Shown: positions 1 through 64,000 of the stretch, one piece after another
Position numbering within the stretch: position 1 is the stretch's first letter
How the letters are laid out: each line of letters opens with the position of its first letter
DNA from: an uncultured delta proteobacterium
Lineage (GTDB): Bacteria > Desulfobacterota > WTBG01 > CAIYCZ01 > CAIRTM01
Reading direction: 5' to 3'
Length of the DNA: 64,000 bases
Assembly (NCBI GenBank): GCA_963804955.1
Contig: CAWDSQ010000032.1
Coordinates: forward strand, 32,001 to 96,000
Notes under the pieces: model-generated
Seen by the model: the letters and a program-made list of their open reading frames with translations, nothing else
Database searches by the model: none
Told to the model about the DNA's origin: nothing
Made by a program: the position numbers and the translations under genes

Positions 1-1069
1 AAGTGCTTCCGGATTATCAAGCATATTCATGATACTAGCACCTATAGTGGAATCAAAATCCCCGGGTGGAACCTTTACAACAACAGAATCAGGCAACTCT
101 GCAAACCAGGCGTCATCAGTGACCATACAGGGCTTTCCCATGGACATTGCATGAATCAAGCTGAATGAGGTCTCACCCATTGTGGGATACCGTAAATTTG
201 CTACGAGGTTACAGCGACGAAGGATTGCAGTGTACACTATGTTTTCCACGTAGCCTGTTTTTATAATAAATGGGCTAAGATAATCATCCGCACTACTGCC
301 TTCGCCAACCATAAGATAGTACACTTTGCGTGACAAGTGCTCATTAAGAGCCACAACTGCCCGACTCACCGTATGGTTCAGTTTTGTTTCAGCAATAAAA
401 CCAAAGGATGCAACAACAAAAGCGTCGGCGGGGACACCATACGCAGTTTGCAGGACATCATCTACAGGGACTATCAGGCTCATCCCCCATGCAGACCATT
501 GGAATTATCCGGACATTCACACCCGGAAATTCGGCGCACAGTCTGTCATGGGCATATCGAGAGTGAACTATTACACCTTGGGCCGTTTTAACAATCTCGG
601 AGTTTAAGGGCAGCTTTGCAGCTATTTGCTTGCATTCAAGAAGATTGACTCGTGATTTAATAAAAGGTTTTAGAAAACTGATTCCTTCAGCACCTCCGAG
701 TTCATACAGCTTGGAATACAGATTACCCTGTTTTTGAAAATACCCCACAGCAAGGAAATATAAAATATAATCATGCAGAATGACAAATCCCGGATATTTC
801 ACTGCAGCATCATAGATATAGGAATGCCAGTATGGATTATTGCCGATATTATATAATCGAAGGGGGAATGCATCAAATGAGATTTCTGTTCTTGCACGGT
901 TGATGACACAAAAGTCATCATACAGCTTCTTATTCTCCAATGAATAATCATCGGTCACAATCGTTATATCAAAATAGTGACGGAGCCCGTATATGAGAAT
1001 TTCGGAATAATCAGAGATTCCGCTTCGCTGAGGTAAAAAAGGACTTAGATAGAGAAGTGCCGGTTTCAT
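1..1069 (-). CDS. GT4-family glycosyltransferase (frameshift near 470; runs off window start)
   Basis: N-terminal 'SPFLPQRSGISDYS...YNIGNNPYWH...LHD'; another frame continues 'FVVASFGFI...NLRYPTMGETS...AMSMGKPC'. Confidence 0.85.
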
Positions 1070-1090
1070 AGATTGTCTTAATTTCTCATG

Positions 1091-2138
1091 TCACGTTGAA
1101 AGAAGGCTGCCAATCACATGATCCCAGCTGATATTTTTTTCCAGAAGTTGCCTGTTACCGCATTCGCCCATTGCTGCTGCAGCCTTGCGGTCAGCGGCCC
1201 AAAAATCAATTTTTTCGGCAACTTCTTCAGGATTTTCCTTTACGACAAAGCCGCTTTCGCCATGCGCCACGAACTCAAGCGGTCCACCTGCATTATCATG
1301 GACGATTACCGGTTTTTTTGAAAAAAAAGCCTCAAGCGTAACATAACCGTAGTCTTCATCATAAGCCCCGAAATAAACGCCAAGACAACGCGCATAGTAA
1401 TCTATTTTCTCTTCTTCGGAAACATAGCCCAGAAGCTTGACCCGGGATTCCAGCTTATACGTTTTGATTAAAGCACGGAGCCGAAGGACTTCCTGCTGGC
1501 TTCCCTGTCCGGCCAGATATATCATGGTATCCGTCCGCAAGTGACGGGCAGCTTCTATGAGCACCCACTGTCGCTTCATGCGGTCAATTCTGCTTGGATA
1601 GAAGATGAAATCTTCATACCCGTTGCAGTGCAGTTTCAAATAACTTTCTGGCGGGTGGTAAAGCGTGACGCCATCGATGCCATTAAACTTTTTCAGCCTC
1701 AGCCTGGTATTTTCCGCATTGGTAAAAATTTTTTCACACTCCCTGATATACCGATTATCGTTTTCAAAAATAAAATCCCGTAGCCATTCACCTTCAGGAA
1801 GCGGATGAATATCACCAAATTCTGTTCCCCAGAGGTCGTATGCCTGCCTGTGCTGATGGCAGAGCCACAGTATTTTTCGGGGATGCCTGAGATAATAGGC
1901 GGGAAATTTCATATGCGATAACAAGGTCTATTGCTTCACCGTTAACCTCTGTTAAATCAAGCATCCTGCCTGCTACCATGCAGTTCATCAACGACTCCTT
2001 TGGATACCATTTGAACGGAATGGTCACGATATCTGCCTCATGCCCTCGGGCAAGAAGTTCGCTGTGCAGTAGTTTGGCATGAAGTTCAGCCCCCCCCTTC
2101 ATAAAAGGAACCTGTACTGTGGCAATGGCTATTTTCAC
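1091..2138 (-). CDS. GT4-family glycosyltransferase (one frameshift near 1915)
   Basis: ORF 1812-2138 'QVPFMKGGAE' plus ORF 1091-1924 'SRIDRMKR...EDYGYVTLEA'. Confidence 0.88.
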
Positions 2139-3232
2139 AACTCTGCACCGGTAAAATTATGAAAAACCTGCTTGAATCGGTTTTCAATAACAGGCGGCTG
2201 AAATCTCGTCATATAGTTATGAATACCTTGTTCAATCAAAAACGCCGTAAAATCGGGTCTGTCTTGTAGCTCCTTGACAGCTGAAGCAACTGCGAGTGGA
2301 TCGTTTTCTAGGGAGACCTGGTTAGCCCCGAGAGTTTCAGCCACGGCCGGTATCGGAGATGCGATAACAGGTAACCGCAAAGCATGCGCTTCTATTAAAG
2401 GGACACAGAAACCTTCATGTTTGCTGGCGCAGACAAAGAAATCGCATCCAAGATAATATGAGAGCATCTGATGATCAGTGCATTCATCAACGAAAACAAC
2501 ATGCTCATTGAGACCGTAACAGTTAATTGCTGCATCAATTTCGCTATAGTATTTTTGCAGCGAAGCCGTTTTTTTTCCAACAATCCACAACATAATATTG
2601 CGGTCAAAATGTCTGCTGTAGCGGTGTATACTATCAATAAGAAATACATGGTTCTTGTTGGGGACAACTCTGCCGACAAACAGCAGATTGGTCATCCCGT
2701 TTTCAAGAAGGCCCTTGAGAATATTTTCATCCGGAAGGGTTGTCGACCACTGTGTAATATTGTGGAGTGGAGGCACAACCGCTACGACACCTGAGCTGAT
2801 GAGCGCCTGGGCGACTTCAGAAAGATTGTGCTGCGAAGCGCACATCCAGACAGCACCGGAAATAGTCCCGGCAAGCCTTTTTGTCTGTTCTCTGCCAAGC
2901 CTGCATGCATGCGCCGCACTGGCATCGTATTTTTCAAAAAAAAACTCTGGCGTGACATTATGATACCTTATTACAATTCGGCATTTTGCCTTGGCCAGCA
3001 CCTCCTCACCTTCCAGCCAGAAATTGCTGTGATGATAAACGAGTACATTCTCTTGAGACTCAATAACTTCCATCAAGTCTTTTCTGGGCAACAGGGTGAG
3101 GCCTTTTTGTTGAAGACTCGTGCAATACACCCAGCAGGGGTAACGGGACGAAATAATCCTGTACATATTGGCAATATCATTGCCAATAGCATCATGTGCG
3201 GCAATAGTCTGATGCAGAAGAACAACCTTCAT
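2135..3232 (-). CDS. GT4-family glycosyltransferase
   Basis: 'FVGRVVPNK' and 'SKHEGFCVPLIEA' motifs. Confidence 0.9.
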   Translation of the reverse strand: MKVVLLHQTIAAHDAIGNDIANMYRIISSRYPCWVYCTSLQQKGLTLLPRKDLMEVIESQENVLVYHHSNFWLEGEEVLAKAKCRIVIRYHNVTPEFFFEKYDASAAHACRLGREQTKRLAGTISGAVWMCASQHNLSEVAQALISSGVVAVVPPLHNITQWSTTLPDENILKGLLENGMTNLLFVGRVVPNKNHVFLIDSIHRYSRHFDRNIMLWIVGKKTASLQKYYSEIDAAINCYGLNEHVVFVDECTDHQMLSYYLGCDFFVCASKHEGFCVPLIEAHALRLPVIASPIPAVAETLGANQVSLENDPLAVASAVKELQDRPDFTAFLIEQGIHNYMTRFQPPVIENRFKQVFHNFTGAEL

Positions 3233-3265
3233 TGCTATATACGATACCAGTTAATGTATCAGCAG

Positions 3266-4306
3266 TTAGCGTGCACTGACATCTTGTAAATCAGCATGCA
3301 TCATGAGACTCACCAGCTCTTCAAATTTCACCCTGGCCTCCCAGCCCAGTTTCCGTTTCGCCTTGCCGGGATCACCAATAAGAATATCAACCTCTGCGGG
3401 ACGAAAATAGCGTTCGTCTATCCTGACAATGGGCTTACCGGAAATAGTGTCAACTCCCACTTCATTAACACCAGCGCCCTGCCAGGCAAGCTTCACGTCA
3501 ATGCAGGCGCAGGCCTTTTCAATAAATTCACGCACGGTATGCGTCTCGCCTGTGGCCACGACATAATCATCAGGCTCAGGCTGCTGCAGCATAAGCCACA
3601 TCATCTGGGTATATTCCGGGGCATAACCCCAGTCGCGCTTTGAGTCAAGGGTGCCCATATACAGGCAATCGTCCAGCCCGGCCTTGATGCGGGCAAGCCC
3701 CCTTGTGATCTTGCGGGTGACAAATGTTTCACCTCGCCGTGGAGATTCATGATTGAAAAGTATGCCGTTTGAGGCATGAATGCCATAGGCTTCACGATAG
3801 TTCACTACAATCCAGTACGCATACAATTTGGCCACGGCATAGGGTGAACGTGGATAAAAAGGCGTTTTCTCTGTTTGAGGTATCTCTACGACTTTACCGA
3901 AAAGTTCGCTTGTTGACGCCTGATAGAATCTGGTTTTATCTTTTAAACCGACCTCTTTGATTGCATCAAGAAAACGCAGTGTCCCCACACCATCAACTTC
4001 AGCCGTATATTCCGGGACTTCAAAAGACACCTGGACATGCGATTGCGCGGCAAGATTGTAGATTTCGTCGGGGCCTATTTTTTCGAGCAATCTGTTTAAG
4101 TTGCTGCTGTCGGTCATATCGCCATAATGGAGAAACATGCGTGCCCCCTTATGGTGAGGATCATCATACAGATGATCAATCCGTTTCGTATTAAACGAGC
4201 TTGCACGCCTGATAATACCGTGAACCTCGTATTTTTTTTCAAGCAGCTGCTCGGCAAGATACGAGCCATCCTGACCGGTTATTCCTGTTATGAGGGCCTT
4301 TTTCAT
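3266..4306 (-). CDS. gmd: GDP-mannose 4,6-dehydratase
   Basis: '[15 protein letters not shown]', 'YNLAAQSHV', 'PRSPYAVAK', '[17 protein letters not shown]'. Confidence 0.98.
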
Positions 4307-4385
4307 CTTTTCACCTTTCCGGTTTTATAAAATTAATCATTTTTAATTCCATCGGCATGCAGCACTGATAAGCATTAACAAAAAG

Positions 4386-6011
4386 TCAAACATGTTTCTT
4401 ATAAGCAATAACAGCATAGTCCTGACCGCAGTTAAAAACTTCCATCATGCGGGCCATTTCCCCATCAGGCGGGGTATCAAAAAAAAGCAGCGGAGAGGAC
4501 CTCATAATCGTTGAGTCGATAAATCCTCTGGCTTGGGCAAGATATGCAAGAGTAGCAGGCGGAATCGGGTGGACATGCGAGGGGTCAGTATAGAAGGTGC
4601 ATGAACCGACAATAATATTTTCAGGGTTTGGCGTTTCAAAAATTATGCAGCCACCCGGCCTCAGCACGCGAAAAGCTTCATCAAACAGTGCGATAACATC
4701 TTTCCATGGAAGATGCTCTATCATGTGAAAGCTGGTGAGGGCCCCGAGACTACCGGGAGGAAGGCCTCTGAGAAAAGCCAATGCATCAGATTCTTCAACT
4801 GCGAGATTCCTTTCACGGCACAGTTGCAGCATTACCCTGTTGCAATCAACGCCCCTGGCCGTATAGCCAGTATCGGAAAGGAGTTCGAGCCATTCACCCC
4901 GACCGCATCCAAGATCAAGGACAGGATACTGCAATGTGCCTGCACCAGCCAGCTGAATGTAGTGCACATATTTGTGCAGACGTTGCAGTATATCTTCCCT
5001 CGTCCCTCTGAATTTTTCTTCAAACAATACATATAAGGCATCATACGCATGCTCATATTCAGAGGCAAGCATATCCGGCTTGTTATTACTGATACAATCA
5101 GCCAGATAATTTTTTGCTTCCTCAAGCAGCAGATTCAAGCGGCGCTGCTGATCCAGAATAATGGTGGTGTGCTCATACATTGTTTTTTTAATGGTTTCGA
5201 TGTTTGCAGTAAAAACATCCTGTAGCTCTTCTACTCTCAAAGAATCAGCCTTTTGTACCGACACCTGCTCCAGCACCTGCCGGATATCCTCGACATTCTG
5301 TTTATCCGCTTTCTGAACAGATAAGCTCTCAAGGGCTTGCGAGAGAAGGTTCTGCTGCGCTGAGGTTCTAGATTCAAACATTTGTAAATTTTTTAATAGT
5401 GCAGGGAAGGTCAAAACACCGGCAATAACTTTGATTACATAACCAAGCACCGGTATTTTATAAAGAGAGTTTACACAGAAACGCGTCAGCAAACCGTGCA
5501 CCGGCACCTTGCTCACCCTGCCTTCCTGTGAATAGCGTAATCGTCCAAGTATATCAGTTTTAGTTAGGGCTCCGTTACGCAAGCAGGATAAAAAATGCTT
5601 CCTGCCATTATCATCGGGTACCCTGCCCAGTATCGCCATATACGCCAAATTTAAAAAGGCTTCATCCTGTAGTTTGAGAAAATCAGAAAGCTCATAAAAG
5701 TCTTTAATAATGAAATCCTCGTCAAACCCTTTCTGTGCATGACTGTGGAACGGACCATAATCAACCGCATGCTCATTTTCTGAATTTGCAGCTGATCTCC
5801 TGGTCTGAAAGTTTACAGCATGCATGTCTTTTTGACAATTAATCTCATTTTGAATTTTAAACACAATATCGTCAAGGGAAGGAGGGATAGTGCTGCTGCC
5901 TTCCTGGCCTGCAGGAATAATTCTTTTTCTTTCCTGCGCAACCCTTTTGTTAATCTGCCGCATGATTTCTTCTACCGTCACTGCATGGCTATTTTGCATG
6001 TCATGCCCCAT
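4386..6011 (-). CDS. Class I SAM methyltransferase with DUF4214-like domain and coiled coil (polysaccharide chain terminator candidate)
   Basis: 'FLNLAYMAILGRVPD', heptad-rich middle, 'VLDLGCGRGEWL', 'HMIEHL', 'ETPNP'. Confidence 0.8.
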   Translation of the reverse strand: MGHDMQNSHAVTVEEIMRQINKRVAQERKRIIPAGQEGSSTIPPSLDDIVFKIQNEINCQKDMHAVNFQTRRSAANSENEHAVDYGPFHSHAQKGFDEDFIIKDFYELSDFLKLQDEAFLNLAYMAILGRVPDDNGRKHFLSCLRNGALTKTDILGRLRYSQEGRVSKVPVHGLLTRFCVNSLYKIPVLGYVIKVIAGVLTFPALLKNLQMFESRTSAQQNLLSQALESLSVQKADKQNVEDIRQVLEQVSVQKADSLRVEELQDVFTANIETIKKTMYEHTTIILDQQRRLNLLLEEAKNYLADCISNNKPDMLASEYEHAYDALYVLFEEKFRGTREDILQRLHKYVHYIQLAGAGTLQYPVLDLGCGRGEWLELLSDTGYTARGVDCNRVMLQLCRERNLAVEESDALAFLRGLPPGSLGALTSFHMIEHLPWKDVIALFDEAFRVLRPGGCIIFETPNPENIIVGSCTFYTDPSHVHPIPPATLAYLAQARGFIDSTIMRSSPLLFFDTPPDGEMARMMEVFNCGQDYAVIAYKKHV

Positions 6012-6081
6012 GAGTATCCCTGGTGAAAAAAATTTAAAAACCCGGTGCCAATAACTATGACCAGCGTGCTGACGTGCATCT

Positions 6082-7302
6082 TTAAAGTTGGAAAATCTCT
6101 GTTACAGACGGTTTTAATCGAGCCAGACCAATACAATAAAAATCCGGATTGCCGACGACTTCAAATGTCCGGATCATATCAACCCAGTGATAGCAGGCAT
6201 GCAGGTGCACATCGCCCGTATGAGCAGCTACAGTGAGTGTATAGTTTCCGGCGCCGATATTGAATTCATCAAATACAAACTTTATAGTCCCCTGCTTATT
6301 CGCACCGATAGCAACAGGTGTTTTGAGATGATGTGTGTTTGTCCCAAAAATATCCTGTCCGAATTTGTCACGAATAAGTATGCCAACCGTTAATGCATCA
6401 ACCTGTTCATATGATTTAAGGTTTATTTCAATGGAACATTTTCTGCCGGAGACCACTGTGCCGCTTTCACTATCCTGTTCGTTCAAGAGAGAAACCGACA
6501 CAATTTCAACTGCAAAATTACCGTAGGAACTGCCCTGCTTCAGCCCCGGCCTTTGTATGATTTCCCTGCCGGCTGTTTTACGGGCAAGAAGATACGTATA
6601 TGCATTGATAGCTGCTTCGGGCTCGCCCTCTTCCAGTATCTCACCCTGTTCAAGGAGGATGACCCGGTCGCACAGCACTTTTACGGTATTCATGTCATGA
6701 GACACCAGCACTATAGATCCGCCATTATTCCTGAAAGATTTTATTCTGTCCGTGCATTTCTGCTGGAAATAGGCATCGCCGACAGACAGCGCCTCATCAA
6801 CAACAAAAGCCCGGGGATTTGCATGAATGGCAATAGAGAACGCAAGACGCATGGACATGCCGGTCGAATATGTTTTAATGGGGTCGTACATAAAGTCGCC
6901 AAGTTCGCTGAAAGCAATAATAGCATCGCGTTTTTCGTCGAGCTCGGCTTTTGTCATGCCGCGAAGAATTCCGTTTAGGTAAATATTCTGCAATCCGGTA
7001 TATTCCGGGTTGAAACCGGTCGTAAGTTCAAGCAGGCCTGTTATCCTGCCTGAAATGGCCACATGCCCCGCATCAGGCAGGAGAATGCCCATCATCAGCT
7101 TCAACAATGTTGATTTACCAGCGCCGTTTTGCCCGATAATGCCTACGGTTTCTCCTGACTGCACGCTGAAGCTGACATCTTTTAATGCATCATACACTCG
7201 ATGAAACTTACGGCGATACAGTATCTCGCGCAAACGGTCTGCGGGCGAATGATACAATCGAAAAGTCTTGGAAATATGTGTTACGTCTATCATAATTCCC
7301 AA
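6082..7302 (-). CDS. wzt: Polysaccharide ABC exporter ATPase with C-terminal Wzt_C carbohydrate-binding domain
   Basis: Walker A GQNGAGKST, 'YSTGMSMRLAF', ~150-aa beta-rich C-terminal extension. Confidence 0.93.
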   Translation of the reverse strand: MGIMIDVTHISKTFRLYHSPADRLREILYRRKFHRVYDALKDVSFSVQSGETVGIIGQNGAGKSTLLKLMMGILLPDAGHVAISGRITGLLELTTGFNPEYTGLQNIYLNGILRGMTKAELDEKRDAIIAFSELGDFMYDPIKTYSTGMSMRLAFSIAIHANPRAFVVDEALSVGDAYFQQKCTDRIKSFRNNGGSIVLVSHDMNTVKVLCDRVILLEQGEILEEGEPEAAINAYTYLLARKTAGREIIQRPGLKQGSSYGNFAVEIVSVSLLNEQDSESGTVVSGRKCSIEINLKSYEQVDALTVGILIRDKFGQDIFGTNTHHLKTPVAIGANKQGTIKFVFDEFNIGAGNYTLTVAAHTGDVHLHACYHWVDMIRTFEVVGNPDFYCIGLARLKPSVTEIFQL

Positions 7303-7353
7303 AATGCCTGTTTAAGCCCTCTCTTCATTCCCTCGTGGCCGATGCAGCGGCCG

Positions 7354-8499
7354 TCATTTCCTCCGATGAGCCACCGAATCAAGAACTTCAAAAGTTCGCC
7401 GGGCTGTTCTCTGCCAGGTAAAATCAGCGGCCCGTTTAAAGCCGCGTATCTTGAGTGTATCGTTCAAAGCGCTATCGCATACAACCTTTTCAATAGCCGC
7501 GGCACAATCACCGGCGTCATGGGGGTCAACAAACAATGCGGCATCTCCGGCCACCTCCGGAAGGCTCGATGAACGGGCGCACACAACAGGGCAGCCGCAA
7601 GCCATTGCTTCCAGCACCGGAAGCCCGAATCCTTCGTAAAAACTGGGGTACACAAGTGCACGCGCACCGGAATACAGGCATGCAAGCATTTCATCAGTCA
7701 CATATTTTGTAATAAAAATACGCTTCTCAAGATGCGCCTTTTTGATTAAATCCCACCAGCCCTTGTCTCCCCAGCCCTGCCAGCCGGTTAAAACAAGGGG
7801 AATATCTGTTTTTGCCTGCGCAAGCGCTTGAATTGCAAGTGCAATATTTTTACGCGGTTCAAGAGTACCGACACAAAGAAGGAAATCTTTCGGAATAGCA
7901 AGCGCAGCGCAGGCGGAAGCAATCAGCTCATCGTGTCTGGGCGAAAACACAGGATCGGAAGCCAGAGGTATCGCTGTTACACGATCAGGATCGAATCCGA
8001 GAGTAGCCACTATCTCCTGCTTCATAAATTCTGAAATCGTTATAATATGGTCAGCATACTGACGGCGCCGCTTGAAAAAAAAATCAAAAAATTGAACCCT
8101 TTCCCGGGGATGTTCGGCACGATACTTCACAAGAGAAATATCATAGAGGGTATATACTATCGGCACATCAGGCAGGGCTGGCGGAATAAACCCGGTCTCA
8201 TGATAGACGGCATACTGCGTCTTTTTGCAGACGGCTCGTAATTTTCGCTCAAATTTCATCCAGTGGACACCGCGCAAAACAGCAACCAGAAAATCCGGCA
8301 GGCGCCAGATCAGCTCCGTCGACTTTGCCCACGCAGCAGGCTCCGCCTGTGAAGGCATGGCGGCAGACGACGATACGCCATTAAAAAAAGTGGCGGAAAC
8401 ATGAGGTATTTTCAGAAGTTCAGCATACAGGCAGCGCACGTAGCGGGATATGCCGGTAAGCAATCCTTGAAGAGGAAGCGCATTCACAATAATGTTCAT
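7354..8499 (-). CDS. GT4-family glycosyltransferase (mannosyl/rhamnosyltransferase-like)
   Basis: Likely start MNIIVNA; 'TGISRY', 'VGTLEPRKN', 'YEGFGLPVLEAMACG'. Confidence 0.9.
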   Translation of the reverse strand: MNIIVNALPLQGLLTGISRYVRCLYAELLKIPHVSATFFNGVSSSAAMPSQAEPAAWAKSTELIWRLPDFLVAVLRGVHWMKFERKLRAVCKKTQYAVYHETGFIPPALPDVPIVYTLYDISLVKYRAEHPRERVQFFDFFFKRRRQYADHIITISEFMKQEIVATLGFDPDRVTAIPLASDPVFSPRHDELIASACAALAIPKDFLLCVGTLEPRKNIALAIQALAQAKTDIPLVLTGWQGWGDKGWWDLIKKAHLEKRIFITKYVTDEMLACLYSGARALVYPSFYEGFGLPVLEAMACGCPVVCARSSSLPEVAGDAALFVDPHDAGDCAAAIEKVVCDSALNDTLKIRGFKRAADFTWQRTARRTFEVLDSVAHRRK

Positions 8500-8654
8500 G
8501 CAATAAAACTTTCTGCAAGCAACAGCTGCTAAAAAAATGCGGCGGAATTCTGCGCTGCAATCAATGAATACATCCGCCTTTATGTGCGTATGCAAAAAAC
8601 GCCGGAGCAGAAAAAAATCCACGCTTGGCATTCCCGGAACCAGCATGGATGCAT

Positions 8655-9425
8655 CTATAAAAAATCCCTGACATCTTTTTCAAGTGCACGAAAAATCATG
8701 TAGGCTGCAGTGATAACAACATGAAAAAGCACTGCCATTATGATTAAGGCAGAATAATTGATCTCATGTTGTGAAATAAAAATAGTTTGATAAGTATCTA
8801 TAATAACATACATGGGATTATAAAAAAGCAGCTTTTTAAGAAAAACAGGGAGTATTTCTTTAAGGTACACTATGGGCGTAAGCCAGAACCATACCTGAAG
8901 CAACACGCTGACAGCCTGTTTAAAATCTTTTATAAAAACTGTCATAGTGGCTGCAAACAACCCAAGACCGACAGCAAAAACCTGTTGAAGGTAAAAGAGG
9001 ACTGGCAGCAGAAGAATTTTCATGGAGAACTGGAATTCAGTACCAAGAAGAAAAAGGAAAAAAAAGCCAAGGGTCAAAACGAATGTGACCGACTCAGACA
9101 AGGCAATATACACAAGAAGCGATGGCAGAGAAATCTGCATTTTTGAAATCAGGTGCTTTGTATCAATAAAAACGGAGGTCGACCGTGCAAGCGTATTAGC
9201 AAATGCGGTCCAGGGCAAAAGGCCTACCGTTAAATAAACGCTGTAGGCATATAAATACGATTCGCCTGCAAGGCGGCCACCCATTATTTTTCCAAAAACA
9301 ACAATATAGATTGCTAAATTGACGATAGGGAAAATGACAGCCCATGTCGATCCAAGAATCGATCCGGCAAAACGCTCGGTGAAATCACGTTTTACGAGCT
9401 CAATAATCAATCCGCCATTAAACAT
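8655..9425 (-). CDS. wzm: Polysaccharide ABC exporter permease
   Basis: 'RFAGSILGSTW', ~6 hydrophobic segments, 'FWLTPIVY', 'NPM'. Confidence 0.93.
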   Translation of the reverse strand: MFNGGLIIELVKRDFTERFAGSILGSTWAVIFPIVNLAIYIVVFGKIMGGRLAGESYLYAYSVYLTVGLLPWTAFANTLARSTSVFIDTKHLISKMQISLPSLLVYIALSESVTFVLTLGFFFLFLLGTEFQFSMKILLLPVLFYLQQVFAVGLGLFAATMTVFIKDFKQAVSVLLQVWFWLTPIVYLKEILPVFLKKLLFYNPMYVIIDTYQTIFISQHEINYSALIIMAVLFHVVITAAYMIFRALEKDVRDFL

Positions 9426-9631
9426 ATATGCCGACCAGTCTCCCTACCTGCTTGATGATGACTGCATAATTGAATTAATTACAGGCAAAGCAGATGAACA
9501 AAATAAGTATAATTCATTAAATGATTTTAATATAAAAAGCATCTATTTCTTTATCGGTACAATAATTAAAAAATTGAAGATAAGTTTTGAATTTGATTAT
9601 GGAAATGTATTAATACTGCCGCATACGGCAG

Positions 9632-11099
9632 TTAGTGCTTCACAGCAAACGTATCACGGGTGATTGCATAGAGCCTGTAATAGTCTGCCGCAGACAGTGC
9701 CCATGAAAAATTGCAGGACATGCCCTTGAGCATCAACTGTCTCCAGCGAGTAGCATCTTTGTAGAGTGAAACCGCATGCTGCACAGCGCCCAACAGTGCC
9801 TCTGCCGAGTACGCATCGAATGTAAAGCCGGTGCCGGTATCCGGGCCATGCGCAGTATAATCAACAATGGTGTCATCAAGCCCGCCGGTAGCTCGAACAA
9901 TGGGCACCGTACCATATTTCAGGCTGTATATCTGATTGAGACCGCAGGGTTCATACCGCGAGGGCATGAGAAACATGTCGCAGCCCGCCTCTATTTTATG
10001 GGCAAGCTGATTATTATAAGCGCAGCAGAAGCTCATGCGGTTTTTATTGCGTGATGCAAGTTTTTTAAACAGGCGCTCGTACGCAGCATCTCCTGAACCA
10101 AGCAGTATATAGCCTGCGCCAAGGCCAAGCATTGTATCGAGAATCGCGGCGATTAAATCAAAACCCTTTTGATCAACCAGCCGTGAAATGGAACCAAGCA
10201 GAGGCGCTTCAAAAAGCGCTGCGGGCAGACCGCACTGTACGATCAGGTCTTTTTTGCACTGCTGTTTAAGGTGCAAGGTCTGAGCGGTATACCGGGATGC
10301 GATAATCTTGTCAGTTTCCGGGCTCCACTCATCATAATCAACTCCATTCAGGACGCCATACAGGTCGCTGTTCCTGTCCTGCAAAACCCCCTCAAGTCCG
10401 CAGCCGAACTCTGGTGTCAGTATTTCACGGGCATACTTTCTGCTGACGGTTGTGATGGTTCGAGAAAAAATTATTCCCGCCTTCAGCATGCTCATCTGCC
10501 CCCAGTATTCAAGTCCCCGCATATCATAAAACCAGTGAGGCAGGCCTGTCAGTTCAAACTTGTCCCTGTCAAAAAGGCCCTGATAGGCAATATTGTGGAT
10601 CGTAAAAACAGTGGCTGAAGCATTGAAAAATTCCGTTTCGATTCCGGCCTTGATAGTAGGCGGGAATAAGCCCTGTCTGCCAGTCATTGCAATGTATGAT
10701 ATCCGGAACAAAATTAATTTGGCGGCACAAATCAAGAACGGCCCGGCAGAAAAATATAAACCGCTCCGCATTATCGCTATAATCGCCATTCTGGTCGCCA
10801 TACAGACCGTCACGGTCATACAGCTCATCGCACTGAACAAAATAAATCGTGACGGACTGCTTGAGCAATGCCTTGGAATAACGCCCGGCATAGGTCTTCG
10901 GCCCCATCTGAAGTTTAAATTCCAAACCTAACGGGTCAAGATCAAAACCCTGTTTGCGTGTGCTTCTGTACAGCGGGGTTGCAACGCGAATATCACAGCC
11001 GCACTGCTGCACATAAAGCGGCAGAGCACCTGCCACATCAGCAAGGCCGCCGGTTTTTGCAAAAGGAACAACTTCTGATGATACATACAAAACATTCAT
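9632..11099 (-). CDS. glgA: Glycogen synthase (frameshift near 10655)
   Basis: 'PFAKTGGLADV', 'HCNDWQT', 'TIHNIAYQG', 'PSRYEPCGL', 'TGGLDDT'. Confidence 0.95.
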
Positions 11100-11168
11100 G
11101 AGCACACGTTCATTACAACTTGTTTCGTTATCAAAAACAGGCAACTGTTCAACCGCAATGAAAAAAAT

Positions 11169-12862
11169 TTAAAATGATTCAATCCGGGAAAGCCTGTACA
11201 GCCCGATTTTCATAGGCACAATACATGCCGCGGCGCTGAGGGTACAAATAAAAACAACGCAGCCGGCAATAATACCCCACTGGCCGGGCCGCAGCGGCTG
11301 CCCTGCTGCCACGGCATTCAGGTACATATGAAGCGGTAATGCTTCCACCATGACGATAAGAACACAAAAAAGCATTGCCAGCATCATATACACAAGCCCG
11401 CCGAAACCGGTTGGAATCTGTGCAATATTTTCATATCTGAAACGCGGAAAAGCCGCACCGATGCCGATACCCAGACTGGTAATACCAAATGTCATAAGAA
11501 GTACGGTTACGGCAGAAAGCAGCATCATGACACGATCAACTCCAAGCAGCCAGTTTGAGCAAATGATCAGAACTTCCGCCAGTACTGCGAGTAAAATACA
11601 ATTCATCCAGAACTTGCACCGGATCAGACCCCGCAGCCCTACAGGCGATGACTTTATGATCCAGAACGATTCACCTTCAAGGCTTATTGCAGGAAAAGCA
11701 AAACGGACGGCAACAGCGGTAATCACAAAACCGGCAAGCCCCAGATTTAAAAATGATAATATATTCTGAAGCTGCCGTGTTGGAATAGGGCTTTTATCAA
11801 GCGGCAGCACGCTGAAGTTATAAAGATATATAACAATTATAGCAAGCAGGATGAACAGCTGAGACCACTGGGCCGTATCACGGAGAAAAGAGCGGATATC
11901 CTTGTCAACGATTGCGCGCAGAGGGGGTGCAAGCAATGATAAAAGAGCATCGAGCACACGGTTAAACAAACCCCAGCGCTTCACGCGAATGCTCTTTGCC
12001 TCCTGAGCCTTGGACCAGGCATCAAAAAAGATGCGGCGGAAGCACCAGCCAAGCATGACTATAAAGGCAAGCGCCGTACTCCACAAACATGCAAAATGAA
12101 AAGCCTGCGCCATCTCCCTGTTTTTCAAAAAGAAATGCTGAAAGGACATCGGTTACCCACTGACTTGGCAGAAAGGGCGAGGCCGGCGCCTTGAGAACAC
12201 TGAGATAATCGATTACGCTAAAAAAAATATCCGGGTCAACAAGACGCTCAGGCTTCATGAACCGGAACATGCTGTACAGGCCGACAAAAAGAAAAAGGGC
12301 AAGAAGGAAAAATATGTCCTTAAGCCTGCGGGCGGGGAATGACTTTACCAGCCCAAGGGCGACGGCAGTGCCCAGGGCGCCTGAGATAATAAACAGGGGA
12401 ATCAATGTCAGCAGGACCATGCAGTAATAGGCTGCATCCTGCTTGAAAATAATGCCGTAGGACATAAAAACCGGCAAACTGAAAAGCAGTCACCATCCAT
12501 GAACTGTTGATAACGGTTTCAGCAAGCTTGGAAAGATACAGTTCGTCGGCGTCATAGGGCGTCGCCGTGACCAGCTGCAATTCCTCGGACATAAAAAAAA
12601 CTGAGAGCGCCGTGATAATATTGCTGAAAATCAGTATTGAAAAAAAAGAGAGTATGACCATGGAAAGAAGCTTGGCAGCAAGGAACGCCCCCACAATCTC
12701 AATGCCTTTAAAATATGCCAGCACACGGTAAAAAAGGATAAAAATGGCGGCCCAGAAAAGAATGCCGAAAAACCCCACAATCAGGGTTTTTCCGTACATT
12801 CGCCGATCCCGGTGTTTCAGCCGGTTGCGTATCTGAGCAAATCTTGGATATAGCAGCTTCAT
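11169..12862 (-). CDS. Multi-pass ABC-2-type permease (two frameshifts)
   Basis: Three overlapping hydrophobic ORFs (12320-12862, 12022-12477, 11169-12149); 'KDIRSFLRD', 'SLEGESFWIIKSSP'; follows an ABC ATPase. Confidence 0.8.
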
Positions 12863-12873
12863 TGTGGCACTAT

Positions 12874-13632
12874 TTACAACTGGAGAGAATCGGCAATTTT
12901 CCCCATCGCTTCATCCCCGGTCAGACGAAAAAAAATAGGCTCGAGCCGTTCGGCCTGGCTGCCGCTTGCTGCACGCAACTCTTTCATGGTGCCTACGGCA
13001 ATGAGCTGACCGTCCTGAATAATGCCGATACGGTCGCACATTTCCTCGGCTATCTCGAGCGTATGGGTCGACATGAAAACCGTTGCTCCGCCGTTGCAGA
13101 GTTCGCGGAACAGCCGCCTGACAAGACGCGATCCCCTGGGATCAAGGCCAACCATGGGTTCATCGACAATCAGCGCGGCGGGCTTATGAATAAGGGAGCC
13201 CGCCATGACAAGGCGCTGCTTCATGCCGTGAGAATAGCTTTCAATCAGATCATCCCCATAATCCGTCATCTCGAAAAGTTCAAAAAGCTGGCTTGTTCTG
13301 GGCGCTATATGCAGCGCAGCAACATTATACAGCCGCGCCATGAAACCCAAAAATTCCCGCCCGGTAAGCTTGCCGTAGAGAAAAGGCCGGTCGGGAATAA
13401 ACCCGCACAGCTGTTTGGCCTGCTGCGGATGTGTGTTGAGGTTCCAGTTTTGAATATAGATATCGCCCGCCGTAGGCTTGATGAGCCCCGCCATCATCTT
13501 GATTGTCGTTGTCTTTCCGGCTCCATTGGGCCCGAGAAAACCAAAAATTTCACCCTTTTTAATTTCAAGGCTTATACTGTTAACCGCCGTAACGGATGAA
13601 AATGTCTTGGTCAGATTTTCAAGCCTGATCAT
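12874..13632 (-). CDS. ABC transporter ATP-binding protein
   Basis: GPNGAGKTT, 'YSHGMKQR', 'IVDEP'. Confidence 0.95.
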   Translation of the reverse strand: MIRLENLTKTFSSVTAVNSISLEIKKGEIFGFLGPNGAGKTTTIKMMAGLIKPTAGDIYIQNWNLNTHPQQAKQLCGFIPDRPFLYGKLTGREFLGFMARLYNVAALHIAPRTSQLFELFEMTDYGDDLIESYSHGMKQRLVMAGSLIHKPAALIVDEPMVGLDPRGSRLVRRLFRELCNGGATVFMSTHTLEIAEEMCDRIGIIQDGQLIAVGTMKELRAASGSQAERLEPIFFRLTGDEAMGKIADSLQL

Positions 13633-15096
13633 AAAAACTCCAGCACATCGATTTCAAGTTTGCCTATGAGCTTTAAAATAGAGATCTGGTTTTCCAAATC
13701 CCCATCGACAAATTTAATATGGGAGACATCTGCCGGCACTTGATCCATGGTTGGATCGACACTCACCCAGCGGCCAAAAAAAACCTCGCACCATGCATGA
13801 TAAAAAAAACTGCCGTTCAGATGAACAAGGCCCGCCGCAACCCGGCACGGCACGCCTGCAGCACGGCATAATGCAGTTAAAAGCACGGCATGTTCATTAC
13901 AGTCGCCCTGTTTTGTTGCAAGAACCTCAAGAGCGCTGGGTATGCTCATAGTCGGTTTTTTTTCAATATTTTTATACACCCAGCTGGTTAATTTCCGCAC
14001 CACTGCATAAGCATTTTTCCCCCTGCCGGTCTGCTGCCGGACCAGGTCCAGAATAACCGGATTATCGCTTTGAATAAAAGGTGTTGCCTGTAGAAACGGC
14101 TCCATTTCAGGAAAGGCAAACGTCGTCCGAGCGCATATCCCCGGGGGAAATATCCTCACGCCTTATTTCAACGATATCTCCCACCAGACGCTGCCTGCCT
14201 TCATGTAATGCAAAACCTTCAAGAGAGACATTTTTTAGGCGCAGTTTCAAAAAAGACAGCCCCTGAGCAGAAAACGCCCTTGAAACTTTTATAGAGCTGG
14301 CAGCAATAATATCGGGTTTTTCGCCCCACCCCTTCTTTATAGCCTGCTCACGGTCTTCACGCACCAGCACCAGCCCCATAGGGCTCTCCTCACGAAGCGT
14401 TTCACCCTGTTCATTCACCCACGATGCAGTGGTCAGTCCCTCAAACGATGTCTTTACTTTATAGCAATCGTGACGCGTTCCATTAATCTCTAAAGGCTCC
14501 TTGTCCAGCACCTGCACCTGCATGGTTCTTGTGCTCAGGGTAAGCGGATCGAAAAACGGCTGGCTGTAGTTCATGCCGGGCTTTATGCCCCGCTTGAGCA
14601 GAAAATACCGCATACTGTTCGTAAGCACGGGAGGTTCCTTGAGAGGAATATCACGCCACTCTTTTTTTCCGCCGGTTAAAATATTCAATCTCATGCGCTG
14701 CCCTTGAACCGTTCCCGATACGGACATGCTGATAACACCTGAGGTTAGTCTGAAGCTGAAAATCTGCAGCCGCATATCTCCGTCAGCAACCACATTGACA
14801 TGCGTCTGTATCCGCTGGGGCATACCCATAACCGTAAGGTCCATAAAAACCTCCTCGGTACTATGATAGCCTTCCTCTATGCGTTTGAGCTCTGAGCTGC
14901 TGTACCCGATTTTACTGCCCTTCAGATAGATGCCCGACCACTCCTGACGCGATTCAACAGCCGTGCCTATGAATTGCTTTTCGAGCTGCACAGGGCGAAA
15001 TGCCGCTATCTGCTCCATAGCCAGCATAGCCATCAGCACAATCCAGCAAACGACAATAAGAATTCCGACTGTTTCGTATAAGCGTTTCATATGCAT
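13629..15096 (-). CDS. Membrane-anchored transglutaminase-like protein (frameshift near 14130)
   Basis: N-terminal TM; catalytic triad context 'GDCNEHA', 'YHAWCEV', 'WVSVDPT'. Confidence 0.85.
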
Positions 15097-15159
15097 AAGA
15101 AAAAACCCTGATGCCGGCAGGGAATCAGGGTTTTCAATTTTTTTCAATAAAACAGGGAG

Positions 15160-15489
15160 TCACGGCGTTTCAACCGGCTGCTCCTGCTGAGAGTGTGGGG
15201 GTTGGTTCACAACCTGATGATTAATGCGATCCTTCAACTCCTTGCCGACCTTAAAAAATGGACGGCGTTTAGGCTCGATGGTTATAACAGAGCCGGTACG
15301 CGGATGATTACCGGTACGGCCCTTGTACTCGCGCACCTTGAAGCTTCCAAAGCCCCGTATTTCAATGCCTTCACCCTTGATAAGCGCATCGATCATGGCA
15401 TCAAAAACCGTATTCACAGCAATCTCTGCAATTTTGGGCTGAATATTTGCCTGCTCTGAAAGCTGCTGGATTAACTCAGATTTGACCAT
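15160..15489 (-). CDS. ihfB: Integration host factor beta / HU-family DNA-binding protein
   Basis: 'MVKSELI...IEIRGFGSF...PFFKVGKELKDRIN'. Confidence 0.9.
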   Translation of the reverse strand: MVKSELIQQLSEQANIQPKIAEIAVNTVFDAMIDALIKGEGIEIRGFGSFKVREYKGRTGNHPRTGSVITIEPKRRPFFKVGKELKDRINHQVVNQPPHSQQEQPVETP

Positions 15490-15545
15490 TGGTGATCCCT
15501 CGTGAATGTATCAGTAAATTCATAAGTAATTTCAATAGGTAAAAA

Positions 15546-15574
15546 TTTATAGCTAATTGATTCTCCAATGTCAA
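15546..15574 (-). promoter_or_regulatory. Sigma70 promoter upstream of ihfB
   Basis: Minus strand TTGACA-17 bp-TATAAA. Confidence 0.6.
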
Positions 15575-15582
15575 CAAAGTTT

Positions 15583-16160
15583 TCAAAATCTTTTTCCGCC
15601 TTTGCGGATCATGTCAAAATAATACATTTATGCTCTGGGCAGCCTCAGGGGAATACATGACCGCGCTTAGTTCGTGATTTTTTGCCAAAGCATGGAAAGT
15701 CCAGTTCGTGCTTCCAAGTACGGCGATAGCATTATCAAAAACCAGAAATTTTGTATGCGTTGTCAGCTGAGCATTGTCAAAAAAAACAGCAATGCCTGCT
15801 TTCTTGAGCAAACCGGCTGTTTGTGTGTTGCTCCGGGCAACCTCGTCTAGACTTCCTCCATTGTCTAAAACCACTTCAACCTTGACGCCACGCTTATGTG
15901 CCTGCAATGAGCCCATGCACAAGCTTATTGCTTGGGCTGTCAGGATGAGTGGTGTAAACAACAGCCTGAAACATGCAGACCCGTATTGAATTTTGAGCGC
16001 CATTAATCAACCGCATGACTTCAGGGTAATAGTCCTGGTCTTTTAGCAGTTCCATTTTTTTTACTTCAAAACCATGGGATTGCGGACAGGGTACAACAAA
16101 AATAAAAAATGCACTTATAAATAAAAAAATATTAAAAATAATTATTTTTTTAAAGTGCAT
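15583..16160 (-). CDS. Exported single-HKD phospholipase D/Nuc-type protein (frameshifted)
   Basis: Signal-peptide-like start; 'HTKFLVFD' (HxK-x4-D) and 'GSTNWT'. Confidence 0.8.
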
Positions 16161-16164
16161 ATGT

Positions 16165-16386
16165 CTAGCCATCTTTTCTTTGAGTAATCGGCGCGGTGGA
16201 ATTTTCATCATCTTCCTCTATATCCCCATCCCCCGCAGGGATACTGTAGCCTTCTTCAAGCCATGTGCCAAGATCAATTAAACGGCAGCGTTTGGAACAG
16301 AAAGGCCTGAACGGATTGTCTGTGCGATAAGCAACTTTTTTTTTACATGTGGGACAGCGAACCATCAATGGCATACAGGAACTCAT
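16165..16386 (-). CDS. yacG: DNA gyrase inhibitor YacG
   Basis: 'CPTCKK...PFRPFCSKRCRLIDLGTW'. Confidence 0.93.
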   Translation of the reverse strand: MSSCMPLMVRCPTCKKKVAYRTDNPFRPFCSKRCRLIDLGTWLEEGYSIPAGDGDIEEDDENSTAPITQRKDG

Positions 16387-16486
16387 TTCTAGATCAATTG
16401 GTTGAATGCTGGAATTAAAATTTTTTCATCGCCATAGTCTCTGCCTGTCATCTATCAATTCATGGCTTTAATGTCAATAAAACCTG

Positions 16487-16515
16487 TTGCCAGATGAACG
16501 AGGAGCGATTATAGT
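16487..16515 (+). promoter_or_regulatory. Sigma70 promoter upstream of the AIR-synthase-like gene
   Basis: TTGCCA-17 bp-TATAGT. Confidence 0.5.
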
Positions 16516-16584
16516 AACCGTACAAAAAAATGACTGCTAAGCGCGCTAAAAGCTTCATTTTATTAGAAGGAATTACAGCATATT

Positions 16585-17553
16585 ATGCTTAAAGACCTCA
16601 TACAGCAAATCATACAGTACCCGGGCATAACGCGAAAACGCGATATTTATAAAATAACCTCCGCGCTTGCAGATATGACCGATTTTGGCAATACAGCTAT
16701 CGGATTTGGCGACGATGCTGCCGCGATTTATCACAATGGAGAATATCTTCTCCTTGCTGCAGACGGAATCTGGTCCGGTCTTATCGAGGCAAATCCCTAT
16801 GGCGCAGGCAAGGCATCAGTCATGGCCAGCGTGAATGATATTTATGCTATGGGCGGCAGACCACTGGCAATGGTAAACGTTATCGGCATGCCCGACGCAT
16901 CGTATTACGATGAAATCGTCCGGGGTATACGAAAAGGTTGTGAAAAATTCCGTGTGCCTATGGTCGGCGGGCATCTGCATCCGGACACGCGAGAGGTGTC
17001 GCTTTCTGTTGCCATCCTTGGAAGTGCAAAAAAACTGCTGCGAAGCGACAATGCCATGCCGGGGCAGGATCTGGTCTTTGCTGTGGATCTTGAAGGTCGC
17101 GGCTTTCAATGCAAGCCGGTTCTCAGCTGGGACACCAATTCCGGCAAAACATCCGAGCAGGCCCTGGCACGGCTCAATATTTTACCGCAACTGGCGGAAG
17201 AAAGCCTGTGCGCTACCTGCAAAGATGTAAGTAATGGGGGACTGCTGGGGACTATAGCGTTGCTTCTTGAAACCTCAAAAGTAGGAGCCATGGTAAACAT
17301 CGATGCTGTCCCCCGCCCATTAGACTTTCCGCTTACCGACTGGCTTAAAGCTTTTTTGAGCTATGGATTTATTCTGACCGTCAATAAAGAATTAACCTCA
17401 AAAGTCATAGATGCTTTTTCACAGCAGCGGATAACAGCTCTTGCCATCGGCACAATCATCGATGAGCGACGCCTCCATGTGTCACTTGCAGGAGAACAGG
17501 GTGTTCTTTTTGATCTGATGCGGGAGCCCATAACAGGGATACTTATGGAATGA
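16585..17553 (+). CDS. AIR synthase/PurM-like protein (methanogenesis marker 2 / sll0787-like clade)
   Basis: 'GITRKRDI', 'GDDAAAI', 'LLAADGIW', 'VNDIYAMGGRP', 'VGGHLHPD', 'KDVSNGGLLGT'. Confidence 0.8.
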   Translation: MLKDLIQQIIQYPGITRKRDIYKITSALADMTDFGNTAIGFGDDAAAIYHNGEYLLLAADGIWSGLIEANPYGAGKASVMASVNDIYAMGGRPLAMVNVIGMPDASYYDEIVRGIRKGCEKFRVPMVGGHLHPDTREVSLSVAILGSAKKLLRSDNAMPGQDLVFAVDLEGRGFQCKPVLSWDTNSGKTSEQALARLNILPQLAEESLCATCKDVSNGGLLGTIALLLETSKVGAMVNIDAVPRPLDFPLTDWLKAFLSYGFILTVNKELTSKVIDAFSQQRITALAIGTIIDERRLHVSLAGEQGVLFDLMREPITGILME

Positions 17554-17704
17554 TGAACCCGCACGGCGCACAGTCCTTTCGTGACCCGTTTTTTGAAATG
17601 CACGCTCCCCATGATTAAAAAAAAACCGAGTCAGAAAAGCGCTTGCGTCATGTCTAAAGTTTTAATTGTAGCCAGCGCTGTCCTATTCGCCCGGAGCACT
17701 TGAT

Positions 17705-19012
17705 ATGTATTGTCCAAAATGCATGATTGCAATTGATCTCAACGGAGCGAAAAACTGCCCGCACTGCGCAACCCCTCTTGCAGAAATACCGGCGCCGTTG
17801 AGCACGACCCCAGCGGCCCATACAACCAGTCAGTCGCCAGCAGATCTTCAGGACGGGGCTATCCTGCAGGACGGCACACATGATGCGCAGTCCGACCCGC
17901 TGTTTCCTGCATTAAACGAAAATTTTTTTTCTCTTGAAAAGGCACTCAACGATACTTCCATCACATACAACGATGCCGCATCCCAAACAAATTCCACAAA
18001 ACATGATCTGCACAGCAGTACATCTTTCGGCAATAAAGAAGCGGAAACTGCCCATGCATCTGATCATGACATGACACATGACGGCATCTTCGGACAGATA
18101 CTTGATGCAACTATCCATGATACAGCAACAGGGGAAACAATGCATTTTCAAGACAGGGCAGACAGTTCAGTCTGGCAGCAGGCCCAGTCTTGCGAATTGC
18201 TCGATAAAGTATTTGATAAAATACAGCTGGATGATCAATGTGCACGTGCGCCGGGATCAAAATCCCTTGCCATTACCGCGCTGCTGGGCGCGCTCATATT
18301 ACTGTCTGCTATCGGATCGGGCATTTATTATCTCAAGCATACAACAGCGCAGGAAGCGGCTCTGCAAACGCCCGCAAACGTTCTTATATTGCCCTCACCC
18401 GAAGCGCCTGCACCAACGTTAAAGACTCCCCCTCCGGCGGAACAACAAAATGAGGAAGGCGCCACATATACGGCACAGGTTGGTTCGCAGGCAAGGCAGG
18501 ACATTTCGGCATATCAGACACCTGTTCCGGATGAGGCGCGGCACACCTCTGACAGCCCTGAGGCACAGGATGTTCATGGTATACCGTCGAAACAGGCAGA
18601 GGAAGCAGGTACACCTGTGCCGCAAAAAAACATGCCGTCTTCAGGGGAGGCGCCATCAGTCACTGCGACATCACTCCGCCCCCGCGAAAACAATAAAGAC
18701 GCCTCCGTCACTATCGCAACCGCACAAAGCAGCAGTCTGTCCTCTGCAGCAAAAGTCCTTACCGATTCCGAAAACGGTTCGCATATACTGATGTGCGGTT
18801 CATTTCAAAACAAAGACAAAGCACTTAAGCAGGCTGCAAAAATAAGGGCTAAAGGATATAAGCCCTTTGTCGAAACAGCCGATCTCGGTAGTAAGGGGAT
18901 ATGGTACCGAATTAAAATAGCCGGGTTTAATTCAAAGGATGCAGCGGAAAAAGCCCGGGGCGAATTGAACAGGGCATTAAAACTTGCAGCAATTGTAGCC
19001 AAACGCAAATAA
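17705..19012 (+). CDS. Bitopic SPOR-domain protein with N-terminal zinc ribbon
   Basis: CPKC...CPHC, acidic linker, one TM, P/A-rich linker, SPOR 'CGSFQN...WYRIKIAGFNSK'. Confidence 0.8.
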   Translation: MYCPKCMIAIDLNGAKNCPHCATPLAEIPAPLSTTPAAHTTSQSPADLQDGAILQDGTHDAQSDPLFPALNENFFSLEKALNDTSITYNDAASQTNSTKHDLHSSTSFGNKEAETAHASDHDMTHDGIFGQILDATIHDTATGETMHFQDRADSSVWQQAQSCELLDKVFDKIQLDDQCARAPGSKSLAITALLGALILLSAIGSGIYYLKHTTAQEAALQTPANVLILPSPEAPAPTLKTPPPAEQQNEEGATYTAQVGSQARQDISAYQTPVPDEARHTSDSPEAQDVHGIPSKQAEEAGTPVPQKNMPSSGEAPSVTATSLRPRENNKDASVTIATAQSSSLSSAAKVLTDSENGSHILMCGSFQNKDKALKQAAKIRAKGYKPFVETADLGSKGIWYRIKIAGFNSKDAAEKARGELNRALKLAAIVAKRK

Positions 19013-19015
19013 AAT

Positions 19016-19049
19016 TTTCAGCAGCAGGCACGAACTGCGGCTGCTGAAA
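19016..19049. terminator. Hairpin between convergent genes
   Basis: tttcagcagc...gctgctgaaa inverted repeat. Confidence 0.5.
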
Positions 19050-19158
19050 CGCATCACTGTCTTCTCCTGAGTAAAACTGCTGGCTGCATACAAGCCTCTT
19101 GAAACACCTCTATCCATACCTTAACCTTTAAAAACTTTTGAGGCCATAAACAACAAAT

Positions 19159-20040
19159 CTACAGCAAAACAGCACACACAGCCAGCCCATACAAAACCAC
19201 AGAAAGAAGTATTGGCCTATCATTGAGCAGTGCTTTTTCAGGGCTCCCCCCTTCGTTTTTCTGATAAACAAGATACAGGTAGCGAAAAATACCGTACAGA
19301 ACAAAAGGGATTGTATACTTAAGCTTATCGCTTCCAAATTTTGCTACCGTCTCGGCAGAAACAGTGTAGAGAATATAGGCAATAAGAGTTGCAGTTGTTA
19401 CGATTGAAATCATCTGGTCCAGAAGGCCGGTACTGTATTCATCAAGGATTCGGCGATGCTCTCCCGCACTATCCTCAAGCAGTACAAGTTCATGACGTCG
19501 CTTGCTGAGAGCAAGGAAAAGAGCTAAAAGAATAGTACAAAAAAATAACCACGTGGAAAAAGAAACTTCAATGGCAACGGCACCGGCGACAACGCGCAGC
19601 AAGAAACCTGCTGCTATGCAGAACACATCGATAATGACAACATGTTTCAACCATGATGAATAGCATATCTGAAGAATAAGGTAGCAGGCAGCAATACCAG
19701 TGAATTGCCAGTTAAGAAGGGTCAGAGAACTGAGCGTTAAACCGGCCAGCAGTGCTGTCAGGAAAAGAACTGCTGCACGGGGCTTCAGCAGACCTGACGC
19801 AAGAGGCCGTTTGCATTTAAGCGGATGCTTGCGGTCCTGTTTAATATCAATCAGATCGTTTATAATATATACCGAACCGGAAAGAGCGCAAAATACAGCA
19901 AAAGCCAGGCATACCTCCAAAACAAGGGGGGTCTTCAGGAAATTTTGTGAAAATAAAAGAGGGGCAAAAATAATGGCGTTTTTTGTCCACTGCTTTGGCC
20001 GCATAGAGCGGAACAAAAGAAAAACTGCGCTTTTATTCAT
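19159..20040 (-). CDS. UbiA-family polyprenyl-phosphate phosphoribosyltransferase (DPPR synthase-like)
   Basis: 'RPKQWTKN', 'YIINDLID...DRKHP.K..RPLASG', 'KRRHEL', 'GGSPE'. Confidence 0.9.
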   Translation of the reverse strand: MNKSAVFLLFRSMRPKQWTKNAIIFAPLLFSQNFLKTPLVLEVCLAFAVFCALSGSVYIINDLIDIKQDRKHPLKCKRPLASGLLKPRAAVLFLTALLAGLTLSSLTLLNWQFTGIAACYLILQICYSSWLKHVVIIDVFCIAAGFLLRVVAGAVAIEVSFSTWLFFCTILLALFLALSKRRHELVLLEDSAGEHRRILDEYSTGLLDQMISIVTTATLIAYILYTVSAETVAKFGSDKLKYTIPFVLYGIFRYLYLVYQKNEGGSPEKALLNDRPILLSVVLYGLAVCAVLL

Positions 20041-20073
20041 TTGATGAGCCTGACCGTTCCTGTTTTTTTGTCT

Positions 20074-20430
20074 TTAGCGCGCTACCATCCAGACACCGGC
20101 AATGATCAGTCCGATTCCGGAAAGCTGAACACCGCTTAAACTTTCCTTAAATAAAACACATGATACAAGTATCACAAGAATATAGCCAATACTTGTATTG
20201 ATCGGATAGGCGACGCTCAGATTCATTTTAATAAGGGCATAATTATAGGCAGCAAGCCCGAGTGCAAAACAGCCAATCCCCCCCCAGATAACAGGATTGG
20301 TTGCCATGTTTATAAACACATCTGCAATCTGATTGTTTTCCTTAGGCTTGAGAGCGCCGGCCTTCATGAGAATATTAGCGGCTGCATTCAACACGATTGA
20401 AACAGCGAGCAAAACATAGGTCGTGAACAT
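20074..20430 (-). CDS. SMR/EamA-family small transporter (ArnE/F-like flippase)
   Basis: 4 TM segments, 'LSVAYP', 'LFKESL'. Confidence 0.8.
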   Translation of the reverse strand: MFTTYVLLAVSIVLNAAANILMKAGALKPKENNQIADVFINMATNPVIWGGIGCFALGLAAYNYALIKMNLSVAYPINTSIGYILVILVSCVLFKESLSGVQLSGIGLIIAGVWMVAR

Positions 20431-20652
20431 ATTCCCGGCTCCCTTCCCGACGAACCGCACAGCGCTGTGCAGCCAGTTCAATAAGCACTTAATTTTTCTT
20501 CAGTATTTGCGTATTTGCAAATTGTTCGGTTTTGTGTTTGTATAAATATTTATCGAAAACACAATTTAATCCCAATACGATTATTGCAAAATAAAATAAG
20601 ATTTTGCAACAATTACATAGAGCTCTTTTTTTGTCAATGGGAACGCATACTC

Positions 20653-21876
20653 ATGAACAGCTTCGCAGGCACAAGTAAAAAACTACTGATTACAACCTCA
20701 ACATTTCCCCGCTGGCAGGGTGACACTGATCCGCCCTTTGTCTTCGACCTGGCGATACGTCTTAAAGACACCTTCGATATACTTGTGCTGTGCCCGCACG
20801 CTGCAGCGTTAAAAACGTCTGAAATAGTTGCCGGCATGACAGTAAAGCGCTTCCGCTATTTCTTCACTCGTTATGAAACCCTGGCTTATGGCAGCGGCAT
20901 ACTGAACAGGTTCAGGGAAAGCCATTTGTATTACTGCCTTGTCCCGTTTTTCCTTGCAGGCCAGCTGCTTGCGACAATACGCTGTTTGTTGTTGGACCGG
21001 CCGGATATTATAAATGCTCACTGGCTCATCCCGCAGGGATTGATAGCAGTACTGGCAAAAAAAATAACGGGGACAAAGGCTCCGATTGTTTGCACTATTC
21101 ATGGCGGGGATATTTTCGGACTCAAGGGCTCTGTCATGGGCGCTCTTAAACGCTTTGTGCTCAAACAATGTGCTGCGGTGAATGTCGTAAGCAATGCCAT
21201 GACACAAGCTATTGCCGGCCTGGGTATAGACCACAGGTGCATCAATGTCATTCCTATGGGTGTCGACCTTAAAAATAAATTCATTCCCGGAAAACAAGCC
21301 AAAACTTCAAAATCACTTCTTTTCGTCGGCCGTTTTGCTGAAAAAAAAGGGCTCATCTACCTTATTAATGCCATGCCGATTGTTCTGAACAAACACCCCG
21401 ATGCACGTTTAACTATCGTCGGACACGGACCTCTTGAACACGCCATCATCAAACGCATAGCAGAATTAGGACTTCAGCATGCCATCCATATCGCCGGCGC
21501 TTTTGAAAATGCAAAACTGCCCGCCATCTACCAGACAAGCCAAATTGTTGTTTTTCCCTCCATTATCGCTGACAGCGGAGATACTGAAGGCTTCGGTCTT
21601 GTCATGGTCGAGGCGATGGGCTGCGGCTGCGCTGTCATTGCATCAGATTTGCCAGCCATTCATGACAGTGTCATAGACGGACAAACAGGACTGCTTGTTC
21701 CACAAAAAGACACCCCCGCGCTTGCAAAAAAAATTATACGCCTCCTGGACAATCCGGAGCAGGTGGAAACACTGGCTCTGCAGGCACGAAAGTATGTTCT
21801 TGAGCGATACGACTGGACGATTACCGCGCAAAAATACATTGCTACTTTCAACAGCTCGCTGCAGAAACAGTACTAA
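20653..21876 (+). CDS. GT4-family glycosyltransferase
   Basis: 'TFPRWQGD', 'HWLIPQG', 'FVGRFAEKKG', 'EGFGLVMVEAMGCG'. Confidence 0.92.
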   Translation: MNSFAGTSKKLLITTSTFPRWQGDTDPPFVFDLAIRLKDTFDILVLCPHAAALKTSEIVAGMTVKRFRYFFTRYETLAYGSGILNRFRESHLYYCLVPFFLAGQLLATIRCLLLDRPDIINAHWLIPQGLIAVLAKKITGTKAPIVCTIHGGDIFGLKGSVMGALKRFVLKQCAAVNVVSNAMTQAIAGLGIDHRCINVIPMGVDLKNKFIPGKQAKTSKSLLFVGRFAEKKGLIYLINAMPIVLNKHPDARLTIVGHGPLEHAIIKRIAELGLQHAIHIAGAFENAKLPAIYQTSQIVVFPSIIADSGDTEGFGLVMVEAMGCGCAVIASDLPAIHDSVIDGQTGLLVPQKDTPALAKKIIRLLDNPEQVETLALQARKYVLERYDWTITAQKYIATFNSSLQKQY

Positions 21877-22096
21877 TTACTCAACTTGACTGACTTTTAA
21901 CAGAATCATGGAAAATCCTTGTATTATTCTTGCCCAGGCCAGCCTGTTCAGGGGCACAAAGCGTCGCAAGGGCGGTGCGAATGAATGTGTCGTATCACAG
22001 AAAAAAACTGGTTTTATGAGCACGTAGCCCGACGCAAGCGGCGTGCCACTGAACAGGCTCGCACCAGCTTAAAAAGTCAGTCAAGTTGAGTAATTA
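21874..22096. mobile_element. MITE-like element with ~27-bp terminal inverted repeats
   Basis: taattactcaacttgactgacttttaa (21874-21900) vs ttaaaaagtcagtcaagttgagtaatta (22069-22096); internal IR 21941-21957/22043-22059. Confidence 0.75.
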
Positions 22097-24933
22097 CAGG
22101 ATGACTCTTTCATAAGATATTTTTTAAAAACTGCCCTGTATACGAATTCTTCACCTTTACAATCTCCTCAGGAGTGCCCGCAGGCAACTACATACCCGCC
22201 CCCTTCGCCACCCTCCGGGCCAAGATCAATAATATAATCAGAAGCCTTGATGACATCCATATTATGCTCTATAACAAGCACCGTGTTGCCGCGATCAACA
22301 AGACTGGCAAGAACATCCAGCAGCTTGGCCACATCGGCAAAATGAAGACCGGTTGTGGGTTCATCAAGTATATAGAGGGTATGGCCTTTCTCTCTTCGAC
22401 TCAATTCGCGCGATAGCTTTATGCGCTGCGCTTCACCGCCTGACAAAGTCGTTGCCTGCTGGCCAAGGGTAATATAGTTGAGGCCGACATCGTGCAGAAC
22501 CTGCAGCCTGCCCCGTATTTGCGGTATATTTTCAAAAAAAGGCAGTGCTTCGCTCACGGTCATATCAAGCACGTCAGCAATATTTTTCCCCTTATACAGA
22601 ACCTCAAGAGTTTCCCTGTTATAGCGTCTGCCCCGGCATACATCGCAGGTAACATAAATATCGGGTAAAAAATGCATTTCGATCTGAACCAGGCCATCGC
22701 CCTGACAGGCTTCGCACCTGCCGCCTTTCACATTGAAGCTGAACCGTCCCGTTTTATAGCCACGCATGCGCGACTCCGGCAATCCGGCAAACACCTCACG
22801 AATCGGATCAAAAAGCCCGGTAAAAGTTGCGGGATTAGAGCGCGGCGTGCGGCCTATGGGTGACTGATCAACATTGATGACTTTATCAATTTTATCAATG
22901 CCTCTGATTTCCGCAACGCTGCCGGTCTTTGCTGCTGTTTTATAAAGCTTATGAGCAAGCTGCGCATATAGGGTGTCAACGACCAGGGTGCTTTTGCCGG
23001 ATCCAGACACACCGGTTACACAAACAAAAAGATTCAGCGGTATGGAAACCGTAATGTCTTTTAAATTATTTTCACACGCGCGGATTATCGTGAGCGTATT
23101 TTTTTTCTCGGCAGATCGACGAACAGACAGCGGTCTTTTTGGTGGGCGGGCAAGATAGCGGCCGGTCACAGATTGTGGATTCATCGCAAGCGCATCGGGT
23201 GTGCCGGCACCCACCACATGGCCCCCCTCAGTGCCAGCTCCCGGGCCAAGATCAATGACATAGTCAGCCGCTCTAATCGTCTCCTCATCATGCTCGACGA
23301 CGATAACCGTATTTCCGATATCCCGCAGTTGTCGCAGCGTCATGAGCAACCGCTTTGTATCACGGGCATGGAGTCCGACACTGGGTTCATCCAGCACGTA
23401 CAGTACACCGGTCAGCCGTGAGCCGAGCTGCGTTGCAAGCCGTATACGGTGCGCCTCACCGCCGGACAATGAGCCTGCAATGCGATCAAGGGTCAGGTAC
23501 TCAAGGCCCAAATATGACAGATAATAAAGCCGCTGGCTGATTTCTTTCACAAGCGGTTTAGCTATCTCAGCCCGGCTGCCGCTGAACTGCAGAGACCCCA
23601 TAAAATCCAGGCATGCGGCAACATTCATACAATTAAAATCGTATATTGACGTTGCCGTTCAGTTTGATCGAAAGGCTTTCTTTTCGCAGACGCATTCCCT
23701 TGCAATCATGGCATACAGCCTGATTCATATACTGTAAAAGTTCCTCACGGACCTTTTCGGATTCTGTTTCATGGTAGCGCTTATTGAGATACTGCAGCAC
23801 TCCCTGAAATGGCTTCTCCGTTTTATACAGACTCTTTTTCCCTTCAAAAACCAGCTGATACTTTCTCATCGCCGGAACCGGACAGCAGTATGGTGCGAAT
23901 ACGCAGGGGCAATTTCCTGAAAGGCGTATCAAGAGAAAACCCATAGTGCTGTGCAAGCGAGCCGGCCAGATGTTTTACCCAGAATGAATCCGCGGTGCCC
24001 CAGGGCGCAATGGCTCCCTGGTTGATTGAAAGCCCGCTGTCAGGAACGATCAGCAGAGGATCAAAGTCAACTTTGGTGCCAAGGCCTAAACAGGCCGGAC
24101 AGGCGCCGTAGGGGCTGTTAAAGGAAAACGTGCGCGGGCTGACCTCTGGATAACTAACACCGCAGTCCGGGCAGGCAAGTTTTTCGTTAAACAGCATTTC
24201 GCTGCCACTGCTCAGCAGAACCACGACAAGGCCACCGCTGAAGCGCAGTGCCGTCTGTATCGAGTCGGCAAGCCGCTTTTCAATGCCCGCTTCTAACCAT
24301 AATCCTGTCTACAACGATGTCGATAGTGTGCTGTTTGTTCTTATCAAGGACATAGTCGGCATCTCAAGATCAACCAGAGACACCATCAATCCTGGCTCGG
24401 ATAAATCCTTCCTTTTGCAGATCATGAAGTTCTTTTTTATATTCACCCTTCCTGCCCCGAACCACAGGCGCCAGCAGTATAAGCTTTTCACCTTCGGGCA
24501 GCTCCATAATACGGTCTATCATCTCCTGAATCGTTTGAGATGAAATCTCTCGTCCGCAGGTATGGCAATACGGGGTCCCGAGGCGCGCATACAGCACACG
24601 CAGATAGTCATAAATTTCGGTGACAGTTGCGACCGTCGAGCGGGGATTTTTGCTGACCGTTCTCTGCTCAATGGCGATGGCAGGCGACAGTCCTTCGATA
24701 GAATCAACGTCAGGCTTCTGCATCTGCTCAAGAAACTGGCGGGCATAGGCAGAGAGAGATTCCACATAGCGACGCTGGCCCTCGGCATAGATGGTATCAA
24801 AGGCGAGCGATGATTTGCCGGAACCGCTTACCCCGGTAATGACAACCAGATTATTTTTGGGGATCTCAACATCAATATTTTTAAGGTTGTGAACTCTGGC
24901 GCCTTTTATAATAATTTTTTTCGCTCCAGCCAT
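22081..24933 (-). CDS. uvrA: Excinuclease ABC subunit A (several frameshifts)
   Basis: 'GARVHNLKN', '[24 protein letters not shown]', '[10 protein letters not shown]', '[11 protein letters not shown]', 'LDEPTTGLH'. Confidence 0.97.
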
Positions 24934-24957
24934 GCCGGTACATTCCTTAAAAATAAA

Positions 24958-24984
24958 AAGCACCCGTCTCAGTAACGGGTGCTT
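24958..24984. terminator. Intrinsic terminator-like hairpin just upstream of uvrA
   Basis: aagcacccgt-loop-acgggtgctt preceded by an A-tract (U-tract on minus strand). Confidence 0.5.
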
Positions 24985-25251
24985 GTATTGTAATATAGAG
25001 CGAAAAAAAACTCTAAGAAAATTCTTATCAGTGCCGCCGAAATTACGCCTACCTTATTCGATGAAGCGGATCGATTGAAAATCCGCATGCAGATCTTCTG
25101 ATGAAAGACGGACACAGAAAAGATTTACGTTCGCTGCTAATTATGGTCATGGATTAATTAAGACCGATTCATCAACACAGCGAGAGGTTCAACAACTCGC
25201 TTCCGCACATGATCACATATCCCACATTCAAGGTGCCTGCATACAGCTTGC

Positions 25252-25284
25252 AAAAAAAATAGCCGGTTATTTCTAACCGGCTAT
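25252..25284 (-). terminator. Intrinsic terminator of the histone-like gene
   Basis: Minus strand atagccggttag-aaa-taaccggctat followed by a T-run. Confidence 0.8.
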
Positions 25285-25307
25285 CTCAGAACTGATGGAA
25301 ACAACGC

Positions 25308-25503
25308 TTACTTCTTGGCCTTTTTAGCAGGCTTCTTCACTGCAGCCTTTTTCTTGGGTGCGGCTTTTTTCTTGGGTGCTGCTTTTTCTTTGGCGACTGC
25401 TTTCTTGAGGTCGCCTTCAAACTTTTTAATTTTCTTGCCCAGCTTAGCCAACTGCTTTTTTATTTGCTGCTATCCACAATTTAATTTGTTTGGAACTTGC
25501 CAT
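25308..25503 (-). CDS. Small Lys/Ala/Pro-rich histone H1-like protein (one frameshift; absent from ORF track)
   Basis: GGAGG RBS; removing one A from an A-run gives MASSKQIKLWIAANKKQLAKLGKKIKKFEGDLKKAVAKEKAAPKKKAAPKKKAAVKKPAKKAKK. Confidence 0.75.
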
Positions 25504-25725
25504 GAATAATCCTCCTTGTTTGATTTGTTGTGTAACATTAACACTACAATTTTTTTATCGGATTAATCATAGTAAACTTAAATAAAAAATTTTTAAATTA
25601 AAAATCAATGAAAACAATAAAAATGGTCGCAAGCATGCTGACAAAAATAGTATAGCGCAAAATTTTTCAATCTAAAAAAAAACTTTCTTAACCTCTCACA
25701 GGGCATCTGCGTTGATGTGATGTTT

Positions 25726-26458
25726 TTATCGGCCGACAGAAAGTCTGTGTGCCAGAAAATCCGGCAAGCCTGCACGCCTGAACTTTTCTCTGGGCAGACA
25801 CAAGGTCATATTCTACACGGACCAGATAATACCGGTTGCCTGAAGCATCATAAACACCATAGCTGGCGCGGGGATCACCGTCACGGGGCTGCCCTACGCT
25901 GCCGCAGTTTATTATATATCGACAGTACGGATGAAGGGTAAGGCTTGCCGGCAATTCCCGCACAACTGGCTGCATCTTCAAACTTTACAAAAATTGCGGG
26001 GCAATGCGTATGCGCGATAAAACACAAACGATGATTGAATGTCTCGAAGACAGCTTCAGCATCCATTGCATTGAAAACATACCTCCACGGTATCAGGCAT
26101 ATTCGGCGTCGCATGCACACACAGCAGTTCATTCATATCAAGTATAAGCGGCAGTGACAGAAGAAACAACTTATTTTTCCGGGTTAATTGTGCACATGTC
26201 CACGCCAGAGCATCACCGGCCACAGCGTTAAAAGTATCGTACTGACTGCCTGCCTGCGGCAGCCCAATCATGATTTCCTGCGACGGCTAGTTTGTTAGGG
26301 TCTGCAGCTGTTCTATGCATTCATTTGGATTTGCCCCGTACCCTACAATATCTCCCAGAAAAATGATCACGATCCACATGCTCGTTCTTTATTGACTCGC
26401 ATACGGCTGTAAATGCCTCAAGGTTGCCGTGCACATCGGATATAAATGCGGTTTTCAT
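25726..26458 (-). CDS. Metallophosphoesterase family protein (multiple frameshifts)
   Basis: 'FISDVHGNLEA', 'LGDIVG', 'GNHD', 'AHTHCP', 'INCGSVGQPRDGDPRASY'. Confidence 0.85.
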
Positions 26459-26697
26459 GTGATATCAGGCTTGTCTTAGTTGCATTTTTAAAGTATAAAG
26501 TATATACAAGTTTCACATATTAAAAAAGCATATTGTATTCCTGCTTCCAGTGAAATTGTTTCAGTCCTATTCCTGAGCATGATCACCAAGATATTACGCC
26601 ATTGTCTATAACCGGATGTATTGAAAATGAGTTGCATCCATATATGCTTTTTTATATAGTTTGCCACCCTGATTAAATTTTTTGAGACAAAATCGAC

Positions 26698-27793
26698 ATG
26701 TCAGACGAAAAAAAACAATTGCAGACACTCAGAGAGCAGATCGACGCAATCGACGATCAGGTTGCTTGACACTTCTTAACAAACGCGCATCTCTTGTGCT
26801 TGAAATCGGTCATCTAAAAAAGCAGGCAAATCGGCAAATTCTTGTGCTTGAACGCGAAGAATCAATTTACCAGAGACTGGTCACACTCAACCAGGGGCCA
26901 TTCCCCTCAAGCGCGATACGGCCAATTTTTCGGGAAATCATATCGGCATCACTGTCTCTGGAAAAAACACTCCAGATTGCATGCCTGGGGCCCGAAGCAA
27001 CATTCTCTCATATTGCAGCCATTCAGCAGTTCGGACAGGCTGCCAACTTCACCTTCACGCGAGGAGTTCCCGATATTTTTGATGAGGTGGAACGCGGTCG
27101 GGCTGACTACGGCGTCGTGCCAATTGAAAATTCAACCGAAGGCGTTGTTAACCTGACGCTCGATATGTTCATAGAATCCCCTCTGCAGATATGCTCCGAG
27201 GTAATGCTTGCCATATCGCAATGCCTTCTTTCCACTGAACAGGAGCTTGAGTGATATCAAAGTTGTCTATTCGCATCCCCAGCCTATTGCCCAATGCTAC
27301 AACTGGCTCGCAAAGAACATGCCCCATGCCGAAATCAAAGAAACTTTCAGCACGGCTGTTGCCGCGCAAATGGCAAAAACAGAGCCCGGCAGCGCAGCCA
27401 TTGCCAGTGAGTTTGCCGCACAAACCCATGAGCGTGCCTGTTCTACGGCAGCGCATAGAAGACAATGCGCAAAACTACACCCGTTTCTGGGTTATCGGCA
27501 GACAGTCTCCCGGTAGAACCGGAACAGATAAAACCTCAATCATGTTTTCCATTAAAGACGGTGTCGGAGCTCTGCATGAAATACTGAAGCCATTCAGCAC
27601 CCATGCTATCAATATGACCAAAATAGAATCACGGCCTTTCAGGAAAAAACCCTGGGAATACATATTTTTTATCGATATTGAAGGCCACCAGCAGGACGAG
27701 CACATCAAGTCTGCCCTTGACGAAGTGGCGGCATCAGCCCAATTCATGAAAGTTCTCGGCTCGTACCCCCGCAGCGATCGCATGCTGCCCTGA
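26698..27793 (+). CDS. pheA: Chorismate mutase/prephenate dehydratase (frameshifted)
   Basis: 'LGPEATFSH', 'VPIENSTEG', 'YSHPQ', 'NYTRF', 'NMTKIESRP'. Confidence 0.95.
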
Positions 27794-27811
27794 GGTGACC
27801 GGTGAAATATC

Positions 27812-28691
27812 ATGTTCAATCATATCGCAATAGCCGGCCTCGGACTCATCGGCGGATCACTTGCCCGTGATATACGCAAGCTCGGTCTTGCCGCAACCAT
27901 CACAGGCTTTGGCCGCAATCCTGAGCGCCTTAAAAAGGCCTGTGAAATGGGCTTAATCGACGCCTGGCATACCGACTTTACACAGGGCATTGCACAGGCC
28001 GATCTTGTTATCGTCGGCACCCCCGTTCGGCTTATACCGCAGCAGATTCTTGAAATGCTGCCGCATGTGAAGCAGGGCGCAGTAATCACTGATGTCGGCA
28101 GTGTTAAAACAGCCATTATTGAACAGATCGAGCCCGCATATGCCGCCTGGCGTTTTTTTTATCGGCGGACATCCTATTGCAGGCACTGAAAATTCAGGTT
28201 TTGAGTCATCAATACGAAGGATCTTTTTAAAAATCGCGCCTGCGTTTTGACGCCAACCGACAAAACCGACCCGCAGGCACTTAAAAAACTTGCGGAATTC
28301 TGGACAGCCGTCGGAGCACATGTTGTGCAGATGGACATAAAGACGCATGACATGATATTTGCCGGCATCAGCCACCTGCCCCACATGGTGGCCTTTTCAC
28401 TGGTGAATGCTGTCACTGATATGGAAAACTTCGAAAAGCAGATACTGCAGTATTCCGCAGGCGGCTTTCGTGATTTCACCCGTATCGCAGCAAGTGATCC
28501 TGTCATGTGGCGTGATATTGCATTAATGAACAAAGACCATATTCTCAATGCCATAGACTTTTTTCGAAAAATCCCTTGGCGCATTGAAACAAAGCATTGC
28601 AGCAGGCGATGCATCACTGATTGAACAGTTCTTTAAAAAATCGCACGATACTCGACGCGACCATATAACAAACATTGAGCTTTATCATTGA
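27812..28691 (+). CDS. tyrA: Prephenate/arogenate dehydrogenase (frameshifted)
   Basis: 'GLGLIGGSL', 'TDVGSVK', 'SHLPH', 'GGFRDFTRIAASDPVMWRDI'. Confidence 0.93.
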
Positions 28692-29992
28692 GCACACTAA
28701 CCACACAAAAAGCATCTAAACTCAAAGGTGAGTTGACGCTTCCCGGTGACAAATCCATTTCACATCGGGCAATCATCTTTTCCGCTCTCTCATCAGGAAA
28801 ATGCGAAATACACAACCTGTGTTCAGGCGAAGACGCTTCCAGAACCCTTGAAATTTTCCGTCAAATGGGCATACAGGCGGAATGCCCCGGCGCAACCATG
28901 TTATCTATTACCGGCAAAGGGCTGCATGGCCTGCAGGAGCCGTCGACGGTGCTGTATACCGGCAACTCAGGGACAACGACACGCCTTATGGCAGGACTTC
29001 TGAGCCCGCAGCGTTTTTTTACCGTGCTGTCGGGCGATGCATCCCTCAACCAGAGACCAATGAAACGGGTAGTCGGCCCTTTGCGCCAGATGGGCGCGTG
29101 CATACATGGCCGCAGTGACGGTAATTTTGCACCTCTTGCTATTACGGGATCACCCCTGCAGGGGCATTGACTACATATTGCCTGTTGCCAGCGCTCAAAT
29201 AAAATCAAGCCTTATGCTTGCCGGCCTCTATGCTGATGGCATCACGAGGATCACAGAACCGGCGCTGTCCCGGGATCATACTGAACGTATGCTTGAGCAT
29301 CTCGGCGTTCCGATCTACCGGAAATCAGCAACTGTTGCAATTACTCGCAGCCGCGGATATACGCCCCGAGCGGTATGACATCCCCGGGGATATCTCGTCA
29401 GCTGCTTTTTTCATTGTCGCAGCACTGCTGGTTCCAGGCTCAGAAATAGTGCTGAAGGGAATCGGCGTAAATCCAACACGAACCGGCATTATTGATATTT
29501 TACAGGCCATGGGCGGCATGATAGAGCTGCAGAACATCCGGACGGTCTGTGGCGAACCGGTTGCCGATATTTTCGTGCGGGCAAGCCGGTTAAAGGGCAT
29601 TATGATAAACGGCGGCATTATTCCACGTGCCATCGATGAAATCCCCGTGGTGGCCATAGCTGCCGCATGCGCAGAAGGAACAACAGTTATTAGCGACGCT
29701 GCGGAGCTGCGCGTAAAAGAATCCGACCGCATCGCCACCATGACCAGCGAACTGAAAAAATGCGGCGTTACGGTGCAGGAACATGAAGACGGGATGATAA
29801 TCACCGGCGCGGAACAGCTTGCAGGGAGCACGCTGCCAAAGTTACGGCGACCACCGCATTGCCATGTCCTTTGCCGTTGCAGGCCTTGTGGCGCACAGCG
29901 AAATGACCATTGAGGACAGCGACTGCATCAATACATCATTTCCTGAATTTATGCCAAAACTCACAGAACTGTATACAGCTAACGACTGCTAA
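28688..29992 (+). CDS. aroA: EPSP synthase (frameshifted)
   Basis: 'PGDKSISHR', 'GNSGTTTRL', 'ASAQIKS', 'RDHTERML', '[10 protein letters not shown]'. Confidence 0.96.
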
Positions 29993-30000
29993 AAAGTGCC

Positions 30001-30686
30001 ATGACCAGCTCCATAATTACCATCGACGGACCTGTCGGCTCGGGTAAAAGCACTATCGGACGGCTTCTGGCTCAAAAGCTTGGTCTTGTGTACCTTGACA
30101 CCGGCGCCATGTACCGCGTTATTGCGCTTGAAGCCCGTGAGCGAGGGATTGAGGCCGGCGATGAACATGCTCTCGCAGCCTTGTCCGAAACAACAGACAT
30201 ACTGTTCAAGCAGTCCGATGATAGGCAGCTGGTATTTTCATCGGGCCGCGATGTAACTGATGCCATTCGCACCCCGGAGATCAGCATGCTTGCATCGCGC
30301 ATTTCTGCGCTCAAATCGGTCCGCAGTGCTCTTGTAGCGCTGCAGCGTCAGATCGGCAGCCATGGCGGCATCGTTGTCGACGGACGCGATGCCGGCACCG
30401 TCATCTTCCCGCATGCCCGGTTCAAGTTCTACCTTGATGCCAGCAGTTGAAATACGGGCCCAACGACGCTATAAAGAATGTATTGAAAAAAAAATAAATA
30501 TCGATTATAATGATTTGTTTTTAGATATACAAAAGCGCGACCATGATGACAGCAGCCGGAGCATAGCGCCACTAAAGCCGGCCCCCGGATGCCGTCATTA
30601 TAGATACAACCACGATGACACTTGAGGATGTTCTCGAAGCGATTTCATCACGCATCGACTTGGATGAACAGGCCTCATTGCCATAA
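30001..30686 (+). CDS. cmk: Cytidylate kinase (frameshifted)
   Basis: 'ITIDGPVGSGKST', 'LDTGAMYR', 'DGRDAGTV'. Confidence 0.95.
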
Positions 30687-30714
30687 ATAAAAACGGAAGA
30701 GAGGAAAAAGAACA

Positions 30715-32500
30715 ATGGAACAAACTACTAACACCAACCAGCCTGCTGAAAATATGCGAGCAGGCAAACAGCGCTTTGATTGACGGCGAAAGCTTCGAAC
30801 AAATGCTGGAAGAAAGTCTGAGTGCGCGCAAGGTGCAGACAGACGAGGTCGCACAGGGACGCATCATTCAGATTACAGCCGATTATGTTATCGTCGATGT
30901 CGGCTGCAAATCCGAAGGACAGATTCCCATCGAGGAATTCAAGGACGCCGACGGCAATATGACCGTTAAAGTAGGCGACAAAGTCGATGTCTTCATTGAA
31001 GGATGGGAGAACGAAACCGGCATGATGCCTCTGTCCAAGGACAAGGCGGATAGAATGCGCGTATGGGACACCGTGAGCAAGGTCTATGACGACGACGGCC
31101 TTATCGAGGGAAAAATCGTGTCCAAGATCAAAGGCGGCCTTGCAGTTGATGTCGGCCTGAAGGCATTTCTGCCCGGCTCGCAGATCGATCTGCATCCGGT
31201 GCGGGATCTCGACAGGCTGATCGGCCAGACCCTTCAGTTCAAAATACTGAAACTGAGCAAAAAACGCGGCAATATCGTGCTTTCCCGCCGCGCAATTCTC
31301 GAAAAAGAGCGTGAAAGCCTTCGATCAGAGACGCTCAAAAACATCGAAGAAGGCTCTATCGTTAAAGGCACGGTCAAGAATATCACCGATTACGGCGTAT
31401 TCATCGATCTTGGCGGTGTAGACGGCCTGCTGCATGTGACCGATATTTCCTGGGGCCGCATCACATCCCCGCGCGATTACTTCAATATCGGTGATGTCAC
31501 CGATGTGAAGATCCTGAGCTTTGACCGCGAGAATCAGCGTGTCGCTCTCGGATTCAAACAGATGAAAACAAACCCCTGGGAGCTTGTTCAGCAGACATAC
31601 GCGATCAATAACCGGGTCAGCGGCAAGGTGGTCAATATCACCAATTACGGGGCATTCATCGAGCTTGAGGAAGGTGTTGAAGGGCTTATTCATATCTCCG
31701 AAATGTCCTGGACGAAAAAGGTCAAGCATCCCTCACAGCTGATCTCAATAGGCGACGTCGTAGAGGCAGTGGTGCTTGATGTCGATGTTGCCAGAAAGCG
31801 CATCTCGCTGGGCCTCAAGCAGCTTGAGCCCAATCCCTGGTCGGTTATCGAAGAGCGGTATCCGGTCGGCACGGTTGTTGAAGGAAAAATCAAAAACATC
31901 ACCGATTTCGGCATATTCATCGGCCTTGATGAAGGCATTGACGGACTTGTCCACATCTCGGATATATCCTGGATACAGAAAATCAAGCATCCTGCCGAGG
32001 TGTATAAAAAAAGCGACATGGTCAAGGCGGTCGTGCTCAGCATTGACAAGGAAAACGAGCGCTTCTCCCTTGGCATCAAGCAGCTTGAGCCCGATCCATG
32101 GGAAGAAGTTCCCAAAAAGTACCGCCGCGGCCAGGTTGTAAAGGGCATGATTACCAATATAACTGATTTTGGAATTTTCCTTGAGATTGAGGAAGGCATC
32201 GAAGGGCTGGTTCATGTATCGGAAATAGCCGAAGACAAAGCCCAGAACCTGAAAGAATTCGCACAAGGTCGGCGAGCCGCTTGAAGTGCTTATTATCAGC
32301 ATAGACAAGCGCAATCGCAAAATCGGTCTCAGCCTTCGCGAACTCCGTCAGGCGCAGGAAGAATTTGCAACTGAAAGGCTATATTGCGCAGCAGGAATCA
32401 AGCCCGAATGCAACACTGGGCGATGTTCTCAGAGCTGCCGCTGAGATGAAGGCACAGGAAGCAAAAGATGAAGAAGCCAAAGCAAGATGCAACAGATTGA
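30715..32500 (+). CDS. rpsA: 30S ribosomal protein S1 (frameshifted at both ends)
   Basis: Repeated S1 domains 'VKNITDYGVFIDLGGVDGLLHVTD', 'EGLIHISEMSW'. Confidence 0.97.
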
Positions 32501-32539
32501 CAGAAACAAAGTAGCTCCGTCATTTTGTAAAAATCCAAG

Positions 32540-32576
32540 GGAAGGTGCTGGCATTCAGCACCTTCCTTTCTTTTTT
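32540..32576 (+). terminator. Intrinsic terminator after rpsA
   Basis: ggaaggtgctg-loop-cagcaccttcc followed by tttctttttt. Confidence 0.75.
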
Positions 32577-32588
32577 CAGGATCCGACC

Positions 32589-33485
32589 ATGAAAAAAAAT
32601 TATTTTTTAACAGGCTTTGTCCTCCTTTTTTCCATCGGCATTGCCAGCATACTGGGAGTGTGGCTTTTCAGCAGTCAAACCATTCATTTCGGCAGTTCCC
32701 TAACTGGCGGCAGCAAAATTGGTGTTATTGAGGTGGAGGGGGTAATCACCCAATCACGCAGCATAATAAAAACCCTGAACAGCTATAAAAACAACCCCCA
32801 TATTAAAGCTATTGTTATTCGCATTGATTCACCCGGCGGCGGAGTTGCCCCCTCCCAGGAAATCTATGAAGAGCTCATAAAAGCACGAGAGAAAAAAGTC
32901 CTTATAGCCTCAATGGGTTCAGTTGCTGCATCAGGCGGCTATTATATCGCCTGCGCTGCACATAAAATCTTTGCCAACCCGGGCACCATTACCGGCAGCA
33001 TCGGCGTCATTATAGAATTTGCTAATATTGAAGAACTGCTTGGTAAAATCGGCCTGAAAAGCGTTGTTGTAAAAAGCGGAAAATACAAAGATATTCTTTC
33101 ACCGACCCGTGAACTGGAAAATGATGAAAGAGCACTTATTCAGGGTGTCATAGACAGCATACAGGGTCAATTTATAGATGCCGTTGCACTGGGCCGGAAT
33201 ATTCCACGAGCAAAAATAGCAGAAATAGCCGATGGCAGGATATTTTCCGGCGAACAGGCAAAATCGCTCGGACTCGTTGATGAACTGGGAAATCTTGAGG
33301 ATGCGATTAAATCTGCCGCTGAAAAAGCCGGCATAAGCGGTGAGCCTGATGTCCTATACCCCGAGAAAAAACGCCCATCAATACTGGATTATGTGATTGA
33401 AGAATCCATTTCAAAAATCAGTGAAGTACTAACCAGGGGCACCATGAGCGCACAGTATATTATCCAGTCCAATCACCAGCACTGA
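32589..33485 (+). CDS. sppA: Signal peptide peptidase SppA (short form)
   Basis: 'RIDSPGG', 'AASGGYYIA', 'TGSIGV', 'ADGRIFSG'. Confidence 0.95.
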   Translation: MKKNYFLTGFVLLFSIGIASILGVWLFSSQTIHFGSSLTGGSKIGVIEVEGVITQSRSIIKTLNSYKNNPHIKAIVIRIDSPGGGVAPSQEIYEELIKAREKKVLIASMGSVAASGGYYIACAAHKIFANPGTITGSIGVIIEFANIEELLGKIGLKSVVVKSGKYKDILSPTRELENDERALIQGVIDSIQGQFIDAVALGRNIPRAKIAEIADGRIFSGEQAKSLGLVDELGNLEDAIKSAAEKAGISGEPDVLYPEKKRPSILDYVIEESISKISEVLTRGTMSAQYIIQSNHQH

Positions 33486-33549
33486 GACTCAATGAGGATA
33501 GAGGAAAAACGCCAGTTTGCGGCGAAACACCGTGATTCAGGAGGAGTAT

Positions 33550-33846
33550 ATGGCAATTGCAGAAGTAAGCATTGTGCCCTTGGCACTGCAACGACAAGCG
33601 TCAGCGATTTTGTGGCAGGAGCTGTAAGCATTTTACAAACTTCAGGCCTCCGCTTTGAGCTGACCGCAATGGGAACAATGATTGAAGGCGATCTTGTGAA
33701 CGGTTATGGAAACAATACAAAAAATGCATGAGACGCCCTTCACCAAAGGCGTACAGCGTGTGTATACTGTTATTAAGATCGATGACCGCCGCGACAAACA
33801 GACAGGCATGGATTACAAGGTGCATTCTGTTCAGGATAAGCTGTAG
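33550..33846 (+). CDS. MTH1187/YkoF thiamine-binding-family protein (frameshifted)
   Basis: GGAGG RBS; 'MAIAEVSIVP...SVSDFVA...LTAMGTMIEGD...RVYTVIKIDDRRDK'. Confidence 0.8.
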
Positions 33847-33908
33847 TTAAGAGTATTTTCTAAACACTGCAGCCTTTCATAAAAGGCCATCTTCCTAAAA
33901 CGAATCAC

Positions 33909-34000
33909 TATCCGTTCGCCCTGAACCTGTCGAAGGGCCGAATGACCAATGAGCGACAGTTCCGTGCATGGTCACCTTTGACAGGTTCAGGTTCACACGA
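33909..34000. repeat. REP-like palindromic repeat, copy 1
   Basis: tatccgttcgccctgaacctgtcgaaggg ... cctttgacaggttcagg; related copies at ~57957 and ~61770. Confidence 0.7.
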
Positions 34001-34151
34001 AAGAAAGTCCATGCGAGCTGTAGAATGCAGCTGCAAGATAATGAAAAATGCAGTTCAACCACATTGTAAAATCAACATATGCAGCGCGCTTACATATTGC
34101 CAGCCTGCTGATGCTGCATGCTATGTCCCATCGTCAGCTTCATTACAACGC

Positions 34152-34188
34152 AATAAAAAAACCCGCTTATGCAGCGGGTTTTTTTATT
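34152..34188. terminator. Bidirectional intrinsic terminator
   Basis: aataaaaaaacccgct-tatgc-agcgggtttttttatt. Confidence 0.85.
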
Positions 34189-34201
34189 GAAATCATAAAC
34201 C

Positions 34202-35479
34202 TTAAAAGGTTTTCTGCAAATTGCCAACGGTAAACATATCTGCAGGAACATCGATGGTAATTTTCGGCTTATAAAAATAATCCTGGTCGCTGAGGCCGGA
34301 GTGGTTGCGCTGAAAATCCTGAAACTGCGTGCCGACAATAAAGGGTTTTATCTGACCTATCTCTGTCGGCAGGCACGTGTATTATTCATAAAGCACTTCC
34401 AGAACTTGCCGTTTGAATCATACAGTTCAGTCCAGAGAATAATATATGTTTCAGGATCAACATACCAGACTCTCTTGCCGTAAATATAGTTGGGGTCCTT
34501 GCTGATTACATCAACGACAATGGTATTGCAGCGCTCAATAGTTAAGCCGTTCACAAGCCCCTGACCATCCTGGCGGGTCGTGGCCTTCATATCCGTATGC
34601 CTGCTGCACAGCAGGTCTTTTTTACCCTTCAGCGTATAATTATTTCTGGTCAGCTGGCCATCCCACAGATATTCATCATCATAAATAAGGTCGGAACCGT
34701 CGATGGAATCGGTTCGCTGGGCGGTTGACATTCTCCTGATGCGCCGGAACTGGCTGTACCACAGATATGCATCATCTTCTTTTTTAGGATCTTCATAGCG
34801 AATATTGAACATGCGGGTATTTAAAAATTCTGCAGGCTTAAACATATTAAGAAAATACGCGCGATGCATGGCCTTTGGGATTGTCTGCTACTGCAGGCAG
34901 GGGCTCTTTTTCCGTGCGATGCATGAAAAAAAATTCGGTATACTCCTGATCAGCCAGGCGCTCTGTTTTGCTTTTCGGGGTAATATTCGGGCCATATCTG
35001 CGATACTTTGCAGAGTCGCCATGATTATTGAACTCAAAATTATATGCTACCTCAAGGCCGTCTTTCGGCTCAGGGAAAGGGCGGCCGGCAATTGCAGCAT
35101 AATTTGCTATTGTGCCGTCAGGGTTCTTTTTTACCGTGGGCGCGTACTTCTTCGTTGCCTCGCAAAATCCCTTGGTTTCCTTAACCGGCTGATAGGCAAC
35201 AACAGTAAAAAAATTACCCTCAGGGGGTGCGCCCCATTTTTCAGGCTCTTTCAAAAGGCCGACATAGGATTCAGGAATAAAGGCCGCAACCTGGTCGACA
35301 TTTGTTTTGTCGATCTTTTTCCCGACCCAGGTCTTTTCCCACTCTTTGACTTTTGCAAGCTCATCGGGGGTGTACGCAGTACCAATCACTTCCTGTGCTC
35401 CTGCAAGCGCCGGTGCAAGACAAAGCATGAACGCCCCGAGAAGCGGCAAACCAAACATCTGATTCCATCTCTTCCTCAT
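34202..35479 (-). CDS. DUF1329-family exported protein (LolA-like fold; frameshifted)
   Basis: Signal peptide; 'GRPFPEPKDGLEVAYN', 'LWYSQFRRIRR', 'YIYGKRVWYVDPET'. Confidence 0.8.
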
Positions 35480-35524
35480 TACCTGTTCCTCCCAATAAAG
35501 TTTATACTACAAAAACTCTATGAA

Positions 35525-37105
35525 TTAAAATTCATACCGCAGGCGGAAAATCAGGCTGTCCTTATGGGCATACGCATCTCCGACATACTCATTTCTTGGC
35601 GCCGCCATAAAACTTTGCGCCAATATCGGCCCGCCAGTGCTCGCCGGGGAACATATAGGTAAAGCACGGCACGATAAACCATTTCTGGCACATCAGGTTA
35701 TAGTTGCCGTTAAATACAAAAACCCAGGAGGTGTTGAACATTTCCTGCTTTAGAAAACCGGATAGCGGTCTGGGTATAGGGGTCGTCTCTGCGATGATTG
35801 TACCCGACATCGACAACAAGGTCTTCATCCATATTACGGATATACTCGACATAATAGGTTAAGCTGAGATCGGTAAATTTACCTGTGCCGATATGCCTGG
35901 GTCCACCAGGGAATCTCGAACTTGTCATTCCATTGAATCGCCACGCCCAGCATGTCATTCTTGGCCCTGTCATAGACGCCCTGTAATTTACCGTCAGTTC
36001 CCAGGTTGCCCGGATTGTCAAGCATATAGAACCATTCAAGGCGCCATACGGAGTTGTGCAGGGGCTGAATAACCGTCTGGGCCGTGCCGCCGAAGGTCTG
36101 ATAGCGTTTAAAGCGGAAAACATCGCCGCCCTTCCAGGCCTTGCCATTGGCGGGCTTATCAGGTATCAGGCCGACGACATTGGGGAGAGCATAATTGTTG
36201 CCATAGTCAACTGCGCGGTTGGCGTCTGCTATTGGATTGTCGCTCTTTGCATTCCAGTACAGCACGGACCAGTCTATGTCATAGGTATAGCCCTGAACTC
36301 TGAAGCCGAGCTCCCAGTTGTCGGTTGCCCATCCGGTTGGAGCATCGCGCATCCACTTGGACTGCTGCCAGTGGAAGATGCCGTCGGTATCGTACTTGGG
36401 ATTAAATGCGCTCTGGTTATGGGGCGTGCCCCAGTGGGTGCCTTCATAGGGAAGGTACTGCGGCTGATAATAGCCGGGATTGATGATATTCTCAAAAATA
36501 AGATTGCCGGGCAGCGATGACTGATAGGTGGTTCTGATCATCCAGAGGCCCTTCTTGATCTCTTCCCAGTTGTCGACGCCGGGCACGCCCAGGCGCAGGT
36601 CAAGGGGGTTCACGACATCGGCCACGCGCTGCACATCGAGCTGGCCCCAGATGACGATCTGCTTGCCGACGCGCACATCCCATGGGCCCTTCACAAAACT
36701 GACATAGGACTCCGTCACTATATCTTCAAACCTTCTTGGGCTCTGATATTTTTGAATATCATCGTGGGCCATAAACCGGTGGACTTTATCATCATAGGAT
36801 GGCGATGCTTCATACCAGTAGCGCAGGCCGTTGAACCAGGTGATGTTCATTTCGGGTGATTCTTTGAGCTTGTAGATGCTTTCAAAATACAGTGAGGTTT
36901 GAGCAAAATCGACTCGAGAATCGTGATACTTTTCCTCCCCCTTGTCCCAGCTGGTCCGGTAATAAACAGTCTCCTTGGCAAAGCCGCTTATCTCGAGCCT
37001 GCCGTCAAGAAACTGCTCCGATGCCAGCGCAGGCCTGCCGGTGCACATCAGTATGCACGCGCAGACTGCAAACGAGCAGAGTGCTGCTATGAAGCTTTTC
37101 CTCAT
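35525..37105 (-). CDS. DUF1302-family outer-membrane beta-barrel (frameshifted)
   Basis: Signal peptide; 'RVGKQIVIWG...DVVNPLDL'; repaired C-terminus ends 'LIFRLRYEF' (terminal-Phe beta-signal). Confidence 0.8.
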
Positions 37106-37280
37106 GTTCCCTCCTTTTTCGAAAAATTAATCTTACAAGCCTATTACTTTTTCGTAAAATTTTGTTGAAAAAGTACCACACCAAAAAAAGGAATTCAATG
37201 ATTATCTAAACATTTTTACATTAAAATTTGAGCGCCATCTTTCTTCTTTCCTGCACCTACACGGGACTTCATGCCCGATT

Positions 37281-37313
37281 TAAAAAAAGCCCCCTGCCGT
37301 GAACAGGGGGCTT
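37281..37313 (-). terminator. Intrinsic terminator after the RND gene
   Basis: aaaaaaagccccctg-ccgtgaa-cagggggctt. Confidence 0.75.
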
Positions 37314-37350
37314 GAAGGATCAATCTGACATTACGGCGTTATCCTGCACA

Positions 37351-39848
37351 TTATCCCCTGTCGCTGCGCGCAATGCCCTTTGGCTTAAAGAGCGCTACGA
37401 AGGCAGGAACAACATAGATCGTAGCAATCATGCTGCACAGCCCCATGATGATGAAAAGATTGCAGGTTACGGACAGCGGGCATAAAATGCGGCAGCGTAA
37501 AAGGTCCAAGAACATAAATAAATCCCACCAGTATGCTCATGGCAATATACATGACTCGCTTTGCCGGTCGTGCTCATGGCATCGGCTATGGCCTGGTCCC
37601 AGGATTTGCTGGCCGCATAGCCTGCAGCGATGCGGTTCAGCATATACAGCACACCGCAGACAAAGAGACTGTAGCCGATCATGATATACGGCAGTGTTTC
37701 AACCGTCAGAGGTGCCGTATTGGGCATGGACGAATACTTAAAGGTCATTGATGCGGCAAACAGCAGCGGCAGCAGCGAGATGTAAGCCGACCAGGCAACG
37801 AGCCGAAACGCACGGCTATTATGGCAGTGATTGCAAGAGTGGCGAAAATAAAAGTCCAGAAAAAATACATCCGGACACAATCGTTAACATCTGCCTGAAT
37901 GCCGATCGCGCCTGCGCCGATGCGGTAATACATATGCGGAAACTTATCGACCTGCGGTTTTTCAGGCAGCAGCGGCTCGGGCTTAGAGATCATGCTGTCA
38001 AGGCTGCGCATGAATGTGTCAGGATACTGCTCATCGCTCTGGCGGATGCCGAAGCGGGACTGCATGGGTTATGTACTCGCGGATCCGCTGCATGAGCGGT
38101 TTGATAACGCTTTCGGTTTTATCCCGGCAGTAAATATACATGCACAGGGCTTTATGATCCTCGTCGATGAATTTGTCCATGGCGCCGGGAGCCGCCATAT
38201 TGACGGTACTGCCAAACTGCATTTGAACCTGACCGTCGACGGCTGGCACAAATGTCCAGTTCGGATCGTTTTCATGGAGTCCGCGACCGCGTGCGGGCAT
38301 TGTCTGGTGCGCAAACACAGGGGCTGCCACAATGGGCCCCATTTTAGGATCCATGGGTGTGCGGCTCAGATACCGGCAGAATTCCATGGAGTCGCGCAGC
38401 ATGGCCGGATTATTCTCTAGCGCCATCTGTTCAGCGCCTTGCGCAATGATCAGCATCGGCGTTAAAAGCGAAAATCCAGCAAAACTCATACGGAATGCAT
38501 CCATATTGTAGCGGTGCCAGGGCAGCAGCGTCGAGTGAGCCGGGAGACGCATTGCCGTAGAAAATTTTATTCATGGAGGCAAGCCCCATGATCGTGCCAA
38601 GCAGGATGATGACGATAACGGCGTATTTGCCCCAGCCGCAGATCCAGCGTGCCGAGCGCTTCATGAATTTGGCTTCTTTGGATTTCTGCGGCGCAACCGG
38701 CATGTAGGTCAGCAGCGCAGGTACAAAACCGACGGCGATGATAAACGAAGCAAAAGCCCAGAAAATACCCGACAGGAATAATGGACGCAGACCCGGCAGG
38801 GGCGCAAGCGCGACCAGCGCAAGGCAGATGGCCGCAATAAGCATTGCCGTGGCGCAGGGGCCGTACAGCCCGATAATCGTGGCCTTTGCCGCCTTTATGG
38901 CATCAGAGCCTGCGGCACGTTCAGCGGCAAATCGCTTGATGAAAAATACGGCATTGGCCACTGCTATCATCGAGATAAACAGCGGCAGCGCAAACAGCGC
39001 GGGATCGAGATTGAATTTAAAGAAACCGAGGAAGCCAAGCCCCCAGATCGAACTAAGAATGCCCGGCCAGGACGGCAATAATAGCACCCTTCACGTCCCG
39101 AAGCGACAGAAACAGGATAATAAAAATCAGCACCACCGAAAGCGCGATCATTTTAAGCACAGAAGGTATCATGGATTTTATAAAGCCCTTTTCCACGGGC
39201 AGACTGTTGATCAGCACCCTGATATTCTTGTTTTCATATTTTCTGCGCAGATCCTGCAGCTTTTGAAAAATATCATCATAGTCAGCCTTTCCCTCCAGAA
39301 AGTCGGCCATTATGAGCGTTGTTTTGCTGTCAAAAGAAACAAGCACGGGATAGGGAATACCCTCATACACTTTTAAGCGGAGGTCATCCATCTCTGCCGG
39401 GTGTCTTGGGCAGGTCCGGAAACATGATGGAATTCATTTTCATACCGAAAGACGATATCTGAATGTCCTTCAGCTTGGAGGAGTACAGGTCGAACATCTT
39501 GTTGCGGTCCATACCGGGAAACAAATCAGGATTCCTCAAATCAGTATCGATGTCTTTCACCATCTGGAGCGTTTCATGATTAAAAATATCATCATAGGCG
39601 CCGCCATCCTCCTTATCGCGGACCTGCAGCGCAATATACAGCAGATTGGTGCCCCCGAATATTTTTCTGGCTTCGTCTTCAAGCTTGATATTGGGATAGC
39701 CTTCTGGCCGCAGGCCGGCGTCGATGGATTTAAAGCTCAGGCCGGTCGCAGCGGCAATCAGGAAAACAACCGTGAGAACGAAAATGCCCAGCACAACGGC
39801 CAGCCTTTTTTCTATAATAAAATCAGCAAAACGATTTTTCATGGTCAT
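37351..39848 (-). CDS. RND/MMPL-family transporter (many frameshifts)
   Basis: Two repeats of TM + periplasmic loop ('IFGGTNLLYI') + multi-TM bundle across ORFs 39384-39905, 39053-39391, 38431-39087, 38031-38552, 37745-38065, 37467-37880. Confidence 0.75.
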
Positions 39849-39874
39849 AAACCCCTTTCTGAAAAGGATGGGAA

Positions 39875-41019
39875 TTAATACTGTTCCGGTAAAGACTTTC
39901 GCCAAAGGGCGCCAAACAAATTGAACGGCTTGAAAATTTTATCGGTGACATCTTTTGCCACGGGAAAATCCTTGACCGTGTAATAAATGCCCGCCCGGAA
40001 TTTCCAGGTCTTGCCGCCATCATCTGTGAGCACAATGGTATCGCTGGCTCCCACGGCAATGCCTTTATTGGGATTGATGAAAGCAATATCCCGCAGCCAC
40101 CAGCCGGTTTTGATAGCACCATCCTGAATTTTCCAGGACTTGCCGCCGTCATTGGACATAAACAGGGAGCCGCGGTCGCCGACCGCCCATCCTTTAGTTG
40201 CCTTTTATGAACAGGCTGTACACGCCGAGATTTTTCTCAGCCGTAAAGCTTTCCCAGGTGGCGCCGGCATCGGCGCTGTACAGAAACAGGGAATCCATCC
40301 CGCAGGCGACAAAGGTCGTTTTATCTTTTGCAATGATTCCATAGAGCGATTGGCGGGGTTTTTCAATTTCTTCATCAATGCTGGCCCGCTCAAATATCTT
40401 CGGCTGGATACTGGTCCAGGTCTTGCCGCCATCGACGGTTCTGAACATGGTGCCTGTCTCGCCGACGACAACACCGGTATTCTGGTCCACAAAAGCGACA
40501 TTGTTCAGAGTCTTGTCCTGCTCCTGGCCCTGCACGGACCAGGTGGCGCCGCCGTCCTGCGTATGAAGAATCAGGCCCATTTCACCGACAGCCCAGCCCA
40601 GCTTTTCATTCAAGAAAACAAATACCGAACAGATGTTTATCGGTATTTGTTTTTTGCTTTACCCAGGTTGCGCCGCCATCGCTTGTATGCAGCATGATGC
40701 CGCTGATACCGGCAACCCAGCCTACTTTGGCATTGAGAAAAACGCCGTCGACCAAGAAGACTGTTGACGCCTGAATTTTGCGCATTCCCAGGTTTCTCCT
40801 GCATCAGAAGAATGATAGATGACTCCGTAATTGCCGACCACCCAGATGTTTTTATCATCAGGGCGCAATCACGCCATGAAGATTCTCTTTAGTGACAGTC
40901 TTTACCGGCGGTTCCGGCTTGGCTGCGGCCTGCTCCGCAGCACCAGACCAACTGCTGATGCAAAACCCTAGCATGCACATGGTTGCCAATAAAACCCCAA
41001 GTCTCCATAGCTTCTTCAT
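39875..41019 (-). CDS. YCF48-like BNR/Asp-box beta-propeller exported protein (frameshifted)
   Basis: Start MKKLWRLGVLLATMCML; repeats TQDGGATW, TVDGGKTW, SADAGATW, SNDGGKSW, TDDGGKTW. Confidence 0.85.
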
Positions 41020-41250
41020 CCATCCTTCTCCTTTATATTATTATGAAAATAATAAAATTAGATGAACCCATAGCTAACATCTACGCAGGGTACGCACAGC
41101 ATTAAAAGATTAGAAAAAAGCTTAACGGGATTATTATGTGTTGTTAAATACAACTTACTATCAGGGTACTGACATCGTCATATGCGTAGAAAAAAAGGGC
41201 TTGTTTTGTTTAAGCCCTGTTCACTTAAGGTCCCACATATTTTGCAGACA

Positions 41251-41314
41251 AAATTTTCTTGACAGAAAGTTGGTCATAGTTTATCTGTTTAGGAATCGTA
41301 AGTCAAGAAAATTT
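41251..41314. promoter_or_regulatory. Bidirectional promoter bounded by a perfect 13-bp inverted repeat
   Basis: aaattttcttgac (41251-41263)/gtcaagaaaattt (41302-41314); minus TTGACT-17-TAAACT; plus TTGACA at 41259. Confidence 0.65.
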
Positions 41315-41373
41315 AGGGCAATTCAGCCCAAATAAAATTGAACCATTCGCAAGATTACAGCTAGGAGGAAACA

Positions 41374-42736
41374 GTGAAAAGTGCATATGATCTTATAGTC
41401 GTCGGAGCCGGGCCTGCTGGACTGACCGCAGCCAAAATCGCAGCTGAAAACGGTCTTTCAGTTGCTCTGCTGGAAAGAAAAAACTCGGTTGAAGAGATCC
41501 TGAGAATGTGCGGCATGATGATTGTGTCGCTTTCCGGATCATACATGGGTGAACGCGTCGTTCTCAATGAAGATGCAGGGCTTCTCTGCTTCCCCAACAA
41601 CGGCTTCAGCGTAAAGTATGACGGCCCGACCAAGGACTTCTACACCTGGCAAATGTATTCGCCCAATGGCGAAATGTTCACTTTTGGAAATTATGCAGCC
41701 AATCTCGCAAAGGGCAAGGAAGGCCGTGCAAGCGCCGTATATGACAAAAGCTGGTTTCTGGCCGGCCTGCTCTCAGAGTGCAAAAAGCTGGGCGTCCAGG
41801 TGTTTACCGGTGAAAACGTCATTGATGTCCGCAAAAAGGCTGAGGGCGTTGAAGTGCAGACCGCCAGCGGCAAACATTTCACCGGCGCATTTGCCATTGC
41901 CGCCGACGGCCGCAATTCGCGGGTAGCCCGGGTTATGGGCATGAATAAAAACCGCGACTTTTACGGCTCCGTCACCTCGATCGGCTATGAAATGACCAAC
42001 CTGAATCTTCCTGAGCCCTATGCGCTGCATATGCCCCTTGTGCAGAGCGGCGATCCGCCCATGCTCGGCTTTATTTGCCCCAGGGCCTGGGACAATGAGG
42101 GTGAATACACCTGGCTGGTCATGATAACCAATGTCGATCCCAATACCGACCATGAAAGCCTTTTTGACCTGTTTACCCAGAAAAGCCGTTATGCCTCCTG
42201 GTTCAAGGGCGGCAAAAAGGTTCGCAAATGCGGCTGCGCCGGGAATATGTACTCGCCAATTATTCACCCTTTTAAAGACAATGTAATTTTTGCCGGTGAT
42301 TCGGGATGGTGCCAGGAAGCTGAAATGACCGGAGCAGTGATGAGCGGCTGGAAGGCAGGCAGCGCTGTCGTTCTTGCCATGCTTGAAGGCAAGCTCAATC
42401 AGCAGGGCGTACAAACATATCTTGACTGGTGGCGCACACGCCCATATCGAAAAGTGCGATTACAAAGTATTCCTGAAGAATCTCTATATGCCGGTGCTGT
42501 GCAACGACAAGGAAATCGACTACATCTTCAGCAAAATCAATTTCGTGCTTCCGACCGTCCTTGACCCGTATGAAGTGCCCGAAAACATTGGCAAAGCTTT
42601 GATGAAGATCATGCCCGACATCCAGAAAGAGCGCCCCGATCTGATTAAAAAAATGGCCGGGTTCAATGACCTGCCTCCTGAAGTCGTTCTGAAAAAAACC
42701 ATTCGTTCGGGATTCAACTGCAGCTTTACGACGTGA
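41374..42736 (+). CDS. Geranylgeranyl-reductase/FixC-family FAD oxidoreductase (frameshift near 42440)
   Basis: 'YDLIVVGAGPAG', 'LLERK', 'IAADGRNS', 'FAGDSG'. Confidence 0.85.
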
Positions 42737-42764
42737 TGATCAGACACTTTTAAATATTATATTG

Positions 42765-42809
42765 AAGCGTTCGGACGGCTACATGAAACCGTGCGAACGC
42801 TTTTATTTT
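42765..42809 (+). terminator. Intrinsic terminator
   Basis: aagcgttcg.acgg...ccgt.cgaacgctt followed by T-rich tail. Confidence 0.65.
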
Positions 42810-42854
42810 ACTGTTTGTCATTCGACCTAACACCACAGAAAAGGGAGAGGAACT

Positions 42855-43994
42855 ATGAAGCAAAACCGTATGGCTTTTATGATGGCGGCACTTTTGCTGG
42901 TAGTGTGCTGCGCCAGCACGGCACTGTCTGCCGAACCGAAAAAAGGTCTCCTTGTCTATGACTCTATTTACAGTTCAACGCCTGAAGTAGCCTACTGGCT
43001 CAAGGCCATCATCGGCAATGAACAGCCCCTTGATGTCAAAAAAATCGATCAGGTCATCACCGTCAAGCCCTATGATTACGTGATCATCGGCAGCTACTCC
43101 AAATGGGAAAAAGCATCCCCCCGCATTTACAAATTCATTGAAAAGAACCAGATGGAACTTGCCCAGAAGCAGGTCTGCTACTTCCTGCTCGGCGGCGACT
43201 GGGATGAAACCATGCTGCTGAAGGCTCCCGGGGCGCCGATTAAACTGATTGCGGGCAGAAACTATCTATTCGATATCAAGGAAAAATTCCCGAGTATCAA
43301 GCCGATCGTCATCGGCGGCTTCGGCGGCCGGCAGGTGATGCCCTCACTGAACGGACAGGACGGATTCATGATCTGGGTGCTGGAGCGCCTGTCACGCGAG
43401 GGCGCTCACTGGGTCGGCCTCGATATCTGGGAATCCCTGGTGCCCGCCCGTGTTGAAGTGTACGGCAATGAAATACGCACGAAGATCCTCGGCCTGGAGC
43501 CCCTGCCGCCTGCAGAGGTGCAGAAGTACCGCGGGTTCTGGAATTCGCTGCAGCCCGCATCGCTTGCCGATCCTTCAAAAGTCAAAACGACAAACCTGAT
43601 CTCAAAAGACAACGGCGAAACCTGGGTTCCCGTCGCCGAGCGGCCCTACACTCTTAAGCTCAGCTCAAAAAAATCATACTACTCGCGCTCAAGAATCAAG
43701 GCCGATCTGCCCACAACCGCCAAGCTTCTGGCCGAGTGGGCGAAAAAAGACGGCTTTGAGCTGAAGGAAGAACGGAAGGCCGACTACATGACCTGGTACA
43801 CGGCCAGTAAAAAGGTTGATGGCAAGGATGCCACTCTTTCTATCGTCATGGCCACCATGCCCGACGATCCGGGCAATGTGCACGTTTCCTTCCGGTCCTG
43901 GGAAAAACCGGAAAAGCGCAAGGCTCTTGAAGAATCGGCAGCCAAAGCCGAGCAGTTTATCTGGGCCGACGGCAGAAAGGTCGAAGGCAGATAA
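42855..43994 (+). CDS. Exported protein with HemG-type (Flavodoxin_5) domain and unknown C-terminal region
   Basis: Sec-type signal (…STALSA|EP); 'LLVYDSIYSSTPEVA', 'YDYVIIGS', 'FGGR'; one Asp-box 'SKDNGETW'. Confidence 0.7.
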   Translation: MKQNRMAFMMAALLLVVCCASTALSAEPKKGLLVYDSIYSSTPEVAYWLKAIIGNEQPLDVKKIDQVITVKPYDYVIIGSYSKWEKASPRIYKFIEKNQMELAQKQVCYFLLGGDWDETMLLKAPGAPIKLIAGRNYLFDIKEKFPSIKPIVIGGFGGRQVMPSLNGQDGFMIWVLERLSREGAHWVGLDIWESLVPARVEVYGNEIRTKILGLEPLPPAEVQKYRGFWNSLQPASLADPSKVKTTNLISKDNGETWVPVAERPYTLKLSSKKSYYSRSRIKADLPTTAKLLAEWAKKDGFELKEERKADYMTWYTASKKVDGKDATLSIVMATMPDDPGNVHVSFRSWEKPEKRKALEESAAKAEQFIWADGRKVEGR

Positions 43995-44020
43995 CCAGGC
44001 ACTGCACTGCAGAATGTGAC

Positions 44021-44053
44021 AAGAGGCAGGCGCATGTCCTGCCTCTTTTTTTT
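44021..44053 (+). terminator. Intrinsic terminator
   Basis: aagaggcagg-cgcatgt-cctgcctctt followed by a T-run. Confidence 0.75.
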
Positions 44054-44081
44054 CAAACAACCTTAGCAGGGAGGCAAATCC

Positions 44082-44861
44082 TTGAAGATAATAAAAATTC
44101 TCCTGTGGATCATAGCGGTGCTTGTTCTGATTATCGCAGCAATCGCCATCAGCACCCGGCTGGAGGGCGACAAGCAGTATGCGAAATACGCCGGAGCAAC
44201 CGCCCAAGCCCTCAAAGCTTTTCCTCTCAAACCCTATGAGGTCACAGAAAAGTACCGGCATGTCAGATCGCTGCCGCTCATGGACATATCGGTTTCCAGC
44301 AGCACCGGCGACCGCCTCGCCCGGGTAAATTCACTGGATGCCACGATGCTGATGTTTATGAAAATGTATACCCTCATGATCAGGCCGAGCTATGACTATA
44401 ATCTGCCCGTCATGTCTGTGGATTTCATTTTTCTGCCCTTTGGTAAAAGAATATATATAATTGAAATAATAGATCCGGCAAAAATTGATGACACAAACAA
44501 AAAAATCTTTTACGAAAAAATGAAAGCGCACTATGCCCGGGTAGCGGACTTTCCTTCAGCAGGAACCCGCGATTGGTATAAAGACTTTGTCACCGACTTC
44601 AGTATTCACAGTAAGGCAGACAGGAAGGATGATGCTCTGCTCCTGGAAGTCTACAAAACCTATCTCGAAGCCTACCTTGCAATGGCCCAAAATGCTCAAA
44701 AACTTCCTCCTGAAACCAGCCTCAAAATGAAGGAAGGCCTTGAAAAATATGTCTCAACCCTTCTCTCTCAGGGCGGACCGGCAGTGGATGTTTTTAAGAA
44801 AATTCTTGGCCCGGAAGGGCAGAAGGAATATGTGCGGACGGTTATGTTCGGGCTTGACTGA
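44082..44861 (+). CDS. Membrane-anchored protein with ferredoxin-dependent bilin reductase (PcyA/PebA/HY2/RCCR) fold
   Basis: N-terminal TM; 'IRPSYDYNLPVMSVDF', 'YKTYLEAYL', 'GGPAVDVFKKILGPEGQKEYVRTVMF' match the FDBR motif pattern. Confidence 0.65.
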   Translation: MKIIKILLWIIAVLVLIIAAIAISTRLEGDKQYAKYAGATAQALKAFPLKPYEVTEKYRHVRSLPLMDISVSSSTGDRLARVNSLDATMLMFMKMYTLMIRPSYDYNLPVMSVDFIFLPFGKRIYIIEIIDPAKIDDTNKKIFYEKMKAHYARVADFPSAGTRDWYKDFVTDFSIHSKADRKDDALLLEVYKTYLEAYLAMAQNAQKLPPETSLKMKEGLEKYVSTLLSQGGPAVDVFKKILGPEGQKEYVRTVMFGLD

Positions 44862-44884
44862 AAGTCGGCAGCAGGACAAGCTCT

Positions 44885-44920
44885 AAGCCGGAAGCACTTT
44901 CACGGTGCTTCCGGCTTTTC
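44885..44920. terminator. Bidirectional terminator hairpin overlapping the nitroreductase stop
   Basis: aagccggaagcac-tttcacg-gtgcttccggctt. Confidence 0.75.
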
Positions 44921-45705
44921 TTGTGTATGCCCGTATTTTAGAAATATTTCTTTAACGGCTTCTTCGGCTGCAACCATTTTCTGCTCATAATAAGCAATCT
45001 GCCGGTCAAAGCTCGACAGCGGATGAGTGAGTTTATAGCCGATAAACATCTGCTCGTGCCAGTCTTTTAACCGGGCGCCGGCGGTGCGGTCATAGTGTTT
45101 CTGCATAATAACCGCCTGCCGGGGCTGCCGGGGCGGAATACCGGGCATGTTCATGCCGGCCCTGCCCAGCACCAGCGTTGTCAGCGGCAGCACACCTTCA
45201 GGAAGCCCGAGCTTGTCCCTGAGATATGCTGCTGTCAAGCAGCCCTGCCCTGCCCGTCTCCGACAGCATAATGCTTCTGATACCCAGGGCCTCTGCAGCC
45301 ATATTCATGCTCATGGCAGCAAGTCCGGCATTGAAAATTGCGAGGCTCAAATTCACAAAAGGGGTATTCCTGAATTCAGGCAAAAAAGAATTCAGGCGGA
45401 ATATATCAGCGCAAATGAGTGACTGCATAGGCTCCTTTAAACGGTATGGGCCGGTCAAAGATCTCATGCCACTGCTCTTGTGTGAAAGTTATGAATGACC
45501 AGGTCTGGAGATTTACCGTACTGGGGGCAAACCGGCCCGCCTCAAGTATGGCCTGAATCTCCTCATCGCGCAGAGGCTCATCGCTGAATGACCGGCAGCT
45601 GCGGCGGGCAAATAAAAGCCGGATCGTCTCAGGAACCTCATGCAGGAGAGCTGCAGCGGGTTTCCCGGTAAAAAGAGTCGCAAAATTCCGCAGCCAATTC
45701 AGCAT
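44900..45705 (-). CDS. Nitroreductase-family flavoprotein (NfsA-like; two frameshifts)
   Basis: 'RRSCRSF', 'APSTVNLQTW', 'AAEALGIRS', 'LGLPEGVLPLTTLVLG'. Confidence 0.85.
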
Positions 45706-45720
45706 ATGCGCGCCATGCTT

Positions 45721-46248
45721 TCATGATACAGTCACTGTGTAGATGCCCGGCAAACCCCTGAACTGTTCTTTAAAATCAAGGCCATACCCCACAACAAAGC
45801 CATCTTGAATTGAAAAGGCCGCGTAATCTATGGAGAGATTGTGGACGCGGGCTATCTGTTTTTCGATAAGGCAGCAGAGCTTTACGGATTTCGGGTTATG
45901 GCGCTGTACATGCTGCAGGAGATAGGCTGCTGTATGGCCGGTATCAATAATATCGTCGACAATAATAACATGCCTGCCCGTTATCTGGATACTGACATCT
46001 TTCTTCAGAATACAGGACCCCGATGACACCTGGGAAGATCCGTATGAGGAAACCTGCACAAAATCTATATCAGCATCAACCTTGAGATTTCTGGCAAGAT
46101 CCGACAAAAAAACAAATGCCCCTTTCAAAACTCCGATAAGAACAGGACGGCTGTTTGTATAATCAGAGGAAATCTGCTGTGAAAGGTCCCGCACACGCTG
46201 TGAAATCATTTCGCAGGAGAAAAGAGGTTCCAATGCCGGTGATTTCAT
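45721..46248 (-). CDS. hpt: Hypoxanthine phosphoribosyltransferase
   Basis: 'GVLKGAFVF', 'VIIVDDIIDTGHT', 'FVVGYGLD'. Confidence 0.96.
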   Translation of the reverse strand: MKSPALEPLFSCEMISQRVRDLSQQISSDYTNSRPVLIGVLKGAFVFLSDLARNLKVDADIDFVQVSSYGSSQVSSGSCILKKDVSIQITGRHVIIVDDIIDTGHTAAYLLQHVQRHNPKSVKLCCLIEKQIARVHNLSIDYAAFSIQDGFVVGYGLDFKEQFRGLPGIYTVTVS

Positions 46249-46571
46249 ACTTACTGCACCCTGATGCAGCTTAACCTGTTGAATTCCCATAACGCTGTCC
46301 TGTCAATTCCAATAAGCAAAGCTTTACTCAACCTGTATTTTTTCAATTATTTGAAAAATCTTCATTTTTTAAAACGCTCAGCTTTTGAGCACAATGGCTG
46401 AAAGCCTCTGTTTTCGGCCTTTCGATAAATATTTCTACAAGGTTTTCCACAGGATACTAACATTTGGTGTTGATTATGCCGGGGCATCAATATCTTGTAA
46501 GGCAGTTGCTTCAAAACGCAAAATATGGCAGTAAGAAAAACAAACAGCATCTTATGTATCAGCGCATGCTT

Positions 46572-47474
46572 CTATCGCTGAACATAGCCGAACTTTTTTA
46601 GAGCCTTGATATTTTCGCGCCAGTGTTTCTCTACCTTTACCTGCAAATCCAGGTACACTCCCCCGTACCCCATAAACTGCTGTATCTCGAGCCGGGCATC
46701 GCGGCCGATCTTCTTTATCATGCTGCCGCCACTGCCGATAAGAATGCCTTTCTGCGAGTCTTTCTCTACATAAATAATAGCACGAATGAAGGCGCCGCCT
46801 TCTTCCCTTTCCTTCATATCCTCTATGACCACAGCGGTGCTGTAGGGTATTTCTTCCTGTGTATAGTGAAAAATCTTCTCCCGAATAAACTCGGCGATAA
46901 AATCACGCTGAATTTGATCGGATATAATGTCTTCGGGATAAAAGGCAGAAGCGACAGGAAGGCAGGAAACGGTTATATCAAGCAGTCTGTCCATATTCTC
47001 ACCGTTCAGGGCGGAAACAGGAACTATCTCGGCAAACTCCATCAGCCCCCGGTAGGTGTCGATGAGAGGCAAAAGCGCATCTTTGGCAACACGGTCAATT
47101 TTGTTGATAACCAGAAAGACCCTTTTCCCGGTTTTTTTAAGTTCGCGGGCAAGCTCAACCTCTGCATGGCGCGGCTTCTGGCATTCGACAAGCATATAAA
47201 TGATATCTGCCTCAGCAAATGTCATCTTTGCCGCAGCTACCATGAAATCGCCAAGCTTGTCTTTGGGGCTGTGAATACCTGCCGTATCAAGAAAGATAAT
47301 CTGTGCCTGCTCGGTTGTCAGGATGCCTTTGACGACGCTGCGTGTTGTCTGCGGCTTGGGTGAGACTATGGCAAGTTTTGAGCCGATAAGATGATTTACC
47401 AGGGTTGATTTTCCGACATTAGGCATTCCGGCCACGGAAACAAAGCCTGCCTTGAAACTTTCATGTTGTGACAT
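46572..47474 (-). CDS. era: GTPase Era
   Basis: 'GMPNVGKST', 'KPQTTR', 'NKID', KH domain 'SQKGILIG'. Confidence 0.97.
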   Translation of the reverse strand: MSQHESFKAGFVSVAGMPNVGKSTLVNHLIGSKLAIVSPKPQTTRSVVKGILTTEQAQIIFLDTAGIHSPKDKLGDFMVAAAKMTFAEADIIYMLVECQKPRHAEVELARELKKTGKRVFLVINKIDRVAKDALLPLIDTYRGLMEFAEIVPVSALNGENMDRLLDITVSCLPVASAFYPEDIISDQIQRDFIAEFIREKIFHYTQEEIPYSTAVVIEDMKEREEGGAFIRAIIYVEKDSQKGILIGSGGSMIKKIGRDARLEIQQFMGYGGVYLDLQVKVEKHWRENIKALKKFGYVQR

Positions 47475-47504
47475 GGATTAACCAGAATAGATTTTAGTGC
47501 TGAA

Positions 47505-47630
47505 GTCAAAAAGCCCCCGCACAGGGCGGTGGCTTGATTTCGCCCTGAAAGGGCGAAAATCAAAAAATACGTATTTTTGAAGGCGCCTTCTTCAGGTTAG
47601 GCATCTCAATAGACGATGGGTACCTGAAGA
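47505..47630. repeat. Cluster of consecutive hairpins, possibly a non-autonomous IS200/IS605 derivative
   Basis: aagcccccgc..gcggtggctt; ttgatttcgccct-gaa-agggcgaaaatcaa; aaaaatacgtattttt; gaaggcgccttc; cttcaggt...acctgaag. Confidence 0.5.
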
Positions 47631-47695
47631 CAATAACCCGCCAAAATACTCCACCAGTCCTGGAAGGATCCAAAAAAATCTGATGGATCAGGCTT

Positions 47696-48385
47696 TTATT
47701 GTTTTGCCGATGCGCCCTGTCCCGATGCTGCCTGCTGCCCGGATTTTTTTTCGGAAATATCCATTCCCTCCTTTGCTTTCAGCTTATCGATAAGGGTTTG
47801 AAAAGAACCGTTGGCAAAAATCTCATTAAACTGTGTGCGGTAGTTGGCCACAAGCCCGACGCCTTCAATGGTAAGATCATAGACTACCCATCTGCCGTTT
47901 TTATTTATGAGCTTATAGTTGAGGGGCAGTTCCTTGTCATTGAGCAGAATCTTTGTCTCAACCAGGGCATAGCGCTCCTGCTCGATGGATTCGTGAAGAT
48001 AGGATATGTTTTTTACTGTAAAATCTTTCGACTCCTGCAAAAAGAGATCTATCTTTGAAATATAGGTGCGCTCAAGAAAATCGACAAAAATATCGATAAA
48101 CTGCTTCTGCTGCTCCGGGGTTATGTCGCGCCAGTGAGGGCCGAGGGTGCGCCGGGCCATTTCCTCCCAGTCAAATGTGCCTGAGGCAGTTTCATGAATC
48201 AGCCTGTTGCGCTCAGTTTTCTTCTCAGGCGCGGCATAGGCAGGATCTTTCAGCACTGTCAGGACCTTGTCCACAACCAGCTTGAGATTGTCGGTTATCT
48301 GCCCGGCTGAGGCAGACGATCCCAGATAAAAAAACACCGTCAGCGCTGCAACCGCTATGCGCATTCCCGCTCCTGCATGCTTCAT
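47696..48385 (-). CDS. mlaC: MlaC/Ttg2D phospholipid-binding protein
   Basis: 'FDWEEMARRTLG..W', 'VYDLTIEGVGLVANYRTQF'. Confidence 0.92.
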   Translation of the reverse strand: MKHAGAGMRIAVAALTVFFYLGSSASAGQITDNLKLVVDKVLTVLKDPAYAAPEKKTERNRLIHETASGTFDWEEMARRTLGPHWRDITPEQQKQFIDIFVDFLERTYISKIDLFLQESKDFTVKNISYLHESIEQERYALVETKILLNDKELPLNYKLINKNGRWVVYDLTIEGVGLVANYRTQFNEIFANGSFQTLIDKLKAKEGMDISEKKSGQQAASGQGASAKQ

Positions 48386-48408
48386 GATATCTTTCCTCCA
48401 GCTGTGTC

Positions 48409-48849
48409 TTACACTTTTCCAAAAACAAACTTGGAAATAAGCTCTTCAATATCAACGGGCGGCTGTGTTTCACGAATCCTATCCCCGGTTTTCAGTATGA
48501 CATCGGAGCCTCCCGGAACGATATCAATATACTTCTCGCCCAACAGCCCCTTTGTTTTGATGCGGGCTATGGCATCTTCCTGCAGCTGCACAGTCCCGGT
48601 AACCGACAGCACGACTTTAGCCTTATAATTATCAAGGGCTATCTGCTTCACCCTGCCGATTTGAACTCCTGCTATTTCCACAAGAGCGCCGTTTTTAAGC
48701 CCGCTTATTGTGGGAAAGACCGCGGAGACCTCATACCCGTTAGATCCCATCACTTCCATCTTTGCATACCTGATTGACATATAGCCAAGACAGGCGATGC
48801 CGGCCAGTATAAAAAGGCCCACAACAAGTTCAAGAGTTCCTCTGCGCAT
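48409..48849 (-). CDS. mlaD: MCE-domain protein MlaD
   Basis: 'GLKNGALVEIAGVQIGRV', 'TKGLLGEKYI'. Confidence 0.95.
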   Translation of the reverse strand: MRRGTLELVVGLFILAGIACLGYMSIRYAKMEVMGSNGYEVSAVFPTISGLKNGALVEIAGVQIGRVKQIALDNYKAKVVLSVTGTVQLQEDAIARIKTKGLLGEKYIDIVPGGSDVILKTGDRIRETQPPVDIEELISKFVFGKV

Positions 48850-48861
48850 ACCTGTTCTCCT

Positions 48862-49608
48862 TTATACGTAGTGAAGCGGTCCCTCAATGCTTCCTGATAA
48901 AAACTGCTGAAATGCGGGATTGCCCTGGCCGACTATTTCATCATAGGTTCCGTTAATGATGATACGGCCTTCATCCATCATGGCGATCTTCTGCACGATG
49001 CTGAACACGCGCGGAACATCATGAGTGACGATGATGCCGGTGAATCCCAGCCGGCGGTGGCACAGCTGAATGTAGTTGAGAATGCTCTGGCCGATAATGG
49101 GATCAAGCCCTGTGGTCGGCTCGTCGAACAGCATAATGGACGGCTGCATGATCATGGCGCGCGCCAGGGATGTGCGCTTGCGCATGCCGCCGCTGAGCTC
49201 AGCCGGATACTTGTGAGCATCATTCTTCAATCCCATATGCTCAAGCTCGGGAAAAACGCGGTCCCTGATTTCCGCCTCCTTCATAGCCGTCTTCTCCCGC
49301 AAGGGAAAGGCCACATTCTCAAAGACCGTCATAGAGTCGAACAAAGCGCCTTCCTGAAACAAATATCCGAATTTTTGCCGTATGGCTACCAGTTGCCTGC
49401 CGCGAAGGCTGCATATATTCTGATCATCGACAAAAATTTCGCCTTTATCGGGCTGCATAAGGCCGATGATATGCTTGAGCAGCACGCTTTTGCCAAGGCC
49501 GCTGCGGCCGATAAGAGCAAACATCTCGCCTTCGCGTATCTCAAGGTTCAGGCCTTTGAGAACCTGGTTGCCATTAAAGCTTTTGTATGCGTCACGAACG
49601 GTGATCAT
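48862..49608 (-). CDS. mlaF: Mla ABC ATPase
   Basis: GRSGLGKS, 'FQEGALFDSM', 'LSGGMRKR'. Confidence 0.95.
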   Translation of the reverse strand: MITVRDAYKSFNGNQVLKGLNLEIREGEMFALIGRSGLGKSVLLKHIIGLMQPDKGEIFVDDQNICSLRGRQLVAIRQKFGYLFQEGALFDSMTVFENVAFPLREKTAMKEAEIRDRVFPELEHMGLKNDAHKYPAELSGGMRKRTSLARAMIMQPSIMLFDEPTTGLDPIIGQSILNYIQLCHRRLGFTGIIVTHDVPRVFSIVQKIAMMDEGRIIINGTYDEIVGQGNPAFQQFLSGSIEGPLHYV

Positions 49609-49611
49609 TGT

Positions 49612-50385
49612 TTAAAGCGAAATTGACGTTATAAAATAATCCCATACAAGAATCAGCACGGAAGATATGACCACGGACTCTGTTGTGGCCTTGCCAACGC
49701 CCTTGGCTCCGAATTCAGTAAAATAGCCCTTGTAGCAGCAGACCCACGAGACAATCAGGCCAAAGCTCAAAGACTTAGTTATCCCCATGGTGATATCCTT
49801 CATGTCGACAAAATTGCTCATTTCTCCGAAATAGGTGCCCTCGCTCACCCCAAGCAGCTTCACGCCGACAAGGTAGCCGCCCCAGATGCCGATCATGCTG
49901 AAAAATGCCCCCAGCAGGGGAAATGAAATAACCGCTGCAACCATATTGGGAACAACAAGATACCGGTAGGGATTAACCGCCATTATTTCCAGGGCATCGA
50001 TCTGCTCGGTGATGCGCATAATGCCGATTTCCGAGGCGAGCGCTGATCCTGCGCGGCCGGTTATCATGAGAGCCGATATCACCGGCCCGAGTTCGCGAAG
50101 AAGGGAAAGGGCAACTGTGGGCCCGAGCAGTGCTTCTCCGCCGAACTTGCTCAGGGCATAAAAAACCTGCAGCGCAAAGACCATGCCGGTAAAAGCGCCG
50201 GTCAGCAGCACAATGACCGTTGACTTGACGCCGATGAAGGTAATCTGCTCGAGCACCCGCTTGAATTTAAGCGGCGAGCCGAAAAGCCAGAAAAGCGCTG
50301 TCAGCAGAAACATGCCATAGGAGCCGAGCATTTCCAGCACACCCAGCACACCACGGCCTAATCCTCTGATACAGGAAATAAACAC
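49612..50385 (-). CDS. mlaE: Mla ABC permease
   Basis: 'RELGPV', 'GRAGS', 'MRITEQIDALE', 'GVGKATT'. Confidence 0.95.
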   Translation of the reverse strand: MFISCIRGLGRGVLGVLEMLGSYGMFLLTALFWLFGSPLKFKRVLEQITFIGVKSTVIVLLTGAFTGMVFALQVFYALSKFGGEALLGPTVALSLLRELGPVISALMITGRAGSALASEIGIMRITEQIDALEIMAVNPYRYLVVPNMVAAVISFPLLGAFFSMIGIWGGYLVGVKLLGVSEGTYFGEMSNFVDMKDITMGITKSLSFGLIVSWVCCYKGYFTEFGAKGVGKATTESVVISSVLILVWDYFITSISL

Positions 50386-50590
50386 AGTTCTCCTTAAAAA
50401 AATCAGTCAAACAATTATATAGAGATTAGCCTTTCAGTACAAGCAAAAACACTGCATACTGTTTGAACGTGTACGCCCGACGGCGCTTGAATGAAAGTGG
50501 TTTCATACAAACACTTTACGCAGCAAATGGTGAACCGGAGAGTTTGAAAACTTGACACAGCAGCTTATTTTGTGTAGTTGTTTTTATTAA

Positions 50591-52091
<1,501 letters not shown>

Positions 52092-52099
52092 AGCCCTCA

Positions 52100-53653
52100 A
52101 TGCAGCTTGAACAGCAAAAGATTATCATTCTTGATTTCGGCTCTCAATACACCCAGCTCATAGCCCGCCGCGTCCGGGAAGCAAAGGTGTATTCCGAGAT
52201 ACATCCGTTTAACATCACGCTGGAAAAGCTCAAAGCGCTGAAACCAACCGGCATCATCCTTTCGGGCGGACCGTCAAGCGTCTATGATCAGGGTGCGCCC
52301 ATTATTGCTGCTGAAACATTTGACCTTGGCGTGCCGGTGCTGGGCATCTGCTACGGCATGCAGCTGACATCGCATCTGCTGGGCGGCAAGGTTGCATCCC
52401 TGCAGCAAGCGTGAATACGGCAAAGCAGAGCTCACCATCGACTCAAATGATGATCTTTTTAAAGACTTTGACACCGGGCAGCACACTCCAGGTCTGGATG
52501 AGCCACGGCGACCGCCTTGAAATTGTACCTCCCGGGTTTGAGTCCATCGGCCACAGCGGCAATTCCCCGTCTTGCAGCCATGCGCAACAAAGCGCGCCGC
52601 ATCTACGGCGTGCAGTTTCATCCGGAGGTTGTCCATACGCCCCAGGGACGCCGGATTCTGGAAAATTTCATTTTCACCATCTGCAGCTGCGAGCCTGTCT
52701 GGACCATGAAATCATTCATCCAGCAGTCCATCGAAAGCATCAGGGCAAAAGTAGGCGATAAAAAAGTCATTTGCGGCTGCAGCGGCGGCGTTGATTCAAC
52801 CGTGGCAGCCGTGCTGATAGATAAGGCAATAGGCCGCCAGCTGACGAGCATATTTGTCGATAACGGCGTTCTGAGAAAAAACGAATTTGAAACCGTTTCG
52901 CGCCTGCTGCGGGAGACATTCTCTATAAACCTTGTGGCAGTTGATGCCTCAAAGCGATTTTTGGACAAGCTTGCCGGCATTGACGACCCTGAGCAGAAGC
53001 GAAAAATAATCGGAAATGAGTTCATTTCCGTATTTGACGAAGAAGCGCGAAAAATCGGAAAAATTGATTTTCTTGCACAGGGAACCCTGTACCCGGATGT
53101 TATCGAAAGCGTCTCTTTTAAAGGGCCTTCGGCAACCATAAAGAGCCATCATAATGTCGGCGGCCTGCCTGAAAAAATGCATCTCAAACTTCTTGAACCC
53201 TTCCGGGAGCTCTTCAAGGACGAAGTCAGGGAAATAGGCAAAGAGCTTGGCATTCCTGATGATTTAGTACAGCGGCAGCCTTTTCCCGGGCCGGGCCTTG
53301 CCATACGCCTTATCGGGCCGGTGACTGAGCCGGATCTCAAGCTTCTGCGGGAGGCGGATGCCATAATTATTGAAGAATTTAAAAATGCCGACCTGTACCA
53401 CAGTGTGTGGCAATCCTTTGCCGTTCTGCTGCCCATCAAAACCGTTGGCGTCATGGGCGATGAGCGCACCTATGAAAAAGTCATCGTGCTGCGGGTTGTT
53501 GAAAGCGTCGATGGCATGACCGCCGACTGGGTAAAAGTTCCCTATGACCTTCTCGGCCGAATTTCAAACCGCATTATCAACGAGGTAAAAGGCGTCAACC
53601 GCGTTACCTACGATATCTCATCAAAGCCGCCAAGCACGATTGAGTGGGAATAA
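52100..53653 (+). CDS. guaA: GMP synthase (two frameshifts)
   Basis: '[13 protein letters not shown]', 'GICYGMQ', 'QFHPEV', 'SGGVDS', 'KPPSTIEWE'. Confidence 0.97.
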
Positions 53654-53724
53654 CCAGGCGCCCATTCTTTCGGTACCGTGTTCTGCAGCAAACAGCTGAA
53701 AAAAATTCGTTAAGCACTCTAATA

Positions 53725-53763
53725 GAAAAGGCGGCAGGCAAGAAGCCTGACCGCCTTTTCTTA
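53725..53763. terminator. Bidirectional terminator between guaA and trpA
   Basis: gaaaaggcgg.cagg...cctg.ccgccttttc. Confidence 0.75.
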
Positions 53764-53817
53764 TAATTCCGCACGAAAAATCACCAGCCATAAGCATACA
53801 CTTCCAGGCCTGTCTGC

Positions 53818-54615
53818 TTAAAGGCAGGTTGCCTCTTTCAGCTGCCGAACAAAATCACCGACTTTGGCAAGCAGATCGGGCTTTCCGGCATGAGCCTCTA
53901 CCTCTTTGATAATTGCGCTGCCGACAATAATCGCATCGGCAAAACGTGCAATTTCCCGAACATGCTCCGGCCTTGAAACGCCAAAGCCAATGCCCACGGG
54001 CAGATCGGTAAACTTTCTGATTTTATCAACTGAGGCTTCCATCATGTCGGCAAGGCTTTCACGGGCGCCGGTAACACCTGTTATTGAAACATAATACACA
54101 AAACCGGACGACACATCGGTGACCTTGCGTATGCGCTCATCAGTGCTTGTAGGAGCAAGCAGAAAAATCATGTCCAGGTGCTGCGCGTCAGCAGCCTTTT
54201 TAAGCTCTGCAGCCTCCTCAGGCGGCAGATCAACAACCAGAAAGCCGTCAACGCCGGCATCGCGGGCATCACGTGCCAGGCGTTCAAGCCCGTACTGCAG
54301 CAGCGGATTATAGTATCCGAACAGAATCAGCGGCGCCTGTGAATACGTGCGGAATTTCTTTACAAGCCCGAGAATAGCTTCCATGGAAAACGGATGCTCA
54401 AGAGACCGCTGCGCTGCGGCTTGAATAGTTGGGCCGTCTGCCATGGGATCGGAAAACGGCACGCCGAGCTCTATCATGTCGGTACCGCTTTCAACCAGGC
54501 ATTTCAGAAGCTGCCCGGTTGTTGCCATATCCGGATCGCCCGCTGTAATATAGGCAATAAGGGCTTTTTCTTTTTTCTTCCGCAGTTCATTAAACATGTT
54601 TGCTATTCGTGACAT
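53818..54615 (-). CDS. trpA: Tryptophan synthase alpha chain
   Basis: 'ELGVPFSDPMADGPTIQ', 'VDLPPEE', 'GVTGAR'. Confidence 0.97.
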   Translation of the reverse strand: MSRIANMFNELRKKKEKALIAYITAGDPDMATTGQLLKCLVESGTDMIELGVPFSDPMADGPTIQAAAQRSLEHPFSMEAILGLVKKFRTYSQAPLILFGYYNPLLQYGLERLARDARDAGVDGFLVVDLPPEEAAELKKAADAQHLDMIFLLAPTSTDERIRKVTDVSSGFVYYVSITGVTGARESLADMMEASVDKIRKFTDLPVGIGFGVSRPEHVREIARFADAIIVGSAIIKEVEAHAGKPDLLAKVGDFVRQLKEATCL

Positions 54616-54630
54616 AGTGTCCCTTTCTGG

Positions 54631-55821
54631 TCAGACGGCAGGATCCATCTTCTCTGCTACAATATGAATATCCTTATCGCCCCTGCCCGAAAGATTAATG
54701 ATGACAATTGAATCCTTTTTCAAAGTCGCAGCCAGCCTTCATCACATAGGCCACAGCATGCGAGCTCTCCAGCGCCGGGATAATTCCTTCGGTGCGGCAC
54801 AGCTCGTGAAAAGCTGCAAGGGCCTCATCATCTGTCACCGACACATACTGAGCGCGGCCCGAATCTTTCAGCCAGCTGTGCTCAGGGCCCACACCCGGAT
54901 AATCAAGCCCGGGGGCTATGGAATGGGCTGTGGATATCTGGCCCTGGTCGTCCTGCAAAAGATAACTCTTGGCGCCATGAAGAACGCCCTGCCTGCCGGC
55001 ACACAGCGATGCGGAATGAGGCCCGTTGCCGATGCCGTGGCCTGCGGCTTCAACGCCAACCATGGCAACATCATTGTCTTCGATGAAGGGATAGAAAAGG
55101 CCCATGGCATTGCTGCCGCCGCCGACACAGGCGGTCACAAGATCAGGAAGCCTGCCCTCTTTTTCAAGTATCTGAGCTTTTGCTTCATCGCCGATGACAC
55201 GCTGAAAATCACGAACAATCAGCGGGTACGGATGAGGGCCCGGCAACCGAGCCGATTATGTAAAAGGTGTTGCGCACATAGGTTATCCAGTCGCGCATGG
55301 CTTCATTCATGGCATCTTTGAGCGTCCGGCTGCCCGATGTTACGGGTATGACGCGCGCGCCCAGCAGCTTCATGCGAAAAACATTGGGCTCCTGGCGCTT
55401 TACATCTTCTGCAGCCCATAAAAACATCGCACTCAAGGCCAAAGCGCGCCGCAACTGTGGCCGTTGCAACGCCATGCTGCCCGGCGCCTGTCTCAGCGAT
55501 AATGCGGGTCTTGCCCATGCGCCGGGCCAGCAGTATCTGGCCGACCGTATTATTGATTTTATGGGCGCCCGTGTGGTTCAAATCTTCCCGCTTGAGATAC
55601 ACTTTAAGCCCGAGCTTTTCAGACAGGCGCTGGGCAAAATACAGCGGATTCGGGCGGCCGACAAACTCTCGCAGAAAATAGGCCAGCTCAGCCTTGAATT
55701 CAGGATCGTCGCGATACGTGTTGTAGGCCTGCTCCAGCTCGATGAGGGCCGGCATCAGTGTTTCGGATACATACCGGCCGCCATAGGGCCCGTAATGACC
55801 TGTTGCATCAGGATACTTCAT
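54631..55821 (-). CDS. trpB: Tryptophan synthase beta chain (frameshifted)
   Basis: '[15 protein letters not shown]', 'ETGAGQHG', 'GGGSNA', '[11 protein letters not shown]', 'NLSGRGDKD'. Confidence 0.96.
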
Positions 55822-55851
55822 GTGCGCTCCAATAAAAAATTACAACTTCTA

Positions 55852-56626
55852 TTAATTCTGCAAGTTTTGCCCCGGGGCTTTCCTGCCGCATGAGCGATTC
55901 GCCGATGAGAAAAGCATCGACTCCTGAGCTGCTGAGCATCAGAATATCAGCCCGCGAGGCAATGCCGCTTTCACTCACAACTATTCTATCGTCAGGAATA
56001 TCCTGTATAAGTTCAACCGTAGTCGCAATATCGGTTTTGAAAGTTTAGAGATTCCTATTGTTTATCCCGATAATGCGCGCACCGGTTGCAAGCACCATGT
56101 CAAGCTCTTCCCGGCTGTGCACCTCGACAAGAGCATCCATGCCGAGGTCTCGCGTCAGGCGACAGCAGCTCACAGAGCTTGTCCTTCTCAAGAATCGCCG
56201 CAATCAGCAGCAGGGCATCTGCGCCCAGCGCCCGTGCTTCATAAATCTGGTACACATCAAAAAGAAAATCTTTACGTAAAACCGGTATGCTCACCTGCTT
56301 TTTTATTGCCGGCAGGTATTCAGGGCTGCCCTGAAAAAAACGCTGTCTCGGTCAGCACCGATATGGCTGCTGCGCCATGTGCTTCATAGTCGAGCGCTAT
56401 AGCAACCGGATCAAAATGCTCACGAATGACGCCTTTTGACGGTGATGCTTTTTTTACCTCGGCAATGATGGCAGCCTGCCCGCCTCTGTCGCGCGTGAGC
56501 GCCTCAGCAAAACCGCGTGGCACAGGCTGATGCTTGTATGAGCTCTTTGAGCACTGATAGGGGCCGCGCGCATATGGAGGCAAAGACCTCTTCCTTCTTA
56601 TGGGCGACTATGGTGTCAAGTATCAT
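55852..56626 (-). CDS. trpC: Indole-3-glycerol-phosphate synthase (frameshifted)
   Basis: '[13 protein letters not shown]', 'ISVLTE', 'PVLRKDF', 'GINNR', 'VSESGI'. Confidence 0.93.
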
Positions 56627-56629
56627 ATA

Positions 56630-57651
56630 TCAATCAAGTGACCGTGATAATTCTTTAAGATCGGCAAGCTTGCGCATGGCCCGTCCGCTGTCGATGACGT
56701 CTGCCGCAATGACTGCGCCTTCGCGCATAGTAGCGGCGCGGCCGCCTGCCATAAGCGCAGCGCCTGCATTTAAAAGCACCAGATCGCGGCATGGACCGGG
56801 CTTGCCTTTAAATATATCGACAATAATGGCTGCATTTTCCTGCGCATCTCCTCCCCGGACAGCATCTAGAGGAGCACGGGCAAGCCCGGCATCCTCAGGC
56901 CGCAGCACGGTAGGAAACCGTGCCTGCCGGGCTCAGATCATATACCTGGGTTTCAGCAGACAGCGACAGTTCATCAAGTCCGTCCATGCCATGCACAATG
57001 AGCGCGCGCTTCCTGCCCAGCCGTTCAAGAACGCCGGCAAAAACAGCAGCAAGCTTGCAGGTCATATACGCCGATGAGCTGTATGTCGGCATCAGCCGGA
57101 TTGGTGAGCGGACCGAGCATATTGAATATGGTCCGGATGCCGATCTCGCGGCGCACCGGAGTAGCATATTTCATGGCAAGATGAAACTTCGGGGCAAAAA
57201 GAAAACCCATGCCGATTTCATCGATACAGCGGCCGACGCTCTCGGGCGTGAGGTCAATGGTGACGCCGAGCTTTTCCATGACATCCGCGCTGCCCGACCT
57301 GCTTGAAACCGAACGGTTTCCGTGTTTGGCCACTGTCAGGCCTGCGCCGCAGGCCACAAATGCTGCAGCAGTTGATATGTTAAATGTATTGGCTCCATCA
57401 CCGCCCGTGCCGACAATATCAACCAGTCCGGCCCTGTTTTTAACAGGCACACTGAGCGCCTTGCGCCGCATGACCCGTGCGGCTGCGGTAATTTCCTCAG
57501 CAGTTTCGCCTTTCAGGCGCAAAGCCGTGAGAAAGCAGGCAATCTGGGCATCGGTGCATGCCCCTTCCATTATTTCATTCATGGCTGCCGTCATCTCATC
57601 CTCAGTCAGAGGCAGATGATCGACCACCTTTTTAATAGCGTCGATTATCAT
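56630..57651 (-). CDS. trpD: Anthranilate phosphoribosyltransferase (frameshifted)
   Basis: '[15 protein letters not shown]', 'KHGNRSVSS', '[13 protein letters not shown]', 'DGLDE'. Confidence 0.95.
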
Positions 57652-57754
57652 AACCAGTTTCCTGTTTATATGAAGTGTTATTAATTTAACTGTAATTAGC
57701 TGAAATGTCAAAACATTTTCAATCACTGCAGCTGCAGAACCGAAACGGGCTGTT

Positions 57755-57791
57755 CAAAAAACAGGGTCCATTGCCTGAACCCTGTTTTTTA
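57755..57791. terminator. Terminator-like hairpin upstream of trpD
   Basis: aaaaaacagggt...accctgttttttt. Confidence 0.55.
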
Positions 57792-57956
57792 GCTGGCTTC
57801 GAATGCAGGAATACTCTATCAGCCGACAGGCCCGTCGCAAGCATCAGGCGACGGCAAACCGAATGTTTATATGAATCTGTACGGAATGGGGATGGGGCAG
57901 AGAGCATTTTTCTAAATACTGTACTTCATAAAAATCACCTATCAAAATGCAGGCTC

Positions 57957-58056
57957 TATCCGTTCGCTTTGAATCCTGTGCGTGACGAAGGGGCAATGGC
58001 CGAATGGTCGAAAGTCAGCTTTCCGTTCACGATTCGACAAGCTCACCACGAACGGA
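57957..58056. repeat. REP-like palindromic repeat, copy 2
   Basis: tatccgttcg...gacgaaggg ... ttcgacaagctcaccacgaacgga. Confidence 0.65.
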
Positions 58057-58104
58057 CTTACCATGCATGTACAATACGGCCACAAAATAAAAAAAACGCT
58101 CTAC

Positions 58105-58282
58105 GTACAGCGCCACATAAAAAATGGGGCCATATTTTTTATGTACACAAAAAAAACATGCCTTTTTTATCCCCCTTCGAAAAAGGGGGCTACAGGGGGA
58201 TTTTTTGTATTCTGCATAAATCCCCCTGACCCTCTTTACTAAAGGGGGAATTTTTTGCCCGCCCTTTTGTGTGGAGCTGTAC
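58105..58282. mobile_element. MITE-like element with internal poly-C/poly-G palindromes
   Basis: Ends gtacagcgccacataaaa / ttttgtgtggagctgtac (16/18 inverted match); internal tcccccttcgaaaaaggggg..gggggattt and aaatccccc..ctctttactaaaggggga. Confidence 0.6.
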
Positions 58283-58454
58283 TGAGTTAAAAAAAGCGTG
58301 TTTGAGTTGCCTTCTTGAGGACCCATCGCCATGGGCAATGGGTTTCGAAAGACAATAAATGAGGACACAAGGCGGTAGATAGAGAAGGTAAAACCCTTTT
58401 CTTACTTAACGGCAATCTTTCCTGCCAACATGCAAACGGTGCTGGTTGGAGTTG

Positions 58455-58634
58455 TCAGGACAGGGCAAGAACACTACAGCCGGGCCCCCTGTTACACTTC
58501 TTTTTACTGAATGGGCCTGCAGCGCCTGCATTTTTGCAAACAGTTAGCACCGCCTCCTCCGGGTTGCTGCGCACCAGCACAATCAGTTCCGGCTTCTGCC
58601 ACGGTTTTTTATGATTCAGGCTTGTTTTATCCAT
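58455..58634 (-). CDS. Putative RiPP precursor peptide, 59 aa
   Basis: G-rich RBS; leader 'KKPWQKPELIVLVRSNPEEAVL' then Cys/Gly-rich core 'TVCKNAGAAGPFSKKKCNRGPGCSVLALS'. Confidence 0.65.
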   Translation of the reverse strand: MDKTSLNHKKPWQKPELIVLVRSNPEEAVLTVCKNAGAAGPFSKKKCNRGPGCSVLALS

Positions 58635-58804
58635 ATCGCCCCCGTTTTTCCGGTTTTGCTGGAATAACCCAACCTCCAGAATACGTACTTTCCGTTCCGC
58701 CGCTACATGCAAAACCTGGATTCCGGCATCGGCCGGCTTGACGAACAAGAAACCTTGCCGGACTTTTTGTACGCTCTGTTGTTTCGGCCAATGGCAAAAA
58801 AATT

Positions 58805-60923
58805 TCAGTTAGGGTGTTGATCCGAGCAGTGTATAAACTGATCAACATAAAGTAAAACTTTTTTCAACTCAGCAGCAAACAGCGCGGCATGCTGTTCAAC
58901 TGCAGCGCTGTCGCCAGCCTTTATGGCAGCTTCCAGCCCGGCGGCTATCTCCTGGAGACCCTCGGCACCTATCTGCGCGCTCATCCCCTTGGCCGTATGC
59001 GCCTCACGCCGGGCTGTATCACTATCACCCTGCCGGAAGTGCTCAACGATGGCTTCAGGTGCAGGAATATTTTTTTTATATATTTTTAATATTTTAATAT
59101 ACAGATCAAGATTGCCGTCAATACGGCCTAAGGCAGAGGCTGAATTAATTCCATGCGGTAGAGTCATCTCAGGACCTTTCATTGCTGTGGATAGCGCGTT
59201 GATCCGCGCCGCGTCCTCTGACGGCTCCCGGTGCTGCTGCACCAGCCGGGCAAGCACGGCAAGCATATCAAAGGCATTAATCGGCTTTGTAAGATGATCA
59301 TCCATGCCGGCATCAATGCTCATGGCATACTCATGCCGCATGGCATGCGCCGTCATGGCTATAATGGGAAGTCGTTTTTTCCGGTTCACCTTTATTTCCC
59401 ACTCCCGCATGCTCATGGTTGCCGTGTAGCCGTCCATAAGGGGCATTTGAACATCCATCAGCACAGCGTCAAAGTGAGCCTCTTTCATTGCCGCAAGCGC
59501 CTCGATCCCATTGGCGGCATAGCTGACCAGAACGCCTGCTCCCGTCAGTATCTCTCCGGCCACCAGACGGTTCAGTTCATTGTCCTCGACAACAAGAACA
59601 CGGGCGCCTCTCAGTACAGCAGCCGGAACCTGCGGCGCCGCGGTCTGCTGCGGCGGCGCTGCTCCGTGCGCGTTCAGCCCCAGAGCATTTTGTACGGCGG
59701 TAAACAGCATTGCCAGGGTAAAGGGCTTTTCAAGCAACTCCGGCAACCCTCAACTCCCCGGCTGCGGATTTCATGTCATCATAGCCATATCCGGTTATCA
59801 TAAGTATCCGCGGACAGGCTGCGCCGCCATGGCTCCTGATCTTTTCAGCAAGTTCAAGGCCGTCCATGCCGGGCATTTTCCAATCAAGTATGGCAAGATC
59901 ATACCATGCATTTTCAGGAGCGCCAGCGAGTTTTTCCATACAGGCAGCGCCGGAGTCTACGGTGTCGACCATGAGGCCCATGATTTCAAGCATATTCCCG
60001 ACGACCTCCCGAACCGTTTCACTGTCATCGGCCACAAGCACCCGCCTGCCCCGCAATCCGGTATCCGGCTGCGTAAGGCCTCTATCGTCTGCAGCGCTCA
60101 GCCCGAACCGTATGGTAAACTGAAAAACGCTTCCCCTGCCCGGTTCGCTCTCAACGGTAAGTTGCCCGCCCATAAGTTCAACCAGGCGCTTGCTGATAGC
60201 AAGTCCGAGCCCCGTACCCCCGAACTGGCGCGTCATGGTGCTGTCGGCCTGTGTAAAAGGTTCAAACAGCCTTTTTTGATCTTCATCATGTATGCCGATT
60301 CCCGTATCCTTCACAGCAAAGCACAGTTCAACAGACGACTCATCTTCATGCACGGGATACACCGAGATAATAACGTCACCCTTCATGGTGAATTTCAGCG
60401 CATTGCCGGCCAGGTTTACCAGAACCTGCTGCAGCCGGACCGGATCGCCATTGAGAACATGCGGAGTTGTAAAACTCACATCAAACAAGAGCTCAATATT
60501 TTTCTCCTGTGCCCTGATCGCAAGAATGCTGGTGATGTTATCAAAAACCGATGCCAGGGTAAAAGAGCTCCTGTGGAGTTCAAGCTTGCCCGCTTCAATT
60601 TTTGAAAAATCAAGTATGTCGTTAATAATAGTCAGCAGAGACTGGGCGGATTTGTCAAGTTTATGCAAATAGTCCTTTTGCCGCGGCGTCAGAGCTGTCT
60701 GCTGTGCAAGATGCGAAAGTCCGATAATGGCATTCATGGGGGTGCGTATTTCATGGCTCATATTGGCAAGAAATTCGCTCTTGGCTGCATTGGCACGCTC
60801 AGCCTGAAGCGCCATCTCCCGGGCATACACCGTTGCCTCCTGAAGGGTACGGTTCATCTGCCTGAGTTCTTCTTCAGCATGCCGGCGTACGCTAATCTCC
60901 TGTATCAGATCTTTGGTTCGCAT
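58805..60923 (-). CDS. Hybrid histidine kinase HisKA-HATPase-REC-REC-Hpt (frameshift near 59740; no sensor domain seen)
   Basis: '[14 protein letters not shown]', 'GGTGLGL', 'LDWKMP', 'MDVQMP', Hpt '[13 protein letters not shown]'. Confidence 0.92.
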
Positions 60924-61205
60924 ATCATGATATCCTCCAAGCGACGTTCGTACAGTTCAACGCTGAGACATAATCAGCCTTTGCCGTGCAGCCTTTTCTG
61001 GCTGCGCCCGTAATAAATCACACCGGTCCGTACAAACAGGGCTTCCATGGACAGGATGCACTGCAGCAGTGCCGGGCGCTTGCGCAGCTGATAGCGCAGC
61101 GTCATAATTCTGTTGAGAATAACATGATTCATCCTGTTGCGAGTTTCTCTGATATCCATATCAGCCGCCTTTTCCACTGCCGGACAGCAGCATGCCCACA
61201 GAATC

Positions 61206-61436
61206 TTAATGGCGCGTCGGGGTTCGCTGCTTTGCATTCAGAACGAACTTTTTATACCCCTCGGTATACAGCTTTTCCGCACAGCCGGGACAAATGCCCT
61301 GCGTAAAGTGGGCCTCCGGGTGTTCATGTATATATTTTTCAACATTCTGCCAGTAACCATCATCATTGCGGATTTTCTTGCACGACGAACAGGCCGGCAG
61401 CAGGCCTTTCACTGGTAATATGCTTTCAATGGGCAT
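61206..61436 (-). CDS. Small Cys/His domain protein of the type usually fused to signalling proteins
   Basis: 'LLPACSSCKKIRNDDGYWQNVEKYI...FTQGICPGC'. Confidence 0.75.
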   Translation of the reverse strand: MPIESILPVKGLLPACSSCKKIRNDDGYWQNVEKYIHEHPEAHFTQGICPGCAEKLYTEGYKKFVLNAKQRTPTRH

Positions 61437-61475
61437 CTGAAGTTCCTCTAATGAATTTCTTTACTTATTTTATTT

Positions 61476-61490
61476 ACAACTAACATGCCA
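61476..61490 (-). promoter_or_regulatory. Possible sigma54 (-24/-12) promoter
   Basis: TGGCATGTTAGTTGT (GT instead of GC at -12) next to a very AT-rich tract. Confidence 0.3.
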
Positions 61491-61769
61491 ATGTGAAATA
61501 AAAAAATAATTAAATTAATTATAACTTTTTTTAGTATTAAATATTATTTTTTAAAATTTAAAAACCCAAAAAAAGTATGACGCTAGTGAATGATACACAA
61601 TAGAACTGTACATTAGTGTAACAATTCATGGAGACTTATGTTTACTAAACTGCAGGCAAAGACGGAATCAATGGGGTTATTTATGAGGGCATATTTTGCG
61701 GAGGCTATCCCGGGGGCTTCAATTACACATTAGAGCATGTAACATTTTTTTATAGCCGCTACATAAAGA

Positions 61770-61873
61770 CGTTCGTGGTGAGTCCTGAGCCTGACGAAAG
61801 GTCGAACCATGAACGTCTTGTATTGCAGACATGTATCCGTTCCACCCTTCGACTGGCTCAGGACGAACGGATA
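61770..61873. repeat. REP-like palindromic repeat, copy 3 (opposite orientation)
   Basis: cgttcgtggtgag...gtcgaaccatgaacg ... cccttcgactggctcaggacgaacggata. Confidence 0.7.
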
Positions 61874-62236
61874 AAGGGTTCGTTGTAAAATATTTATGCA
61901 GGCTACATGATCAGACTCAAAGATTTCCCGCTGCGCTTCGAAATAACAATTCGCCTATTGAATTTAGAAAAAATTCCACTATCAGCCGTATTCGGGATCA
62001 GCATGCCGTATCATTGAATCAAAAGGCAGGGTGGATTTGCCGCAGGAAGAGTCTGATGATTGTATCTAATGCCCCCTCTTCCAAAGTGTGTCGTGCAAGC
62101 AAGGCAGGATTCGGCTTAAGATGACAGGTTCGAGGCAGGCGCATAAACCTGCTGGCCGAAAAAAAAACTCGAAGCGTTTACGGCAAGGGGGGTGGCAATC
62201 TATCTGTACTGCACAGCCTCCTGATGAGGGATTGCA

Positions 62237-62455
62237 TCATGTCTTTGTTTTTCGAAGCTCTTTGGCGTTGTCTATTGTTTCAAATTTTTTGCGAAGATTC
62301 TCAATATCCTTATCTATGACCTTTCTGTCAAAATCACGGTCAAGCTTTTTATAGCTTTTGTAGAGAGGCAGAAAAATTTTAGTAAAAACAGGGTCTTCGA
62401 AAAAAGCCGGGTCTCCTTGCCGATTATTGTTTTCCATCACTGTTTCTCCTCGCAA
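62237..62455 (-). CDS. Small highly charged hypothetical protein
   Basis: GAGGAG RBS before the internal MENNN start; helical-looking K/D/E-rich sequence. Confidence 0.5.
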   Translation of the reverse strand: MRGETVMENNNRQGDPAFFEDPVFTKIFLPLYKSYKKLDRDFDRKVIDKDIENLRKKFETIDNAKELRKTKT

Positions 62456-62543
62456 TCATGATACATTCAAAATCCGCCGTCACCGTAAGCTTCAAGTCAG
62501 ATCACGGCTGCTGTCTGCAGGAACGGCTCAGGTGCCTGAGCTG

Positions 62544-63572
62544 TCATGAACTGCAGGCAATGCTGCGATACACCTTTTCATATTTATCAATCTCTTGCAA
62601 CTCAGAAAAAGTCGCCGCCGATTGCCGGGCAGCAGCGCTCAAAGCCTGCCTGTAGCCTGCATCGGCGGCAAGCCGGCAGGCTGCATCAATAAAAGAGTCC
62701 CGCGATGCAAGTGATGCCAGCAGGCCCGTTCTGCCCTGCTGGACAAGCGCCCGGTTGCCCGGCGCATCGCTTGCCAGCACCGGCAGCCCCTCTGCCATGG
62801 CTTCAAGCATAGCGCCGGCCATCCCCTCATGCAGCGAAACATTTACAAAAATATCGGCTGCTGCCATAAGATCGCGCACCGCATCATGAGCGAGTTCACC
62901 AATATAGGAAAAACCCTCTACAGCCCTGCCCTTTTCAAAAATGCGTGATGCTTCAGCCTTGTCGATAACCGGCCCGGCAAGCAGCAGCCGGGCGGCGGGG
63001 CAGCGCTTGCGCACTGCGGCAAAAAAATCAAGGGCAAAACAGATATTTTTTACCGGCCGCAGGCCGGCGGCCATAAAAAAAAGAATCTCGCCGCCGGCAA
63101 TACCATAGCGCTGCCGCACTGCGGACCGATCTGCGTTAGTATCCCTCAGATCTATTCCCTGGGCAATGACAAACAGCTTATCGGCAGCCTCAACAAAATG
63201 TTCAGCCACCCAGGCCCTGGCTTCCTCATGAAAAACGACAATGGCTCCGGCAGCGGTAAACTGCCGTGCCAGCATCCCGTATTCGGCGCCATATTCCTGC
63301 GGGCTGTTATAATCCGTGCCCGTCAGGGTCATAACCCACGGGGTGGATATCCGGCTGAAAAGCTCTTCAAGCCATCGGGCGGGCTTAATGGCATGCAGGC
63401 TGTGCACGATATCAGGAGAAAAGCCTGCGGCGCTTTCTACGGTAGCAGCCTCGATCCCGCACAGAAGCACCTCGTGGCCTCGCGAGACAAGCCCCTGCCG
63501 CAGGCGCTCTGCCAGCAGGCTGTTGCCGCAGGAAAAGGGAAAGGTGTGGGGGGTGACAAGTGCTATACGCAT
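62544..63572 (-). CDS. GT4 glycosyltransferase resembling the SenB / GPMC-system clade
   Basis: 'VTP...GN...ERL', 'HSLHA', 'TLTGTD', 'AGLRPVKN', 'LAGPVID', 'SLHEGMAGAMLEAM', 'GN'. Confidence 0.8.
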   Translation of the reverse strand: MRIALVTPHTFPFSCGNSLLAERLRQGLVSRGHEVLLCGIEAATVESAAGFSPDIVHSLHAIKPARWLEELFSRISTPWVMTLTGTDYNSPQEYGAEYGMLARQFTAAGAIVVFHEEARAWVAEHFVEAADKLFVIAQGIDLRDTNADRSAVRQRYGIAGGEILFFMAAGLRPVKNICFALDFFAAVRKRCPAARLLLAGPVIDKAEASRIFEKGRAVEGFSYIGELAHDAVRDLMAAADIFVNVSLHEGMAGAMLEAMAEGLPVLASDAPGNRALVQQGRTGLLASLASRDSFIDAACRLAADAGYRQALSAAARQSAATFSELQEIDKYEKVYRSIACSS

Positions 63573-64000
63573 GGTAAATCGCTGAAAGAAATTAATGAAA
63601 TAGTGTTGTTCCTGACTGCCTTCAGTACAGCATCAGCAGTCAGTGCTGCCAGCTCGAGCTCCCGCTCGGCTGTTGAAAAAGCATTGTGCCTGTCGGCATA
63701 GCCCGGATGACACATAAGCTCCGTGGTTCCGGCCGGCAGGCGGACGAGAAACCGGGCAAGTGACTGCGCGCTGCGCATATCGGGCACCTGCAGGCCGGCA
63801 CAGCGGTCGGGGAAGCACAGCCCGGCGGATGCGGAAAACAGCGCGGGAACGCAGCGCCAGCAGACTGATAAAAATTTTTTTTACAACACCCCGCCCGGCC
63901 TGCCGCAGAGACCACCAGCAGCGGTTCCCGGGGCAGGCGGATGCGCCTGATGCCGCAGCGCTGTGCCGCGCGGGCAGCCGCTTGTGCAATGCCGGGAAAA
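63563..64000 (-). CDS. ChbG/HpnK (YdjC) family deacetylase, C-terminal part (frameshifted, truncated by window)
   Basis: 'TELMCHPGY', 'RELELAALT', 'ISLISFSDL'. Confidence 0.8.

Follow-up and report, generated by a model that had tools for sequence, protein, structure and literature searches.

A conserved, previously undescribed gene cluster joining a hydrophobic-compound envelope transporter to three reductase-type proteins

Introduction

Why would genes for an envelope transporter of hydrophobic compounds stand back to back with genes for three reductase-type proteins? The question is raised by one locus in a window of 64,000 nucleotides, the whole stretch of DNA that we analysed, from a Desulfobacterota genome that is 87% complete. 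An earlier note on this DNA proposed that a non-photosynthetic anaerobe may use the locus to take up and reduce a hydrophobic, possibly tetrapyrrole-derived, compound. We find that the cluster is conserved and previously undescribed, and a search for publications combining "bilin reductase" and "DUF1329" found none. Our preferred reading, held tentatively, is that it forms one functional unit, in which an AmeABCD-type module and a reductive trio act on a hydrophobic conjugated compound at the envelope. That the compound would be a tetrapyrrole is suggested by the folds.

The host of the cluster is an uncultured sediment anaerobe. Neither a photosynthetic reaction centre nor DsrA was detected in its genome, which bears out the description of a non-photosynthetic anaerobe.

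Organization of the locus

Gene spans were set by tblastn with intact orthologues and families were assigned by Pfam on the window's open reading frames. All of the folds that had been named in this region are present where they were placed, with the RND, GGR and HemG labels qualified below. The features, in window coordinates, are:

34205-35479, minus strand: DUF1329, LolA-like periplasmic protein (AmeB-like) with a signal peptide; PF07044 77.2 and 46.3 bits, cut-off 23
35528-37105, minus strand: DUF1302 outer-membrane protein (AmeA-like) with a signal peptide, frameshifted; PF06980 57.3 bits, cut-off 23
37357-39848, minus strand: divergent HAE3-type RND inner-membrane transporter (AmeD-like); six tblastn frame pieces
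39878-41019, minus strand: YCF48-like BNR beta-propeller (AmeC-like), exported, several frameshifts; PSII_BNR 57.5 and 31.9 bits, cut-off 27
41020-41373, no strand: divergent intergenic region separating the two blocks; gap between tblastn spans
41374-42736, plus strand: GGR-like FAD-dependent reductase; FAD Rossmann Pfam matches, two tblastn pieces
42855-43994, plus strand: exported two-domain flavodoxin-like protein; Flavodoxin_5 40.1 bits, cut-off 27
44021-44047, plus strand: terminator-like hairpin and T-run in the gap between the flavodoxin-like and FDBR-like genes; 10-pair stem, 6 GC pairs
44082-44861, plus strand: intact 259-aa FDBR-fold protein whose N-terminus has a hydrophobic anchor; PF05996 (Fe_bilin_red) 55.4 bits, cut-off 31
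44885-44917, plus strand: strong hairpin at the point where the FDBR-like and nitroreductase genes converge; 14-pair stem, 8 GC pairs
44903-45705, minus strand: nitroreductase-family gene, frameshifted; PF00881 52.2 bits, three frame pieces

The intact orthologue of the YCF48-like gene scores 194 bits against PSII_BNR. The cluster is surrounded by housekeeping genes, adjoins an Mla lipid-transport operon and contains no biosynthetic core genes. Promoter-like hexamers at 41306-41278 and 41567-41538, both on the minus strand, are matches to consensus only. It had been cautioned that terminators separate the rightward genes. This holds for the flavodoxin-like and FDBR-like genes, where a strong hairpin comes with a T-run, but there is none between the GGR-like and flavodoxin-like genes, and the 7 terminator-like sites in the region are no excess over the 5.5 found in shuffles.

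Frameshifts in the transporter block

The frameshifts noticed earlier are present in the assembly sequence, as seen in the open reading frames, the tblastn pieces and the indels relative to relatives. At least 14 single-base insertions fall within about 6.8 kb of transporter genes. There is one in DUF1329 at 34868 (the intact L006 orthologue as query gives three tblastn pieces in frames -1/-2/-1), and there are others in DUF1302 at 35595, 35765 and 35893 and in the YCF48-like gene at 40197, 40611, 40752, 40787 and 40861.

Such a density could mean that the transporter genes are decaying into pseudogenes and that the system does not work in the host genome. The flavodoxin-like and FDBR-like genes have no insertions and the adjacent Era and Mla reading frames are whole, which would fit decay restricted to this block. 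We nevertheless consider decay very unlikely. The frame-breaking indels relative to both relatives are all +1 insertions and the fragments keep 85-95% amino-acid identity to L006, whereas real decay would add deletions and substitutions. Similar fragmentation is found genome-wide, in AOR, a thiolase, an AMP-ligase and further copies of RND and DUF1302. At the sites compared, the extra bases are absent from contigs of relatives in three public runs: those at 35596 and 35893 from X1, X2 and X4, and the one at 35766 from X1 and X4. The frameshifts look like assembly errors.

Conserved linkage of the two blocks

The comparison set was 31 public loci, drawn from 25 genomes, that hold the FDBR-like gene. 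Of these, 26 contain the flavodoxin-like gene, which in 22 lies no more than 250 bp upstream on the same strand; in 5 it is missing from the fetched DNA. A GGR-like gene is found in 20 and missing from the fetched DNA in 11. At least one transporter gene (DUF1329, DUF1302, RND or YCF48) occurs in 15/31 loci, and in 10 of the 14 with at least 7 kb of flank on both sides; among the 16 loci lacking one, 4 have flanks of that length. The block is divergent in L005, L006, L007, L009, L010, L017, L030, L031, L033 and the window. It lies downstream of the FDBR-like gene and co-directional with it in L024, L025 and L027, and upstream, running up to that gene, in L026. L018 has only DUF1302/DUF1329 pairs, on both sides, and L019 has a DUF1329 fragment at its upstream edge.

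The linkage between transporter and reductase genes is not chance and has been kept through rearrangement. The co-occurrence check proposed in the earlier note thus supports the two divergent blocks as a conserved unit; the homologues of the reductases are not scattered in unrelated neighbourhoods. The convergent nitroreductase, which had been listed alongside these genes, is indeed present but probably does not belong to it. It occurs in only 4/31 loci, each time alongside a housekeeping HPRT gene, so it is probably a syntenic neighbour by descent.

The transporter module and the direction of transport

Calling the large leftward protein an RND/MMPL transporter needs an indirect argument. Its fragments in the window give weak MMPL and ACR_tran matches below the Pfam cut-offs, and the intact orthologue (L005:3223-5703) has no Pfam match. 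The call stands through a paralogue from the same genome, which has 118.8 bits to MMPL and with which that orthologue shares 29% identity from end to end (E 6e-120). The best NCBIfam match is HAE3 (TIGR00921) at 42.5 bits, below its cut-off.

The same four families are contiguous in AmeABCD, the tetrapartite HAE3-RND system of Castellaniella defragrans (with the propeller labelled COG4447/YCF48-like), and in cofit DUF1302/DUF1329/BNR/RND clusters of Shewanella and Pseudomonas. The window differs in its gene order, YCF48-RND-DUF1302-DUF1329, and in an RND protein divergent enough to have no Pfam match. It also differs in being linked to genes for the FDBR-like, flavodoxin-like and GGR-like proteins, a connection that neither the AmeABCD study (PMC6394551) nor the cofitness study (bioRxiv 10.1101/072470) makes in the portions available. 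Both the window module and those of the AmeABCD type are associated with hydrophobic compounds, and modules of this four-gene type have elsewhere been tied by experiment to monoterpenes and to Tween 20 and butyl stearate.

These relatives suggest another direction for the cluster. The RND module may pump outward as AmeABCD appears to, the cargo being a toxic lipophile or an endogenous reduced lipid, quinone or pigment. The GGR-like protein would then help make the endogenous cargo, and the exported flavodoxin-like and FDBR-like proteins would modify or chaperone it towards the outer membrane, so that the cluster would serve export, tolerance or envelope building. AmeABCD is the one genetically dissected homologous module and behaves as an exporter; as the available text of that study describes it, deletion makes cells less tolerant of monoterpenes and lets them accumulate more Nile Red, and the characterised HAE3 members named there export hopanoids (PMC6394551). 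The cofitness study, in the part available, proposes "export of a cell wall component" for the four-gene set (bioRxiv 10.1101/072470). The setting of the window cluster, amid housekeeping genes and beside Mla, would fit as well. TetR genes are found in 10/31 loci, and TetR regulators are typical of efflux operons.

We regard this reading as a whole as unlikely, though transport may run in either direction. The host genome has 6 transporter modules of the four-gene type, and with them about 17 genes of the GGR-like kind and 8-10 of PF05996, next to genes of catabolic type (aldehyde:ferredoxin oxidoreductase, thiolase, acyl-CoA ligase, ETF), and this multiplicity makes a diversity of substrates look likelier than a single envelope lipid. 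Mutants of the module in P. putida grow poorly on fatty esters (Tween 20, butyl stearate), fitness data that by analogy are compatible with substrate use. The absence of biosynthetic core genes from the window cluster also speaks against this reading.

The FDBR-like protein

The fold is that of the ferredoxin-dependent bilin reductases (FDBRs), which in plants and cyanobacteria produce bile pigments, and it is secure (AlphaFold2 pLDDT 95.4). The top Foldseek matches are PebB, PcyA, HY2 and PebA (TM about 0.72, probability 1.0, 15-18% identity), RCCR follows at TM about 0.62, and a profile search of the PDB finds PebB at E 1.7e-12 and PcyA at 2.8e-9. To our knowledge, the known FDBR relatives are all cofactor-less. 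With PebB, PcyA, PebA, HY2, PebS, pre-PcyA and RCCR the protein has in common the fold, PF05996 and the central Asp column. D114 aligns with the catalytic Asp of PcyA, PebA and PebB and does not vary among 90 sequences. The remaining conserved polar positions form i/i+2 pairs on four central strands (D86/T88, S112/D114, E128/I130, S174/H176), a pattern on the sheet face that, in the model, fits a constrained pocket and looks like an active site.

The differences are as marked. The second proton donor is missing, the Asp of the PebA/PebB D-P motif aligning with the Gly of a conserved G-G-P-A-V, and by alignment the His and Glu of PcyA are not conserved in the family. All 90 relatives have an N-terminal hydrophobic stretch of 19-27 aa. 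The flanking charges give a mixed signal for topology: the net charge of the N-flank is higher in 53/90, equal in 15 and lower in 22, with a median K+R of 2 before the stretch and 3 after it. FastTree groups the family as 33 rows with support 98, apart from the clade that holds P0245, P0221 and the genome's soluble paralogues; P0245, the closest to PebA, and P0221 are the only rows with an NCBIfam FDBR match at E<=1e-20. This is a separate, uncharacterised family.

Could the protein still convert biliverdin to a phytobilin that serves a photoreceptor or a globin that binds bilins, in the manner of pre-PcyA clusters? It scores above the PF05996 gathering threshold, matches the fold and keeps the central Asp, and pre-PcyA enzymes do exist in heterotrophs according to the available text of PMC10151467. 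Those clusters are defined there by heme oxygenase, Fe-S, V4R or globin genes. The context of our loci has none of these, and heme oxygenase was not found in the host genome (87% complete). The protein also has an N-terminal membrane anchor, no NCBIfam FDBR equivalog comes near its cut-off (best 48.7 against 283), all 125 of the nearest representatives tested fail such a cut-off too, and there are 8-10 copies per genome. We disfavour this explanation most strongly of all.

PF05996 genes are found in 9/9 related genomes against 1 weak match in 291 others, so the massive expansion is confined to the host lineage. Of the 45 PF05996 matches scored in five related genomes, only 14 have a DUF1329 gene at a distance of about 12 kb or less. 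Paralogues in the host genome adjoin FMN_red, PNPOx-like, NmrA-like and GGR-like genes as well as transporter modules. One carries a 2x[4Fe-4S] ferredoxin domain as a fusion (L047:8599-9585), a Rosetta-stone clue that the host's FDBR-like proteins may be redox enzymes.

The flavodoxin-like and GGR-like proteins

The flavodoxin-like protein (AlphaFold2 pLDDT 83.7) has a flavodoxin fold at about 27-215 and a small alpha/beta C-terminal domain at about 245-377. It was first described as HemG-type; the Pfam Flavodoxin_5 match supports the broader family, but the HemG equivalog reaches only 22 bits against a cut-off of 142. A close known counterpart is FldH/HmuF, the heme-binding anaerobilin reductases of Fusobacterium nucleatum, which likewise add extra elements to a flavodoxin core. 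According to the available text of PMC10404700, FldH belongs to the flavodoxin superfamily, binds heme and reduces anaerobilin, a linear tetrapyrrole, which makes it a precedent for direct reduction of such a compound by this fold. In VIA-align the N-domain matches heme-bound FldH (8g64) with Z 14.1 and rmsd 3.4 A over 162/169 residues, tied with ordinary flavodoxins (Z 14.2), and there is only 12% identity and no sequence-level match. Unlike FldH, our protein carries a signal peptide and an additional C-terminal domain, and in contrast to the FldH/HmuF setting no gene of the host genome passes the cut-off for the HutW/HmuW type (best 152.8 bits against 400).

A signal-like N-terminus is found in 22 of 25 relatives and lacking in 3. 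No twin-arginine motif was read in the aligned signal peptides, so FMN loading would have to occur outside the cytoplasm, which is unusual. The motif D-S-I-Y-G-S-T, conserved across the 25 sequences, aligns, with weak E-values, with G-T-Q-T-G-V-T of PDB flavodoxins, which we take to be the FMN phosphate loop.

Doubtful FMN loading and the absent second proton donor raise the thought that both proteins have lost redox activity and are ligand shuttles for the transporter, alongside the LolA-like DUF1329. The C-terminal domain looks like a small binding module, matching KA1 domains at Z 12.0 and, by Foldseek, EagT6, PA94 and DcrB. An FDBR-fold structural subunit in the Ycf2-FtsHi motor is among the Foldseek matches (8xqw, 8xks), so the fold can be non-enzymatic. 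Yet invariant D86, D114, E128 and H176 on the sheet face are unexpected in a carrier of greasy ligands, the putative phosphate-loop motif has been kept, and the genes are tightly linked to that of a bona fide flavoenzyme. We think non-catalytic carriers quite improbable.

That flavoenzyme, 453 aa when intact, has no signal peptide and one frameshift near 42438. The label "GGR-family" is right as to the nearest relatives, the geranylgeranyl reductases (archaeal DGGGPL reductases, ChlP/BchP; TIGR02032) being its best NCBIfam match, but the score is 73.2 bits against a cut-off of 158.8. It shares their N-terminal FAD Rossmann motif and a Cys at position 46, nearly invariant in 17 relatives, where R44 is invariant. 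It departs from them in a conserved C-terminal extension of about 100 residues and in its roughly 17 genome paralogues.

A possible mechanism

Beyond the gene content, folds, linkage, lineage restriction and conserved residues shown above, what we infer for a single functional unit, from the location and redox activity of its proteins to the order of steps, the direction of transport and the class of substrate, can be put as follows. The DUF1302 outer-membrane protein, LolA-like DUF1329, YCF48-like propeller and HAE3-type RND pump would hold an external hydrophobic compound with conjugated double bonds and move it in the envelope. Genetically coupled to this module is a putative reductive trio, predicted to comprise a cytoplasmic GGR-like, a Sec-exported flavodoxin-fold and a membrane-anchored FDBR-like protein. 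The last, with its central proton-donating Asp kept, may reduce the compound at the membrane or periplasmic face, with the flavodoxin-like neighbour supplying electrons or hydride, or serving as another reductase. Further double bonds would be reduced by the GGR-like flavoenzyme on the cytoplasmic side, and the cell might gain an electron sink or an assimilable product. In many relatives a TetR-type regulator would govern the reductase operon.

The gene cluster and its reading frames

The window is C32:32001-96000 of a genome that amounts to 4.26 Mb in 36 contigs and is 87% complete. Spans of the genes were drawn by tblastn with intact orthologues, and the families are those given by Pfam:

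34205-35479, minus strand: DUF1329/LolA-like protein
35528-37105, minus strand: DUF1302 protein
37357-39848, minus strand: RND/MMPL-type transporter, in fragments
39878-41019, minus strand: YCF48-like BNR propeller
41374-42736, plus strand: FAD Rossmann enzyme, here called GGR-like
42855-43994, plus strand: Flavodoxin_5 protein, here called flavodoxin-like
44082-44861, plus strand: PF05996 (Fe_bilin_red) protein of bilin-reductase fold, here called FDBR-like
44903-45705, minus strand: nitroreductase, convergent with the rightward block and followed by HPRT

All the folds that the earlier note had called from the sequence are borne out where it placed them. Housekeeping genes flank the cluster: on one side those for ribosomal protein S1 and SppA, opposite them HPRT, Era and MlaC/D/F/E. 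The MlaC-MlaD-MlaF-MlaE phospholipid transport operon is whole (47696-50385, minus strand) and lies directly past Era. The S1 reading frame (30776-32284) has 502 aa, whereas homologues of 97-99% identity have 584-604 aa; its start was probably cut by a further assembly frameshift.

We compared the window with three related loci (L006, L005 and L004). The four transporter genes contain at least 14 single-base insertions, each evident against both L006 and L005. The GGR-like gene has one (42438) and the nitroreductase at least two, and against the three relatives the flavodoxin-like and FDBR-like genes have none. Among the positions listed, the inserted base is missing from relatives' contigs in public metagenome runs at 35596 and 35893 (X1, X2 and X4) and at 35766 (X1 and X4); these contigs come from relatives that are mostly 90-99% alike. 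The same style of gene fragmentation is found elsewhere in this genome, and at the amino-acid level the window's fragments are still 85-95% identical to L006. We read the frameshifts as assembly errors. Real decay of the transporter genes in this genome stays a minor rival because the insertions are unevenly spread, with none in the adjacent Era and Mla genes. The hints of a habitat are slight, namely small word shares, 0.17 or less, in freshwater, sediment and hot-spring metagenomes.

Conservation of the neighborhood

Searching public genomes with a profile built from the FDBR-like family gave 31 loci in 25 genomes, six of which have two copies. By their source labels nearly all of these genomes are uncultured Thermodesulfobacteriota or delta-proteobacterial MAGs. 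Neighbors were counted by ORF clustering and tblastn.

Genes near the FDBR-like gene at 31 loci
Flavodoxin-like gene: 26/31; same strand and no more than 250 bp upstream in 22
GGR-like gene: 20/31; directly upstream orthologue in 18, as read from ORF clustering
TetR-family gene, 5' of the GGR-like gene: 10/31 (Pfam)
At least one of the DUF1329, DUF1302, RND and YCF48 genes: 15/31
Nitroreductase: 4/31; HPRT present every time

The co-occurrence in other genomes that the earlier note proposed to check is there at many of the loci, for the flavodoxin-like, GGR-like and transporter genes. Transporter genes are present at 10 of the 14 loci that have at least 7 kb on both sides. The remaining 16 loci of the whole set have none, 4 of them with full flanks; the flavodoxin-like gene is missing at 5 loci and the GGR-like gene at 11. 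The transporter genes may be divergent, co-directional 3' of the FDBR-like gene, or upstream and ending at it. At one locus (L018) pairs of DUF1302 and DUF1329 genes flank on both sides, and at another (L019) a DUF1329 fragment sits at the contig edge. That the linkage has been kept through such rearrangement argues for function. Given these counts and the several arrangements we reject chance synteny as its source, and conclude that the linkage of transporter, FDBR-like, flavodoxin-like and GGR-like genes is real. We found no description in the literature of bilin-reductase-like genes linked to DUF1329-type genes, also when searching by PF05996.

We also considered the convergent nitroreductase as part of the system. 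We reject it as a component, since it occurs at so few loci and always with HPRT.

Two other neighbors recur. Aldehyde:ferredoxin oxidoreductase genes lie 2-8 kb from FDBR-like genes at five of the 31 loci (L007, L008, L011, L029 and L034), and also at two paralogue loci of the window's genome (L044 and L046). An Rce1-like membrane protein of the CAAX-protease family is encoded 3' of the FDBR-like gene at L017:10785-11504 and L032:1710-2402.

The transporter module and the GGR-like enzyme

The DUF1302, DUF1329 and COG4447/YCF48-like propeller proteins are encoded together and score above their Pfam cut-offs both in the window and in the intact orthologues of L005. The intact RND orthologue has no Pfam match and reaches 42.5 bits against the HAE3 model TIGR00921, whose cut-off is 351.9. 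It shares 29% identity (E 6e-120) with an MMPL-positive paralogue whose HAE3 score is 189.5 bits. Judged by sequence, the window's pump is probably a divergent HAE3-type RND. Compared with that paralogue, the window-type RND (L005:3223-5703) has an insertion of ~38 residues (about 588-625) in the second periplasmic region.

We believe the four-gene set is of the type of AmeABCD, the tetrapartite HAE3-RND system of Castellaniella defragrans. The order differs. In the direction of transcription the window has propeller, RND, DUF1302, DUF1329, whereas ameA-B-C-D reads DUF1302, DUF1329, propeller, RND (PMC6394551). When AmeABCD is deleted, the cells tolerate monoterpenes less well and accumulate more dye, and the authors of that study read this as export (PMC6394551). 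The trait of the type is proton-driven export of hydrophobic compounds; the window's module may transport in either direction. Cofitness work on the same four-gene set proposes that a cell-wall component is exported (bioRxiv 10.1101/072470). In P. putida, mutants of the module have a growth defect on Tween 20 and on butyl stearate.

The GGR-like reductase has 453 aa when intact. Its best NCBIfam match is the geranylgeranyl-reductase model TIGR02032, where the intact orthologue L006:7263-8621 scores 73.2 bits, below the cut-off of 158.8. Across 17 sequences G11, G13 and G16 of the FAD motif are invariant, as is R44, and C46 is nearly so. The geranylgeranyl reductase family is marked by a conserved Cys near the flavin, to which C46 may correspond. 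The call of a GGR-family FAD reductase stands as to nearest family, and falls short of the family's cut-off.

The flavodoxin-like protein

This protein is intact, highly conserved and 379 aa long. It matches Flavodoxin_5 (PF12724) with 40.1 bits against a threshold of 27, so the flavodoxin half of the 'HemG-type' label is upheld; the HemG half is not, as the HemG equivalog NF008316 (menaquinone-dependent protoporphyrinogen dehydrogenase) gives 22.2 bits against a cut-off of 142. In the model (pLDDT 83.7) residues 27-215 form a flavodoxin fold. Its likeness to M. elsdenii flavodoxin (2fz5) has Z 14.2 and rmsd 2.1 A over 129 aligned residues. A conserved D-S-I-Y-G-S-T, in which the window copy has S in place of G, aligns weakly (E 0.14-0.8) with the G-T-Q-T-G-V-T of PDB flavodoxins, which we take to be the FMN phosphate loop. 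The N-terminus is signal-like and ends in small residues in 22 of 25 relatives, and three paralogues do without it; no twin-arginine motif is visible in these signal peptides in the alignment of relatives. For the C-terminal domain the matches are ambiguous and are all small alpha/beta modules, namely EagT6, PA94 and DcrB by Foldseek and KA1 domains by VIA-align (Z about 12).

The longest coverage (162/169 residues, Z 14.1) is to heme-bound FldH. FldH/HmuF are heme-binding proteins that use hydride transfer to reduce anaerobilin (PMC10404700). We treat the modeled resemblance as a possible lead at the level of the fold only.

The FDBR-like protein

The window's FDBR-like protein, also intact and highly conserved, has 259 aa and matches PF05996 with 55.4 bits against a gathering score of 31. 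Its AlphaFold2 model (pLDDT 95.4) is an alpha/beta/alpha sandwich as in PcyA, PebA, PebB and HY2. Foldseek gives probability 1.0 and TM 0.70-0.73 to 6qx6, 2g18, 6kmd and 2x9o; by enzyme, TM is about 0.72 to PebB, PcyA, HY2 and PebA and about 0.62 to RCCR. Against PDB sequences the family profile finds PebB at 1.7e-12 and PcyA at 2.8e-9, and it also matches PebA and HY2.

The family stands apart from the named enzymes. Against the NCBIfam equivalogs for PcyA, PebA and PebB the window protein reaches at best 48.7 bits, where the cut-off is 283. None of 125 representatives (taken from 150 listed, with short fragments excluded) passes an FDBR equivalog cut-off, and just 2 of the 125 match one at E<=1e-20. 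A homologue search gave 167 relatives; the 120 listed have 179-303 aa, most of them 259-270, and those with a name in their source are called 'hypothetical protein' except one JGI entry (P0118), called 15,16-dihydrobiliverdin:ferredoxin oxidoreductase. All clusters that the ESM Atlas gave are labelled 'hypothetical protein'. Of 1.84 billion representatives, scanned in full, 390 match at E<=1e-3, 144 at E<=1e-10 and 23 at E<=1e-30.

Part of the catalytic apparatus seems to be kept. D114, invariant among 90 FDBR-like sequences, aligns, at the level of sequence alignment, with the Asp of G-C-D-L-V in PcyA, G-V-D-L-L in PebA and G-L-D-L-V in PebB. The second proton donor finds no match in the alignment. 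In PebA, PebB and PebS this is a C-terminal Asp; opposite the D-P of PebA and PebB stands the G-P of an invariant G-G-P-A-V, where a one-residue shift is possible at this divergence. The PcyA donors Glu76 and His88 are not conserved either, their columns holding Leu and Thr/Tyr. Conserved polar i/i+2 pairs occur on four strands of the central sheet (D86/T88, S112/D114, E128/I130 and S174/H176), a pattern that in the model looks like a constrained pocket face. The column of D114 is that of the catalytic Asp of the central strand, Asp105 in Synechocystis PcyA (PMC10151467).

All 90 aligned family members have an uncharged, hydrophobic N-terminal stretch of 19-27 aa. The charge bias around it is in the N-in, C-out direction in 53 sequences, equal in 15 and the reverse in 22, which weakly favors that orientation; a periplasmic location is the likely prediction. 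Known FDBRs are soluble and cytoplasmic and receive biliverdin from heme oxygenase, whereas this protein has an N-terminal anchor and sits in a genome with no detected heme oxygenase. The hallmark of FDBRs is ferredoxin-dependent reduction of linear tetrapyrroles; in the window's protein such an activity is putative. To our knowledge the characterized members of the FDBR/RCCR fold all have a linear tetrapyrrole as substrate, and they serve phototrophs, whether inside them or not, or belong to pre-PcyA clusters. The pre-PcyA clusters of heterotrophs contain heme oxygenase, Fe-S, V4R and globin genes, a context different from the one here (PMC10151467). Modeled as a complex with FMN, the FDBR-like domain and the mature flavodoxin-like protein came out with a score of 0.01 and a mark of 0.32, which points neither way.

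Distribution and paralogues

We surveyed PF05996 across the phylum, sampling 301 genomes. It scores above cut-off in the window's genome (G000), in 7/7 of its family and in 2/2 of a sister family (the relatives G074, G108, G141, G172, G202, G232, G261, G035 and G289), each positive genome having at least 6-9 scored copies, with 9 the most that were scored per genome. The other 291 genomes gave one weak match. In this sample the expansion is essentially restricted to these two sister families. DUF1329 occurs in 112/301 genomes of the same sample. Of the 45 PF05996 hits scored in five relatives, 14 have a DUF1329 gene no farther away than about 12 kb, where a rough chance expectation is about 4 and the kin are non-independent.

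The window's genome has 8 PF05996 genes above cut-off and 2 partial matches, along with 6 four-gene transporter modules, about 17 GGR-like genes and 3 flavodoxin-like genes. The PF05996 paralogues described here and further below, unlike the window protein, are soluble and keep a D-P-G motif. In a FastTree tree, rooted at the midpoint and subject to long-branch caveats, they group with P0245, the entry nearest PebA, apart from the window family. Four paralogues (on contigs C5 and C14 and two on C7) lie within a few kb of three further transporter modules, accompanied by PNPOx-like, NmrA-like and PadR genes. The PNPOx-like and NAD_binding_10/NmrA-like families include biliverdin or anaerobilin reductases. 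At L045 (C14:208000-227000) and L046 (C5:89000-108000) the transporter module is followed by FDBR-like, PNPOx-like and NAD_binding_10/NmrA-like genes. L045 also has a 286-aa neighbor with a sub-threshold match to PCP_red (protochlorophyllide-reductase), 24.7 bits against 32.5.

No match to heme oxygenase (PF01126) was found in this 87% complete genome, and no type-II reaction centre, DsrA or HutW above cut-offs. The earlier view that the host is non-photosynthetic agrees with this, and the genome, at that completeness, has no endogenous source of linear tetrapyrroles.

What the system may do

Our best description of the system is an AmeABCD-type envelope module joined to a GGR-like flavoenzyme and a flavodoxin-like/FDBR-like pair, which together would act on a conjugated, hydrophobic compound. 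We infer which way it transports, where in the cell it works, that it is redox-active and what it acts on. The tetrapyrrole idea gains some weight because of the FDBR fold, the resemblance to FldH and the bilin-related families around the paralogues. There is, in our opinion, a small chance that a branch of FDBR proteins on the outer face of the membrane, with an exported FldH-like protein and an AmeABCD-type module, acts as a reductase of linear tetrapyrroles from outside the cell or of compounds left by chlorophyll breakdown. The bilin-reductase fold would then be a large toolkit, at least 6-9 genes per genome, in an uncultured order of sediment Thermodesulfobacteriota. The substrates would be compounds that sink to the anoxic sediment, for instance phycobilins or molecules resembling red catabolites and anaerobilin, and their reduction might serve the cell as an electron sink or a nutrient. 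If true, this would be an extracytoplasmic, ferredoxin-independent pathway of 'bilin respiration or scavenging'.

A distinct branch of the FDBR/RCCR fold, with a predicted membrane anchor, is tied to an envelope transporter, a GGR-like flavoenzyme and a partner of flavodoxin fold. The bacteria that carry it show no sign of phototrophy or of heme oxygenase. If the FDBR-like proteins are enzymes, they would carry out new anaerobic reductive chemistry on sediment pigments or on conjugated lipids of other kinds. They would also give the DUF1302/DUF1329/YCF48/RND modules, which are poorly understood, a concrete biochemical partner. With a conserved TetR regulator and intact proteins of 259 and 379 aa, the question is open to direct in vitro work.

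Other redox genes of the genome

A 329-aa protein (L047:8599-9585; contig C20, about 76.6-77.6 kb) has an N-terminal 2x[4Fe-4S] ferredoxin fused to an FDBR-like domain (Fer4 53.6 bits, PF05996 48.3 bits), among TetR, GGR-like, SDR, MarR and DUF1329 genes. This fusion of donor and acceptor hints that such FDBR-like proteins may take electrons from Fe-S clusters. At L043:9102-10813 (contig C22, about 17.1-18.8 kb) a soluble FDBR-like gene, with 115 bits to PF05996, is directly followed by an FMN_red gene of flavodoxin-like fold. It is the most canonical-looking FDBR-like gene of the genome and makes a second pair of FDBR and flavoprotein. The genome also has an operon of NuoEFG-like and GGR-like genes (L049).
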